Shown one piece after another: positions 1 through 64,000 of a DNA stretch of 64,000 nucleotides (within the stretch, counting starts at the first letter, position 1; each line of letters begins with the position of its first letter). The DNA comes from Anthoceros angustus (lineage: Eukaryota; Plantae; Anthocerotophyta): contig MU008203.1 in NCBI GenBank assembly GCA_010909165.1, forward strand, positions 186,001 through 250,000, written 5' to 3'. The translations under genes were made by a program, and so were the position numbers. Under the pieces are notes generated by a model. The model searched no databases. It had not been told where the DNA came from and was given only the letters and a program-made list of their open reading frames with translations.

Positions 1-827
1 TCAATCAGGTTGTTCAGATCAATCGTGTCCATGAGGAGTATCCGGAAAGGGCTCGGCATATCTCGATTATTTTTCATACCTGCCAGTACTCCAAAAGCAG
101 GGACGCGATCCCAGAGAGTCACCGGACTAGGATGTGCCGTTCTCTTGTTCTCCTCAGCATGATCAAGCAGTGCCTTCATCGTCATCCGGTCACGTTCCAA
201 CGAATCCTGCAAAGCTCTCGCGCATTCATCCTCATGCACCAGTTTCCCGTGCGCTATCCGGCACTTCCTACTGCAATAAGCAACCAGCTCACAACGAGGG
301 CACGAACTTGTGGCTGGCTTACGGCAACACTTGCTGTACTGTGGACTCAGGTTTGCACAGGGTAATCTCATAGGCGTCTCCAGAAACACGCCCGATCCGT
401 AATGGACGACCCTGCCCGCATCACGGAGGTGCTTGAGGAACTCCGAGAAGAAGATGGCGGGGTATATCCCTTGCGACAAGCAGAGCTTCGCTATGGAGAG
501 CAGAATCCTCCCAGTGCGTTGGCACCGAGCCTGCATTGCATGAAAGGGGTGCGAGGAATTCGAACCAGCCTGCACCTCTGCCCCTGGATCATCACCGGCA
601 ATGTCAGCCGCATCCGCAAAATCCCCGCCTAATTCCGCAACCAGCTGAGGAAAGCGCTCCAGAGACGCTGTCACCAGGGATTTGATCTTGAACGACGCTG
701 GAAGGGGCTCAATAAGATCTGACAAGGCTGTCAAGTCCATCAATGGAACTGCCGTTTCCTTGAGCAAGGTCACCTTCCTGGAATATGAGTAGAGAATCTC
801 CCCCCACGAAGTCTTGCTGCAATCCAT
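1..827 (-). CDS. MYND zinc finger + DUF4470-like protein, copy 1 (5' part only; runs off window edge)
   Basis: ATG at 827; open frame MDCSKTSWGEILYSY...CCRKPATSSCPRCELVAYCSRKCRIAHGKLVHEDEC; highly similar to 4770-5596 and 16430-17234. Confidence 0.85.
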   Translation of the reverse strand, partial: MDCSKTSWGEILYSYSRKVTLLKETAVPLMDLTALSDLIEPLPASFKIKSLVTASLERFPQLVAELGGDFADAADIAGDDPGAEVQAGSNSSHPFHAMQARCQRTGRILLSIAKLCLSQGIYPAIFFSEFLKHLRDAGRVVHYGSGVFLETPMRLPCANLSPQYSKCCRKPATSSCPRCELVAYCSRKCRIAHGKLVHEDECARALQDSLERDRMTMKALLDHAEENKRTAHPSPVTLWDRVPAFGVLAGMKNNRDMPSPFRILLMDTIDLNNLI

Positions 828-2089
828 TGGCGCTCACAAGAAAATGCCTCAGTCCCCTGAAGGAACGCTGAGCCCCGCTGTGCAACCTGCACCACGGCGC
901 ATCAATAGCCCAAGGCCAGGGCATCACGAAGAACGTCCCCCGGTTTTGGACAGGACATTCACTATTTACAACATACATGCCATGATCATGCGCTATGGTC
1001 CATGCCCCATGCCCCACGCCCCATGCTCAACCGCGCGGCTGGCTTCCACACCGTGCGGTCCCGTTTCTTAAGAATAACCATAAGTCATGCCCACTGGCCC
1101 ACCGCTCACGCCGGGCTCGGGCACGGGGGATCGCCCGTCGCAAGTTTAAATAGTGCTGAAGGGTCTTCCAGAGTAGGTTTGTCAGTGGGGCTTATAAGCA
1201 GCGACCACATAGGGATCTACTGGAAGGAGGGCGACCTAGACCATGTGCACATCCAAGGAAACGAGCTGCTCGTCAGCCCAACCCACAGCACCTCGGCGAA
1301 ACGGGGGTCGTAAATATCCCGTTTCGTTTTCACGGGAGTTCTCACTTGGCCGGTGCCGGTGTGGTACAAATGGTTTAGGCCACATGGACACACACATTTA
1401 TAAGAACATCGTTATTAAGTATTCTGAGCTTGGATCGATATTTAGATGGGGTGCTTAAAGGGAATGGATGCCCTTGGTGCAAGTAGCTTAGGCATACCAT
1501 GGTACAAGTTGTTAAGTATTAAGTCCGTTGACGGAAATCCGTCCTTAATGGACTTAAATAAAATTCTTCTTCTTCTTCTACACCATACAACAGGAGCTGA
1601 GCTGCTGACATGGCACTCTCAAAACCAGTCGCCCAGATGGATCACCTATAACTCCTAGAATGTCATAATCAGAGAGATGAGATAGCCTACACATTATTTA
1701 TCTAGGATGCGTCCCGATCCGTCGTCGTCGTCCATAAGATAGCCCTTGCAAATGCCCATTGGAGGGCAATGGACTCTCTCTTTTAGAGGGGAATATTATG
1801 GACACCCACTTTTGAAGGGCAATATAGACACCCGCTTAGAACGATATGAAATAGAGAGAGTAGCTATTTCTTATCTTCTTGCAGTGGAACATGACTTGTT
1901 AAATATGTCAAAAGTCTTTAAGTTTTTAAGACAAGTGGGATGAAGAGGTGGCCCGCCTGCGACCCTCGCACTTATTAAAGTATAATAAGTGGCTGCGAAG
2001 TTTTTCAATAGACCCTATCTACTCTACTTAACAGATGGGATGTTTAACATTTTGCATTCGGTCTTCACCCATTATCCCTCGTACCTTCT

Positions 2090-2900
2090 TGGAGGGGAAT
2101 GTACTTGCTTAACTCCATCTCTGTCCAAAGTGGAGACATGGACATGGATGGGTAATAATACCGTCCACCTCTCAAATACCAAGAGACTTGGTCAGAAATA
2201 AGCGGCGGATGCCTCGTCTGGAGGCTTGCAATCTGGCAGGCTCACGGAGTCGGACAGGGTCCCCTGCGAGGGATGGGCAGCTGTAGGATGCCAGGGATCG
2301 GGGGTGCAGGCCTCGAATTTGGCTCAGAACCCGTGGGATCGGAGCTGCGCTTGCCGGATTGAGCTTGCAGCTATGGCAGGGAGCGCCCGATGAGGGCGTC
2401 CGCGGTCCTGCGAGCTGGGAAGGCACAAACCAAGCAAACCCGACGCGGAGCTCTCCACGACTTATGAGTCCTCCATTTCTCGCACACCCTTTTACGGTTT
2501 CGCTTAGGGTTGGAAGATTAGCTGCCCACTGATTCCCCAACCGCTATGATATCGGATCGGCGGTTATGTATGCCCCCAAGAAAGACTTTGTAGAGGCTTA
2601 CGAGAAGTGCGTTCTGCATCAGTTGCTCACTGTCTGTTGGTGGTGCTCTTGATCCACACCATCACAATGTTACGCTCGTGGTACTTGGCTCCTCCCGAGG
2701 TATCTTTGCGTCACATATTGGTCCATCGTACATATCTGGACAGTGAAGCTTTGAATCGAAGACGTGTTTTTATGCACTTTGCTGATGACACGTGAAACTT
2801 GTCCCGCTCAATTTAGCTTCGGTATGTGAGCATCACTGGTGATGCAGATCAAACGACAGACGTCAACCTGAAGCAGATCAAACTTATACTGACAATTCCC
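2090..2900. repeat. Non-coding block of the tandem unit, paralogous to 6845-7375 + 14403-14700
   Basis: Long shared tracts (e.g. ccagggatcgggggtgca, gctgcgcttgccggattgagcttg, gagaagtgc...gctcactgt); the second copy is split by the Mutator insertion. Confidence 0.8.
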
Positions 2901-2963
2901 AAACAGATGCCCGGTAATCACGTCCTCAGTGCTATCTGTGGCTCCACTTCAAACAGGAAGGTG

Positions 2964-5596
2964 CTACCCAGGTATGCTGCCCTCCCAGCCATATTCATGG
3001 ACGTGGCCTTGCTCTGCTGCGTCAAGGAGTGCATTCATTTTTTTCAAGTATCTAGCTATATCATCCTTAGTGAATGTATGATTTCCATCCTTAATGACTA
3101 CCTGAAATCTGTCCACGGCTTTAGCTGTATCTTCTTGAGAGCGCGGATCCCAAAGCCTTTGCTGAGAGATTTTCCTAACCGCGAGAAATATTTCATGGTG
3201 ATTAAGAGATGTAAGCATAACTTCCTTGTAGCACTCCTCGGCTGTGCTGATACTAGGTAGCATCTTCTGCCACTGTGTCTTCAGGTCAGCGTTCTGTTCA
3301 GCGGCTTCACCCTGTGGAGGCCTTCTGTAGATCATGAATGGCTTGAAGGGCTGGGATATATCCCAAAAGGTGGCTTGAAGCCGGAGCTTTTTAGGAAACT
3401 GCTTCATTGTAGTCTCGATGTAGGCATCGTGCGGAAGAAATAGCTCAGACCCCATATCCCTGGCCCAATTGCTAAATGAGGCGAGCCTGACCAGCCTTCT
3501 TCCAAACTCGTTGGATGAATTTGCGTTGAATTTTGATATGAATTCGTGGAACTGCAACCTGGCAGCCTCCATGTGATTTTTCGGAAAATCACCGAATCTG
3601 TCCAGTATTGTTATTGCACCCTCGTCAACCATTAGCTCGTACAAGAGGTTGAGCGCATTACCCACCCTGACATGGGGTTGCAAGCCCTGGGCTCCATGGC
3701 TGATGAGATCTCTCCTTGCAATATGAAAAGACCCTGTGCCGGGTCCCTTTTCCACCAAGTAGTCCTTGCGACGCTCAAGCTCGCTTCTGTGATCGGAGAA
3801 TTGAAATGCTATCTTGCATTTCCTAATCTTCTCAACAGCAGATTCAATGCGGTCTCGAATGTGGAAGTACAAATTTCCGTAGAGGTCGTTGCGTGGAACA
3901 GGAAACCGCTTCTCGCTCGTAACCTACAAGGTGGCAGCATTTCCATTTGTTAGGACTGCATAGCAGCTTAAGCATTCTGTTGCACTCCGTCGAAGATGTG
4001 TCCAAATGAGATGCCTCAAGTCTGGACATGGAAGCACACCATTACCTGGTGGATAGGCCAACCATACAGAGGTTCACGCCGTGTGGCCACGGCTGACCAG
4101 CCAGCACGTGGGCTGTCAATGGCTGACACCAGAGTTGGGTTGGGGAGGCAATGGTGGTAGGATTGAGCTGCAAATGGCAGAAGTAACCCCGACTCAGCGA
4201 ACTTTTCCAGGGCAGCGTAATGTGGTTCCAGCAGAAACCCATCGATTCCTTTGGCATCGTTACACTCACATAGTCCCAGAACTGCTCCCCGACTTGCAGC
4301 CTTAGGTTCCATGGTTGAAATTCCCATCAGAGTGAGGCACTTATACAACTCAAGCCCATGGATTCTGACAGACAAGCTGGAACCCGAGCATGCAATCTGC
4401 TTTACAATTCCGAATAGAACGTCATCATTGTAACTGGCACTGAGTTTCACCATGTCGTCTTGGATATCCTGTATGTGACGGTGAGGTTGGAATTGGGATG
4501 GTGGCGGTGGAAAGCTGCTGCAAGGTAGGATGTTAGGAATCGCGTTTAGAAGCTGTACGACGGTGTCCATAAGCAGCAGGTATTGACTCGGAGTCAATTC
4601 AGCCGAGTACCAGATGGCAATCACCGCATCCACGGCACTGAAGTCAAGCTCACCAGATGCCATTTGCAAGAGTAGGGAGCATAAGATCAAGTTCCGTGCA
4701 AGGGCCTGACAATGAGGCGTCTGGACGTGGATCTGTAATTCCCCTGCATATCCTGCATCAAACTGGTAGAGAGTTTCAATCAGGTTGTTCAAATCAACCG
4801 TGTCCATGAGAAGTATCCGGAAAGGGCTTGGCAGATCTCGATTATTTTCCAGACCTGCCAGTATTCCAAAAGCAGGGACGCGATCCCAGAGAGTCACCGG
4901 ACTAGGATGTGCCAACCTTTTGTTGTCCTCAGCATGATCACGCAGTGCCTTTCTCGTCACCCGGTCACGTTTCAACGAATCCTGCAAAGCTCTCGCGCAT
5001 TCATCTTCGTGCACCACGTCCCAATGCGCGTCCTGGCACTCCTTACTGCAATATGCAACCAGCTCACAATGAGGGCACGACGTGGTGGCTGGCGCACGGC
5101 AACACTTGCTGTACTGTGGACTTAGGTTTGCACAGGGTAATCTCATAGGCGTCTCCAGAAACACGCCCGATCCATAACGGACGACCCTGCCCGCTTCACG
5201 GAGGTGCTTGAGGAACTCCGAGAAGAAGATGGCAGGGTATATCCCTAACGACAAGCAGAGCTTCGCCATGGAGAGCAGGATCCTCCCGGTTTGTTGGCAC
5301 CGAGTCTGCATTGCATGAAAAGGGTGCGAGAAACTAGCCTGCACCTCTGCCTCTGAATTATGACCGGCACCGTCAGCCGCATCCGCAAAATGTCCGCCTA
5401 ATTCCGCAACCAGCTGAGGAAAGCGCTCCAGACACGCTGTCACCAGGGATTTGATCTTGGATGATGCTGGAAGGGGCTCAATCAGATCTGACAAGGCTGT
5501 CAAGTCGATCAATGGAACTGCCGTTTCCTTGAGCGTTGTCACCTTCCTGGAATATGAGTAGAGAAGCTCCCCCCACGAAGTCTTGTTGCAATCCAT
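2964..5596 (-). CDS. MYND zinc finger + DUF4470-like protein, copy 2 (exons 5596-4046, 3923-2964)
   Basis: MYND motif CC..CPHC..YCSKECQDAHW..H..C; DUF4470-like ILLMDTVDLNNL/ARNLIL/IWYSAEL. Phase-0 intron 4045-3924 (CAG|GTAATG...TTGTAG|GTT) joins to VPRNDLYGNLYFHIRD. Extreme C-terminus uncertain. Confidence 0.85.
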
Positions 5597-5919
5597 TGGG
5601 GCTCACAAGAAAATGCCTCAGTCCCCTGAAGGAACGCAGTGCCCCGCACAGCCTGCACAACGGCAGATCAATACCCCAAGGCCAGGGCATCACGAAGGAT
5701 GTCCCCCGGGTTAGCACAGAACATTTACCATATACATGGATGATCATGCGCCATGGTCCATGCCCCATGCCCCATGCCCAACCGCGCGGGCAGGTGGTCC
5801 CGTTTTACCGTGCGGTCCGGATTCCTAATACATCCATAATAAGTCATGCCGATTGCTCACCCCGGGCACGGGCACGGGCACGGGGATAGGCCGTTGCAAG
5901 TTTAAATAATGCTGAAGAA

Positions 5920-6310
5920 ACTCAACAAGGGAGGCCTCAAAAATGGGTTCCCCCACTCCGTGGTGAAATGGTTTAAATTCTCCAAGTTCAACTCCCGTAA
6001 GTGCAGCTGGTTGTACCCATAATAGTCGTCTAGGAAGGAGTAGGTCATACGACCCGCCATCTTGTTCAATATATTGTCAACGAAGGGCATCAGAATTTGG
6101 CAGATACGAATTTGGCCGGGCTATTTCTTTGGAACCACCACAATAGGTGCCACCCACTCGCTGTTTACAATTGGAAAGATGATATCTGCCTCTAAATACT
6201 TGTCTAAGACCTCCTTCACCTTGAGCGAATGTTTCGGATTTAGCTTGTACACCCTGATCCTTACGGGCACCGCTCCAAGCTTCAAATCAATTTTGCGCTC
6301 ACCTCACTTC
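5920..6310 (-). mobile_element. Ty3/gypsy reverse transcriptase fragment (degenerate, internally deleted)
   Basis: IDLKLGAVPVRIRVYKLNPK...LEADIIFPIVNSEWVAPIV and PFVDNILNKMAGRMTYSFLDDYYGYNQ match the gypsy RT N-terminal motifs. Confidence 0.8.
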
Positions 6311-7427
6311 TTTGGATCCCCTTCATGTCCGTTATCTTGAAGGCGAACACCTCGCACGCAGAATTCTCCCAACATTTGCTTTAGTCCCTCCTTTAAGGCA
6401 AGATGCATCCCCTTCCTGAATTTTAGGAACTTCTCCGGCTTCACTTCCACGTCCTCCACATCATCTGGGTTGACCGTTTCCCGCTCTCGTGTTGCCGAAC
6501 TGCAACCGAAACCTTCATCCTCCATTCGCAGGTCCTTTTCCCGCATTCCCCATTCCCTAAAGAGTTTGTACGAGGTGAAACACGTGACTCCTTCGATATC
6601 TCCATCTTCACTCACTCTCCCTTGACACTCCTCTGACTTCGGTGCCCGGTCTGTCGTGGCACTCACAATCTTTGCATCTCTTGTCTCCTCTACTAGTGCC
6701 TCTACCTGTTACCCATAGCTTGCACATATGACGGCCGCTTTAGAATTAGGAAGAAACTCTAGGTTTTAACGTTGCATGAGCTATTTTTCGTCCCAAAAAT
6801 TCCCCGAAGAGGTCTGTCGTTATGGGGTTAACTTGACCTACTTGTACCGTCAAGGAGGAATATGTGCTTGGCCTTAACTCCATCTTGAAAATACTGATCC
6901 ACCTAGATGGTCAGAATTAGGCGGCGGAATCTGGTTTAGGGTTTACAGGCTCACCTGCGAGGGTTGGGCAGCTGTCGGAGACCAGGGATCGGGGGTGCAA
7001 GCCTCAAATTTAGCTCAGATCCCGTGTATTCGGGGCTGCGCTTGCCGGATTGAGCTTGTAGCTATGGGTGGAAATGCCCGATGAGGGCGTACGTGGTTTT
7101 GTCAAGCTGAAGAGGCACAAACCAAGCAGATCAGACCCAGGGCTCTACACTACTGAGTTTTCCATCTCTCGCACACTCTTGTAGGGTTTCGGTTAGGGTT
7201 GGGGTATTAGCTACGCTTAAATTACCCTACTCGGATCGGTGGTCATTTTACCTTCACAACAAGGAGTTTAAGGAGGCCGACGAGAAGTGCATTCGACACT
7301 AGTAGCTCACTGTATGTTGATGGTGCTCGTCACCCACACTATCAGAATATTATGCTCCTGGTATTAGCCATTTGCGGCTAGGCCTAAATATCGGTTCGCG
7401 GTGCGGCGATGAACCGACATGCCATGC

Positions 7428-10400
7428 CATGAGCATGGCCTTCCTCTCCTACTCCTCTCTCTTATCCGTGCCAACCCGCGAGAGCAGTGGGAGCGACGAT
7501 TCAAGTTCCCGTCGCCCTGATTGTCGTAGCAATTCCCACGGTGATACTGCTCACCCTTCGTTCGTTTCACTTGAGAACGAGAGCAGAGAGAGCGCTCTGC
7601 TCAAAGCAGGGCACACGGTAAGAGTTGAAAGACCGAAGGCTAGGAAGGATGCAAATATACTGATCGTGCTCCAATGATGGATGAGGTTGCAGCGCATTGT
7701 CCTTTGCGATTAGGAGGAGGTGGAGGAAATTTTCTTTCAATGACTTGGAATGGCAGCAATCCTCATACAAGCATCCATCTTGTCCTGGCCAAGACAAACA
7801 ACGATAGCTAGCTTACATCCCTTGGACCAGAGTGCAGGATTTCATATAGGGCATCAACGCATTGCCACAGGCTCCTACAAATTATTACAAGGCATCTCGT
7901 AGAGGGCCAGACAGCAATACTTCAGCAATAAGTTGTCTGAAGCTAGATGCAGCCATTTTCACAACACGGTATGTATGGACCCTAAGGATTCAATGCGTTT
8001 ACTTTGTGCTTGTTGGTATAATTGAAAGATTTCATCTTCAGTGTTTTGCTTGCAGTTATTGGTGTGGATATGGGCCACAAGACTTGCGGAATGTTCCCAT
8101 GCCTCCACCACCTGTACCTATTGCTATGGAGGGTGAGAAGAAGCGTAGACGATCTCGGATTGCTAACGGTGAAAGCATCAAATACGGCTGTCAAACTTCA
8201 TTTGCCATTGCACAGTTACAAAGATGGCCAGTAATTGCATAAGCTATATGAAACTATGCACGTGGATGTTTCTGGAAGAGTGTGTCATGGCCTAGAGTAC
8301 GTAGGCATGCCAAGAGATGTCAAGGCTCCTCACTTGAGTGCTACTAACAAGAAGGCATGGGTGAAACATGGTTTACTGTGTAATGTTTCTGTGGTAGAGA
8401 TTCTTCGACAACACTAGGAGCAGGTGCGGGCGATATGTTATGGGCTTTCAACAAGCTTGGAGCATGAGTCACAGTATGTCTATGTTAGAGATGATTTCTT
8501 GACACGTGCAGACATTGACAATCTTGCCGTCAACTTGCAAGGTACAGTATGGAAACATCATCCGGATGACAATATTAGTGTGGCTATATGGATGCGGCTC
8601 AATGCTGCATTTGTGTTTCACAAGTCCACTGCTGATTAGTCGTTTTATTTGGGGATTCAGACCCCGTTCATGCTTCAGACCTGTTTGACACATGGTAAGA
8701 ATAATGTGCTCGGGATTGATTCCACGTTTGGTGTAAACCAGTACAAGTACCAGCTCTTCACAATTATGGCTTTTGACCTTCACATGAATGGTATTCCGGC
8801 AGCATGGGTTTTGGCAAAGGACAGTACAAGTGGCACCATAGCCAGGTGGCTGACATCTTTTCATGAGGTTCTGTTAAGTAAGGATGCAACTTGGTTGCCC
8901 CCCGCAATATGGGTTGATGATTGTGCAGCTGAGATTGCTGCAATTCGAAAGGTTTACAATTACAGTGTTCTTGTTCTACTTTGCCTTTGGCATGTGCGTC
9001 GTGCTTGGCTCCGTAATCTTATTAAGAAAGTCCAAAACAAGGTAGACAAGGAACTAGATGAAGCGAGGTGGGTAACGATGTACGTGAAGGGCTCCAGCAC
9101 ATCAATTCGAGATACAATTCGGGAGGGTGAGCAGTTGCTATTTTCCTTCTATGCCAAGTGGGAGAAATGGCAACCCGCGTTCGTGGGCTATTTCAAAACA
9201 ACCTGGGGTGCACAACTAGGTTAGTCCATATCTCCACCCTCGTATTCTCCCTTTTCAAGCTTGTACACATACACATCTTCACAAGGCCTGTTTTGATTGC
9301 AGGCATGTTCATTAAAAATGCCCGCATGCTTCCGCATACAGGGCAAGACTGTGCCTCTGCTATAGAGGCATGGCATCGGTTTTTTAAGCAGAAACTTAGT
9401 TTTACGAGGGCATCTCTTACTAGCAAATGAGTAGACTGGCTGTTACATCAATTGTGCTTCGTAATTGCGTCTCATTATTGGTATGTGAACCATTGCAAAG
9501 AAGGAGGGTATGTGGTTAACATAGCCGAGGAGAAACTGGTGCACATTGCAATATATGGGGTAACTCTGATTGAGGATGATAATGTTACTTTGCTTTCCCC
9601 GCCTTGTACCACAGCTTTATGGAGGAGTTCAATAGATGCCCATGTGACATATGCAATTGAGAATGCAGATTCCATGTGGGCTACATGTGAGTGTGCTCAA
9701 GGGAGGAAAGGCTTTATTTGTAAACACATCGTGAAAGTGCAGGATATGCTTGAAGTGCTCTCATACACACTCCGGATGAAACGCCGATACAAAGAACGAA
9801 TGGTCTCGTAATTCAGAGCACATGCGACTCTTGCTTTATGTGATAATAGAGAACAGGTGATGGAAAGCGTTTCGTGCAACCTGCAACCCGCTGTGGAGAG
9901 TGTTTTATGTAACGAAGGCGGAACAGAAGATCAGGTTCGCTTCCTGGAACAAGATTGCAATGCTATTGTGAATTTGATGCACAAGAATAAGGAAGTAGTG
10001 GGGGATGCAGCACTTTTGGTGAAACGTACACTCATGGATGTCCAACGTTTGATTGCATACGAGCAGGATATGCCTGCAGCACGACAAACTCTTCAAGCAT
10101 TCAACACCAACGAGGGAGACAACAACATCGTCAGGACTAAGCCATTCTTCTCAGCACCGAAGAAAAAGAAGAAGAGAGTGACTTGGAAGTTATCAGCAGA
10201 CAAAGAAAACTTGCGTAGGTGTAGGTGCGATGTAGGTGCCAGTAATGTCTCCCTTCAGATGTTTTGACCAATGCTGCAATTAATCAAAAACTCAATCTTA
10301 AGCTTGGTGATTGTCCTCTCCGCTCGTCTTGGTGATCCTCCTCTACGCTTGCCTCAGTGCGTCCCAGCTGCGCATGCCTGAACGCTGTACGTGCCGACGA

Positions 10401-10533
10401 GTTCGACTTTGTATCATGCCAGAGTATCGCCGCGGTATTCAGGATGATGGGAACTTGAATTAGTTCCCCGCCCGTGGCCGGCCGGCCGGCCGGATACGAG
10501 AGAGGGGCAGGGGAGAGGAAGGCCATGCTCATG
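7428..10533. mobile_element. Inner element 1, bounded by ~120-bp imperfect TIRs (7428-~7555 / ~10415-10533)
   Basis: catgagcatggccttcctctcc...attcaagttccc at the left matches the reverse complement of 10415-10533. Confidence 0.7.
7862..10267 (+). pseudogene. MULE transposase with SWIM zinc finger (spliced, premature stops)
   Basis: IDSTFGVNQYKYQLFTIM, VDDCAAEIAAI, CLWHVRRAWL, AIEAWH, SWIM CECAQGRKGFICKH. Intron near 9221-9302 restores the frame. In-frame TAG/TGA at several CAG/CGA-derived positions. Confidence 0.85.
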
Positions 10534-13500
10534 ACCGCAGGCGCTAATGGTCACTGTGCTCTTAATGTGAGCACGGAACCAAAGCGCCAACTCACCATGG
10601 TGAGCATGTCACACCGCAGCGGTCATGCCATCGCTCTCATCCACTCTCCCGTTTGGCGCGACGGCATTTCTCGCGCCCGTCGCCGCTTCACTAACCCTAA
10701 TGTAACGTATAATATAGCTATGCCGTATGTACTTTATATTGTACCCATATGTCTACGTATTCATGAACCCGTCTTTAATTTGAAGAAGTGCAAACTCTGA
10801 AAGTGCCCTACCCCGCGCACTCGCGAGGCCAAGCTCCAGAGCTAGCCGTAATAGAGCAAACAGAGAAGACAATCCCGTAGATTTTATGGATGAATCAATT
10901 AGAAGGCTGGGTGCCCCGCCCGCCTCAACCTTGCCCTTTTGAAGTGCAGAATCCGGGTCCCGGTCCTTTTTGTAAGGAGACATTGAATTGGCAAGATGGT
11001 GAGCATCTTGTCCGGCAGACGGTGACTCGTGTGAAACGTTGCTACATTCTTTGGACGAGGTACCCAGATTTCATTGTTGGCAAAGAGAAGTCGACGTTCT
11101 TCCCCACCAAATTGATAAGGGCCAATGTTTGGACCAAATCTGGTGTGAGGCAAAGAGGAATTTCATCTACCACTCCTCGGCACTACATCAAGTTTGCCTG
11201 TGCTTATGGCTACCGAAGCAAACTCCTCGGATTCCGGTTTGTGGACATCACTAACAAGCCAAGTTAGGCAAAGGCGGGCGCTCCAAGATTGCCTGTGGAG
11301 AAAGCAAGAATCGTGGGTGCCAGTTTTTGTTATTTGTAACACAGCTGGAGATGTTTCATGAGGTTGCTGAACTGAGACTACATCAAAGGGAGCACATTGA
11401 TTCAACGGGAGAGTATTGTCATGGTTTGCTAGCGAGTGATTCAGCTTCAAATTGTACCCTTGCTCCTTAGCTGTCCACAACTAAGAAGGAGTGGGTGAAG
11501 TATAAGTTGCTATGTAAGACGACTGCTTTTCATTTCCTAATTGACCATGAGTCTGAGGTGTTTTTAAGGAAGCATCGTGATGTGCAAGCAGTCCTTGAGC
11601 GGGATGATTTTTGCCTAGAGACATAAGGAATTTGCAGGCGAGTTGGACTCCGGTGTGGCGATTCCATGTAAGCGATGAGGTGAGTGTCAGTGCGATGGAT
11701 GTCCATAGAGGAGAGTGTTTTTCCTTTGCCGGGAGAAGAACAGCATGCCAAGGATTTTATGTTAGGCATCCAAACGGATTTTCAATTACAGTCCATGTTG
11801 CGTTGCGGTCACAAGTCAGTCATATCTATGGATGCCACGTTTGGCACCAATAAGTGGAATTTCAGCTATTCACTTTGTTGGTTTTTTACGATCATTTTAA
11901 CGGTATCCTATCGCTTGGGTGATTACCAGCAAGGCTACGGCGGCCAATTTCACGATGGCTAGAATGCTTACGCAAGGATCTTTGCTCATGGATGTCCAAC
12001 GCTTTTACGGTGAGCGATTGTATGGCGGAAATTAATGGCATCAAGGATGTGTTTGGAAGTAACATACTGGTTTTCTTGTGTCTATGGCATGTTCGGAGGG
12101 CTTGGCTGCGGCAATTGCTAAAAAAGGTGAAGGCACCCGACACCAGGCATGCAATTATGAAATCCTCAGGTGACATCGTGCATATGAACATTGATGTCGG
12201 GGTAGAGGTAAACCAAGCATGCGTCCAAAGACTTGAACTGTTTTATGCTACCTTCCAGGAGTCTGCTAGCAGCTTTGTGAAGTATTTTAAAGACCAAGGG
12301 GTTCTAACATGCTACCATGGATTAAAGCAATTAGGACAATTCCACATGCCGGACAAGAGGCGCAACTCGTCCATAGAAGCATATCACAAACATAAAATCT
12401 GAGATGTTTGCTCTCAAAACCCTTCTAATGTTGATTAGATTGGCTGTTGCATATTTTGTTCGTAGATTTGGTATGTAGCCCAGTGTAAGGCAGTTGGCAT
12501 GCTTCGAAATTCCAAGCAAGAGAACATTGTGCGGAGTGCTCTCCAAAAAGCAACAGCCATATTAGACAGCCATGTGGTCTTACCAACTCCAGACTCTCCA
12601 AATATGTAAGCAAGGGACGCGAGGTTTCATGTGCAAACACCAGCTCAAGGTTATGCTGCTCATGGATAAGGTAGTCCCCACTCAAAAGCTGGTTGTTAGG
12701 TATTCGAGGTTGCAGCTTGCTCAAACCGAGTTCCAACGACTTTCTACCGATCTTGAGAGGACACTTCCATGTGGGAGAATTTCCTCCCACATGGCGGTAA
12801 CAGGGACAAGTAGCCAAGGTGAGGCGGTATTCCGTTCTTGAGCAAGCAACCGTGTGCACAGTAGGTAGATTGAAGACGTCTCCAAGTTTGGGAGCTTTGT
12901 GCCAGCAGTTGACACTCGTTTTGGAAAAGTGGCCTTTTCTTGAGCAGCACGTGAAGGGCTTATTCCAGCAAATGATCAGACAGCTAGAGGGCATGGGAGC
13001 TGATGCAGTAGGTAACACCATGCTTCCAACACTACCAGTGCTAGCTGATAATAGCAATTCAGATAACAGCTTCAAAAGGAAGCTTGCTTTTTGGGAAAGA
13101 AGTAGTACTTGGAAGCTGCCATCTAAGAAGAAATAGCCCACTTTCGTGGAGCTTGCTGGACGAGTGGACACCATTGTTCCGTAATATGTGGTAGGGAATC
13201 AAGCCTATTTGTGGTACATGGACATATAAGACATCAATTGAGAACCAACTGTAGTTGGCACTTTGTAATTTACGTTGGACAGCTCGTGTCTTTGACCACT
13301 TACAAAAGCTTGAACATTATAATTGCTGCAAGAGAAACTACGAGACATATCGCAGCAAGACTCTTTGTTGGAAGTGAAACCAGCACAATAGTTACAACCA
13401 TAGACAGAGAGCAACAAACGACAAGAGGCATAGTAATTGACAAAGGCTTGTTCACATGTTTGCTCACAAGGTCTTCACAGGCTCTGCACTCATTTGTGTC

Positions 13501-14353
13501 CGCATGAAAAGCTGAAATTGTTTGCACTAGAGGCGTCTGTGGAGCTGTGCAGAACTGTGGCAAATTATTGGCTCTATCGTCCATCACACCAAGGTCAGGA
13601 AACAATTCTGACGTGACATCAGCCCTTAGAATGATGATGATCTTGGAAGGGTGTCAACTTGACGCCTTTTGATGGAGAAGAGGCAGGAAACTCTTGTGCG
13701 GGGTCCAAGACTTACATGCCTTCTCCTCGTAATTCCTTCAAGCTAAACTCTTGATGAGCCTAATAAAATCTCTACCGGTGAATGCGTCGCCCATGCCTCA
13801 CAATTGGAATCAGCAAGGAGGAGTCGAGGCAGATTGCATTTGCCATTCACCTTACATTATTTACACCACCCTCCCGGCGAGATACCAGTGAAACATTTCA
13901 CGCAACCTCTATAGACATGTGAGCCTCTATCGTAATCACTGCGGTGATGCGAGGCACAAGGCGGGTGGGTCGTCCTCCTCCAACTGAGCGACCACCGTGT
14001 TCAAGTCAAGCTTCATTTTGCAAGTTCGGTCATGGCCAGCTTTGGAGCTTGGCCTCGCGAGCGCGTGGTATAGGGCACTTTCAGAGTTTGCACTTCTTCA
14101 AACTAAAGATGGGTTCAGGAATACATAGACATATGGGTACAATATGAAGTACATATAGTATAACTATATTATACATTACATTACGGTTAGTGAAGCGGTG
14201 ACGGGCGTGCGAAATGCCGTCGCTCCGAACGGGAGAGTGGATGAGAGCGATGGCATGACCGCTGAGGTGTGACATGCTCACCATGGTGAGTTGGCGCTTT
14301 GGTTTCCGAGCTCGCATTAAGAGCACAGTGATCATTAGCGCCTGCGGCTCATG
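10530..14353. mobile_element. Inner element 2, bounded by ~320-bp TIRs (10530-10849 / 14032-14353)
   Basis: 10530-10849 is the reverse complement of 14032-14353 with scattered substitutions (the ORF track shows the same pseudo-peptide on opposite strands). Confidence 0.85.
10890..13136 (+). pseudogene. Second MULE/SWIM transposase, frameshifted
   Basis: MDATFGTNK, SDCMAEINGI, CLWHVRRAWLRQLLKKV, SSIEAYH, SWIM-like CKQGTRGFMCKHQLKV; fragmented across frames. Confidence 0.85.
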
Positions 14354-14710
14354 ACATGGCATGTCTGTTCGCCAGGCCGTACCCTGGCGAACAGGCCTAG
14401 CCGGTATTTGCCTCCTCCGAGATATCCATAAAGGGACATTTCGTGTGCACTTTGCTAATGAAACGTGAAACATGCCCCGCTTTACCAGGCTTTAGACTGT
14501 GAGCCTCACAGGGGCTCAAAATCAACCGCCAGACGTCCAGCTGATTCGATTAAACCTGTTGGTACAGTTCCCAAACAGGTGCCCCGTAATCACGTCCTCA
14601 GTGCTAGCTGTGGCTCAACTTCAAACAGGAAGGTGCTACCCAGGTGTGCAGCCCTCCCAGCCATCTTCTTGGGCGTGGGCGGAGCAAGGCTTGCTCTATT
14701 TGCTCGACGA

Positions 14711-17234
14711 CTAGATCAAAATGTTAAGGTCTTCATCTAAATCATCTGAAGAGTGCGTTTCCTGAAGCCTTGGCTGAGAGATTTTCCTAACCTCCAGAAA
14801 CATTTCATCATGATGAAGAAGTGTAAGCATAACTTCCTTGTAGCACTCCTCGGGTGTGCTGATATTAGGTAACATCCCCTGCCACAGTGTCTTCCGGGCA
14901 GCGTTCTGTTCAGCGGCTTTACCGTTCCTCTTAGCTTTCTTCTTGCTCGAGGACACGTTGAGAGGCCTTCTGTATATCATGAATGGCTTGAAGGTCATGA
15001 ACTGCTGGGATGCAGGAACAGAAGATCCAAAATCCCATAAGTAGTGGTGGGCTTTAGCACGGTGCTCTTCAGCAAACTGCTTCAGCGTAGTCTTGATGTA
15101 GGCATCGTGTGGAAGAAATAGCGCAGACATCATCTCCCTGGCCCGCTCGTTAAGAGAGGCGAGTTTGATCAGCCTGCTTGCAAACTCGTTGAATGAATTT
15201 GCCTTGAAATTTGATATGAATTTGTCGAACTGCAACCTGGCAGCCTTTATGTCGGTTTCCGAGAAATCTTTGTATCTGTCCAGCATTGTTACTGCACCCC
15301 CCTCAACTACTAGATGGTACGAGATGATGAGCATGGAGACCAACCTATCTAGGGGAGCGTAGCCAGGAATAGACCAGTTGCTGAAATCTTCCCGCGCGAT
15401 ATGAATAGACCTATGGCCGGGGCCCTCTTCCACAAAGTCCTTGCGAAGCTCCCCAGCGTTTCTGTGATCGGAGAGTTGAAAAGCTATCTTGCATTTCCTT
15501 ATCTTCACAACAGCAGATTCTATGCGGCCTCGAATGTGGAAGTACAAATTTCCGTAGAGGTCGTTGCGTGGAACATGAAACCGCTTCTCACTCGTAATCT
15601 ACAAGGTGGCAGCATTTCCATTTGTTAGGACTGCATAGCAGCAGTGGAAGATACACGTGTGCAAATGAGATGCCTCAAGACTGGACATCGAAGCATACCA
15701 TTACCTGGTGGATAGGCCAACCACCAAGAGGTTCACGCCGTGTCGACACGGCTGTCCAGCCAGCACGTGGGTTGTCAATGGCTGACACCAGAGTTGGGTT
15801 GGGGAGGCAATGGTGGTAGGAGGATTGAGCTGCAAACGGCAGGAGGAGCCCCGACTCAGCAAACTTTTCCAGGGCAGAGTAATGTGGCTCCAGCAGAAAC
15901 CCATCGATTCCTTCCGCATCCATAACCTCATATAGTCCGAGAACCGCTCCCCGACTTGCAGTCTTAGGTTCCATGGTTGAAAGTCCCATCAGAGTGAGGC
16001 ACTTATACACCTCAAGCCCATGGATTCTGACAGACAAGCTGGAACCCGAGCATGTAATCTGCTTTACAATGCCAAATAGAACGTCATCATTGTAACCGGC
16101 ACTGAGTTTCACCATGTCTTCTTGGATATCCAAGATGTGACGGTGAGGTTGGAATTGAGATGGTGGCGGTGGAACGCTGCTGCAAGGTAGGATATTAGGA
16201 GTCGTGTTTAGAAGCTGTACGATGGTGTCCATGAGCAGCAGGTATTGGCTCGGAGTCAATTCTGCAGAGTACCATATGGCAATCACTGCATCCAAGGCAC
16301 TGGAGTCAAGCTCACCAGATGCCATTCGCAGAAGAAGGGAGCACAAGATCAAGTTCCGTGCAACGGCCTGACAGTGACGCGTCTGGACATGGATTTGTAA
16401 TTCCCCTGCATATCCTTCATCAAGCTGGTGGAGAGTTTCAATCAGGTTGTTCAGATCAACCGAGTCCATCAGAAGTATCCGGAAAGGGCTTGCCATATTT
16501 CGAGCATTTCTCATCCCCCCCAGTACTCCAAAAGCAGGGACGCGATCCCAGAGTCTCACCGGACTGGGATGTGCTGCTCTCTTGTTCTCCTCAGCATGAT
16601 CAAGCAGTGCCTTCATCGTCACCCGGTCACGTTCCAACGAATCCTGCAAAGCTCTCGCGCATTCAACCTCATGCACCAATTTCCCGTGCGCTATCCGGCA
16701 CTTCCTACTGCAATACGCAACCAGCTCACAACGAGGGCACGAACTTGTGGCTGGCTTACGGCAACACTTGCCGTACCGTGGACTCAGGTTTGCACAGGGT
16801 AATCTCCTAGGCGTCTCCAGAAACACGCCCGATCCGTAACGGACGACCCTGCCCGCATCACGGAGGTGCTTGAGGAACTCCGAGAAGAAGATGGCAGGGT
16901 ATATCCCTTGCGACAAGCAAAGCTTCGCTATGGAGAGCAGGGTCCTCCCGGTGCGTTGGCACCGAGCCTGCATTGGATGAAAAGGGTGCGAGGGATCATC
17001 AGCGGAAGTGTCAGCCACATCCACAAACTCTCCGCCTAATTCCGCAACCAGCTGAGGAAAGCGCACCAGACACGCTGTCACCAGGGATTTGATCTTGTAT
17101 GATGCTGGAAGGGGCTCAATAAGATCTGACAAGGCTGTCAAGTCCATCAATGGAACTGCCGTTTCCTTGAGCAAGATCACCTTCCTGGAATATGAGTAGA
17201 GAAGCTCCCCCCACGAAGTCTCGCTGCAATCCAT
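14711..17234 (-). CDS. MYND zinc finger + DUF4470-like protein, copy 3 (exons 17234-15705, 15598-14711)
   Basis: Paralog of copy 2 with the same phase-0 intron; ITSEKRFHVPRNDLYGNLYFHIRG after splicing. Confidence 0.85.
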
Positions 17235-17329
17235 TGGCGCTCACAAGAAAATGCCTCAGTCCCCTGAAGAACTGCACTCACCCGCGCAGCCTGCACATCA
17301 GTACCCTAAGCCACTTTAAGGCCACGTCA

Positions 17330-17610
17330 GCACGAAGGACTAGCGTCCTCAAGTCTTGGACGGAAGTTGGGACATCCACTATGTCTGAAGTAGGTTTGTC
17401 CTTCGGGTAAGGACAAACCTCCTTGACCTACTCGACTGGGGATGTTCAAAATTTTGCAGTCGATGTTCACCCATTTCCCGCGTACTTTCTTGGTGGTGTC
17501 TTCCAGTGGCTCGAGGCAGACGAAGAATTGCCTGGTGTAGATTAGAGAAGGAAAAACCGCGCGGTACAAGATCAGGGCTCCGTCCAGATTCAGTGTCACA
17601 TGCGCCACAC
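17330..17610 (-). mobile_element. Probable L1-type LINE fragment (region downstream of RT)
   Basis: TLNLDGALILYRAVFPSLIY...KW...KILNIPSRVGQGGLSLP resembles the L..GR..L...V..S...Y / W....PK..GGLG motifs; replaces the upstream region seen in MYND copies 1 and 2. Confidence 0.45.
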
Positions 17611-17756
17611 ACCCGTCCAGTTAAGTTTTCTGTCCATTCCTTCGCCTCAAAGAGTGACGTGAGTCAGGATTGATGTCCTCGGTATCGATATACTTGCCCA
17701 TACATAAACAATATGTAGGTCCTCCTGTTTGTAGTTTATGACCGCACCTCGATATG

Positions 17757-20126
17757 CTATGCAGCTTCAGGGGGAGCTGCATCTGGAGACTCATCCTTGA
17801 CAGCTGCATCTGGAGACTCATCCGTGGCAGCTGCATCTGGAGACTCATTCTTGGCAGCTGCATCTGGAGACTCATCCTTGGCAGCTGCATCTGGAGACTC
17901 ATCGTTGGCAGCTGCATCTGGAGACTCATCCTTGGCAGCTGCATCTGGAAACTCATCTTTGGCAGCTACATCTGGAGACTCATTCTTGGTGGTTTGCATG
18001 TCGCGGACAGGTACAACATGGGTATACTTAATTTGCAGCCAGTCTTCAAGATGTACTCGATAAGAATCCCTTTGATCAGGACGACAAGTATCCCCGGGAT
18101 GGGGCCTATGTAACACCATACATCTGCCAGTAAGAGGGTCCACCACCTTCTTCTTTGATCCATCCAGATTCATAATATGACACCCCAGTCGGACTAAGAA
18201 TTGCACCAACGTACTCCATTTTAAAGTGCCCTTCACTTTCCTCCATAAAATGTCTCGGGTGGATAGATCAGCCTCCTTAACCGGTCGAATGACAGGAGGC
18301 AATCCATCAACCTCTGATCCATCACCACTCGTGGAAGTAGGTGTAAAGATCTGACATGAACTTCCACCTGAAGTGGAGGAGGGGTTTGATGTTTCTGGGT
18401 GTCCTCTTGTCTTGATCTTTTCCCGGGTGGGAAGAGGCACATATTTCTCCAGGCTTCCATCCCCGACTTCCCAAAACAAATCTGAGACCGCTGGTGTCGT
18501 TTGGGGAACAGATCGATCTTCAACTATGTCAGCTCGTAGTCTGCCATTGCATCAGCAATAGTGAGTCACACTGCCCTGGCCGGGCTATAAGAAAGAGTGC
18601 TACAACAAACCAAGAAACTTTGGTGAAGTCAGGGTCAAAAGAAATGACCTGTTTTGGGCACTCAGGGTCCGCTTCTTCTTCTTGGCAACCTCCTTCCTGT
18701 GCTGGTATCGTCGAACCGCTTGCAATGGCAGGAGGGAATGTTCATACTTCTTGAACTCTGGCCGGATGGTCCCATGATACAGAGGGATATACTTGTTCTT
18801 GAAAGCCTCAAACATCTCGGCAGTCAATCCCTTGGATTCCGAAACAAGGGACGGAAGCCGTGTGAAGGAGCCAAGATTTGCCCGACGAACTTGTGCCTCT
18901 CTGACAAACAACGTCTCAAGCAAAGAGAGAGGTTTTCTGGGAACGGGAACCCGTTTCACATCCCCCATCAAGACATCATAATCATCCCCGGTGCATGTCA
19001 CCGCTGCGGAATGGTCATCGAACGTATACTTAAGAATAGCTGCCTTGATCTCCTTCTCGGTTGCCACCAAACTTGCCGCAAGCAGGAGCACCTCAATAAC
19101 CCTAAACCTGGTGCTCAGCTCGTCGATAATCGTCATAATTTGCACTGGTACATCCTGCATCTGCTCCCTGAATTCAGTGGCCCGACTGAAGGCAGAAAAC
19201 AACGATGACATCAAGGGAAAATCATGCAGGGCAGCAACACCGAGCTTCATGATGAGGAGGTGCACGTCCAAGCCGGCCTCCAATGCCTCCCACTCCCTGC
19301 CAGGGTAAAAGGGAAAGGGATTCTTGTTGATGATATCCATGTGCAGCATTCTCCGTAATTGCTCCAGCTCATCCTGAGCAGACTTCGTAGACCAGAACAA
19401 ATGAGCTATGCACTCCAACAAACAAGACTTGGCTTTCTCCTCCATCACTACAGAGCCATCAAGAGCCTTATCATATTTCTGCAAATACGTCACAAACACC
19501 TCTGCAGTGAGTTCCAATGTCCGCCAGAAAGAACGCTGGCTCTCAAGCCGCAGGAAGTAGGACAAGATCTTGGCAACGCTGGCCTTGCTCCGCGAACCCG
19601 ACACATCCACGTTATAATACCTGGACATTGCCCCTGCAAACTCTGTGAGACCCCTCTCGTATAAGACAGCAGCGTCTGCGAAACTGTCGTAGCATTCCAG
19701 CAAGATGTTGGCATGGTTGGCAAAGAAATAGCGCTGCTCCGCGGCCAGCCCCTGCAGCTGGAGAAATTGGCTCAGCAGGCACGCCTGCTGAGCGTCCGGG
19801 GACTTCCGCACTTCCTCAGGCACATACACCGCAGGCAGTTTGATGTCGCGCGCTTTGAGCGGCTTGGGGTCATCTGGGAAAAGAACCTGCTGCATCTCCA
19901 GCCACCGCTTGCCCACCAGCTCCCGCAAGTGCCCATTTCGGATTGTGGCCAGCAACGCAGGGTACTGGGGCACTCCGCTCTCCGGGAGTCTGAAGTAGTT
20001 TGAAGACGTAGCCTCCTCCCAATCCTGGGAGCATTCCAGACATATGTCCCGCTGATGCCCACAGTAGCGCACATTGTTCAGCACAGTTGTGATACCCTCT
20101 TGTGGAGGACGGTTGAACCTCGACAT
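17757..20126 (-). CDS. Uncharacterised protein: N-terminal Cys/His motif, long helical region, C-terminal HicA-like domain and acidic repeat tail (exons 20126-18649, 18540-17757)
   Basis: Phase-2 intron 18648-18541 (AAC AG|GTCA...GGCAG|A CTA) joins the 508-aa and 240-aa ORFs in frame. N-terminal CGHQRDICLEC; exon 2 GTLKWSTLVQFLVRLGC...DGS...VLHRPHP. Confidence 0.8.
17772..17987 (-). repeat. 27-bp coding tandem repeat, 8 units (KDESPDAAA-like)
   Basis: Unit ggcagctgcatctggagactcatcctt repeated with variants. Confidence 0.95.
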
Positions 20127-20554
20127 GGTTACTTGACAATGTCAAGCTTCAAGCGCCTCATCTTCACTCCTCGTCCTGTCCCGCTGATGTCGTACCCTCT
20201 TCCGGAGGCCGATGGCACCTCGACTTTGTTGCTCGCAATCAAGCCCTCCTCGTCCTCCTCCAGGCTGCTTCTGGCACTGGGTCTGCATCCTCAAACTCTC
20301 CAAAAATCCGCCTGCCTGCGATCGACACACCCGTCGTCGGAATTGCTCCCTGTCTCCGTGCCACAAGCCAGCATCACTCTCTTGGGATACAGCAATCGCA
20401 ATTACCGACATCACTCTCTTCCTGCTCTTGGTATCTCTTCCCCTCAAAGAAAGACGTGGAGCTTCACATAGGGTGAAGAGCCTATACCCAGGTCTGTAAA
20501 TGGCATATGGCCGTAAGCATGGGTAATCACTAAACCCTAAAACCTACTTATTCT

Positions 20555-20997
20555 TAACATGTGTCTTCTTGTTTCAATCTTTTCCCGGGCTGAAGGGAAC
20601 ACAGATCCCTCCACACTTCCATCTCCCACCTTCCAGAATAAATGTGTATCTACAATGGAACACATCGGTCTTCAAGTATGTCAGCCAGAGACCTGTAATT
20701 TGCGGCAGCAAGTGAGCGACTGAGTCAAGCTGGCCTCGTGGGCTAAAACAAATGCAACACTTCGCAAGTGAAGTTCTCAAGAGAGGCTGAAAGACAACTA
20801 TCTTCAAGGCAATGCAATCCGGGACCCAAAGAAATGATCCGTCTTTGGGCAGTCGAAGATTAGCTTCTTCTTAGCAACGATCATCCTGTGCTGGTACCGT
20901 CGAACCGCTTGCAAGGGGAGAAGAGAACGTTGGTGCTTCTTGAACTACGGACGGATGCTCCCGTGGTGAAGAGTAGAATACTTGTTCTCAAAAACCT
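20555..20997 (-). pseudogene. Partial duplicate of the 17757-20126 gene (end of exon 1, intron, start of exon 2)
   Basis: FENKYSTLHHGSIRP*FKKHQRSLLPLQAVRRYQH vs FKNKYIPLYHGTIRPEFKKYEHSLLPLQAVRRYQH; ADILEDRCVP and FWKVGDGSVE..SAREKIETRRH vs ADIVEDRSVP / FWEVGDGSLE..PTREKIKTRGH; in-frame stop. Confidence 0.85.
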
Positions 20998-21360
20998 GAA
21001 TTAATTACCGACTCCGCTTGCAAGTTGCAAGTTGCAACTTGCACGCAAAAACAGTCTGCGGAACGTGGGACACGACACTGTTGGTTGGCACGGTTTCCAC
21101 GCTCCACACTCCGTCTTTTTTGATCCCGCTGCCCATTCAAGTTCAAGCTGAATGATTCAGCTGGCATATGAATCGGGCTCGCCCGATGGGACGCACGTGA
21201 GGATCCGGCAGAAAGCGAGAGGCCCGGCGGTGGGTCGGTTGCAGATGCGGCCCGCAGATGCTGCACTAGCACAGGCAGATCGGGATCGGGATCGGGATCG
21301 AAGACCGAGTCAGGGCAGTTGCCGTTGATTTGAGCCGAAACCCGGCCCGTGCTGCGAGCA

Positions 21361-23553
21361 ATGCTCGCAACGATGGCGCTGGGCTTGATTCTGCGGCTGG
21401 CATTCTGCACCGTCCTCTTCCCGCTTCTGCACGGGGCCATTCCCTTACGAAGCTTCCAGGCAGATCCGAGGAACACCGCCGGGGTGGATCTGCTCCAGCT
21501 GCCTGCGGGGCAGACATACCTCGCCTTCCCCGCAGCCCAAGATCGGCATCCGACATCGGCCGCGGTGGCAACCAGGTTGCTGCACGGAAGCCCGGTCCAA
21601 TTCAAGGATGCGCAGAGCCGGGCGCTCTCCTTCAGCACGGCCTTCCAGGTGTGGGCGGCGGGGGCGACCTTGGCGGGCTACCGCGATGGCAGCAACGTGC
21701 TGGAAGGCCTGGCCTTCGTCCTGGTCCCGGACACCGCCACCCAAGGCGCTGCCGGGGGCTACATGGGCGTGCTGGACTCGGATTCCCCATCCTCGTCCAA
21801 TTCCAGCCAGACCTTCGCAGTGGAGATCGACACGTCCTTCACCTCCGAGTTCTCAGATCCGAGCTCCCTGCACATCGGCATCGACCTCAACACCATGACA
21901 TCCTCCTCGTCCGCCCCGATCCCATACGACTTCCCCGACTACGGCGCCTCGCTCTACGTCTGGATCGAGTACCACAGCCCGACGCAGATCCTGGAAACCA
22001 GAGTCTCCAACAATCCAAACCGGCCGGGCCTGCCCACGCTGGTGCAAACAATCGGGCTCGGGAGCTTGCTGGAGGATTCCATGTTTGTGGGTTTCTCAGC
22101 GTCCTTCAATCCGTGCTCCGGGCGGGACGATCAGGGGCAAGGCTGTGTTGGGTTTGTGGCGATCGAGAGATGGAGCTTCGAGACGTTCGAGGCCGAGTCA
22201 CCGGCTGTGCCGGCATCGCTGCCGATGAGGGAGTCGGCTTCCCAGAGGAACACCCGGACGCTCAAGGCGATTGTGCTCGTGTTGGGGCTGGCTGCTGTCG
22301 TGGGGATCGGGCTGTGGGCCTACTTCCGGTGGGAGGACGAGCAGCTCGCGCGCAATGTCGGGTATGTCGGCAGGCATGGGGCGCGGGAGTTCGGGTACAA
22401 GGAGCTGAGCGTGGCTACCGAGGGGTTCGCCGGGAAGCAGGCCATCGGGGGCGGGAGTGTGTTCCGGGGCTCGCTGCCCGGGGGGAAGGGGGACGCGGCT
22501 GTGAAAAAGGTGGCGGTGGAGTCCAAGGAGGAGGAGAGCCGGTTTGTGGCGAGGGCGCAGGCTCTGGCGCGGGCCCGGCTCCGGCATGACAGCCTGGTTC
22601 CGTTGTTGGGTTGGTGTTATGAGAAGGGCGAGCTTCTGGTGGTGTACGATTACATGCCCGGGGGTAGCCTGGATCGGCTTCTCTTCCAGGAGCACGGCTC
22701 TGCCTTGTCGTGGAAGAACAGGTATGTTTCCATGATGTGTGTTGTTGGGCTGGTATGAAAGGTGGGAGAAGGAGAAGAGAAGGTTTCATGTGACTGAATC
22801 ATGGTGGGTGGTTTGCAGGCTGAGGGCTGCGCGCGGGGTGGCCATGGCGGTGGTGTACTTGCATGAAGGAGCCCAGCAGCCCTTTCTGCACTGCAACATC
22901 AAGGCCAGCAATGTGATGCTGGACGCCAAGTTCAATGCCAGGCTTGGTGATTTCGGGTTTTTGTGCTCTGTGCAGCGTAACCGAGCAGCCAGTTTCGGCT
23001 ACCGGGCTCCTGAACTTCACCGCTCGTCAGCAGGTGGGGTTGCTGAGTGTGGATGGCATGATAGGAGTAGACACGCCTGTCTTCTCCCATGAGTTTTGCA
23101 GGTTTCAAGCATTGAAATGTGATCTGTGTCCTGATAGATCAAGCAACGGCGGCAACAGACGTTTACAGCTATGGAGTCTTCCTTCTCGAGGTTGCGTGTG
23201 GGAGGGTGCCTGTGGACGCGAAAGCACCGGAAGAGAGGGTGTTCTTAGTCGACTGGGTGTGGGAGCTCCATGCGCGGGGAAGGCTGATGGACGCGGCAGA
23301 TGCCACACTGCATGGACAGTACGATGCGCAGGAGATGGCGATGTTGATGCGTCTAGGGCTGGTGTGCTGCCACCCCGATCCTAGTGCGAGGCCGTCCATG
23401 CGACAGGTGTTGATGATGTTTGATGGAGCGCTGCCTCCTCCTGATCTACCCAAGTCCAGGCCAGTGACCGCCTTCGGTGACCGAGGGAAGGCTGAAATTG
23501 TGCAAGAGCTTAGAATGGAAGCTTGCCTGCAGGTGAGCGAGCGGCAACTGTGA
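21361..23553 (+). CDS. L-type lectin receptor-like kinase (probable pseudokinase); exons 21361-22721, 22819-23033, 23138-23553
   Basis: Signal peptide; legume-lectin motifs (FSTAF, EGLAFVL, FAVEIDT, HIGIDLN, MFVGFSAS); TM AIVLVLGLAAVVGIGLWAYF; kinase FGYKELSVAT, AVKK, LLGWC, DFG, GYRAPE, TDVYSYG, CCHPDPSARPSMRQV; all splice phases consistent. Confidence 0.92.
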
Positions 23554-23724
23554 CTTGCTGCAGAACCCGTCAATCTCAGGCAGGTGATTTATTCGACCGA
23601 AGTGATCAAGGTGGAGTTGACAGATGATTGAAAGGGATCACTGCGTCTCCAGTCCATGTCTTCTAGCTTTGTGGACACACAACTCATCTCTCGGAGATCA
23701 GTGGAGGAGGTCACATTGAATTGC

Positions 23725-25937
23725 TCATGACCTTGCCACAGGCATCTCAGCAAAATTCCTGGTCTGCGACAGGACTCTAACTTCGTCCCCACGCAGTCCA
23801 TTCCAGAAGTCTCTCGCGGACATCACTTTCTTGCCAGGAGGCTGGAGCTCCAGAACCTGCCAACAATGGGCATATGCACTTCATCAGCTTCAGGTGTGGG
23901 GCGCACGGTTTCAAGGCGATTACCGGAGATCACGGCAAACGTACCTCTAAAACTGAACCATCTCTGCATCGTATTGCTAATGCATCTTTGATGAGAACAA
24001 CTTTGTCAGATAACTGATCCAAAATTGGAAACTCACGAACCCTTGAGGTTATGACCTTGATGTCTACCTCCTGCGACTCCCCGTTGGATTTGCAAAACTG
24101 AAAAGTCGCCTTTGTGCCAGGCCATTCCGCAAAAGCCCTCACCTGATAAAATGTGGAAAATGGAGTGTTTCAGCTCCATCACTATACCGTATTATGGCAA
24201 ATTGGTAGTAAAATACGTGGCGATTGTAGTACCTTATTGTGGAGCACACTGGCGGATTCGTGAAAGAACAGCCATGCCTCGTCGGCAGTAACCTGAACGT
24301 TACAACCATACGTTAGTGCTTGACCAATTCCACCAGCTCTAAACATGCATACAAATGCCATGACAATTTCAATTTCACAAAGTAACCTTGGGTGCATGTG
24401 TGGCCCGCAAATGGTCTTGCTCTGTGGCGTTCTGCTTCGCTGTTCCATCTAAGATGGATGGAAGCTCCCTCAGCAGCAGCCTTGTTCCTGAAAATGTGGG
24501 CAACGCAGTCACAACTTGCCTAAAAAGGTTGCGAATAAAACAAAGAAAGTGAATGCCAGGTTGTCATTTATACGCAGTGATTTGCCACGATTAAACACAC
24601 ACCTATAGCAAAAAGCCTTTGCAGAGCATCTGGTGCCTACACAAATCAGCCTACAGTTGATCAGTAAATACACCTATAAAATCGGGTATCCACTTTTGTT
24701 TCTACTACAATCACAGATGTGAGGCTTACGCTTGCAAACGAAATAGATTTTAAAAGGAACACACCTTGATCGCTGAGTCCACCTCAAAAGTTTCGGATGC
24801 AATAATTGGCCCTGCATCCATAGTACGTACTGTGTATGCAACTGTGACACCTGTAACAGCCACACCATCCTGAAGCACAAAACAAAATGTTATCACCATT
24901 AGGGGGGGGAGGTCAGCCCGTGTGAGGCAATTACAGCCAAGCATAGGACACTCGCAGAAAACCACAGCTTCCCACCACCAAAAAGAAGAAAAAAAGTCAC
25001 CGGCCTGGAGTGCACGTTGAACAGGAGCAGCTCCCCTATACAAGGGTAGCAAGCTTGGGTGGATATTGACCGTCCCTGCGTCCATAAGACGCACTTTGGT
25101 TGAACAACGTTCAGACAACAGAAACGAGAACAACCAGCATGGTATTCAACGGCAGCATGGCTACCATAAGCAGGTATGTCGAGGAATCTTTTAGGGAGAT
25201 AATTGCCATATGCTGCTGTAATGCAGACCGCTGGATTTAAAGCCCTCAGTTCTGCCAAGAAATTTTCCTGCAGAGATCAGACAAGCGGAAGCTTTCTCCT
25301 AACAATCATACGGATACAAAAAAAAAACGACCAGATGCAGGCTCCTTGCAGAATTCAGTTTAGAAAAAACTGTGGCCGGAAGAAAATGAGGTCTAAACAG
25401 CAGTGAAAGCAGATCGACGGTACCTCTTTTGCAGTTTCAGGGGAGAAAATCAAAGAGGGTGGGAAATCTCGTTCTATTGCCCGCTGAGCGACAGGAGATG
25501 GGAGCTGCTTCCTGCCTCGGCCCCTAATAGAAGGAGGTTGAGTGACTACTCCTGCCACCTAGGTTGCAGAAACATTCCAGATCAGGTCGTCTGGGGGTGG
25601 AGGAACTCTTAAACCCTGAACCCTTCAAAATAACGGAGAAGAGGAGTGAAACCTCAAAGACCGAGCTCGCATCTTTCGCAGCCTCCAGCAGGGAGTCCAA
25701 CACGCCAGCTGCAACCTACCAGGCAGATTCTGCTCAGTGATTGGAAACGTACGTGACAAAATCAACCCGAGTTATCGGCAAAATTCAAAGAAGCAGAACG
25801 GTGTCAAACACCTGAGGCGTGCCAAGGAAGACCAGCGATTTTTTTGAGGGGTTGTCACTGCCATGACAGCATCTGACCGGATGCAAACATCGCCACGGCC
25901 GCGAGGCAGACAGCCTGGACGACATGGAGAGCATCAT
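23725..25937 (-). CDS. fmt: Methionyl-tRNA formyltransferase, organellar (multi-exon)
   Basis: Transit-like N-terminus, LVFLGTPQ, VVTQPP, ITAAYGNYLP, NIHPSLLPLYRGAAPVQRAL, TMDAGPI, RAFAEWPGT, LQAPGKKVMSARDFWNG. Confidence 0.92.
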
Positions 25938-26148
25938 AGCGTCGGAAGCAGGAATGGAGCCCTAACGTTGGTCTGAATATTCTAGGGCTCTGAAGACTCT
26001 GGTGAAGCAGGCCAAAATTCACGAGCATGAGGGCTCCAATGCGGAAGCATGGATGAGCGCAGCTGGATATTGCAGTGTCTGAAGCTCGCCGATGTGGGTC
26101 TGGACTGTGCTTGCCACTAATTTTCGTAGAATTTCAGGGGAGAACCCA

Positions 26149-27866
26149 ATGCAGGCCTCAACAGAAATTCCAGGAGCATCTGCGTTGTCCGACTTTTGCA
26201 AGTACAACCTGCCATTCATGCTGAGACTATTTGAATTGATGGAACTGTATGCTCTACTGAATCTGTATTCTGGTACGGGCTGCTATCGACTTGTCCGGTC
26301 TATGTCTGATGATGATGCTCACAAACCAGATCGTTTGGGCGCGCAGGCAGGATGATTCAGAAAGAGTTTACTCGAAAGAGCTAGCAGATATCATACAAGT
26401 GATTGCTGCTTATGGGAAGTACTGGTGAGATGTTTGGCTTCCATTGATTGACGGCCTTCTTCCACGGGATTCGATCGTTTCTGATTGCTGTCGTCGTCAT
26501 GGCTCCTGATCCAAAATGTCTTTGCCCAGGCATGATTGGTTCGATCTGAAAGTTTTGCTCGCTTTCCGCTTGCAGCAGGTGACTCATCAACCTTCCTTGT
26601 TTGCAGTGCATTCAACTGAAACCTGTGGCAGGAGGAGGGATCAGTAGTTAGTTATCTGACCTTGAAATTTATTTTGCAGATTCTGCAAACGTATTATGAA
26701 GCTCACACTTCAGCTGTTGGCCCTCCAAAGCCACTGGTTACAGGAGAAACTTTCGAAGAGCTATGTAACAGACTCTTAGGAAGTATGTCGCCAGCTTTAC
26801 TGCCTGGGTTTCGGATGTATATGCTTGCATTTGGCTGCATCCTTTCTTATTGGTCTGCAATCTGTCGTCTGCCAGGCCTGGACGTTTTTGACTCAGGACC
26901 ACCCTTCACTCTTCAGCGGCTTTGTGAGGTAAGTGTACAGTCATTCCTTTTCCATCAATACGACTTTTTATCAAAATTCCAGTCGCTCCATTCTTGCTGG
27001 ATTTAGAAAAATAACCTGTTCCTGGTTTTGCGAATTTGCCGTCTGCAATCTGTTGATTTCAAATGCCTTTGGTGGCACCTATGTCTAGATTTTGCTCAAC
27101 CCGGAGGCAATATACCCCAATCTGGACAAGGTTGGGCTAGCGTTTGAGAAGGTAAGAAACCATTCGTTTTGCGAAATCCCTTTCAGATCAGAATGAAGAT
27201 TACAGAGAAGTTGGTAGATTGGGAGTGGTGGCAAGCAATAGAATTGAGTTGGCTGAACTTTGACATTCAAAATGACTGAGTGTGGCTTATTATCTCCAGC
27301 TTTTACTTGTGACGTCCACCATTCCAAGATGCCAGGAACCCTATCCCTCGTCTCTTCCTCCAGTGAAGCAACTAGAGAGGAAGCCAGTTCCTGTCAAGGT
27401 CATCTCTGACCATGAGTTCGTACAAAGGGCCAAAGCTGCTACGCAGAACCAAGACAGTTCAAACGCCGAACCGAATGAGGAGATACCCTGGGGAAAAAAG
27501 TATGGGCGTACAGCCACAGAGAACGGGATTCCAACAGCTATCACGGTTGTGAAAGAAGCCGGTGAAGATATGGAAGTGGAGGTGGAGTTGGATGAACCAA
27601 CCTCAACTGAAATGGAAATTGAAGGCGCTTCTGAGAAAGTGTCTGGAGACGGCCAGGAAGCCTTGCCAGACGAGGCCCTCGCTGACCCCACCCCTGAGGC
27701 TGCCAGCAACGAGCCCGAGACTTTAATGGAAGAGGTTCCTGCAGCCGAAGAAGTCCCTGCCGTGGAAGAAGACAAAATGGAGGAAGGATCCTCAGCAGAT
27801 GCTGTGCAGGAGGAGATGGGCGATGCGAGTACAACTAGCGGCACAATAGATCCAGTAATTGTCTGA
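26149..27866 (+). CDS. PP4R2: Protein phosphatase 4 regulatory subunit 2 (multi-exon; start codon uncertain)
   Basis: IAAYGKYW|HDWFDLKVLLAFRLQQ, FDSGPPFTLQRLCE|ILLNPEAIYPNLDKVGLAFEK|LLLVTST, acidic C-tail. Confidence 0.85.
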
Positions 27867-28203
27867 ATAGGTTTAGCCAGCAGGTGGAATTGGAATGGTG
27901 TGCAACTAGATGTCTTTTATGAGTTGAGGGGTATCCCGACGCCTGCTAAGTTTCTTGTGCAGACCCTTTCTTATCGAGACGCAATTGGGGTGCTTGTCGT
28001 GATGCAGTATTGTTGAGGTCAAAATATGCAGGCTGGCGGTTCTGCAAGCAGAGTGTTCATTTTATGCAAGCTGCTGTTACAGCTTGAGGAAGGAAGAAGG
28101 GGGACAAAAAGCTGCAGTATTTATTACATGAATTTTCCGGGAGCAACTCCCAACTACTACTGTACAATGAAGCAATGTTAGAGGCTGAACTCCTTTCCTC
28201 ACG

Positions 28204-29217
28204 TCATTTTTTCATGAGAAGCACCACGGTGTGTGCCGCTATGCTTCGATTCTCCCCCAGGCTGTCCACCTTCTCGTGCGTCTTGGCCTTGATGTTGAGC
28301 ACAGATGCATCCACATCCAGCAACTCCACTAAGTTGGCAAGGATAGCCGGCTTGTGAGGACTCAGCTTCGGTCTCTGTGCAATGATGGTGGCATCCAAAT
28401 TTCCAATCTCGTAGCCTGCCTCGTGCATGCGCCTCACCTGCAGTGCATGACAAGGTCACTGCGTCAGCTGCCACTCAGGGCACTCAAACGTCCCCGAAAA
28501 CATTCAACAGGACCGAAAAACAATACTCACAGCTTCCCTGATGAAAACCGACGATGGTGCTCCTTTCCAGGTCGGATCAGTGTCAGGAAAGAGCTGTCCG
28601 ATGTCTGGCAGCCCCAGCGCTCCCAGGATGGCATCCACAATACAGTGCAGCAACACATCCCCTGCAGACCACGCAGTCAAACCTCCGGTTCGCCGCACTC
28701 CCCTCAAAAATCGCAAACACAGCTAAGAGAAAACGCTTCTTCATACCATCGGAATGCGCTTCGCAGCCGCGTTCATGCGGAATGTTCACTCCCCCGATGA
28801 TGAGAGGATACCCCGGCTCCAGCCGATGCAGGTCGAAGCCATGCCCTACTCTGAACGGCAGAACCGGCACCTTCCTAGCTTTCGCAACCTTAGGCTCCGC
28901 ATCCACAGCCGTGCTGGCAGCCTGGCACACCACTCGTTCCCGTCTTTGCTCCGGCCTGCTGGCCGAGTAGCTCGTCCATCCTCTCCTCGATTGCAAGCTG
29001 CACGAAGGAGCATCAGCCGCTGCGTCGCAAAGCAACACAACCGAACCGAAGGCTCCCGAATTCCGAGCCAGCAAACTGAGCAGCACAAGAACCAGTACCT
29101 GAATCCCAGGCGCAGCTGCTGCTGCCCCGCCGCCGCCTCCCTCAACGGATGTGCCGAAGAGCTCGGCACGTGCTCGCTCCCGCAGCGCACAGACGCAACC
29201 ATCCCGAGCGTCGCCAT
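28204..29217 (-). CDS. ispF: 2-C-methyl-D-erythritol 2,4-cyclodiphosphate synthase, plastid (4 exons)
   Basis: [14 protein letters not shown]|[62 protein letters not shown]; transit peptide. Confidence 0.95.
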
Positions 29218-31029
29218 CCCTGGGAGGCGAGCTTGACCGCTCGTGGAGTGCAGAGAATGCAAGCGCCCGGGTGCGAGTCGAGTCCGGGAGACTTGCTTTA
29301 CCCAAATGAAAGTTGAAGAGCGGAGGAATCGCAAAGCAGAAGGCAGGGAGGGGGGGGGCAAAGTGAAGGCCAAACACGAGCGCTTTGTGGATTCCTGGAG
29401 CCGAGATGCTGCTGGAGCACTCCAAGGTGCTATATAAATTTCCTCACCTGCGCCTCGAGCGAGTCGAGTCCGATACAGTTCACCCGCCAGTCAAACCACA
29501 GGTGCAGTGAGGTGCACCGAAAATGGGTTTCCAACGTTTCAAATTACGTTATGTATGAAGAAGGACTCTTTCAATACGCAGTCCCCCCCACCACTGCTTA
29601 TTGGAATAAACTGCTTTTTTATATGTTACAAAGAGATACCTTGTCACTTTATTGTGAAGAGAGGATGGACTCACACACCTTATAAAAAGTAGCTAGGTAA
29701 TGTAAATATAGCCAGTCGAGAGCTGCGCATTGGGCATATATAGAGAAGGGAATAAGGGTGTATGGCCACCCCTAACCTCGAATGAACCTTGTATCATATT
29801 CGTATGTCATGTTCGGGCACCTTAAAAAGTGACCGCCATTGCGTCGGTATGCTTCAGAGTTCACTGCCTCGTGGAGGTTTCCTGCGGGCCATGAATGACT
29901 TTGCAAAAGCTGGGCCTTCTAAGTCATGGGATGGGGTCTCATGTCATTGAGATACAAGTTAGCCCAACAACTTTAGGTGTATCTAAAAATGGACCTGATA
30001 AACTTCATCAAGTCTAGTATAGTCTGAGGTGCGGCATTCATTGCTCGTTGTCGTTAGTGTGACGGGGCAAGTTTTTAGGGGGATTTTCCGCACACGCGAA
30101 CCCGGCCTAACTTTCAACCCGGGAGGCTGTGTTGCTTATTGAAAGTAGATTTGGAAAATAGCGAATATGTTATAAGATAGATGCAGTTTTACACATATAC
30201 ACAGTTTCAATTATTATATAGATGGAGAGAAAGAAACTCGTTTACCAAGTATAAGGTCGCTTAGAGGAGGACTTCTACGAGTTACAAGTTTCACAATAGA
30301 CTAGTTTATTGCGCCGATTTCGATTACGCTTAATTGTGTCGGTTGCGCCAACTGCCCTGCCATGCTTACTTGGCATGCTATGAAAAGAAGATGAGTCCCA
30401 AAGAAGCTCTACGAGATCATTTTGAGATAGCTGAGTACACACCCTACTGGATTATAATCAAATATATACTTGAATAAGAACGTACCATGATGTGATGCTG
30501 ATTCATCGTTAAGCCAACGATGATACAACACTCTCGCAAGCTGGCTAGGCGTAGTATTGTGCATGGCTTCAGCAGAAATCTTATCTACAAGCTGGAAAAG
30601 ATTCTTGAGGCGTGTTGGCCATTGAATGGAAACTCGAAATCTTTTATCGTTGCTGAGGTACACATATTTTAGATCTTGCCAATTTAGTTAACTTAGGTTT
30701 CTAATCCTTCTTTGCAGAAATTCCTTCAACCAAGGGTGGTAGGAGTTCACCATGTTCTTTTTACAGAGCTCTAACAATAAGACCCTCAAGTCTTTCAAAG
30801 CTAACTGCGATCCAAACGACGCCCGAATATCATGCAGCTCATCCATATGTTTGTCCAAATTTCACTCTAATCTCTAATTGATCTTTTGAAGATCTGACAA
30901 TTGCTTTCACATAAACAATTTGCTTCTCCAAGTCTTACGCCTCATAAGTCACAGCATTGCTATTCAACTCCTGGAGCAATTCCAGTCACACCTTTGTCCC
31001 CATCAATTTGGGATTACCACTCCGGGGGG

Positions 31030-31960
31030 TTGTGAGTTGGCGGCCTTTCGAGTTGAGGTGGTTTTGGAGACTTATCTTGATTGATGTCGAGAATGCTTTC
31101 AACATTGTCTTTAGTCAGCTATTTTTATGGAGCTCAAGGATGAGGGCGGGTAGTTAGCAAGTCTTATTCCATTTGTCCGCTCTTTCAACGGTTCTCCGTT
31201 TAACCTCTACTTTCAGCATGGGCCATCTACAGAAGGGGTTTTCATGCTTGACTCAGTGATAGGCACGAAGCAGGGAGACCCCTTGGGGGGCCCTCTTTGC
31301 TGTGGCGCACTTCAGGGAGTTGTCCACTTCTACCTCCACGGTTGAGGAGTGTCTTTTCCCGTTCGTCATGAATGACTCTCATATCTTAGGACAAGAGAGC
31401 AAAATTTGGGAGGCATTCGAACTCTTCTCCTTAGAGCTATCCCGCCCGGGTTTGAGGGATAAGATCCTGAAGTGCAAGGGTTGGTCCTCGTCCGGCATCA
31501 CTCCCTCTCTTCAATATCATGGGGGAACATTGTTTTCGTGCAAGGATTTCGAGTCTTGAGGATACCGGTGGGACCCCCGGACTTTATTCATGGTTTTATT
31601 GATGCTTCTTTGGAGGAGGACTTAGCCCACATCGGCGACCTCTTTCAGTTAAGGGACCCTCATGTGGCATTTGACATCTTTTCTTCCAGCTTCGCACGTC
31701 AGCTATGGTACCTCACTAGAACGGTTGCTCCCTCCTTAATTTTTCTATCAAGCTTAGGGAAGTTTGATAAATAGGTCATGCAGGCGCTTGGGGACATCAT
31801 TGGGCTAGGCACCTTCGAGTGTACCACAGGGGGTCTGGCGAGGTGGTAAGCATCCCTACTTGTCGTCTTTGGGGGACTGGTCTGTCGGCCATGGAGGCCT
31901 TGGCACCGGCAGCCTTCCTTGGGAGCTGGGCTCTCTCTGCCCCGCTTTGCCATCTCAGTT
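31030..31960 (+). mobile_element. Degenerate CRE-like non-LTR retrotransposon RT
   Basis: IDVENAFN, GTKQGDPLGGPLFA, MNDSHILG (YxDD-like), LRIPVG, YLTRTVAP, GGL...LAPAAFLGSWA; stops and frameshifts. Confidence 0.7.
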
Positions 31961-32121
31961 CTTAATCTATCAAGGTTCCATTGTACTGCCTCATTAGGCT
32001 TTCCATGTTTAGCATGGGCAGAGATAACGGAAGATCACGTAAAAACATCCGTTTCGCTTACCCTGGGAGGATCACTCTGTTGCGAATGTTGTCGTAACGG
32101 ACCCTACCCAGCGTGGTCAAG

Positions 32122-32313
32122 TAAGAAAGTGTGAGGGTGACAACACGAGCTCACCCGCAGAGTAGAAGAACGCACAATGTAATTAATAATAACAATGTAA
32201 TACAAACTTATATGTCAAAAATGTTCTAAATACTAAGAGTCGTACCCCTTGACATAATTAACCCTAATATAAGCATCTATATAATAAACGAGGGATGAAT
32301 TACTTATTTAACA
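32122..32313 (-). repeat. 3' LTR (TGTTA...TCTTA)
   Basis: Preceded on the minus strand by the PPT GAGGGAG; followed directly by the TSD. Confidence 0.9.
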
Positions 32314-33078
32314 CTCCCTCTTAATCATCACGAGCTTTAAAAAGGGAATCATATCGCATCATCTCGCTGGGATGCACAAGGAGCACGCCTTCCAGCTCTC
32401 ACATTCGCCTCGCATCGCCAGTCTGTCGCGAGTACACAACCCACCTTCACGCTAGGCCAGATGGGACTACATATGGCGCCGCTCATGGCTTCCTTTCTCG
32501 CAGCGGTCTACACAGCCTCCGTGCTTCTGCAGTTGCTCATCGCCATGGCAACCAGGAGCGAATAGAGTAGCACCACCGGAGCAGAAAAGGGCAAGGAGAG
32601 GACCAGCAGGCGCAAGCCTGTCGCGAAGGAAACCGGTAGGGAAGCAGCAAGCAAGGAGAAACCGGAGGAGCGATACACCATGGGCAAGTGCATGAGGATC
32701 AACGGGTACCGGTGACACTGCAGACGACTCTGACCTTGGGAAAAGACAAAGACGACGGGGAGGAGTGGGATTTAGGTCCACTGACCCCTGAGGAGGACGT
32801 CAATCTGCTCGGACGGCTCAGAGAAATAGGAAGGCTCCTCAACGAGCTAAAGGAGGAGACCAACGACCTGTTGCAGCTGCCAGCAGGCGATTAGGTAAGC
32901 TTCGAGCTTCATCCGTCTGCTGTTCTGTAAATACTTCAACCCATCCGACCAAAAGGAGCTGACCATTGCATCCCCTCTGTGTGCATACAGGCTGCATGAA
33001 CTCGGCCAACAGTAACAGGGCTTCAGCAGCACAGCACACAACTGGAGCATGTAATCAGCAGCGCCTTGGTCAGATAAG

Positions 33079-36000
33079 TTATTGTGACTTGTAGAAATAG
33101 GGTGAGAAGTCTGCGAGCCCAAGGCCCTGCATGTGCTGATAATGTCTTTGCTTGGACAGTCCCTTGGTTAGAATATCGGCTGTATTATCATCTGTAGGAA
33201 CATAGCCTACCTTAACTACTCCACGTTCCACTACATCTCGTATGTAATGGTGCTGTATCTCAATGTATTTCGTCCTAGCATGGAATTTTGGATTAGCCAC
33301 CAGTGCTAGAGCCGACATGTTGTCGCAGAGTAAGGGGGTAGGATCCTTTTGTAACTGTCTTAAGTCCTTTAAAAACATCCTTTCCCATTTAGCCTCTTTC
33401 GATGCATCTGTTAGGGACTTGTATTCTGCCTCGGTGGAGGACAAAGCTATAGAAGTCTGCTTTTTGCAGCTCCAATTAACTGCAGCAGATGCTAATATAA
33501 AACAATATGTGCTTAGGCTTTTACGAGAATCCGAGTCTGACGCCCAGTCAGCATCTGTGAATCCACTTAGCAACAACTTGTGTGAATCACTGCTTCTGTA
33601 AACTAGCCCATAGGTCTGTGTTCCTTTCAGATACCTGAAGATCCTTTTTACAGCAGACCAATGTGCCCTACCAGGCTTTTCGAGAAACTGAGAGACTGTA
33701 GATACTGAGTATTGAATATCAGGTCTAGTCTAGTTACTAACAAAAATTAAGCTGCCTACAGCATGTCGATAGGGAACTTCTACCATATCGCTGATCTCTT
33801 CTGCTGTTTGTGTACACTGTAGACTTGTGAGCTTCGTACCAGCTGCAAAGGGAGTTGTGGCAGGTCTTGCCTCATCTAGCTTGAACTTCCGAAGAATTTC
33901 ATTTATGTACTTGTATTGATGAATTATCATCAGTCCTTCGGATCTGACCCGTAATATTTGTATCCCAAGGCAAAATCTAAGCTCGCCAATGTTCTTCATT
34001 TCAAACTTGGAGCTTAACATCTGTTTGACTTCTTCTAACATACTCTTGCTGTTGGTAGCGAGGATGACATCGTCCACATAGAGTGCGAGGAGAACAAAAT
34101 CAGATCCTGTGGACAGCCTGTACATATTGCTGTCTGCTGCATTCTGAATAAAAGAGATGCTAAGAAGATAGAGATGCATGGTAATGTACCAGACCCTACC
34201 GCTCTGCTTTAAGCCATAGATGCACTTGAGTAACTTGAGCACTTTGTGTGGGTGCTCTTTACTAACATAGCCTTCCGGTTGCTCCATATACAGATCTTCA
34301 TCTAAGGAGCCATATAAAAAGGCAGTGCACACATCCATTTGGTGGAGTTCGAGGTCTAACTCAGCAGCAAAGGCAAGGATCATCCTGATGGATTGGGCGC
34401 GGACTACAGGGGAAAAGGTTTCCTGGTAGTCCAGACCTTCGACTTGGGAGAAACCACGGGCCACAAGCCATGCCTTAAAGCGAGCTACTTGTCCTTGAGC
34501 ATTAAGTTTGAGTTTAAATACCCACTTACATGATATGGGCTTCCTTCCAGGCGGTGGATCGACTAATGTCCAAGTTTTATTTTTGATCAAACTTTGGTAC
34601 TCATCCTTCACTGCGAAACGCCACTGGGAGGATTCAGGGCCGGTGAAGGCCAGTTTTAAGGATGTGGGCTCATCAGCAAAGCTGGAGAAACCTGAAGCAC
34701 TTTGTGTGTGGAACAAGTAGAGGTACGAAAGTCTATAGATTCGTATCTGGGTTCGGACCATTGATCAGGGGGAGGTCTGTGCCGGGAGCTGAGGCGTAAA
34801 ATAGGTTCGGGCTCAGGCTCAGGTTCGGGAGGATCAGGGGCATCTAGGTTATCATTGTCTGCATCCAGGTCGAGGACCTCAAAATCAGAATGCGAGCCTA
34901 TGCTGTGATTATCCTCTGGTGGATCTGGATCAGCAATATCCAGGTCAATGACACCAAAGGTAATATTACTGGAGTAATCATCAAGAGGGCCTGCCTGCAT
35001 CACCATCATCCAGAGGGTAAGATACAGGTGGAGTTGCATCAAGAGAGTCATCATCAGCATCTTCGTGTGCTCCCTCTAAATCCAAGTCCGCGGCCATAAC
35101 AGGAGCATGTGAGGTGACAGACTCTTTTGCCTCCAGAAATGTAACACTGCGCGCCAAGGTAACAGTCTGATGCTCTTGATCAAATAATTTGTATGCCTTC
35201 ACGTGCTCACTGTAACCGATGAAGATCAGTCCCTTAGCCCTGTTTTCTAACTTCCTGCGTTTTTGCTCTGGAATGTAGGCATATGCCCTAGATCCGAAGA
35301 CTCGCAAGTGTAATATACTAGGCTTCCTTCCCCATAATATCTCATGTGGGGTTTTGCCCCTGCGTGATGGTCACAACCACTGCTCGTAATGTGGTGGCGC
35401 CTCCGATCTCCAGGGAGACGACCACGACATACTTCTAATCATCCCAAGTAAGGTTTGATTTTTCCTTTCAGCAACGCCGTTCGGTTGCTGGGTATAGGGC
35501 ACTATGAGCTGTCGTTCAATCCCTCTCTCCTGTAGGAACTCATCGAAGGCATGATTCACAAACTCTCTGCCGTTGTCCGTTCTTAAAACCTTTAGGAAGT
35601 TGCCCGTCTGCCTCTCTACTGTGGTCAACCAATCCTTGAAGTAGGTAAAGGTGTCACTTTTGAGGTGCATGGGATATGTCTATGAGTATCTGCTGAAATC
35701 ATCAGTCAGGGTGAAATAGTAGAGGGATCCTCCAAGTGACAGTTCGTGGATCTTTCCAGAAAATGTCTGCATGAATTAATGCCAGTGTCTTGTTTGCTCT
35801 CTGTACATGTTTCGGGAATGGGAGTTCTTTTTGCTTTGCAAGCACATAGGATTCGCAAACGGGGAGATCCTTAAAGCACTTGGGTAAGGGTTCCCTGTAG
35901 CAGTCCTTAGAAGACATGTCAACCAACTTGTTCCTGTTGATATGGCCTAGCCTAGCATGCCAGAGAGAGGCTAATTCTATTGGCTTCATGGCAGGTGGAC

Positions 36001-36490
36001 TAGTGGAAAGTGCAATGGGGTCCTGGATTCCTGTTATGGACAGTCTATATAGATCTTCATGGGGAACACCCTTGAAAACGCACTGATCTGGAAGGTCAGA
36101 TCTGAAGAAGCAGCAGTCTCCTGCAGAGACGAACATCTGAAAAGTTCCTTGCTTCATCAGCTTACTCATTGACATGAGGTTCTTCCCCATCTGTGGGACA
36201 TAGAGGACATGATCCAAGGTGAGAGTTGTGCCATCTTGCAGGGGAAATTTACAAATCCCTTGTCCTCGGATGGGCACGCTGGTTTGATTCTGTTCATCTC
36301 CGAGAAGCACCCTTTCCTTAACTGGGCGAAGGTCCAGCCTATAGAATTGTGCCTCGTCATTGCAGATATGAGCAGTCACTCCACTGTCGAGGTACCACCC
36401 CTTATCCTGCTGCAACTGACTTGCTAGACAAACTGTTAGAATCTTCACCGTTTTTGCATTCTCAGTTGGAGTTTTGTCCTTGACAGCCAC
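33079..36490 (-). pseudogene. Copia pol (protease, integrase, RT, RNase H) with frameshifts/stops
   Basis: WYLDSG, WHARLGH, LRTDNGREF, GVAERKN, RFKAWLVARGFSQ, QMDVCTAFL, LYGLKQ-like IYGLKQSGR, YVDD, GFTDADWA, ALSSTEAEY, RTKYIEIQHHYIRD. Confidence 0.92.
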
Positions 36491-36517
36491 ACTGGCTGAC
36501 TGTCGCAGGCCTGGCTT

Positions 36518-37456
36518 TTATGGCTCCTCGGCCTTCTTCTTGCGGCACTCACATGCCCAATGGCCGACAACACCACACCAGTTACAGTTCCCTGTACGAC
36601 GAGAAGAACTAGAGCTCGACTCACTCTTAGAGCCTGCAGATGGCACCTTCCCTTTATTCTTGTAAGGTTTGAACTTAGCAGCCAATGCCTTATCCGTCCT
36701 CGGCTTAGAGGCTCCACTGGCATTCAAGCGACTCTGCTCTTGCTGGTAGAGTGCCCCAATGATCTCCTCCACTGTCAGGGTGGAGGCAGATCCTGCTTGG
36801 CTGGAAATCAGCATTAGGCTTGTAACAAAGTTCTGGTATGAAGGGGGGAGACTCATCAGAAGTTGGGCGGAAGCGTCCACCTCTGACATCTTGGAACCAA
36901 GCGACTCTAGCTGCCCTCTTAAATGGCGAAACTTAGAGGTATGTGCTGCTATGGTTTCGCCCTCTTTCATTCGAAGGGCACTAAATTCCTGTCTTGCGTT
37001 GTAAATGGTAAGCACGTTATTGACATTATATGTGTTAGACAGCTGATCCCAGATTTGGTGGGCTTCTGTCAGGAATTCTATGCTGGGGACTAAAGCCGAA
37101 TCTAGACCACTAATGAGAAGTGCCACAGCTATACCATTCAGGTTGTCCCATTTCTCGATTTCAGTTGCTGTAGGTGCAAGGTTTGCGTTTGGATCTGGTT
37201 TGGGGCTTGACTTATCAACCACCTTCCAAACTCCTCTACCAATGAGGGTAGACTTCATGCGGACACGCCAGACAGGGTATTGAGAGCCATTAAATCTATC
37301 TTTTTCCTTTATGTGGTTTGTGTAGACAGGACCTGAGGAGGACGATGCCTGTGCCGCGCTGGTAGACATGTTTATAGGATTGTTCACTGCTGTGTTATTG
37401 AGTGACAATGAGTTAAACAGATTTATAAGTTGATTTATGCTACTGTTTATAGACAT
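36518..37456 (-). CDS. Copia gag with CCHC zinc knuckle
   Basis: RFNGSQYPVWRVRM, LLMSLPPSY, CNWCGVVGHWACEC; ends at an in-frame TAA before pol. Confidence 0.88.
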   Translation of the reverse strand: MSINSSINQLINLFNSLSLNNTAVNNPINMSTSAAQASSSSGPVYTNHIKEKDRFNGSQYPVWRVRMKSTLIGRGVWKVVDKSSPKPDPNANLAPTATEIEKWDNLNGIAVALLISGLDSALVPSIEFLTEAHQIWDQLSNTYNVNNVLTIYNARQEFSALRMKEGETIAAHTSKFRHLRGQLESLGSKMSEVDASAQLLMSLPPSYQNFVTSLMLISSQAGSASTLTVEEIIGALYQQEQSRLNASGASKPRTDKALAAKFKPYKNKGKVPSAGSKSESSSSSSRRTGNCNWCGVVGHWACECRKKKAEEP

Positions 37457-38377
37457 GCAGGTCTATCATTAGGAGCTATGCCTCACATACTGTATGCAGG
37501 AGGAGGGGCTCACCTAGTGAAGCATGGGCAGGAAAGCATGGTGCACATGCGAGCCTGCCTATGCTGCACTGAGTGGTTCTTCCTCCCGTACTCAGGCATG
37601 TTAGTCAACCAAATCAAGAAGCAAAAGTTAGGGTTAGTCATTCCCTTTTTCTCTCTTGACCTGATTTGACCAAATTGACGGTTGAGTTTTTGGAGTCGTT
37701 TATTTGGAGCGCGCCTCCTCACTGGGAGGTAGTGAGGTCGCATCGGGCTCCATTCCTTCCATCGCCGCATGCCCATGTGGCGGTGTAGCTTGTGACGCTT
37801 CCATGGAGAAGCACCGTTTGAAGTCTCACGCTCCCCACAGCGCAGCGGAATCAGAAAATTGAACGTCGGCGGGCACCGAGCTTGGGAGATCGAGGCAGCC
37901 GGTCCGGAATTGAGTGCGATCCAATGCTGGTCGTCAACTCTGCTATGCTTGAGGTGAGCGTATCATATCCTGTAGGACCGCTCTAAGAAAGTAGCCGTTT
38001 TCTTCAATCTGAGTCGAATCGCCTTTGATTGTCGAGTTTGATCAAGCTGAAGTTGTAATTGTGCGAGAAGGGTGAAGAAGCCTCCGTCGGTGTGTTGATT
38101 AGATTAGGATTACGCCTCTCCTCTCACGCTCTGTAGAGACGGTCCACCTCTTGATTACGCAAAGACAGATGTGATTCGTGTCAGAACCGAGTTGTCAAAT
38201 CTTTGTAGCCGAATGGTAGGGTAGTTGTACTCGTAGAGGTCCAAAGAAGGTGTTAAGTGGCACCACGCCTATCACAATAAGGCGCCCACGACTTTGATGT
38301 CCGGGAGGTCCTGCCAACAACGCCCCTAGACGAGCCACCGCCTCGGCATTCTCCAAAGATCTCAGATTGCGAGCATG

Positions 38378-38388
38378 GCTCGATACCA
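38378..38388 (-). promoter_or_regulatory. tRNA-iMet primer-binding site
   Basis: TGGTATC(A)GAGC; the intact 12-mer TGGTATCAGAGC is in the duplicate copy at 41683-41694. Confidence 0.85.
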
Positions 38389-38577
38389 TAAGAAAGTGTG
38401 AGGGTGACAACACGAGCTCACCGCAGAAAGGAAGAACGCACAATGTAATTAATAATAACAATGTAATACAAACTTATATGTCAAAATTTTCTAAATACTA
38501 AGAGTCGCACTTTGACATAATTAACCCTAATATAAGCATCTATATAATAAATCTAGGGATGGATTACTTATGTAACA
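38389..38577 (-). repeat. 5' LTR (further copies at ~39315-39490 and 41695-41886)
   Basis: Differs from the 3' LTR by only a few substitutions/indels. Confidence 0.9.
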
Positions 38578-39104
38578 TCAAGTACAAGAAAAGGCCTACC
38601 TACGATTGGTGCCGTGATGCGCATCTCTCGCTCAACCCATCTACCGAGCCGATGAGGGAACAACCCATTTAAGGGCTAAGGGCCGGGGTTAGCCCCGAAT
38701 GTCGATCCCGAAACTACCAACCAAGTATGTTGTGGTTAGAGATAAGAAAAGGCCTACGTCCGATCGATGCGATGCCGGGCGTCCCGCTCAATCCATCTAA
38801 CGGATGAGGGAACAACCCGTTAAAGGGCCAAGGGTTAGGAGGGGCTAGCCCCCTCGAATGTTGATTCCGAAACTACCAGCCGCCCCAAGTATGTCGTGGT
38901 CAGAGATAAGAAAAGGCCTACCTGCGACTGGTGCTAGTGATGCCACGTCTCCCGCGTTTGCTGCCATCGTGTAAACAGCGTTGGCCAATGCCCTCTGCAA
39001 GGCGATGGAAACCCGTTGTCGAACGAAAGCTACCGCGGAGGAAAGGGGAGACTCATCGGTTGGGCGGGCGTCCACCTCTTGATTACTGCACAGGGATGTG
39101 GGCG

Positions 39105-42100
39105 ATTCAGTCGAGAAGAAGTTGTCAAATCTTGTAGCCGAATGGTAGGGTAGTTGTACTCGTAGAGGTCCAAGAAGGTGTTAAGTGGCACCGCTATCAC
39201 AATAAGGCGCCCACGACTTTGATGTCCGGGAGGTCCTTGCCAACAACGCCCCTGGGCAGCCACCACCGGCATTCTCCAAAGATCTCGGTGATTGCGAGCA
39301 TGGCTCGATACCATAAGAAAGTGTGAGGGTGACAACACGAGCTCACCGCAGCGGAAGAGCGCACAATGTAATTAATAATAACAATGTAATACAAACTTAT
39401 ATGTCAAAAACTAAATACTAAGAGTCTGCCCCTTGACATAATTAACCCTAATATAAGCATCTATATAATAAAGCAGGGATGGATTATGTAACATCAAGTA
39501 CAAGAAAAGGCCTACCTACGATTGTGTGATGCACATCTCGCTCAACCCATCTACCCGAGCGATGAGAACAACCCATTAAGGGCCAAGGGCCGGGGTTAGC
39601 CCCAATGTCGATCCCGAAACTACCAACGCCCCAAGTATGTTGTGGTTAGAGATAAGAAAAGGCCTACGTCCATCGATGCTGCGATGCGCGTCTCCGCTCA
39701 ATCCATCTACCAGCGGATAGGGAACAACCCGTTAAAGGGCCAAGGGTTGAGGAGGGCTAGCCCCTCGAATGTTGATTCCAAAACTACCGGCCCCAAGTAT
39801 GTCGTGAGATAAGAAAAGGCCTACCGCGATCGGTGCTAGTGATGCCACGTCTCCCGTTTCGCCATCGTATGTGACGTTGGCCACCTCTGCAAGGCGATGG
39901 AAACCCGTTGTCGAACGAAGCTACCGCGGAGGAAAGGGGAGACTCGCCGTCTGGCCGACGAGGTAGGCTTTAGCACAATCCTTTATGAGTCGAAATCCTT
40001 GCTCATGGCCCTGGGTCTCGATGGCGAGAGGGATGAAGGCATGGCCATTCTGTAGGCGTGTACTTGTACTTGCGGCCCAACCTAGTCTAGGTACCTTTTC
40101 CGCACGATACCTCCCTCTTCGCTTTCTTGTCCCACACAGCTTTTGACAAAGGATTCTAGAAGCTTTGGGTGATATCATCGGCTGGGCACCTTCGAGTGTA
40201 CAGGATTTCACTACAAGAATCGCAGTATTTTACAGTATTTTACAACGTAATTTACAACCTCACGTTGTAAAATGGTAAGCACGTTATTGACATTATATGT
40301 GTTAGACAAATTGATCCCGATTGGTGGGCTTCGCCGAGAATTCTATCAGGGGACTAAAGCCGAATCTAGACCACTAATGAGAAGTGCCACAGCTATACCA
40401 TTCAGGTTGTCCCATTTCTCGATTTCAGTTGCTGTAGGTGCAAGGTTTGCGTTTGGATCTGGTTTGGGGCTTGACTTATCAACCACCTTCCAAACTCCTC
40501 TACCAATGAGGGTAGACTTCATGCGGACACGCCAGACAGGGTATTGAGAGCCATTAAATCTATCTTTTTCCTTTATGTGGTTTGTGTAGACAGGACCTGA
40601 GGAGGACGATGCCTGTGCCGCGCTGGTAGACATGTTTATAGGATTGTTCACCGTGTTATTGAGTGACAATGAGTTAAACAGACGATAAGTTGATTTATGC
40701 TACTGCTTTATAGACATGCGGTGTCTATCATTAGGAGCTATGCCTCACATATGTATGCGAGGAGGAGGGGCTCACCTAGTGAAGCATGGGCGAAAGCATG
40801 GTGCACATGCGAGCTCGCCTATCTGACCGAGTGGTTCTTCCTCCGATTAGTATGTTAGTCAACCAAATCAAGAAGCAAAAGTTAGGGTTAGTCATTCCCT
40901 TTTTCTCTCTTGACCTGATTTGACCAAATTGACGGTTGAGTTTTTTGGTCGTTGCCAGGGCGCGCGCCCTCACAACTGGGAGGTAGTGAGGTCGCATCGG
41001 GCTCCATTCCTTCCATCAGGCGTCGCCAGATGCCCATGTGGCGGTGTAGCTTGTGACGCTTCCATGGAGAAGCACCGTTTGAAGTCTCACGCTCCCAAGT
41101 AAATGGAATCGAAAATTGAACGTCGGCGGGCACCGAGCTTGGGAGATCGAGGCAGCCGGTCCGGAATTGAGTGCGATCCAATGCTGGTCGTCAACTCTGC
41201 TATGCTTCTGAGGTGAGCCTGTATCACCATATCCCTGTTGTGGACTGCTCTAAGAAAGCGTTGGTGCTGTTCTTCAATCCTGAGTCGAATCTGCCTTTGA
41301 TTGTCCAGAGTTTGATCAAGCTGAAGTTGTAATTGTGCAGAGAAGGGTGAAGAAGCCTCAGGTCGGGGTGTGTTGATTAGATTAGGATTCTGCCCTCTCC
41401 TCTCACAGCGCTCTCTGTAGAGACGGTCCACCTCTTGATTACAGCACAGGATGTGGGCTGATTCAGGTCAGGAACCGAGTTGTGCTGCAAATCTTTGTAG
41501 CCGAATGGTAGGGTAGTTGTACTCGTAGAGGTCCAGCAGTGTGTTAAGTGGCACAGCCGCTGCCTATCACAATAAGGCGCCCCCACGACTTTGATGTCTG
41601 GGAGGTCCTTGCCAACAACGCCCCCTAGACGAGCCACCCTGCCTCGGCATTCTCCAAAGATCTCAGCAGATTGCAGAGCATGGCTCTGATACCATAAGAA
41701 AGTGTGAGGGTGACAACACGAGCTCACCCGCAGAGCAGAAGAACGCACAATGTAATTAATAATAACAATGTAATACAAACTTATATGTCAAAAATTTTCT
41801 AAATACTAAGAGTCGTACCCCTTGACATAATTAACCCTAATATAAGCATCTATATAATAAACGAGGGATGGATTACTTATGTAACATCAAGTACAAGAAA
41901 AGGCCTACCTACGATTGGTGCCGTGATGCCGCATCTCTCGCGCTCAACCCATCTACCCGAGCCGATAGGGAACAACCCATTTAAGGGCCAAGGGCCGGGG
42001 GGGTTAGCCCCCCTGAATGTCGATCCCGAAACTACCAACTGCCCCAAGTATGTTGTGGTTAGAGATAAGAAAAAGGCCTACGTCCGATCGATGCTGCTGA

Positions 42101-42740
42101 TGCCGCGTCTCCCGCGCTCAATCCATCTACCCCGAGCGGATAGGGAACAACCCGTTAAAGGGCCAAGGGTTAGGAGGGGCTAGCCCCCTCGAATGTTGAT
42201 TCCGAAACTACCAGCCGCCCCAAGTATGTCGTGGTCAGAGATAAGAAAAGGCCTACCTGCGACTGGTGCTAGTGATGCCACGCCTCCGCTTGTCGCCATC
42301 GTAAATGGCCATACAATGCCTGCAAGGCGATGGAAACCCGTTGTCGAACGAAAGCTACCGCGGAGGAAAGGGGGAGACTCGCCCCGTTCCGTCGATCGAG
42401 GTAGGCTTTAGCACAATCCTTTATGAGTCGTCCGAAATCCTTGCTCATGGCCCCGTGGGTCTCGATGGCGAGAGGGATGAAGGCATGGCCATTCTGTATA
42501 GGCGTGTACTTGTACTTGCGACGCCCAACCTAGAGGGTCTAGGTACCTTTTCCGTACGATACCTCCCTCTTCGGCTTTCTTGTCCCACCTGGGAGCTTTT
42601 GACAAAAGGATTCTAGAAGCTTTGGGTGATATCATCGGCCTGGGCACCTTCGAGTGTACCGCCGAGGATTTCACTACAAGAATCGCAGGTATTTTACAAC
42701 GTATTTTACAACGTAATTTACAACCTCACGTTGTAAAAAT
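39105..42740. repeat. Tandem re-occurrences of copia gag 5' end/leader/5' LTR plus right flank (probable assembly duplication)
   Basis: 39105-40270 and 40270-42740 repeat 37000-39100 and each other, differing mainly by many 1-3-bp deletions. Confidence 0.85.
41887..42510 (-). mobile_element. 3' end of a CRE-like RLE retrotransposon with ~175-bp 3' tandem repeats (also at 38583-39070, 39495-40090)
   Basis: RRKYKYTPIQNGHAFIPLAIETHGAMSKDF...AFVRQRVSIALQ, typical of the end of a restriction-like endonuclease domain; unit aagaaaaggcctac recurs at ~41896, 42067, 42244. Confidence 0.7.
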
Positions 42741-42900
42741 GGACATTTACACGTTTGTAGACTGACAGCTTAACTAGGTTGTAAAATTGCTGACGTGGCA
42801 GGGAAGATTGCCACGTCATCAAGTTGCTGACGTGGCGGCTAGCAAACTGGGCGGGTAAGGTATCTGGGTAGTCGGTTTACAATGCGTCGAGTGGAGTTAC
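42672..42900. mobile_element. CACTA (En/Spm) terminal fragment
   Basis: CACTACAAGAAT start; subterminal ttttacaac/gttgtaaaa repeats and tgacgtggc motifs in both orientations; no matching right end found. Confidence 0.6.
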
Positions 42901-42999
42901 CTGGGCGGCTAGAACAGGATATGGCGGCCCTGAATGAGAAAATGGCAGGGCTGATGATGACGTGCTCACAAATGGTGTTCTGGAGGATTCGTTACAATG

Positions 43000-43385
43000 A
43001 CATCCACATAAGATAAGGTAGAGACTTAATAAAAAGGAAGGCATGAGAAAACCCATCGGCTTGGTGGGGAACAACCCATTAAAGGCCCAAGGGCTGGGTG
43101 GGCTAGCCGCCCCGAATGTCGATCTCGAAACTACCAACCACCCCAAGTATGTTGTGGTCAGAGATAAGAAAAGGTCTACCTATGACTGGTACCGCTGATG
43201 CCTCATCTCTCGCGCTTGTTGTCGTTCTGTAAACGGCATTGGCCTACACCCTCTGCAGGGCGATAAAAACCCATTGTCGAAATCTACTGCAGAGGAAAGG
43301 GGGAGACCCACCTTGCTTCGTCGACCATGGTAGGCTTTAACACAATCCTTTGTAAGCCGTTCAAAATTTTCCCAATGGCTCGGGG
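43000..43385 (-). mobile_element. More diverged copy of the CRE-like 3' end
   Basis: Homologous to 42000-42420 (gggaacaacccatt, ccccaagtatgttgtgg, gaggaaaggggagac). Confidence 0.65.
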
Positions 43386-43667
43386 TAGATTGATTTTCCC
43401 TATCTCTTCCTTTTTATAAAGTCTCCACCACCTTTATCTTATGCAACACTGCTGCCGGTGAAGAAGTGAGGAATCTCAAACGCCGTTGTTGGCTTGATCA
43501 TTAAGCAGGGTTCGAGAGCCCTTGTCAAATTTTGCTCAAGGCGCCGAAGTTGAGTACAGTTGAGTCTTATTTACAAGGATTTGGACACCTATACGGAACG
43601 TGTACAGGTGAGCACTTAGGGTGTAGAAGGAGCAACTATCTTGTAGCTCCTTCACTCCATCTTGCCC

Positions 43668-45515
43668 ATGGATGTGGTCGACAAATGTGAAGATTGCAAG
43701 CGAGAGTGCGGCTCGTCGGACTCTTTTGTGGAGAGGACTTGTCGCGCGGAGGCTCGGGAGGAAGGACCAGTCATCGGACGCAAGACCTGTTCAGTGTGCG
43801 GGATATGGATCGGGAAACCCCACTTTCTGCTGCACGTCTTGGATGGTCGGTTGGCGGAACCGTTGGATCCGCACAGCATCGAGATGAAGCCTTCTTTGTG
43901 GAGCAATCTGCCCCAGGAGTGCTTGGAGATAATCCTGGCCAGGCTGCCTTTTGGCAGCCGCGTTCGCTTCTCCATCGTTTGCAAGACCTGGCAGTCCGTC
44001 TTGGCATCCTCAGATTTCAAGGGGTTGTGTGATTCCGTGCAGCCTCAACATGCATTCCCCGTCTGCAGCCTGCAATACAAGCCTGGTAAGTTGGCTCCTT
44101 GCAAACCGCGCTCTCTAAGGCCGTCGAAAATCCTACATTTGGAGCTTGTCAAGGTTGGCTTGTCCTTTCTTCCTCCCAAATTCCAAGCTTTCTATTCCTC
44201 AGACTACGTAGTGCAGGACGGGTTAGTTTGCATCTTCAAGGCTGAAAGACAGAAGCCTGAAAACCCTAAGGTTGAAGCTCAGCCTCTCCAGATGCCTGTC
44301 TCATTCAAATGACGCTGGGGTGGGGTTGGGGTGGAGATGGGAGTGGGCGTGGGGTGGAGATGGGAGTGGGGTGGCGGATGGGGATGAAGAAGTTGAGGAG
44401 GAGGAGGAAGAGGGGAGGGATGGAGATGGGGTTGGGGACGGGGACGATGAGGAAGACGAGGATGAGGAGGAGATGGGCGTGGGATTGGGGGTGGCAGATG
44501 GGGTTGGGGACGAAGAGGTTGCGGAGGAGGAGGAAGAGGGGAGGGATGGAGCTGGGAATGGGATCGGTGACGGTGACGGGGATGATTATGTAGACGAGGA
44601 TGAGGAGGACGAGGAAGGGGAGGCGGATGAGGACGGGGAGGAGGAGGATGATGCGGAGGATGACGATTCATTCAGGCTGTATGATAGAAATGTGGTAGGC
44701 AGCAGCATGGAGGTAGTAGGTACGAGTTTCTGCGTTGCCAATCCTATTATGAGAACTTTCAAAGAGCTGCCACCGGAGTTTGGCAAGGAAGATGACCTTC
44801 GTACCGACCGCTGGGCCAGAGTCCAGCTTGAGGTCGACGCAAGCGGGCACTTCGCCGTCATTGTTTTGTGTCACCGGAAAAGGAAACCAACTGTAACTAT
44901 CTACAGTTCCAAGGAAAATAGCTGGAAAGCCATGACCCTGCCCCATCAGCCACCTGGTTGTTCTCCAGGTTGCGCTACGACGCAAGCTTCTGGCCTCAGT
45001 ATGTTTTGTGCAATGGTAAACCGTGCGGATTTAGTCTGGGCAACTATATGAGAAGCCACAGTGTCAGAGGTTTTCAAAGGAACCGGCCATTCCAAGTTTA
45101 TGACGAATATGGGGACATGGAGCCAAGGGGTTATGTGGAATGTCTGTGCGTGGCGGGGCAGGGTTTTCTGCCTTGATCAAGACTATGAGCAGCTGAAGGT
45201 GGATTTTGGGGTTTGGGAGATGGAGGGGAGCCCATATATCTGGCGGAAGGTATCGTATCTGCCTGAGCATTTGCAGGAAATGCTCTTGGAACGTGTGGGG
45301 TACCGGCTGTGGTCTGGGGCGATGAGGTTCATCTTGGATGGAGCAACCCTGTTGGGTGATACAATGTGCTTCACTATTGCTACCCTCCATAACTGCACGC
45401 ACTTGCTGGGATACAACATTCCCGACGATACGTGGAGTGTCGTATGCAAAGGTGTGCGCACCTTCGTGTGGAGCAATTGTTCCACCTCTTCCGACCCAAT
45501 GATGTCGGTGTTTGA
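43668..45515 (+). CDS. F-box protein with acidic Gly/Val-rich insertion and C-terminal propeller-like region (frameshifted as assembled)
   Basis: WSNLPQECLEIILARLP...RFSIVCKTWQSVL F-box; FCVANPIMRTFKELPP; combining the two copies gives one uninterrupted ORF. Confidence 0.8.
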
Positions 45516-46069
45516 GAAGTTTCTGGTCAAATCCGTCAAGTGTGCATTCAGGCAGTTACGGACCTGTTGGGGAGCTCTGTCCAAGTTCTTATTTGAGTTA
45601 AATGGGTAGAACCTCAGACCGGAGAGAAGTAGCCAAACTGTGGCAGAAGGCTGCCGATTGTCTCCTGCGAGGACTAAAGCAATCATGGTTGAGAACACCA
45701 AAGCAAAGAAATACTACCCACAGCTTCCTTATGCTACTCATACGCAGTGAACGGTAGGCCCCACCTGCCTGTGCTGCAAGTCGTGTTCCAAGATTCCACT
45801 GGAATTGGCCGGAACTGTACAGGTCACAAGCTTCGACGGCGATGGTGGTAGCAATCCGTCAGCTTAGCGAGCTGCTAACCTGGTAGAAACTACAGAGTTC
45901 GACCCTGCAACTGCCCAAAACGGCAGAGCGCAGCACCAAGGAGCGGAGGGCAGAGCACAAGCATCGCAAGGCCAGTGTTGCAAGACATCATCCGGCCTCA
46001 CGCGAATGCCGATATTTATTTTGGGACAGGAGAATCTATCTCGCCGGAGGCACTAAACCCTAAACCTTG

Positions 46070-48160
46070 AAGTCCGTCTTGGCATCCTCAGATTTCAAGG
46101 GGTTGTGTGATTCCGTGCAGCCTCAACATGCATTCCCCGTCTGCAGCCTGCAATACAAGCCTGGTAAGTTGGCTCCTTGCAAACCGCGCTCTCTAAGGCC
46201 GTCGAAAATCCTACATTTGGAGCTTGTCAAGGTTGGCTTGTCCTTTCTTCCTCCCAAATTCCAAGCTTTCTATTCCTCAGACTACGTAGTGCAGGACGGG
46301 TTAGTTTGCATCTTCAAGGCTGAAAGACAGAAGCCTGAAAACCCTAAGGTTGAAGCTCAGCCTCTCCAGATGCCTGTCTCTCATTCAAATGACGCTGGGG
46401 TGGGGGTTGGGGTGGAGATGGGAGTGGGCGTGGGGGTGGAGATGGGAGTGGGGGTGGCGGATGGGGATGAAGAAGTTGAGGAGGAGGAGGAAGAGGGGAG
46501 GGATGGAGATGGGGTTGGGGACGGGGACGATGAGGAAGACGAGGATGAGGAGGAGATGGGCGTGGGATTGGGGGTGGCAGATGGGGTTGGGGACGAAGAG
46601 GTTGGTGGAGGAGGAGGAAGAGGGGAGGGATGGAGCTGGGAATGGGATCGGTGACGGTGACGGGGATGATTATGTAGACGAGGATGAGGAGGACGAGGAA
46701 GGGAGGCGGATGAGGACGGGGAGGAGGAGGATGATGCGGAGGATGACGATTCATTCAGGCTGTATGATAGAAATGTGGTAGGCAGCAGCATGGAGGTAGT
46801 AGGTACGAGTTTCTGCGTTGCCAATCCTATTATGAGAACTTTCAAAGAGCTGCCACCGGAGTTTGGCAAGGAAGATGACCTTCGTACCGACCGCTGGGCC
46901 AGAGTCCAGCTTGAGGTCGACGCAAGCGGGCACTTCGCCGTCATTGTTTTGTGTCACCGGAAAAGGAAACCAACTGTAACTATCTACAGTTCCAAGGAAA
47001 ATAGCTGGAAAGCCATGACCCTGCCCCATCAGCCACTCCGGTTGTTCTCCAGGTTGCGCTACGACGCAAGCTTCTGGCCTCAGTATGTTTTGTGCAATGG
47101 TAAACCGTGCGGATTTAGTCTGGGCAACTATATGAGAAGCCACAGTGTCAGAGGTTTTCAAAGGAACCGGCCATTCCAAGTTTATGACGAATATGGGGAT
47201 ACGGAGCCAAGGGTTATGTGGAATGTCTGTGCGTGGCGGGGCAGGGTTTTCTGCCTTGATCAAGACTATGAGCAGCTGAAGGTGGATTTTGGGGTTTGGG
47301 AGATGGAGGGGAGCCCATATATCTGGCGGAAGGTATCGTATCTGCCTGAGCATTTGCAGGAAATGCTCTTGGAACGTGTGGGGTACCGGCTGTGGTCTGG
47401 GGCGATGAGGTTCATCTTGGATGGAGCAACCCTGTTGGGTGATACAATGTGCTTCACTATTGCTACCCTCCATAACTGCACGCACTTGCTGGGATACAAC
47501 ATTCCCGACGATACGTGGAGTGTCGTATGCAAAGGTGTGCGCACCTTCGTGTGGAGCAATTCGTTCCACCTCTTCCGACCCAATGATGTCGGTGTTTGAG
47601 AAGTTTCCTGGTCAAATCCGTCAAGTGTGCATTCAGGCAGTTACGGACCTGCTGTTGGGAGCTCTGTCCAAGTTCTTATTTGAGTTAAATGGGTAGAACC
47701 TCAGACCGGAGAGAAGTAGCCAAACTGTGGCAGAAGGCTGCCGATTGTCTCCTGCGAGGACTAAAGCAATCATGGTTGAGAACACCAAAAGCAAAGAAAT
47801 ACTACCCACAGCTTTCCTTATGCTACTCATACGCAGTGAACGGTAGGCCCCACCTGCCTGTGCTGCAAGTCGTGTTCCAAGATTCCACTGGAATTGGCCG
47901 GAACTGTACAGGTCACAAGCTTCGACGGCGATGGTGGTAGCAATCCGTCAGCTTAGCGAGCTGCTAACCTGGTAGAAACTACAGAGTTCGACCCTGCAAC
48001 TGCCCAAAACGGCAGAGCGCAGCACCAAGGAGCGGAGGGGCAGAGCACAAGCATCGCAAGGCCAGTGTTGCAAGACATCATCCGGCCTCACGCGAATGCC
48101 GATATTTATTTTGGGACAGGAGAATCTATCTCGCCGGAGGCACTAAACCCTAAACCTTGA
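46070..48160 (+). repeat. Tandem near-identical duplicate of 43995-46070 (F-box 3' part)
   Basis: Essentially identical apart from small indels; starts inside the F-box ORF. Confidence 0.9.
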
Positions 48161-48730
48161 ACTTGTTCCATGGTTTTAACCTATTTCAGCTGGTGATGCC
48201 CTGCATCCCGCTGAAAGCAGCACCGAACAGACGCATTCATGTGCAGCTTCCCCACCTGAAGAGCCAGGCACAGAATCATCACGCTCCCCGTGTTACTGAA
48301 CTCATCAGTTTCTGCTCAACTCTCTCTTACCCACAGCTTGACTTTTCAACGGGAACCTCTCTGCCGTGGACGCTGGCGGCCATGGTGGTTGGGAGGGAGC
48401 GGCTGTCGATGTCGGGGCAATGGGATAAGGTGCAGAATGTGGTCACGTCCAGGGTGGATGTGCACTGCTACTTCTGATACAAGATGCCGGGTGGACTCGG
48501 AACTCGTTCGTCTTTCGCACGATGAAGCGCCCTTTGGGCTCACTGCTGGAAGGAGGTCCTAATAGAAAACTTGGAGTTGCAGTCGGATTGGTGAACGGAG
48601 AAGGGGGCCTCTGCAAGGCTTAGGCTCCTCCTCTTCTTGGATTTGAATCCGTCGTCCGTCCCGGGAAAAAGCTTGAAATTACTACCTTTTGTTAACGACC
48701 GTTGTGTGTAGAAGGACGCCCTTGCTCCTG

Positions 48731-48754
48731 TATGTATGTATGTATGTATGTATG
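48731..48754. repeat. (TATG)6 microsatellite
   Basis: Directly visible. Confidence 0.95.
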
Positions 48755-48857
48755 CGGTTCAGCGTATGCTCACCATCACAGCGATTGCGATTGCAGCAGG
48801 CACCTCATACCCGAGGCCAGGGTTGTCTATTGTAAGAGTCTGCTCACGTGGAGGGAG

Positions 48858-49625
48858 GCCTGAGGCTCTTACTTGTTTCTGCTAGTGTTATTACTTTAGA
48901 GAAAACTACCTCCCAACCTAACCATAAAACCACCTCATATATCACCATAAAACTCGAGAATATTACAAAAAAGGAGACAATCTGAATATTCGAGGATATA
49001 TCCAATACCCACCAGGTAGGCTCCTCCAGGTTACACTGGCGTCAGTCAGTGAAGCCAATTCTGGAGCCTCGAAGCTACAGCCTGCGCCGGAAACATTTGG
49101 TTAGCTCCCGGTGCCGTTGCTCCAGTCTGTGCTGTTGCCAAGACAAATGCTCTTTCCCTTCAGCCGGTGCCGATGCAATGCGAGGCCGGAGCTGTAGAAT
49201 TGTGCACCGGGCTAGATGACCTCACCTGCCGTTGTTGCTCTTGCAGGAGAAGGAAAAATGGCGCAGGCGCTGAGGGCGGCCATTACCACGATCCCGATGT
49301 GCACCCCTTGACTCCCGCCTACCAGTCTTGCCGCTCGCATCAGGCTGTGCCTAGGGCGCAGTTTTGGATAGTATGCTGCCAGAGCACTGGCCACGAAGCT
49401 CAGCCAGATGTTTCCAGGAGGTATGTTTTGGTCTGATACGCACATTGGCAGCCGGTGAGCGAGGGCTGGAGGATCGGTGCTTTCTGTTTATTGCTGGTGT
49501 TGCGTTTTGCACAGATCTTTGCTCTAGGAGGAGCCGCAGCTGCCGCGGGACTGGCGTTTCTCAACCAACCTGGAGGCCCAGGCCAGGAGGCAGCCTCCGC
49601 CGCCGACGGAGAAGAGGCCTGAGGC
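48858..49625 (+). repeat. Truncated tandem copy of 49626-50390
   Basis: Near-identical; junction at the shared 11-mer gaggcctgagg. Confidence 0.9.
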
Positions 49626-50015
49626 TCTTACTTGTTTCTGCTAGTGTTATTACTTTAGAGAAAACTACCTCCCAACCTAACCATAAAACCACCTCATATA
49701 TCACCATAAAACTCGAGAATATTACAAAAAAGGAGACAATCTGAATATTCGAGGATATATCCAATACCCACCAGGTAGGCTCCTCCAGGTTACACTGGCG
49801 TCAGTCAGTGAAGCCAATTCTGAGCCTCGAAGCTACAGCCTGCGCCGGAAACATTTGGTTAGCTCCCGGTGCCGTTGCTCCAGTCTGTGCTGTTGCCAAG
49901 ACAAATGCTCTTTCCCTTCAGCCGGTGCCGATGCAATGCGAGGCCGGAGCTGTAGAATTGTGCACCGGGCTAGATGACCTCACCTGCCGTTGTTGCTCTT
50001 GCAGGAGAAGGAAAA

Positions 50016-50544
50016 ATGGCGCAGGCGCTGAGGGCGGCCATTACCACGATCCCGATGTGCACCCCCTTGACTCCCGCCTACCAGTCTTGCCGCTCGCATC
50101 AGGCTGTGCCTAGGGCGCAGTTTTGGATAGTATGCTGCCAGAGCACTGGCCACGAAGCTCAGCCAGATGTTTCCAGGAGGTATGTTTTGGTCTGATACGC
50201 ACATTGGCAGCCGGTGAGCGAGGGCTGGAGGATCGGTGCTTTCTGTTTATTGCTGGTGTTGCGTTTTGCACAGATCTTTTGCTCTAGGAGGAGCCGCAGC
50301 TGCCGCGGGACTGGCGTTTCTCAACCAACCCGAGGCCCAGGCCAGGAGGCAGCCTCCGCCGCCGCCGACGGAGAAGAGGCCTGAGGACGACCCGAACCTC
50401 AGTGCCTATGACGCCAGACTGCTGGCCAGTTACAGGCGCAAGGAGGCTTTGAAGGCATCCGTTGAAGCGCAAAGAGCCAAAGCTGCTGCTCAGGCGGAGG
50501 GCTCTCCTCAGGCCCAAGGGCTGGCCACCGTGAAGATCAAGTAA
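50016..50544 (+). CDS. Small plastid, probably thylakoid-lumen (Tat) protein; exons 50016-50179, 50274-50544
   Basis: Transit peptide, SRR|SFALGGAAAAAGLAFLNQPEAQA (twin-Arg + hydrophobic + AxA), mature RRQPPPPPTEKRPEDDPNLS...LLASYRRKEALKAS; from memory resembles Arabidopsis At1g21500. Confidence 0.75.
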
Positions 50545-50649
50545 GGCTCCAAGAGCGGTTCACGGACGCAGCTCAAGCATCAAGATTCCACACAACTTTT
50601 TAGACCACCTACCTACCAAGGAAGAAAGGAGATTGTTCATCTAGGATAG

Positions 50650-53360
50650 TTAGTTTTCGTCCATTCTTATCACTCCTGAGACTCTCGAGCTTCTCACCAA
50701 AGGCAGGCTGGACTTGCTGCTTACCCGAGAGCGTTGGATGGGCACCAATGATCCCCATCTGCTATCCCGAGGGCTGTGCGATGGGGACTGTCCTAAGATA
50801 ACAAACGACGGATTCTGTTCTGCTTGGGCCTCATTTCGGGCAATGACTTCCTCGTGGACCAAGTAGTCGCCGCGGTCACCCTCAGGAGACTTGCTTGCTG
50901 GAGAAGACCTTCTTGGCCAACTGTAGCCTTGAAGTTGTCCCTGGGCATCAAAAGGCGTGAACATGGTACTTCGAGAGTCGTTTGTCTCTGAGCTGGTCGT
51001 CTGCACTGTTGCTGGCACTTCCGAGTCGTCTATCACGAAATTGGCTCCACCAGCAGACATGCTCACGGATGGTTGAGTCTTATGATGCTCAGCCCAATTG
51101 CGAGCGCGCCAGAAACGAAGCCGTTGTTTCAGTCTCACCTGCACGCACAAACCAGCATTGTTAGTCGATTGCTGCAAGACACCTTTGGAGGCAGGTGCAT
51201 TATCATGCTGCATGAGTCCATGAAGTGAAAGGGGTCGTTGAGGGATGTGATTACGATTTCTCTTCGGAGCTCTCTGTTGTCCATCTGGGCCACTGCAGAG
51301 GAACCCTTCCGTCCAAGGTCCTTGCTTCTTCTAGGCTTTCTCTCAGTCTGGAGAGCAGCATACGTTGCATTAGATAGTTCGACTATGAGCTAGTGCTGCA
51401 TGCGAAGTATCCAAAATAGCGAAACGTTTGGGGATCGTGAGGAAATAAAAAGGTACCTGCATCAGGAAAGGATCTGTTTGACACGATCGGTGTTTCGCTT
51501 GTCCACTCTCCAAAAGAATCTTCCACTCCAGAGCGCTACGTTGTGAGGTAATCCGTCTTCTATCGTCCTTCTGGAATTTGGACTTTGACTCCGGCTGCTC
51601 AGACAACGAGTACGTGTGCTCATCATACTCTGGACTCCCAACCTTAGTACCGGACTCGCCCTCAGAGCGTCCTTTGCCACGCCTCCTCCGGAACTTGTCT
51701 TCTGCGTCATCATCCTCCGCAACAGCTCCCTCATCCGCGTCATCGCCACCCTGCCTCCGTTTAGATTTCTTCCTCTTTGTTGCGATCTCACTAAAGTTTG
51801 GTCCGTCGACCTCAGCCTCTTCCTTGGGCTCTTCATCAGAATCCTCCAGCAGTTTTGAGACCGACTGGGACAGGTCGCCCAGCCGTTTCTCATCGTCGTC
51901 AACCACCCCCTCGCCCTCCTCCTCCTCCAAGTCACCGTCCTCAGGTTGCTTCCTCTCCAGCAACCTGGTATCTCGAGAAGGGGTGGCCTTCACAAGCGAT
52001 CCTCTAGCTGAACGAGTCTTAGGGGTCGCGCTGGCCGATGAGGAAATTGTTGCACCAGCACCTGGCACACTCCCCGTGTCCACATCCTCACCACCTTGAC
52101 GTTGAGCTTTCTTCTTACCTTCAGTACCCTCCTTGCCAGTGGTGTCAAGCTGCGAGGAGTCAGGTTGACTGGGTTCTTCAACCTTGGAGGCCTTCTTCTT
52201 TCGCTTTGGAGCATCAGCCTGATGTCGTTCATCATCTCCAGCACTTGCCCCTCTCTCGCTGCCCTTGCCAGATCCAGCCCCCTTCTCGCCGTCCTTGGAA
52301 GCTTCAGCAGCTATACGAAGGAAGAGGATCGTCGTTAAACCATTGCCATTTTGGAGGAATGCAGTGGCATGTAACAGCAGCTCAGCAACAGAGCACATTC
52401 ACCAATGGAGCACATACCACTTTCTTTGACGTCCTTCCGAATCCTTATATGTCTTTTATCCTGCGGACCACGGTTGATGTTAGATTACCTTCATGCACGA
52501 CAGACTTGGAACCGACGTCCAAGCCCTATGCTCCAGATCTTGGCACAACACATGCGAGGTCCGCATACCAGCTTCTGAGCCTCGGTCAAGTTCTCCGTTA
52601 TTTTCCCTCCCAGAACGTGGTACTCTTGTTCCTGTACCTCGCAAAAGAAATTTAGGTTGTAACTGCTAAGAAGGCATCAGACATTTCGCTTGTTCTGACA
52701 GACAAACGTGAATAAGAAAGACGTGTCACTACGAACCAGCATATGCATCCTCCTCAGAAACTCTCGCAGTCTTGCTTCCTGACCAAATTAACGGGCAACA
52801 GGTCAAAGACATGACGAGGCTGGGGAGCTACACCATTAGAAGCCTTATTGAAAAGCTGTCGGCAAAGAGAAGGAACCTCTGCCTCCCCTTCCTTGCCTGC
52901 TAGTTTGGTTGCAGCCATCAGTTCTGCTTGGCGATTCAGCATGTCTTGCTGCCGTCACAGTCATGACAAGCAGTCAGGTTCTGGCTGCAATGCAATCTCT
53001 AAGATACAATTATTTCAAAGCGGAAATTCAAAAGCGAAACCTTTCTGCTAAACGTGGACACTCGACGACTAGATAATGGACATTCCCTAAAACGCTAGAG
53101 GCAACGACGATCCACACCTCTTGTGCAACAATTTAGCCTCCGATGCATTTGACTTTGACGCTGCCTATTACCCTTTCCGAGTACAGACTTCCCAGGCGGT
53201 TGCGCAAATCTTCCTGCGCAAGCTGCAGGGCCATCGCGGGAGAAGATGGCAACCTCCAGTCAGCAGCAGTGCCATCAGCTTCCGCTTCCTTGTCCTTGGG
53301 CTTTGACGAAGGTACGTCGAAAAACACGTCTTCTTGAACGGAAAGACTTCCTGTCGGCAA
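50650..53360 (-). CDS. Uncharacterised multi-exon protein with long charged low-complexity middle (5' end uncertain)
   Basis: Spliceable segments ...LRNRLGSLYSER|QDMLNRQAELM..., 342-aa acidic/basic ORF 51370-52398, ...DPFHFMDSCSMIMHLPPK|VRLKQRLRFWRARNWAE... to stop at 50650. Confidence 0.65.
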
Positions 53361-53706
53361 GTAATGCGCCGCAATAAGTACACAACGCAGGTAATTCTAT
53401 AGTCCATTGGAGGGATGTCCCAGGTAATTCTACAGTCCATAGGAGATTGGATGGGAACGTAAACAGACGTAGACAGGGTGATAGTAGCAAATACCCAAAT
53501 GCTGAAGCCAACTGTGTATATCCCTAAGACCATTTGTCTGCTGAGAAACATTCATAGAGCCAGCCTGGAAACACATCCAAACAAACATGCGAGTCAGAAA
53601 GCGTTACAGCAGAAGACACTAAGCGTAGTCCAACGCAAGTAAGCTGAAGAGTGAAAGGGATCTTGCACAAAGTTTCAAAGTGGAAAACCTAAAGGATCCC
53701 AGAAGT

Positions 53707-54594
53707 TTACAAGCAGCGCACCAATCGCCTAGCTTGCTTCACATATTCGCTTGCTGTCGGCCTCTGTTCCTCCTCCACCTCCACATGAATAGAGCCCCGT
53801 GAGGACAACCTTCTCGCTTTAGGAGGCGGGGGCAAGGTGCTGTAAGTCTGGTCGTAGTCCTCAGTAGCCAGCTCGTGCAACATACTTAGCCTCACCCCAA
53901 GCCTGGTTGTAGAATCCTTGAGCTTGTCCATATACTGGTCAAGAGCCAGCTTGTTTCGCTTCATCGGATCCTCCATCCTCTGCCTTTCCAGGTCAAGACT
54001 AGATACCGTATCATACAGCAGCTCGTCGTCACTCTCCACAAACATGGTGTCGATAGGTATGTCACTGGTATCACAAGCTTCATCTTTGTAAACTCCCTTC
54101 CGCGGGGTCTTGCCCTGCCTGGGACTTCGGAAGCTACTTTCCCCGACGCTCCCCCGTCGATCTGACATGTGACCAGACAGCCCCAAGGACATCCTCCTCG
54201 GAATGTGAGCGAGCGAGCCAGCTCTCGGCCTAGGGCTTCGTCCCAAACTAGGCCGTCTCCCACGATACTCATTCGAATCTGGCTCATCTCCATTGCCATT
54301 CAGACTCGCTCTCCTCCGCCAATCATCAGGCACATTAAGCTGGCACTCCGCATTTCCCTTCTTCTCACCTCCACCAGCCTTCCCCTTCCCCTCCCCGCCG
54401 TACAACACAACCGGAATGGCATTCTTGGGAAGCGCGGACACCTTCCGGTTCGTGTTCACCACTCCCGTCAGCGAACTCAAGAGCATCGCACCTTGCTCCT
54501 TGAGGCTCGGAGGCGGGCCGCTGAACTTGGACCCCTTCCTCTCGCTGTTATACGGCAGATCCTGCACATCCAAAACATCCTCAAACTTCATCAC
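53707..54594 (-). CDS. Hypothetical 295-aa single-exon protein
   Basis: Clean ATG-to-stop ORF; RRxS-rich disordered N-half, helical C-half. Confidence 0.65.
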   Translation of the reverse strand: MMKFEDVLDVQDLPYNSERKGSKFSGPPPSLKEQGAMLLSSLTGVVNTNRKVSALPKNAIPVVLYGGEGKGKAGGGEKKGNAECQLNVPDDWRRRASLNGNGDEPDSNEYRGRRPSLGRSPRPRAGSLAHIPRRMSLGLSGHMSDRRGSVGESSFRSPRQGKTPRKGVYKDEACDTSDIPIDTMFVESDDELLYDTVSSLDLERQRMEDPMKRNKLALDQYMDKLKDSTTRLGVRLSMLHELATEDYDQTYSTLPPPPKARRLSSRGSIHVEVEEEQRPTASEYVKQARRLVRCL

Positions 54595-56376
54595 ACAATC
54601 TCAACAACCTCACCCGCCCCGGCCATCCACTCCACAACCACTCCCCCCGCCTCCATCATCAAAATTCAGCAACCTCCAATCTTTCCTCACCTCATTCCGC
54701 ACGCCGAAGAAGGCCTCCACAGCCTTCGCCTCCGGCGGCATCTCGCAAAGCGGCAAGGCAACCTTCTTGATTCTAATCCCCCATTCACTCGCATGCGTTT
54801 GCAGGTACAACCATCGGCAAGCGGACGTTACATACACATCCCTCCCTCGCCTCGCCTCTCCCACGCCCCCGCCATGCCCTTGGCGACGACGGTGCAGCGG
54901 CCGCTCTTGCGCGCTCGGGCGGAGATCGTGAGGAATGCGGCGGCTGACACCAAGTTGCGAAACGGGCCAAACCTCGAGCAGCCGGCAGGGCGTCATAAAT
55001 AGGCAGACGGGACCGTCGGCCCAGCGACGGTACTGCACACAACCGACGCTCGGGAAGGACGTGAGCCGCGATTCGTGAACGGTGACTGACCCCTTCCGGT
55101 CGTCAGACACCCCGAGGACGGCCAGGACCACGTGGTGCTTGCGGAAGTATAATGAACATGCAAGTTTGGATTAAGCCCACGTCCCCACTTTTACGTGGCC
55201 TGACCCCATTAATGCGCAGGTCCCACTCTCCCCTGCCTATACTGCATCTGACCGGCCTCGTGTATGTCCGCAATTGTGCCACCGGATGACCCCCTGAACC
55301 CGGGTGGCTGGTGAGACGTCGCGCCCCGCGAACGGAAAAGAAACGGAACGGGTGGCGTGTTGACCCTCCGCCCCTTCACGTCGCACGCTCGGACACGAAC
55401 ACACCACTTTGGCGCATCGCATATGCATCACATGTGCACCATGTACACACATACATACATACACACATACATTACACTACAAGCCATTCGTTACGGGCAC
55501 TGATGTCGGCGTCGGCGTCGGTCCCGTTCGCCGTTAGATTGTTAGATTCCAACATCCCAGGAGCAGTTACTCCTGCAACTCGCGCGGCGCGAGCGTGGCG
55601 TTTCGCCGACCGGCTCGTAACCGGCTCCGCGGCCTTACACGGACCCTACCCGAGCGGGTTGTGGTGTCACGCGGCCGTGAAGTCGCAACCGGGTTCGGAC
55701 TCCGGTAATTACAACGGACGCCTGGGAAGGGAAAGAAGGCCGTGGCACGCGTGGTCTCAAAAGAAGGGATTGAATAACATCCGATCTCGTTGATTTCATT
55801 GCAACGAGTCCGAAACATACCGGATATCCAGACAGTGTAATAAGCTGTATACAGATCTTTATGAAGAAAACAAGTAAATGTTGTTCATGATACACTTATA
55901 GATAGCCGCCTAATGAAGGTGGGGTGAAGAAGTTTGCTGTGGACTTGGCCCCATTACCAGCTCCCGAAATCGTAAATCCTAAATCGTGCTGTGGCTACCC
56001 AAACCTGTGCGGTGAAGAAAGAGAGTGAGGGCGCTAACTACAAAGGAAAATGGAAGTGGGCTGGAACAGCAAGAATAGAATAGTGTAAGAAATGTTCCGC
56101 AATGGGCAAGGGATAAAAAGGAAACTGGGCGAAGAAAAGGTAAATGAGTAATGAGCGGAAAAGCAAGAAGTGGGGAAGGAAGAAATTCATCTTTCCGCAG
56201 GGAGGAGAGCAGACCCTTGAGCTGGGCCTGGATCCCAGGCGGAATCGTGGGGAGGCGGAAGGGGAGGAATTGGGTGAAGGGCGGGGCGGGCAGCGGGGCT
56301 CGCTGGCGCCGGGAGCTGGTGGTGGTGTGGACGGGGGCCCCGGGGGATGTGAATTTGGAGGTGTGGGGATGAGTAG

Positions 56377-59300
56377 ATGGTAGCGGTAAAGATGGTGCAA
56401 TCGAGTCCTCACTTGAGGGGCGGGGTGCTGAGTGGAGACCAGGAAGTGGAAGAGTTTGAGGTGTATGGGCTGTTGGGAGCGGGGATCGTGCTGGTGGCCG
56501 TGGTGGTGGCCGCCGCGATCAGCTGCGTGGGGCACCGGCAACGGAGGCAGAGTCGGCGGGAAGGTGGGAATGGTGCATGCTGGATCTGCTGGAGGCCAGG
56601 GCTGATAATGCGTCCGGGGAATTGTGAATTTGTGCCGCTGCTGGAATTCGTGCCTTCTTGGAGCTCCGCGATGGCGTTCTTTTTGTTTCCCTTGGTTTGG
56701 TGACGCAATTCTTGCTGTGCGAGAGTGCTCTGGTGGCGCCGCATTGTGTGGGTTAGTCCGCCGGTGGCTCGGCCGGGAGCTGCTGGTGTAGGCTTGCGTA
56801 CATGCAGCGTGAATTGATGTGGAGGTTTTAGTGCTTGAATTTTTGGAGTTGGAGGGAGATACTGAGCTGATTGTGGAGGAGGAGGGGAGGTTTTCGTGTG
56901 AGCGTGTGCGTGTGTGAGTGTGAGTGAGTGTGGCTTGTTGCAGGTTGAAGGTGTGATTTAAAACCAACAGGGCCTTGATTTTGCTGCTTCTTTGCATGTG
57001 GTGGCTGCAGCTGCGGATCTGGCAGCTGCCATACAGCTGTCCATAAATGAACACATCGTGTCTATACCTTCGTCGGGGATATTGCCTGCTCCGCCCGCGA
57101 GGCATGATTCTTATAGCAGGGATGGGAGGGTGTCACCAGCGATAGAGTATCCAAGTATAAAGGCTATCTCGGAATTGAAGGGTCATCTCAGCATGGGATC
57201 GCTGTTTAAAATGAAGCGGAGTGGCTCGCCAGGTGAGAATTGACGGTTTTAATATTGGTTCTTGGACTGCTGTTGGGTGCACGCGAGGCATGTGACATGT
57301 TGCTGTTCGGGTCCAGGGGTTCCTCAACTTTGTCAGGGTTTTGGGCTGCCGTCTGTGAGGGACTGCTGTTGTGTGACACCGTGCCGGTTTTTGTTTTCCA
57401 GAGAGCTTGCCAAAGGGAGAGATGGCGGCAAGTCTGAACCGTCTACCCCTCGTGGTGAACGAAGACTGCTGCAGATTGCTGTTAGACGGGATCAAGTGTT
57501 TCAAGATTCATATTTGCAGGTGCTCACTGTGCTCCAGAGGATCTTTTTACCCTCTTTCCTCTGCCTCTTCCTTTTGGTTGACATCCTCATGTTCTTACTC
57601 ACTGTATGCAGTTTGCATCCATAAGCGACGATGATTTACGAAACCCGCTTTCTGTACAATTTGTTGGAGAGGTTGGACGAGATGATGGTGGTGTTACACG
57701 GGACTGGTTTAGTGTGCTTAGCAGGAGGTCTTCAACCCTCAGTATGTGCTTTTCACTAGCAGTGCAGCAGACGACTACACGTACCAGATAAACCCTAATT
57801 CGGGGTGAACCCGATCACCTTGACTTTTTCGATTTATTGGGACTATTGTTGGCAAAGCCCTTCTGGATGGGTGCCTCCTTGATGCCCATTTTACCAGGCT
57901 GGTTTATAAGCGAATTCTTGACAAGCCAGTCACGTATCATGATATGGCAACTGTTGATGTGCAGTTCTACAAGAGCTTATGCTGGGTACGTTGAGTGCTC
58001 TTAACTTCTACCCAGCTGCAGGAGAGGATGAAACCTGTACTGACAACGCTTTTGCCACCTCCCTTGCAGCTATTGGAAAATAAGTTGGATGGTCTAGATC
58101 TGGGCTTGACATTTTCTGTTGATAGGGAGAATTTTGGAGCGTATGAGGAAATAGAGGTAAGATGACGTTTTCAGTTACCCCACTGATGTTGAACACTAGT
58201 GGTTCCTGATTTGTCACCAGTTTACAGTCATGCTAATGACCTTGATGCCCTTTTCTGGAGCTGCAGCTGAAACCCAAGGGAAAGAATTGCTCGTTACAGA
58301 ACAAAACAAACGTGAATATGTGGACCTTGTAGCTGCGTATCAGCTCAGGGGTATGTCTTTCTGTGTCTTGTGTTATTTACGAATGGAACGGATCCAGCTC
58401 TGGCTCTCGCTCTGGCTCTGACCAGTATTCACTTGTGGACTTACGTGGTCACCTGGTTGGCATGGCTGTTGCAGAAAGTGTAGAGCATCAGTTTCAAGCT
58501 CTACGCAGTGGATTGTCAAGAGTGGTTGATCCGGCTTGTTGAAGGTGTGATTTAAAACCAACAGGGCCTTGATTTTTGCTGCTTCTTTGCATGTGGTGGC
58601 TGCAGCTGCGGATCTGGCAGCTGCCATACAGCTGTCCATAAATGAACACATCGTGTCTATACCTTCGTCGGGGATATTGCCTGCTCCGCCCGCGAGGCAT
58701 GATTCTTATAGCAGGGATGGGAGGGTGTCACCAGCGATAGAGTATCCAAGTATAAAGGCTATCTCGGAATTGAAGGGTCATCTCAGCATGGGATCGCTGT
58801 TTAAAATGAAGCGGGAGTGGCTCGCCAGGTGAGAATTGACGGTTTTAATATTGGTTCTTGGACTGCTGTTGGGTGCACGCGAGGCATGTGACATGTTGCT
58901 GTTCGGGTCCAGGGGTTCCTCAACTTTGTCAGGGTTTTGGGCTGCCGTCTGTGAGGGACTGCTGTTGTGTGACACCGTGCCGGTTTTGTTTTCATTGTCT
59001 GGTTTGGTGACGCAATTCTTGCTGTGCGAGAGTGCTCTGGTGGCGCCGCATTGTGTGGGTTAGTCCGCCGGTGGCTCGGCCGGGAGCTGCTGGTGTAGGC
59101 TTGCGTACATGCAGCGTGAATTGATGTGGAGGTTTTAGTGCTTGAATTTTTGGAGTTGGAGGGAGATACTGAGCTGATTGTGGAGGAGGAGGGGGAGGTT
59201 TTCGTGTGAGCGTGTGCGTGTGCGTGTGAGTGTGAGTGTGAGTGTGGCTTGTTGCAGGTTGAAGGTGTGATTTAAAACCAACAGGGCCTTGATTTTTGCT

Positions 59301-61981
59301 GCTTCTTTGCATGTGGTGGCTGCAGCTGCGGATCTGGCAGCTGCCATACAGCTGTCCATAAATGAACACATCGTGTCTATACCTTCGTCGGGGATATTGC
59401 CTGCTCCGCCCGCGAGGCATGATTCTTATAGCAGGGATGGGAGGGTGTCACCAGCGATAGAGTATCCAAGTATAAAGGCTATCTCGGAATTGAAGGGTCA
59501 TCTCAGCATGGGATCGCTGTTTAAAATGAAGCGGGAGTGGCTCGCCAGGTGAGAATTGACGGTTTTAATATTGGTTCTTGGACTGCTGTTGGGTGCACGC
59601 GAGGCATGTGACATGTTGCTGTTCGGGTCCAGGGGTTCCTCAACTTTGTCAGGGTTTTGGGCTGCCGTCTGTGAGGGACTGCTGTTGTGTGACACCGTGC
59701 CGGTTTTGTTTTCCAGAGAGCTTGCCAAAGGAGAGATGGCGGCAAGTCTGAACCGTCTACCCTCGTGGTGAACGAAGACTGCTGCAGATTGCTGTTAGAC
59801 GGGATCAAGTGTTTCAAGATTCATATTTGCAGGTGCTCACTGTGCTCCAGAGGATCTTTTACCCTCTTTCCTCTGCCTCTTCCTTTTGGTTGACATCCTC
59901 ATGTTCTTACTCACTGTATGCAGTTTGCATCCATAAGCGACGATGATTTACGAAACCCGCTTTCTGTACAATTTGTTGGAGAGGTTGGACGAGATGATGG
60001 TGGTGTTACACGGGACTGGTTTAGTGTGCTTAGCAGGGAGGTCTTCAACCCTCAGTATGTGCTTTTCACTAGCAGTGCAGCAGACGACTACACGTACCAG
60101 ATAAACCCTAATTCGGGGGTGAACCCCGATCACCTTGACTTTTTTCGATTTATTGGGACTATTGTTGGCAAAGCCCTTCTGGATGGGTGCCTCCTTGATG
60201 CCCATTTTACCAGGCTGGTTTATAAGCGAATTCTTGACAAGCCAGTCACGTATCATGATATGGCAACTGTTGATGTGCAGTTCTACAAGAGCTTATGCTG
60301 GGTACGTTGAGTGCTCTTAACTTCTACCCAGCTGCAGGAGAGGATGAAACCTGTACTGACAACGCTTTTGCCACCTCCCCTTGCAGCTATTGGAAAATAA
60401 GTTGGATGGTCTAGATCTGGGCTTGACATTTTCTGTTGATAGGGAGAATTTTGGAGCGTATGAGGAAATAGAGGTAAGATGACGTTTTCAGTTACCCCAC
60501 TGATGTTGAACACTAGTGGTTCCTGATTTGTCACCAGTTTACAGTCATGCTAATGACCTTGATGCCCTTTTCTGGAGCTGCAGCTGAAACCCAAGGGGAA
60601 AGAATTGCTCGTTACAGAACAAAACAAACGTGAATATGTGGACCTTGTAGCTGCGTATCAGCTCAGGGGTATGTCTTTCTGTGTCTTGTGTTATTTACGA
60701 ATGGAACGGATCCAGCTCTGGCTCTCGCTCTGGCTCTGACCAGTATTCACTTGTGGGACTTACGTGGTCACCTGGTTGGCATGGCTGTTGCAGAAAGTGT
60801 AGAGCATCAGTTTCAAGCTCTACGCAGTGGATTGTCAAGAGTGGTTGATCCGGCTTTGTTGAAGGTTGGATATTGTATAACGCCACTTTGTTTTCATTGT
60901 CTGGTTTTTGGTGATGCTTATATTAAGCCACCAGCTGTGATCATCTTCTTGGTTTTTTCCTTCACTGGATCTTCTATATCTGGGTGTTCCGTCATCTAAG
61001 CTCCTGTGGTGCCAATTTCAGCATTTTGACGAAAATGAGCTCGAATGGCTTATTGGTGGACTCCCTGTTATTGACTCTGCCGACTGGTACGCGTTCTAAC
61101 TCAAATTGTCTGGAATTGTTTCCCTTCTTGATTCTATCGGAGTTGCTGACTGTTATGTATGTGGCTGTCTGCCAACCAGGAGGAAACATACCGTCTACAA
61201 AGCAGGCTACAGGGATGCAGTTGACTGCTATGTCATACGATGGTTTTGGCAGGTAATGTCTTTGGATGGAAGCTTATGGAATGAACTTGAGGCCGAAAAC
61301 TTTTTTAGCAGACTGTGTGGAACTGGATCCTGGCTGATTTTCCTTCTTGTTCTTGTCTTACCAGCTGGTAGAATCGTGGGATCAAGAGATGCGAGCACGG
61401 CTATTGCAATTTGTCACTGGAACATCAAAGGTATATCGTGACATGTTTTCACATTTAGTTTGATCTGTTTGTCAATATATAACCTCAGGTTGTCAATGTC
61501 GTTGCTAACGTTTTCGTTTTGGGACAATGCTCAGGTTCCCTATCCAGATGGCTTCAAGGTAACAAGACGCTTGTGTATTGCATGACATTGGTGACTTACA
61601 TTGCACTTGTTCAAGATGGTAACATCTGAAAGCCCTTCTTTGTGCAGGGGTTGCGTGGGAGTGAAGGCCTTAGACCTTTCCATATTGTTCGTGTTTCTGA
61701 TCCAACAAGGTTGCCTCAGGTAATGTTGTCTTTTTTAACAGCTTTTGTTCTCAGAAAACCGAGTATATGTGATTTGGCTGCTCCTGGATGTCACTTGACA
61801 TTGACACTTGGGTTCAGTTCAGTATTGAAGGTTGATGTGGAGCTGGGCTCTTGGGTTGTTGATGCAGGCGCACACATGCTTCAATGAGCTCATTCTGCCC
61901 GACTATGGTAGCTTTGAGGAGCTTGCGAACAACCTGACAACAGCTATATTTGAAACTGGCAACCAGTTTCAGCTTCGATAG
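56377..61981 (+). CDS. HECT E3 ubiquitin ligase with N-terminal TM helix and UIM-like motif (internal exons duplicated in the assembly)
   Basis: Exon 1 GLLGAGIVLVAVVVAAAISCVG; exon 2 ADLAAAIQLSINE; HECT LQIAVRRDQVFQDSY, GGVTRDWF, FIGTIVGKAL, LLQFVTGTS, AHTCFNELILPDY, stop at 61981. Confidence 0.85.
58540..60860 (+). repeat. Tandem re-occurrences of 56695-58540 (HECT exons 2-6)
   Basis: Near-identical copies with complementary 1-bp indels; 59918-60310 carries the intact exon that is frameshifted at 57606-57990. Confidence 0.9.
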
Positions 61982-62823
61982 CGGATCCATGACCTGGATT
62001 TGAAAATTGGCGGATGATATCACCTCCCTCGCAGCACTCCCTCATGAGCTAACGCTACGGTGAGCATCATGGTGGGAGCCTGAAGTTGGGTCTTCAAGCG
62101 CTGAGTCAGAAGTTAAAAGCTTGTATTTTATCCTTCCTCGAGTGTACAATGCCCCCTAGATATTCCTTCACCGCACATGTCCATTATGTGGCATCGTGCC
62201 CAATGCTGAAAGTTGAATACAATTGACAGTAGATTCTAGGTATCGCAGTAGCAACTTCTAGATCCCTGTAAATGCTTACCTGTGCTTGGTGATGTTAGAT
62301 TTCTGGGCAACAAGTAAGCCATTCTGCTGCCAATATGTGGCGTGCAGGAGGACATGAAGGAAGTCTGGTTCCTTAGGTGCAAGTGAAATGTCCTCTTTGT
62401 GAAGAGGGGTTATTTTCATGTGATGGAAATGGTCGACGTGTGTGGTGTTTTGGCTGTCTTTCCATACTTTTCAATGGTTTCTAGAAATGATCGATTCCCC
62501 ACTGTAGATTGAAGTGCCACCCTCTCATTTCGGAGGGTGAAATAAAAACTGTCCAACCGACTTTCGTACTCACCAGGGCATCAGTCTTGGTGATTTTTGT
62601 TATATTGCAGTTTGCAGGGCCTTCTCACGCCAGTAGGATCCTCTGAGAGGACGATGAAGTCGTGTCTAACATTGAATTGATTGAACTGACCAACCAACGT
62701 GCTGCAGCAATTGCCACTGAATCCTGTCATTTGGAACACGTTTTTGACACTGCTCACGGCCTAGCAGGGTCATAGTCATACTTGTCTTGTCAAACGGGTG
62801 TTTGAGAATATTGCATTATTCCA

Positions 62824-63010
62824 GCAACGTCTGTGAAGGTGCTCCGAACTGTCACCGCAAGCACGCAGCCTTGTTTCAGATTGGGGTATTATTCACTTTG
62901 CCCTTTGAAGAAGAAGAAGAAGAATTGCAACGTCTGTGAAGGTGCTCCGAACTTTCACCGCAAGCACGCAGCCTTGTTTCTTATTGGGGTATTATTCACT
63001 TTGCCCTTTG
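62824..63010 (+). repeat. 84-bp direct repeat pair separated by (GAA)n
   Basis: 62824-62907 and 62927-63010 are nearly identical. Confidence 0.9.
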
Positions 63011-63075
63011 GTGGTGCTCAAATCTAAGAGTGCTAATCTGATTGTGGGGTGAAGCTTCGAGGGCATCTAATGGCG

Positions 63076-63147
63076 GCACTGGTGGTTAGGTGGTGGCGAG
63101 CTTGGTCCCCGCAAGAGCACGGCCGAGTTCGATCCCCGGTCACTGCG
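63076..63147 (+). pseudogene. tRNA-Gly(CCC)-like remnant / possible SINE head
   Basis: 72 nt GCACTGGTGGTTAGGTGG...CTTG GTCCCCG CAAG...CCGAGTTCGATCCCCGG TCACTGCG; A-box and B-box present, mismatched stems, no poly-T terminator right behind. Confidence 0.55.
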
Positions 63148-64000
63148 TAGACCCGCAATCGACGGTACGCACATATCTAAAACTTTCCTGGCTTCACTTC
63201 CTTCCGAAGTAAAGTTCCATTACAAAAAGAAAACATGGGAAAGGGAAAGCGAGCTTGCCGATGTAATGGGGCTGCATGCTACTGATGAGTTGCGTTGTGG
63301 GCACGAAGACTTGTACTGCACGCGGGGGCAGGCGCATCCGTGATTTGGAATGTCCTGCTCCCGACTTGAGTCTCATACCCGAGCCTCGAGGTGGTGTGGT
63401 TATGTGTGGACGAGTCCCGAGTCCCGAGTCGTCCCGACTGCCCGGCCTGCCGTGCGTCCAAGGCCAGCCTTGGCCACATGGTGAGATATTCATTCAGCTC
63501 CACATTCGCATGTGCGCTTCTGTCACATGAGCCTGGCCAAGGTGAAGTGGTGAAGTTGGAATGTGGAGACGCAAGTTGCAGTCGAAGGAGGCCCCGCCCC
63601 AGCGCCCGGACGCCCGGACTGGTCATGACAAATTGACAATGCCATGACATGGAGCAGCGGATCGGATAATTAAAAAAGAAAAAAAGCACGGATTCTGATA
63701 CGGTCCCGCCAACCGGGTCGAATGCGAATGCGAATCCAGTGCCCGAATATAATAAAAGCCGGGTCCGTGATGCGGTCGGGACTCGGGATGCGTGAAAGCA
63801 AGTACACATAAGCGGGGGCCCGCCGGTGCCGGAGCCTGTGAGGCGTGGTGCGCTGCCGACTCCGACCCATAGACCGACTCGCACTTGCCTCTGGAGGACG
63901 CCTCTTGCGTCTTGCTTTTTTCATCTCATTCCGGACCCAAATCATTTCGTCATGGGACTGATAACAGATAACTAGGCTGGGATTCTCATCCGTGAGAGGG

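Follow-up and report, generated by a model that had tools for sequence, protein, structure and literature searches.

The question raised by this locus is whether a plant gene carries a working domain of the bacterial HicA family of RNA-cutting toxins, and what such a domain may do there without its antitoxin. The original prediction, made from the letters of the window (the whole 64-kb stretch of Anthoceros angustus DNA analysed here), proposed a HicA homologue at the end of an intron-containing gene for a nuclear protein.

The HicA-type gene of the window lies on the minus strand and comprises two exons with 753 codons, which encode the peptide quoted in the prediction. The open reading frame window:17757-18539:- is stop-free through TRDILWRKVKGTLKWSTLVQFLVRLGCHIMNLDGSKKKVVDPLTGRCMVLHRPHPGDTCRPDQRDSYRVHLEDWLQIKY, and the segment 18024-18260, where the domain was first placed, covers this peptide. 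A transcript contig of 2370 nt matches with 0 mismatches (100% identity) and joins position 18540 to 18649, with exactly 108 nt removed; exon 2 is thus spliced to exon 1, as had been proposed. Plant genes lie to either side, and the flanking genes are of eukaryotic type (lectin receptor kinase, PPR, and ERGIC/MIP/Mito_carr). The HicA-type gene is an expressed, spliced plant gene. The ortholog-level changes listed within the HicA-like domain of a related species are three synonymous, one non-synonymous, and one in-frame 3-nt deletion. Just upstream of the gene, a decayed partial copy retains the last part of exon 1, interrupted by an in-frame stop, and the start of exon 2, and is devoid of the HicA domain. 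Exon 1 and exon 2 were handled separately in the database searches and structure models.

Table 1. Features of the HicA-type gene and its surroundings, in window positions.
Feature	Position	Strand	Basis and remarks
Exon 1	18649..20126	(-)	ATG at 20126; 492 codons + 2 nt; ORF; within spliced transcript contig
Zinc-knuckle-like motif C22-x-H24-x4-C29-x2-C32 (LNNVRYCGHQRDICLEC)	20031..20063	(-)	Exon 1 sequence C22-G-H24-QRDI-C29-LE-C32
Orphan all-helical region, residues ~104-491 (~390 aa)	18654..19817	(-)	AF2 model, long helices
K-rich patch KEVAKKKKR	18669..18695	(-)	K483/K484 invariant in 10/10 aligned homologues
Intron	18541..18648	(-)	108 nt, GT..AG, phase 2; homologue-based prediction, then exact transcript joint
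Exon 2	17757..18540	(-)	260 codons + stop at 17757-17759; open frame; aligned to homologues P0001 and P0002
Conserved linear motif LFWEVGDGSLEKYVPLPTREKIKTR	18405..18479	(-)	Precedes variable S/P-rich linker
HicA-like domain with extra N-terminal helix, 94 residues	18000..18281	(-)	Pfam-aligned core 18078-18218; PF07927, AF2, hhalign
G-S-K	18153..18161	(-)	Gly22 equivalent kept, His24 equivalent replaced by Lys; aligned to B. pseudomallei HicA via bacterial profile
H-R-P-H-P motif after strand β3	18096..18110	(-)	Column counts of eukaryotic and bacterial sequences
C-terminal tail, eight 27-nt repeats (DESPDAAAK-type units)	17775..17989	(-)	TRF period 27, 8.0 copies, 93% matches
Partial decayed copy of HicA-type gene	20561..21004	(-)	tblastn 68% over 47 aa, E 1.5e-14; translations

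Sequence comparison identifies the last ~75 residues as a divergent HicA homologue. HicA_toxin (PF07927) is the sole match in the Pfam scan of exon 2, at 18.5 bits (E 0.0021) against a gathering cut-off of 27 bits. The homologues P0001, P0002, P0003, and P0021 score 17.1-23.4 bits (E 6.5e-5 to 5.8e-3), P0005, P0007, and P0009 give no match to PF07927, and all plant members fall under the cut-off. The domain is missed by standard annotation because of this low score, and NCBIfam gives no match. An hmmsearch of 1.84 billion representative proteins returned 20 matches, of which eight are bacterial (P0013-P0020; E 5e-7 to 9e-4); these proteins of 75-92 residues pass PF07927 at 34.7-48.1 bits. The eukaryotic and bacterial HicA profiles align by hhalign at 99.4% (E 1.9e-21) over 75 columns. 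A further candidate, P0010 (1227 residues, 13 matched stretches), is an ankyrin-repeat protein and was discarded as a repeat-driven false positive. The subfamily pattern given in the original prediction (W...LG...GS[R/K]...HxPHP) is borne out by the hmmsearch and the profile alignment, while the expected HicA profile match holds as the sole Pfam match and in hhalign, and falls short at the gathering cut-off.

The AF2 model of the domain has moderate confidence (pLDDT 65) and comprises a helix at residues 3-16, followed by H22-31, E35-40, E43-47, E54-58, and H68-82 (H-H-E-E-E-H). The predicted fold is a dsRBD-like α-β-β-β-α arrangement with one extra N-terminal helix. Foldseek finds E. coli HicA as the best match, with HicA chains at ranks 1, 5, and 9. 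In VIA wide, which covers 48,161 chains, ranks 1-4 are all HicA (1whz, 6g26, 4p78, 5yrz), with Z-scores of 4.1-4.6 that are low in absolute terms. This agrees with the fold check named in the original prediction, which asked for an α-β-β-β-α fold. A sequence search of the PDB with eukaryotic domain profiles gave nothing, even at E 10, and only the profile of the bacterial subfamily and the fold search provided the tie to solved HicA structures.

Mutagenesis has identified a histidine that every HicA toxin studied requires (His23/24/28/36; PMC11594946), and its essentiality is also reported in PMC12297915. The sequence and alignment agree with the prediction that this GSH histidine is absent from the plant domain (GSK) and that HxPH is present. 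The GSH-His column contains lysine in eight and arginine in three of the 11 eukaryotic sequences, and R27/H3/other3 in bacteria. The Gly22 equivalent (G41) is kept in 11/11 eukaryotic and 33/33 bacterial sequences. Among the ten eukaryotic sequences spanning the respective column, H58 is found in nine and H61 in all. HxPHP occurs in 30/30 bacterial GS[R/S/V/A] relatives, whereas the three GSH sequences all have glutamine for the first histidine and no PHP, a contrast that counts as a single evolutionary one because there is only one GSH clade. The basic residues RKVKG, GSKKK, R53, R67, and R75 are also conserved in the domain. In gonococcal HicA, alanine at His40, located after β3, left toxicity unreduced (PMC12297915). 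By position, His40 would correspond to H61. A Zn site built from HxPH and the cysteines conserved in plants was considered and dropped, as chytrid-type members are without those cysteines. We know of no GS[R/K]-type HicA that has been assayed so far.

The antitoxin HicB, which the prediction did not see nearby, is absent from the 64-kb window in a tblastn search with three PF05534 HicB proteins (best E 0.16). HicB families are also absent from the Pfam scans of both exons and the homologues; families other than PF05534 were covered only for this gene's own ORFs. In the bacterial relatives, searched with a 4-sequence bacterial alignment, HicB (PF05534) lies directly downstream in 24/24 untruncated GS[R/A] genome loci. 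Since the GSH-less bacterial relatives keep the antitoxin in every complete locus, their toxicity seems to survive loss of the GSH histidine.

The N-terminal part of the protein carries the knuckle-like motif and a large helical region ahead of the HicA domain, and this predicted order is found in the exon 1 sequence and the AF2 model. The CxHx4Cx2C motif is modelled with low confidence (pLDDT <50). In the alignment it is kept in fern, moss, and liverwort homologues and is missing from P0002/P0021 and the chytrid-type proteins. The AF2 model of exon 1 (492 residues) has a pLDDT of 71 and a pTM of 0.74. The helical region has no relative in Pfam (SMC included), PADLOC, PDB, or ESM Atlas. None of the fold relatives returned for the 492-residue model is credible (TM <=0.2 in PDB and <=0.27 by query in ESM Atlas), and an ESM Atlas feature search gave no usable match for exon 1. 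The helical region is homologous to the N-terminal region of chytrid-type proteins (hhalign 97.4%, E 1.5e-11). Exon 1 is 53% identical by alignment, and 52% by search, to the N-terminal part of P0001, a Pteridium transcript protein. The K-rich patch is a possible nuclear localisation signal, judged from its residues, and is the only hint of the nuclear protein that had been proposed, a description that is not upheld. The linear motif in exon 2 is near-invariant among plant homologues and still recognisable in chytrid-type proteins. The 27-nt repeat tail is specific to the copy in the window and is lacking in P0001 and P0002; the transcript assembly breaks here, and a related species has a 9-nt insertion.

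An orphan helical region of ~400 residues joined to a C-terminal HicA domain is also present in Ceratodon, Marchantia paleacea, Riccia, Pteridium, and the chytrid Nowakowskiella. The family extends beyond Anthoceros angustus, and unannotated moss, liverwort, fern, and chytrid members have been deposited. All are named "hypothetical protein": M758_1G017900 and M758_10G019400 of Ceratodon purpureus, Mapa_010793 of Marchantia paleacea, R1sor_014864 and R1sor_001336 of Riccia sorocarpa, EP00250_P006603 of Pteridium aquilinum, and HK098_003040 of Nowakowskiella sp. JEL0407. The chytrid proteins match the earlier suggestion of similar C-termini in fungal helical proteins. The homologue survey and phylogeny that had been called for place the eukaryotic HicA-like domains in one clade (support 100/99). 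Identity among fern, moss, and this plant is 66-77% in the domain, compared to 31-53% in the N-terminal region of plant homologues, and each genome has one or two copies. The protein searches, one with exon 1 and the other with the full-length alignment, each found at least two proteins among 8000 candidates, and the plant taxon list is a lower bound. A full-text literature search found no eukaryotic HicA case and no description of this protein family, as the prediction had supposed for plants. Mosses, liverworts, ferns, chytrid fungi, and this plant share a small, previously undescribed family.

The reading to which we give about an even chance is that this is a functional, expressed nuclear gene for a protein of ~753 residues in four parts, whose HicA module binds RNA, probably still cleaves it, and is controlled without HicB. 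The four parts would be the Cys/His knuckle, the ~390-residue helical region with its K-rich patch, the linear motif with a disordered linker, and the C-terminal HicA-family domain. The domain would descend from bacterial hicAB toxins that form an N-terminally extended 'GS[R/K] ... HxPHP' subfamily. The HxPHP histidines may replace the missing GSH histidine, as they may in the antitoxin-paired bacterial relatives. Without HicB, control could be exerted in cis by the helical region or the linker, or by localisation; a predicted complex of the helical region with the HicA domain scores 0.16, with the mark at 0.34, which weighs neither way. The results show the gene structure, its splicing and expression, the homology, the fold topology, the residue states, and the taxonomic spread, and the RNA target, the nuclease activity, and the cis-regulation are what we infer for the module. 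On this reading, HicA was fused to the helical region once, in an ancestor shared by bryophytes, ferns, and chytrids, either vertically or by transfer; the single eukaryotic clade and the helical region common to the chytrid-type proteins support one origin.

The strongest competitor, with a sizeable minority share of the probability, is a domesticated and catalytically dead domain that only binds RNA in a dsRBD-like manner, anchoring the helical scaffold on an RNA or RNP as part of some conserved regulatory or housekeeping function. The replacement of the catalytic histidine by lysine or arginine in 11/11 eukaryotic sequences is consistent with this, as are the many conserved basic residues, the higher identity of the domain than of the N-terminal region, and the low copy number. 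An uninhibited free RNase would also be hard to tolerate where there is no antitoxin. However, an antitoxin gene accompanies the equally substituted bacterial relatives in every complete locus, and the conservation of HxPHP and of the Gly22 equivalent seems stricter than upkeep of the fold alone would require. That the whole resemblance is due to chance, bacterial contamination, or a dead relic is very improbable. The Pfam score under the gathering threshold and the empty PDB searches with profiles of the eukaryotic domain alone would fit it, but they are set against the hhalign result of 99.4%, significant library-wide E-values, and concordant structural neighbours. The spliced transcript, the plant genes on both sides, and conserved orthologues in five named eukaryotes also argue against it.

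A sensor-effector of innate immunity or cell death appears quite unlikely. It would have the helical region sense a pathogen or stress and free the HicA RNase, so that translation is shut down, as in fused bacterial toxin-antitoxin defence proteins. Bacterial helical and SMC-HicA fusions (Classes 13 and 14) have been proposed to act against phages (PMC10865869), the taxonomic spread is patchy, and the adjoining decayed duplicate hints at local turnover. In contrast, neither the exons nor the homologues match a PADLOC defence model, and Pfam scans contain no NB-ARC, TIR, LRR, or other recognised sensor domain. The HicA-like domain shows strong conservation and not diversification, and its low copy number does not resemble an expanded, fast-evolving family.

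HicA has so far been regarded as a toxin of prokaryotes and phages, and the latest survey of its genetic contexts describes 14 classes, all prokaryotic (PMC10865869). Here, a HicA domain is domesticated in eukaryotes, where it is expressed, spliced, and conserved in a fixed architecture. The favoured reading of a functional RNA-binding, probably cleaving module has a bolder and rather unlikely form. In this form, an early land plant or chytrid lineage captured a bacterial toxin-antitoxin RNase, welded it to a new helical sensor or regulator, and kept it for >400 million years as an effector that cleaves RNA under control in cis, without an antitoxin and with its active site relocated (HxPHP for GSH). 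If true, eukaryotes would have their first working HicA-type mRNA interferase, which might serve to shut down translation in antiviral defence or under stress, and the plant-chytrid distribution would record inter-kingdom gene transfer. The family is in any case a candidate for plant-fungus or bacterium-eukaryote transfer around land colonisation. It also draws attention to a large bacterial HicA subfamily, so far uncharacterised, in which the catalytic histidine seems relocated. Marchantia and moss genetics offer a tractable route to understanding how such a module is kept in check when its antitoxin is missing. If the domain only binds RNA, it would still be a clean case of toxin-domain exaptation, of narrower interest.

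Several known proteins can be compared with the protein of this gene. The deposited eukaryotic members are its orthologues or paralogues and carry no functional annotation or Pfam domain; the Cys/His knuckle is missing from the chytrid-type proteins, and only the window's copy has the acidic tail of 8 x 9-residue repeats. The bacterial GS[R]...HxPHP subfamily consists of N-terminally extended proteins of 75-92 aa encoded upstream of a PF05534-type hicB in Comamonadaceae/Limnohabitans, Nitrosomonas, Holophagaceae, Gastranaerophilales, Pseudomonas, and Photorhabdus. The plant domain has 30-34% identity to it by tblastn and shares the extra N-terminal helix, the tryptophan at the start of α1, the LG motif, a basic residue after G-S, HxPHP after β3, and an acidic α2 (LED/LEE). 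The bacterial proteins are free-standing with hicB always next to them, whereas the plant domain forms the C-terminal end of a 753-residue protein without HicB. The plant domain also has lysine where the bacterial subfamily has arginine after GS, and it alone has the conserved cysteines C34, C54, and C66 and a DQ motif.

Canonical HicA structures have been solved from E. coli (6hpb), B. pseudomallei (4c26/6g26), Y. pestis (HicA3, 4p78), S. pneumoniae (5yrz), and T. thermophilus (1whz). The plant domain resembles them in its predicted α-β-β-β-α dsRBD-like fold, the Gly22 equivalent, and a PHP-type histidine after β3. It differs in the lysine at the G-S-H histidine, the sub-threshold sequence similarity, and the lack of an antitoxin. 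The survey by Gerdes 2024 (PMC10865869) describes Class 13, with an α-helical N-terminus and a C-terminal HicA in 340-440 aa, and Class 14, with SMC and HicA; these and other hicA contexts are proposed there to be anti-phage. The nearest relatives of the plant domain in the exhaustive hmmsearch are monodomain proteins and not these fusions. By the architecture described for them, the prokaryotic Class 13/14 fusions are like the plant protein, as each is one polypeptide with a large helical N-terminal part, a C-terminal HicA, and no separate antitoxin gene.

The gene is located on the minus strand and corresponds to ORFs of 508 codons (20126-18600) and 240 codons (18479-17757), the latter encoding the peptide quoted in the original prediction. 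Two full-length exon-1 homologues, P0001 (688 aa, a Pteridium transcript) and P0002 (779 aa), are continuous across both ORFs, and a GT..AG intron was therefore placed between them. A 2370-nt transcript contig from read run X1 matches the window without a mismatch over 20300-18649 and 18540-17920. Missing from it are exactly the 108 nt in between, which read CT..AC in plus-strand orientation. The gene is thus transcribed and spliced, as had been assumed for exons 1 and 2, which total 753 codons. The plant homologue P0021 (820 aa, L036:4939-7401) is a single unbroken ORF on a 9.2-kb contig with an adjacent PPR gene; either its species has no intron of the window type or the contig is transcript-derived. 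An orthologue of the window gene occurs in a related species (runs X2 and X3, ~90% identity). Its best-supported differences in the HicA-like domain, which are no dN/dS estimate, comprise three synonymous changes, one non-synonymous change where the residue is variable anyway, and the loss of 3 nt, in frame, from the lysine run. This pattern is indicative of purifying selection.

Features of the gene and its neighbourhood (window positions)
Feature	Position	Strand	Evidence or remark
278-codon ORF	14711-15547	-	no Pfam match
zf-MYND + DUF4470 protein, 519-codon ORF	15675-17234	-	Pfam E 1.8e-4 and 2.3e-14
Eight 27-nt tandem repeats	17775-17989	-	C-terminal tail
Exon 2	18540-17757	-	ORF; X1 contig reaches 17920
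HicA-like domain, 94 residues	18281-18000	-	after Ser/Pro-rich linker
Intron, 108 nt, GT..AG	18648-18541	-	homologues and X1 contig
Exon 1	20126-18649	-	spliced X1 contig, ORF
Decayed partial duplicate of HicA-like gene	20561-21004	-	directly upstream of gene start
L-type (legume-lectin) receptor kinase gene	21349-23553	+	Lectin_legB E 5.6e-32; kinase fragments; at least 3 ORFs

The window is plant DNA, and its plant nuclear context is confirmed by the legume-lectin receptor kinase. The zf-MYND and DUF4470 architecture is commoner in fungi than in plants. Two stretches survive in the decayed copy: the last part of exon 1, with 68% identity across 47 aa and a stop codon in frame between HHGSIRP and FKKH, and the first part of exon 2, FWKVGDGSVEGSVFPSAREKIETRRH. 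No HicA domain follows them.

The N-terminal part of exon 1 comprises a four-ligand knuckle, LNNVRYC-G-H-QRDI-C-LE-C (C22, H24, C29, C32). In the alignment, it is kept in fern, moss, and liverwort homologues, and is missing from P0002, P0021, and the chytrid-type proteins. Residues ~104-491 are predicted to form long helices (AF2 pLDDT 71, pTM 0.74), closed by an invariant K-rich patch. Searches of Pfam, NCBIfam, and PADLOC found nothing for this region, and it has no structural relative in the PDB or ESM-Atlas and no Atlas feature match. Exon 2 starts with the near-invariant motif LFWEVGDGSLEKYVPLPTREKIKTR, followed by a variable Ser/Pro-rich linker and the HicA-like domain. The tandem repeats behind the domain encode an acidic DESPDAAAK-type tail, which is found in the window copy only and is absent from all homologues. 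The array interrupts transcript assembly and the related species has a 9-nt insertion there, so the repeat copy number is probably variable.

HicA_toxin is the sole Pfam match of exon 2 (E 0.0021, profile positions 1-46 of 58), and its 18.5 bits lie below the 27-bit cut-off; sub-threshold matches also occur in four homologues. When a three-sequence domain profile was compared to 1.84 billion representative proteins with HMMER, only 20 were found: the eukaryotic family, one ankyrin-repeat protein (a false positive), and eight proteins of 75-92 aa (E 5e-7 to 9e-4). All eight pass PF07927 at 35-48 bits and, wherever contigs allow, have a PF05534 HicB gene immediately downstream. Profile-profile comparison of a nine-sequence eukaryotic domain alignment with these bacterial proteins gave a probability of 99.4% (E 1.9e-21, 75 columns), and the bacterial profile in turn matches the solved B. 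pseudomallei HicA. The AlphaFold model of the domain, which is of moderate confidence (pLDDT 65), shows an additional helix ahead of alpha-beta-beta-beta-alpha. Its best Foldseek match in the PDB is E. coli HicA (prob 0.89), with B. pseudomallei HicA at ranks 5 and 9. VIA, which is independent of Foldseek, placed HicA-family chains at ranks 1-4 of 48,161 (1whz, 6g26_E, 4p78_D, and 5yrz_D; Z 4.1-4.6, rmsd 2.6-3.1 over 55-64 residues); these Z-scores are low in absolute terms, and for a domain of ~75 residues the weight lies in the HicA sweep of the top ranks. Pfam, exhaustive HMMER, profile-profile comparison, and predicted fold are four independent lines that concur, and homology of the C-terminal domain to HicA is established with high confidence. 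The original identification as a HicA-like domain is upheld by profiles and fold neighbours; PF07927 itself is reached only below threshold.

Named members of the family are from Pteridium aquilinum (fern transcript), Ceratodon purpureus (two paralogues), Marchantia paleacea, Riccia sorocarpa (two), and the chytrid Nowakowskiella sp. JEL0407. All are labelled hypothetical and none carries a Pfam domain, because the score is sub-threshold. Metagenomic and Logan members have eukaryotic neighbour genes (PPR; ERGIC, aquaporin, and mitochondrial carrier; FAN1 and NuA4). At L038:1623-2939, the metagenomic P0012 (200 aa) is preceded by a same-strand 202-aa ORF on a eukaryotic contig with FAN1, NuA4, and proteasome ATPase neighbours; the two are probably one mis-called multi-exon gene of this family in a microbial eukaryote. 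The plant and chytrid-type helical regions are homologous (hhalign 97.4%, E 1.5e-11, 312 columns), and in a tree with 33 bacterial sequences the ten HicA domains of eukaryotes group as a single clade (support 100/99). This indicates that the fusion arose once. Within the clade, the window copy groups with the fern. The chytrid pair, which has a long branch, is placed among plant sequences with weak support, and any plant-fungus transfer may have run in either direction. No seed-plant member was among the 20 HMMER matches (library of one representative per 50% cluster); absence of the family from seed plants is suggested.

One genome per prokaryotic species was scanned, and 28 loci (L008-L035) of the same N-terminally extended HicA type turned up in Comamonadaceae, Nitrosomonas, Holophagaceae, Gastranaerophilales, Pseudomonas, Photorhabdus, and Verrucomicrobiota. 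They include members of a large subfamily with GSR for GSH that keeps hicB and always has HxPHP. A PF05534-like hicB begins no more than ~35 nt past hicA in 24/24 untruncated GS[R/A] loci, which marks these as real toxin-antitoxin pairs. In 30 bacterial relatives the residue after GS is R (27), S, V, or A (one each), with HxPHP after beta-3 in every one; three Verrucomicrobiota relatives have H after GS and no HxPHP (first His replaced by Q, no PHP), and the exclusivity of GSH and HxPHP is one phylogenetic contrast. Eukaryotes have K (8) or R (3) after GS, and keep H58 (9/10), P60 (10/10), and H61 (10/10). Aligned via the bacterial profile, plant G41 is the essential Gly22 of B. pseudomallei HicA, and K43 stands at its His24, in agreement with the GSH histidine originally reported missing. 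In all HicA toxins studied, toxicity or RNase activity depends on this histidine (PMC11594946; gonococcal HicA PMC12297915), and the canonical catalytic residue is thus absent. By sequence comparison, the substitution came by inheritance from the bacterial subfamily. That subfamily keeps its antitoxin although it lacks the histidine of GSH, which is most simply explained if its members are still toxic through a shifted set of catalytic residues. This suggests that the active site has moved in these unstudied toxins.

The preferred reading, held at about an even balance, is a HicA-derived module that would target RNA and probably still cut it, via the HxPHP histidines, and that may be restrained without HicB, in cis or through localisation. 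In gonococcal HicA, His40 (after beta-3, spatially near His24) was changed to Ala without loss of toxicity (PMC12297915); judged by position, we take it as the counterpart of plant H61. No assay of a GSR-type HicA was found in the literature. Given these points and the single contrast behind the exclusivity, RNA binding by the plant domain is predicted to be very likely, and retention of cleavage has roughly even odds. A catalytically dead RNA-binding adaptor, which fits the lost GSH histidine, the very high domain conservation, and the low copy number, is a less probable but real contender. The immune or cell-death sensor-effector of the original prediction would be a biological role compatible with RNA cutting. 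It draws on analogy with bacterial fused toxins, the patchy distribution, and the decayed copy with its in-frame stop as a sign of local turnover, but has no direct support from the present results and is considered unlikely. Chance resemblance and contamination can in effect be dismissed and, with a relic counted in, this explanation is extremely improbable.

No mention of a HicA from eukaryotes came up in full-text literature searches or in HicA reviews (PMC11594946, PMC10865869). Bacterial precedents comprise Classes 13 and 14, in which a large helical or SMC N-terminus precedes a C-terminal HicA, and which are discussed by their author as cis-regulated toxins (PMC10865869). They resemble the plant protein in architecture. 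The kind of domain is already known; its eukaryotic, antitoxin-free, and fixed multi-domain setting is new.
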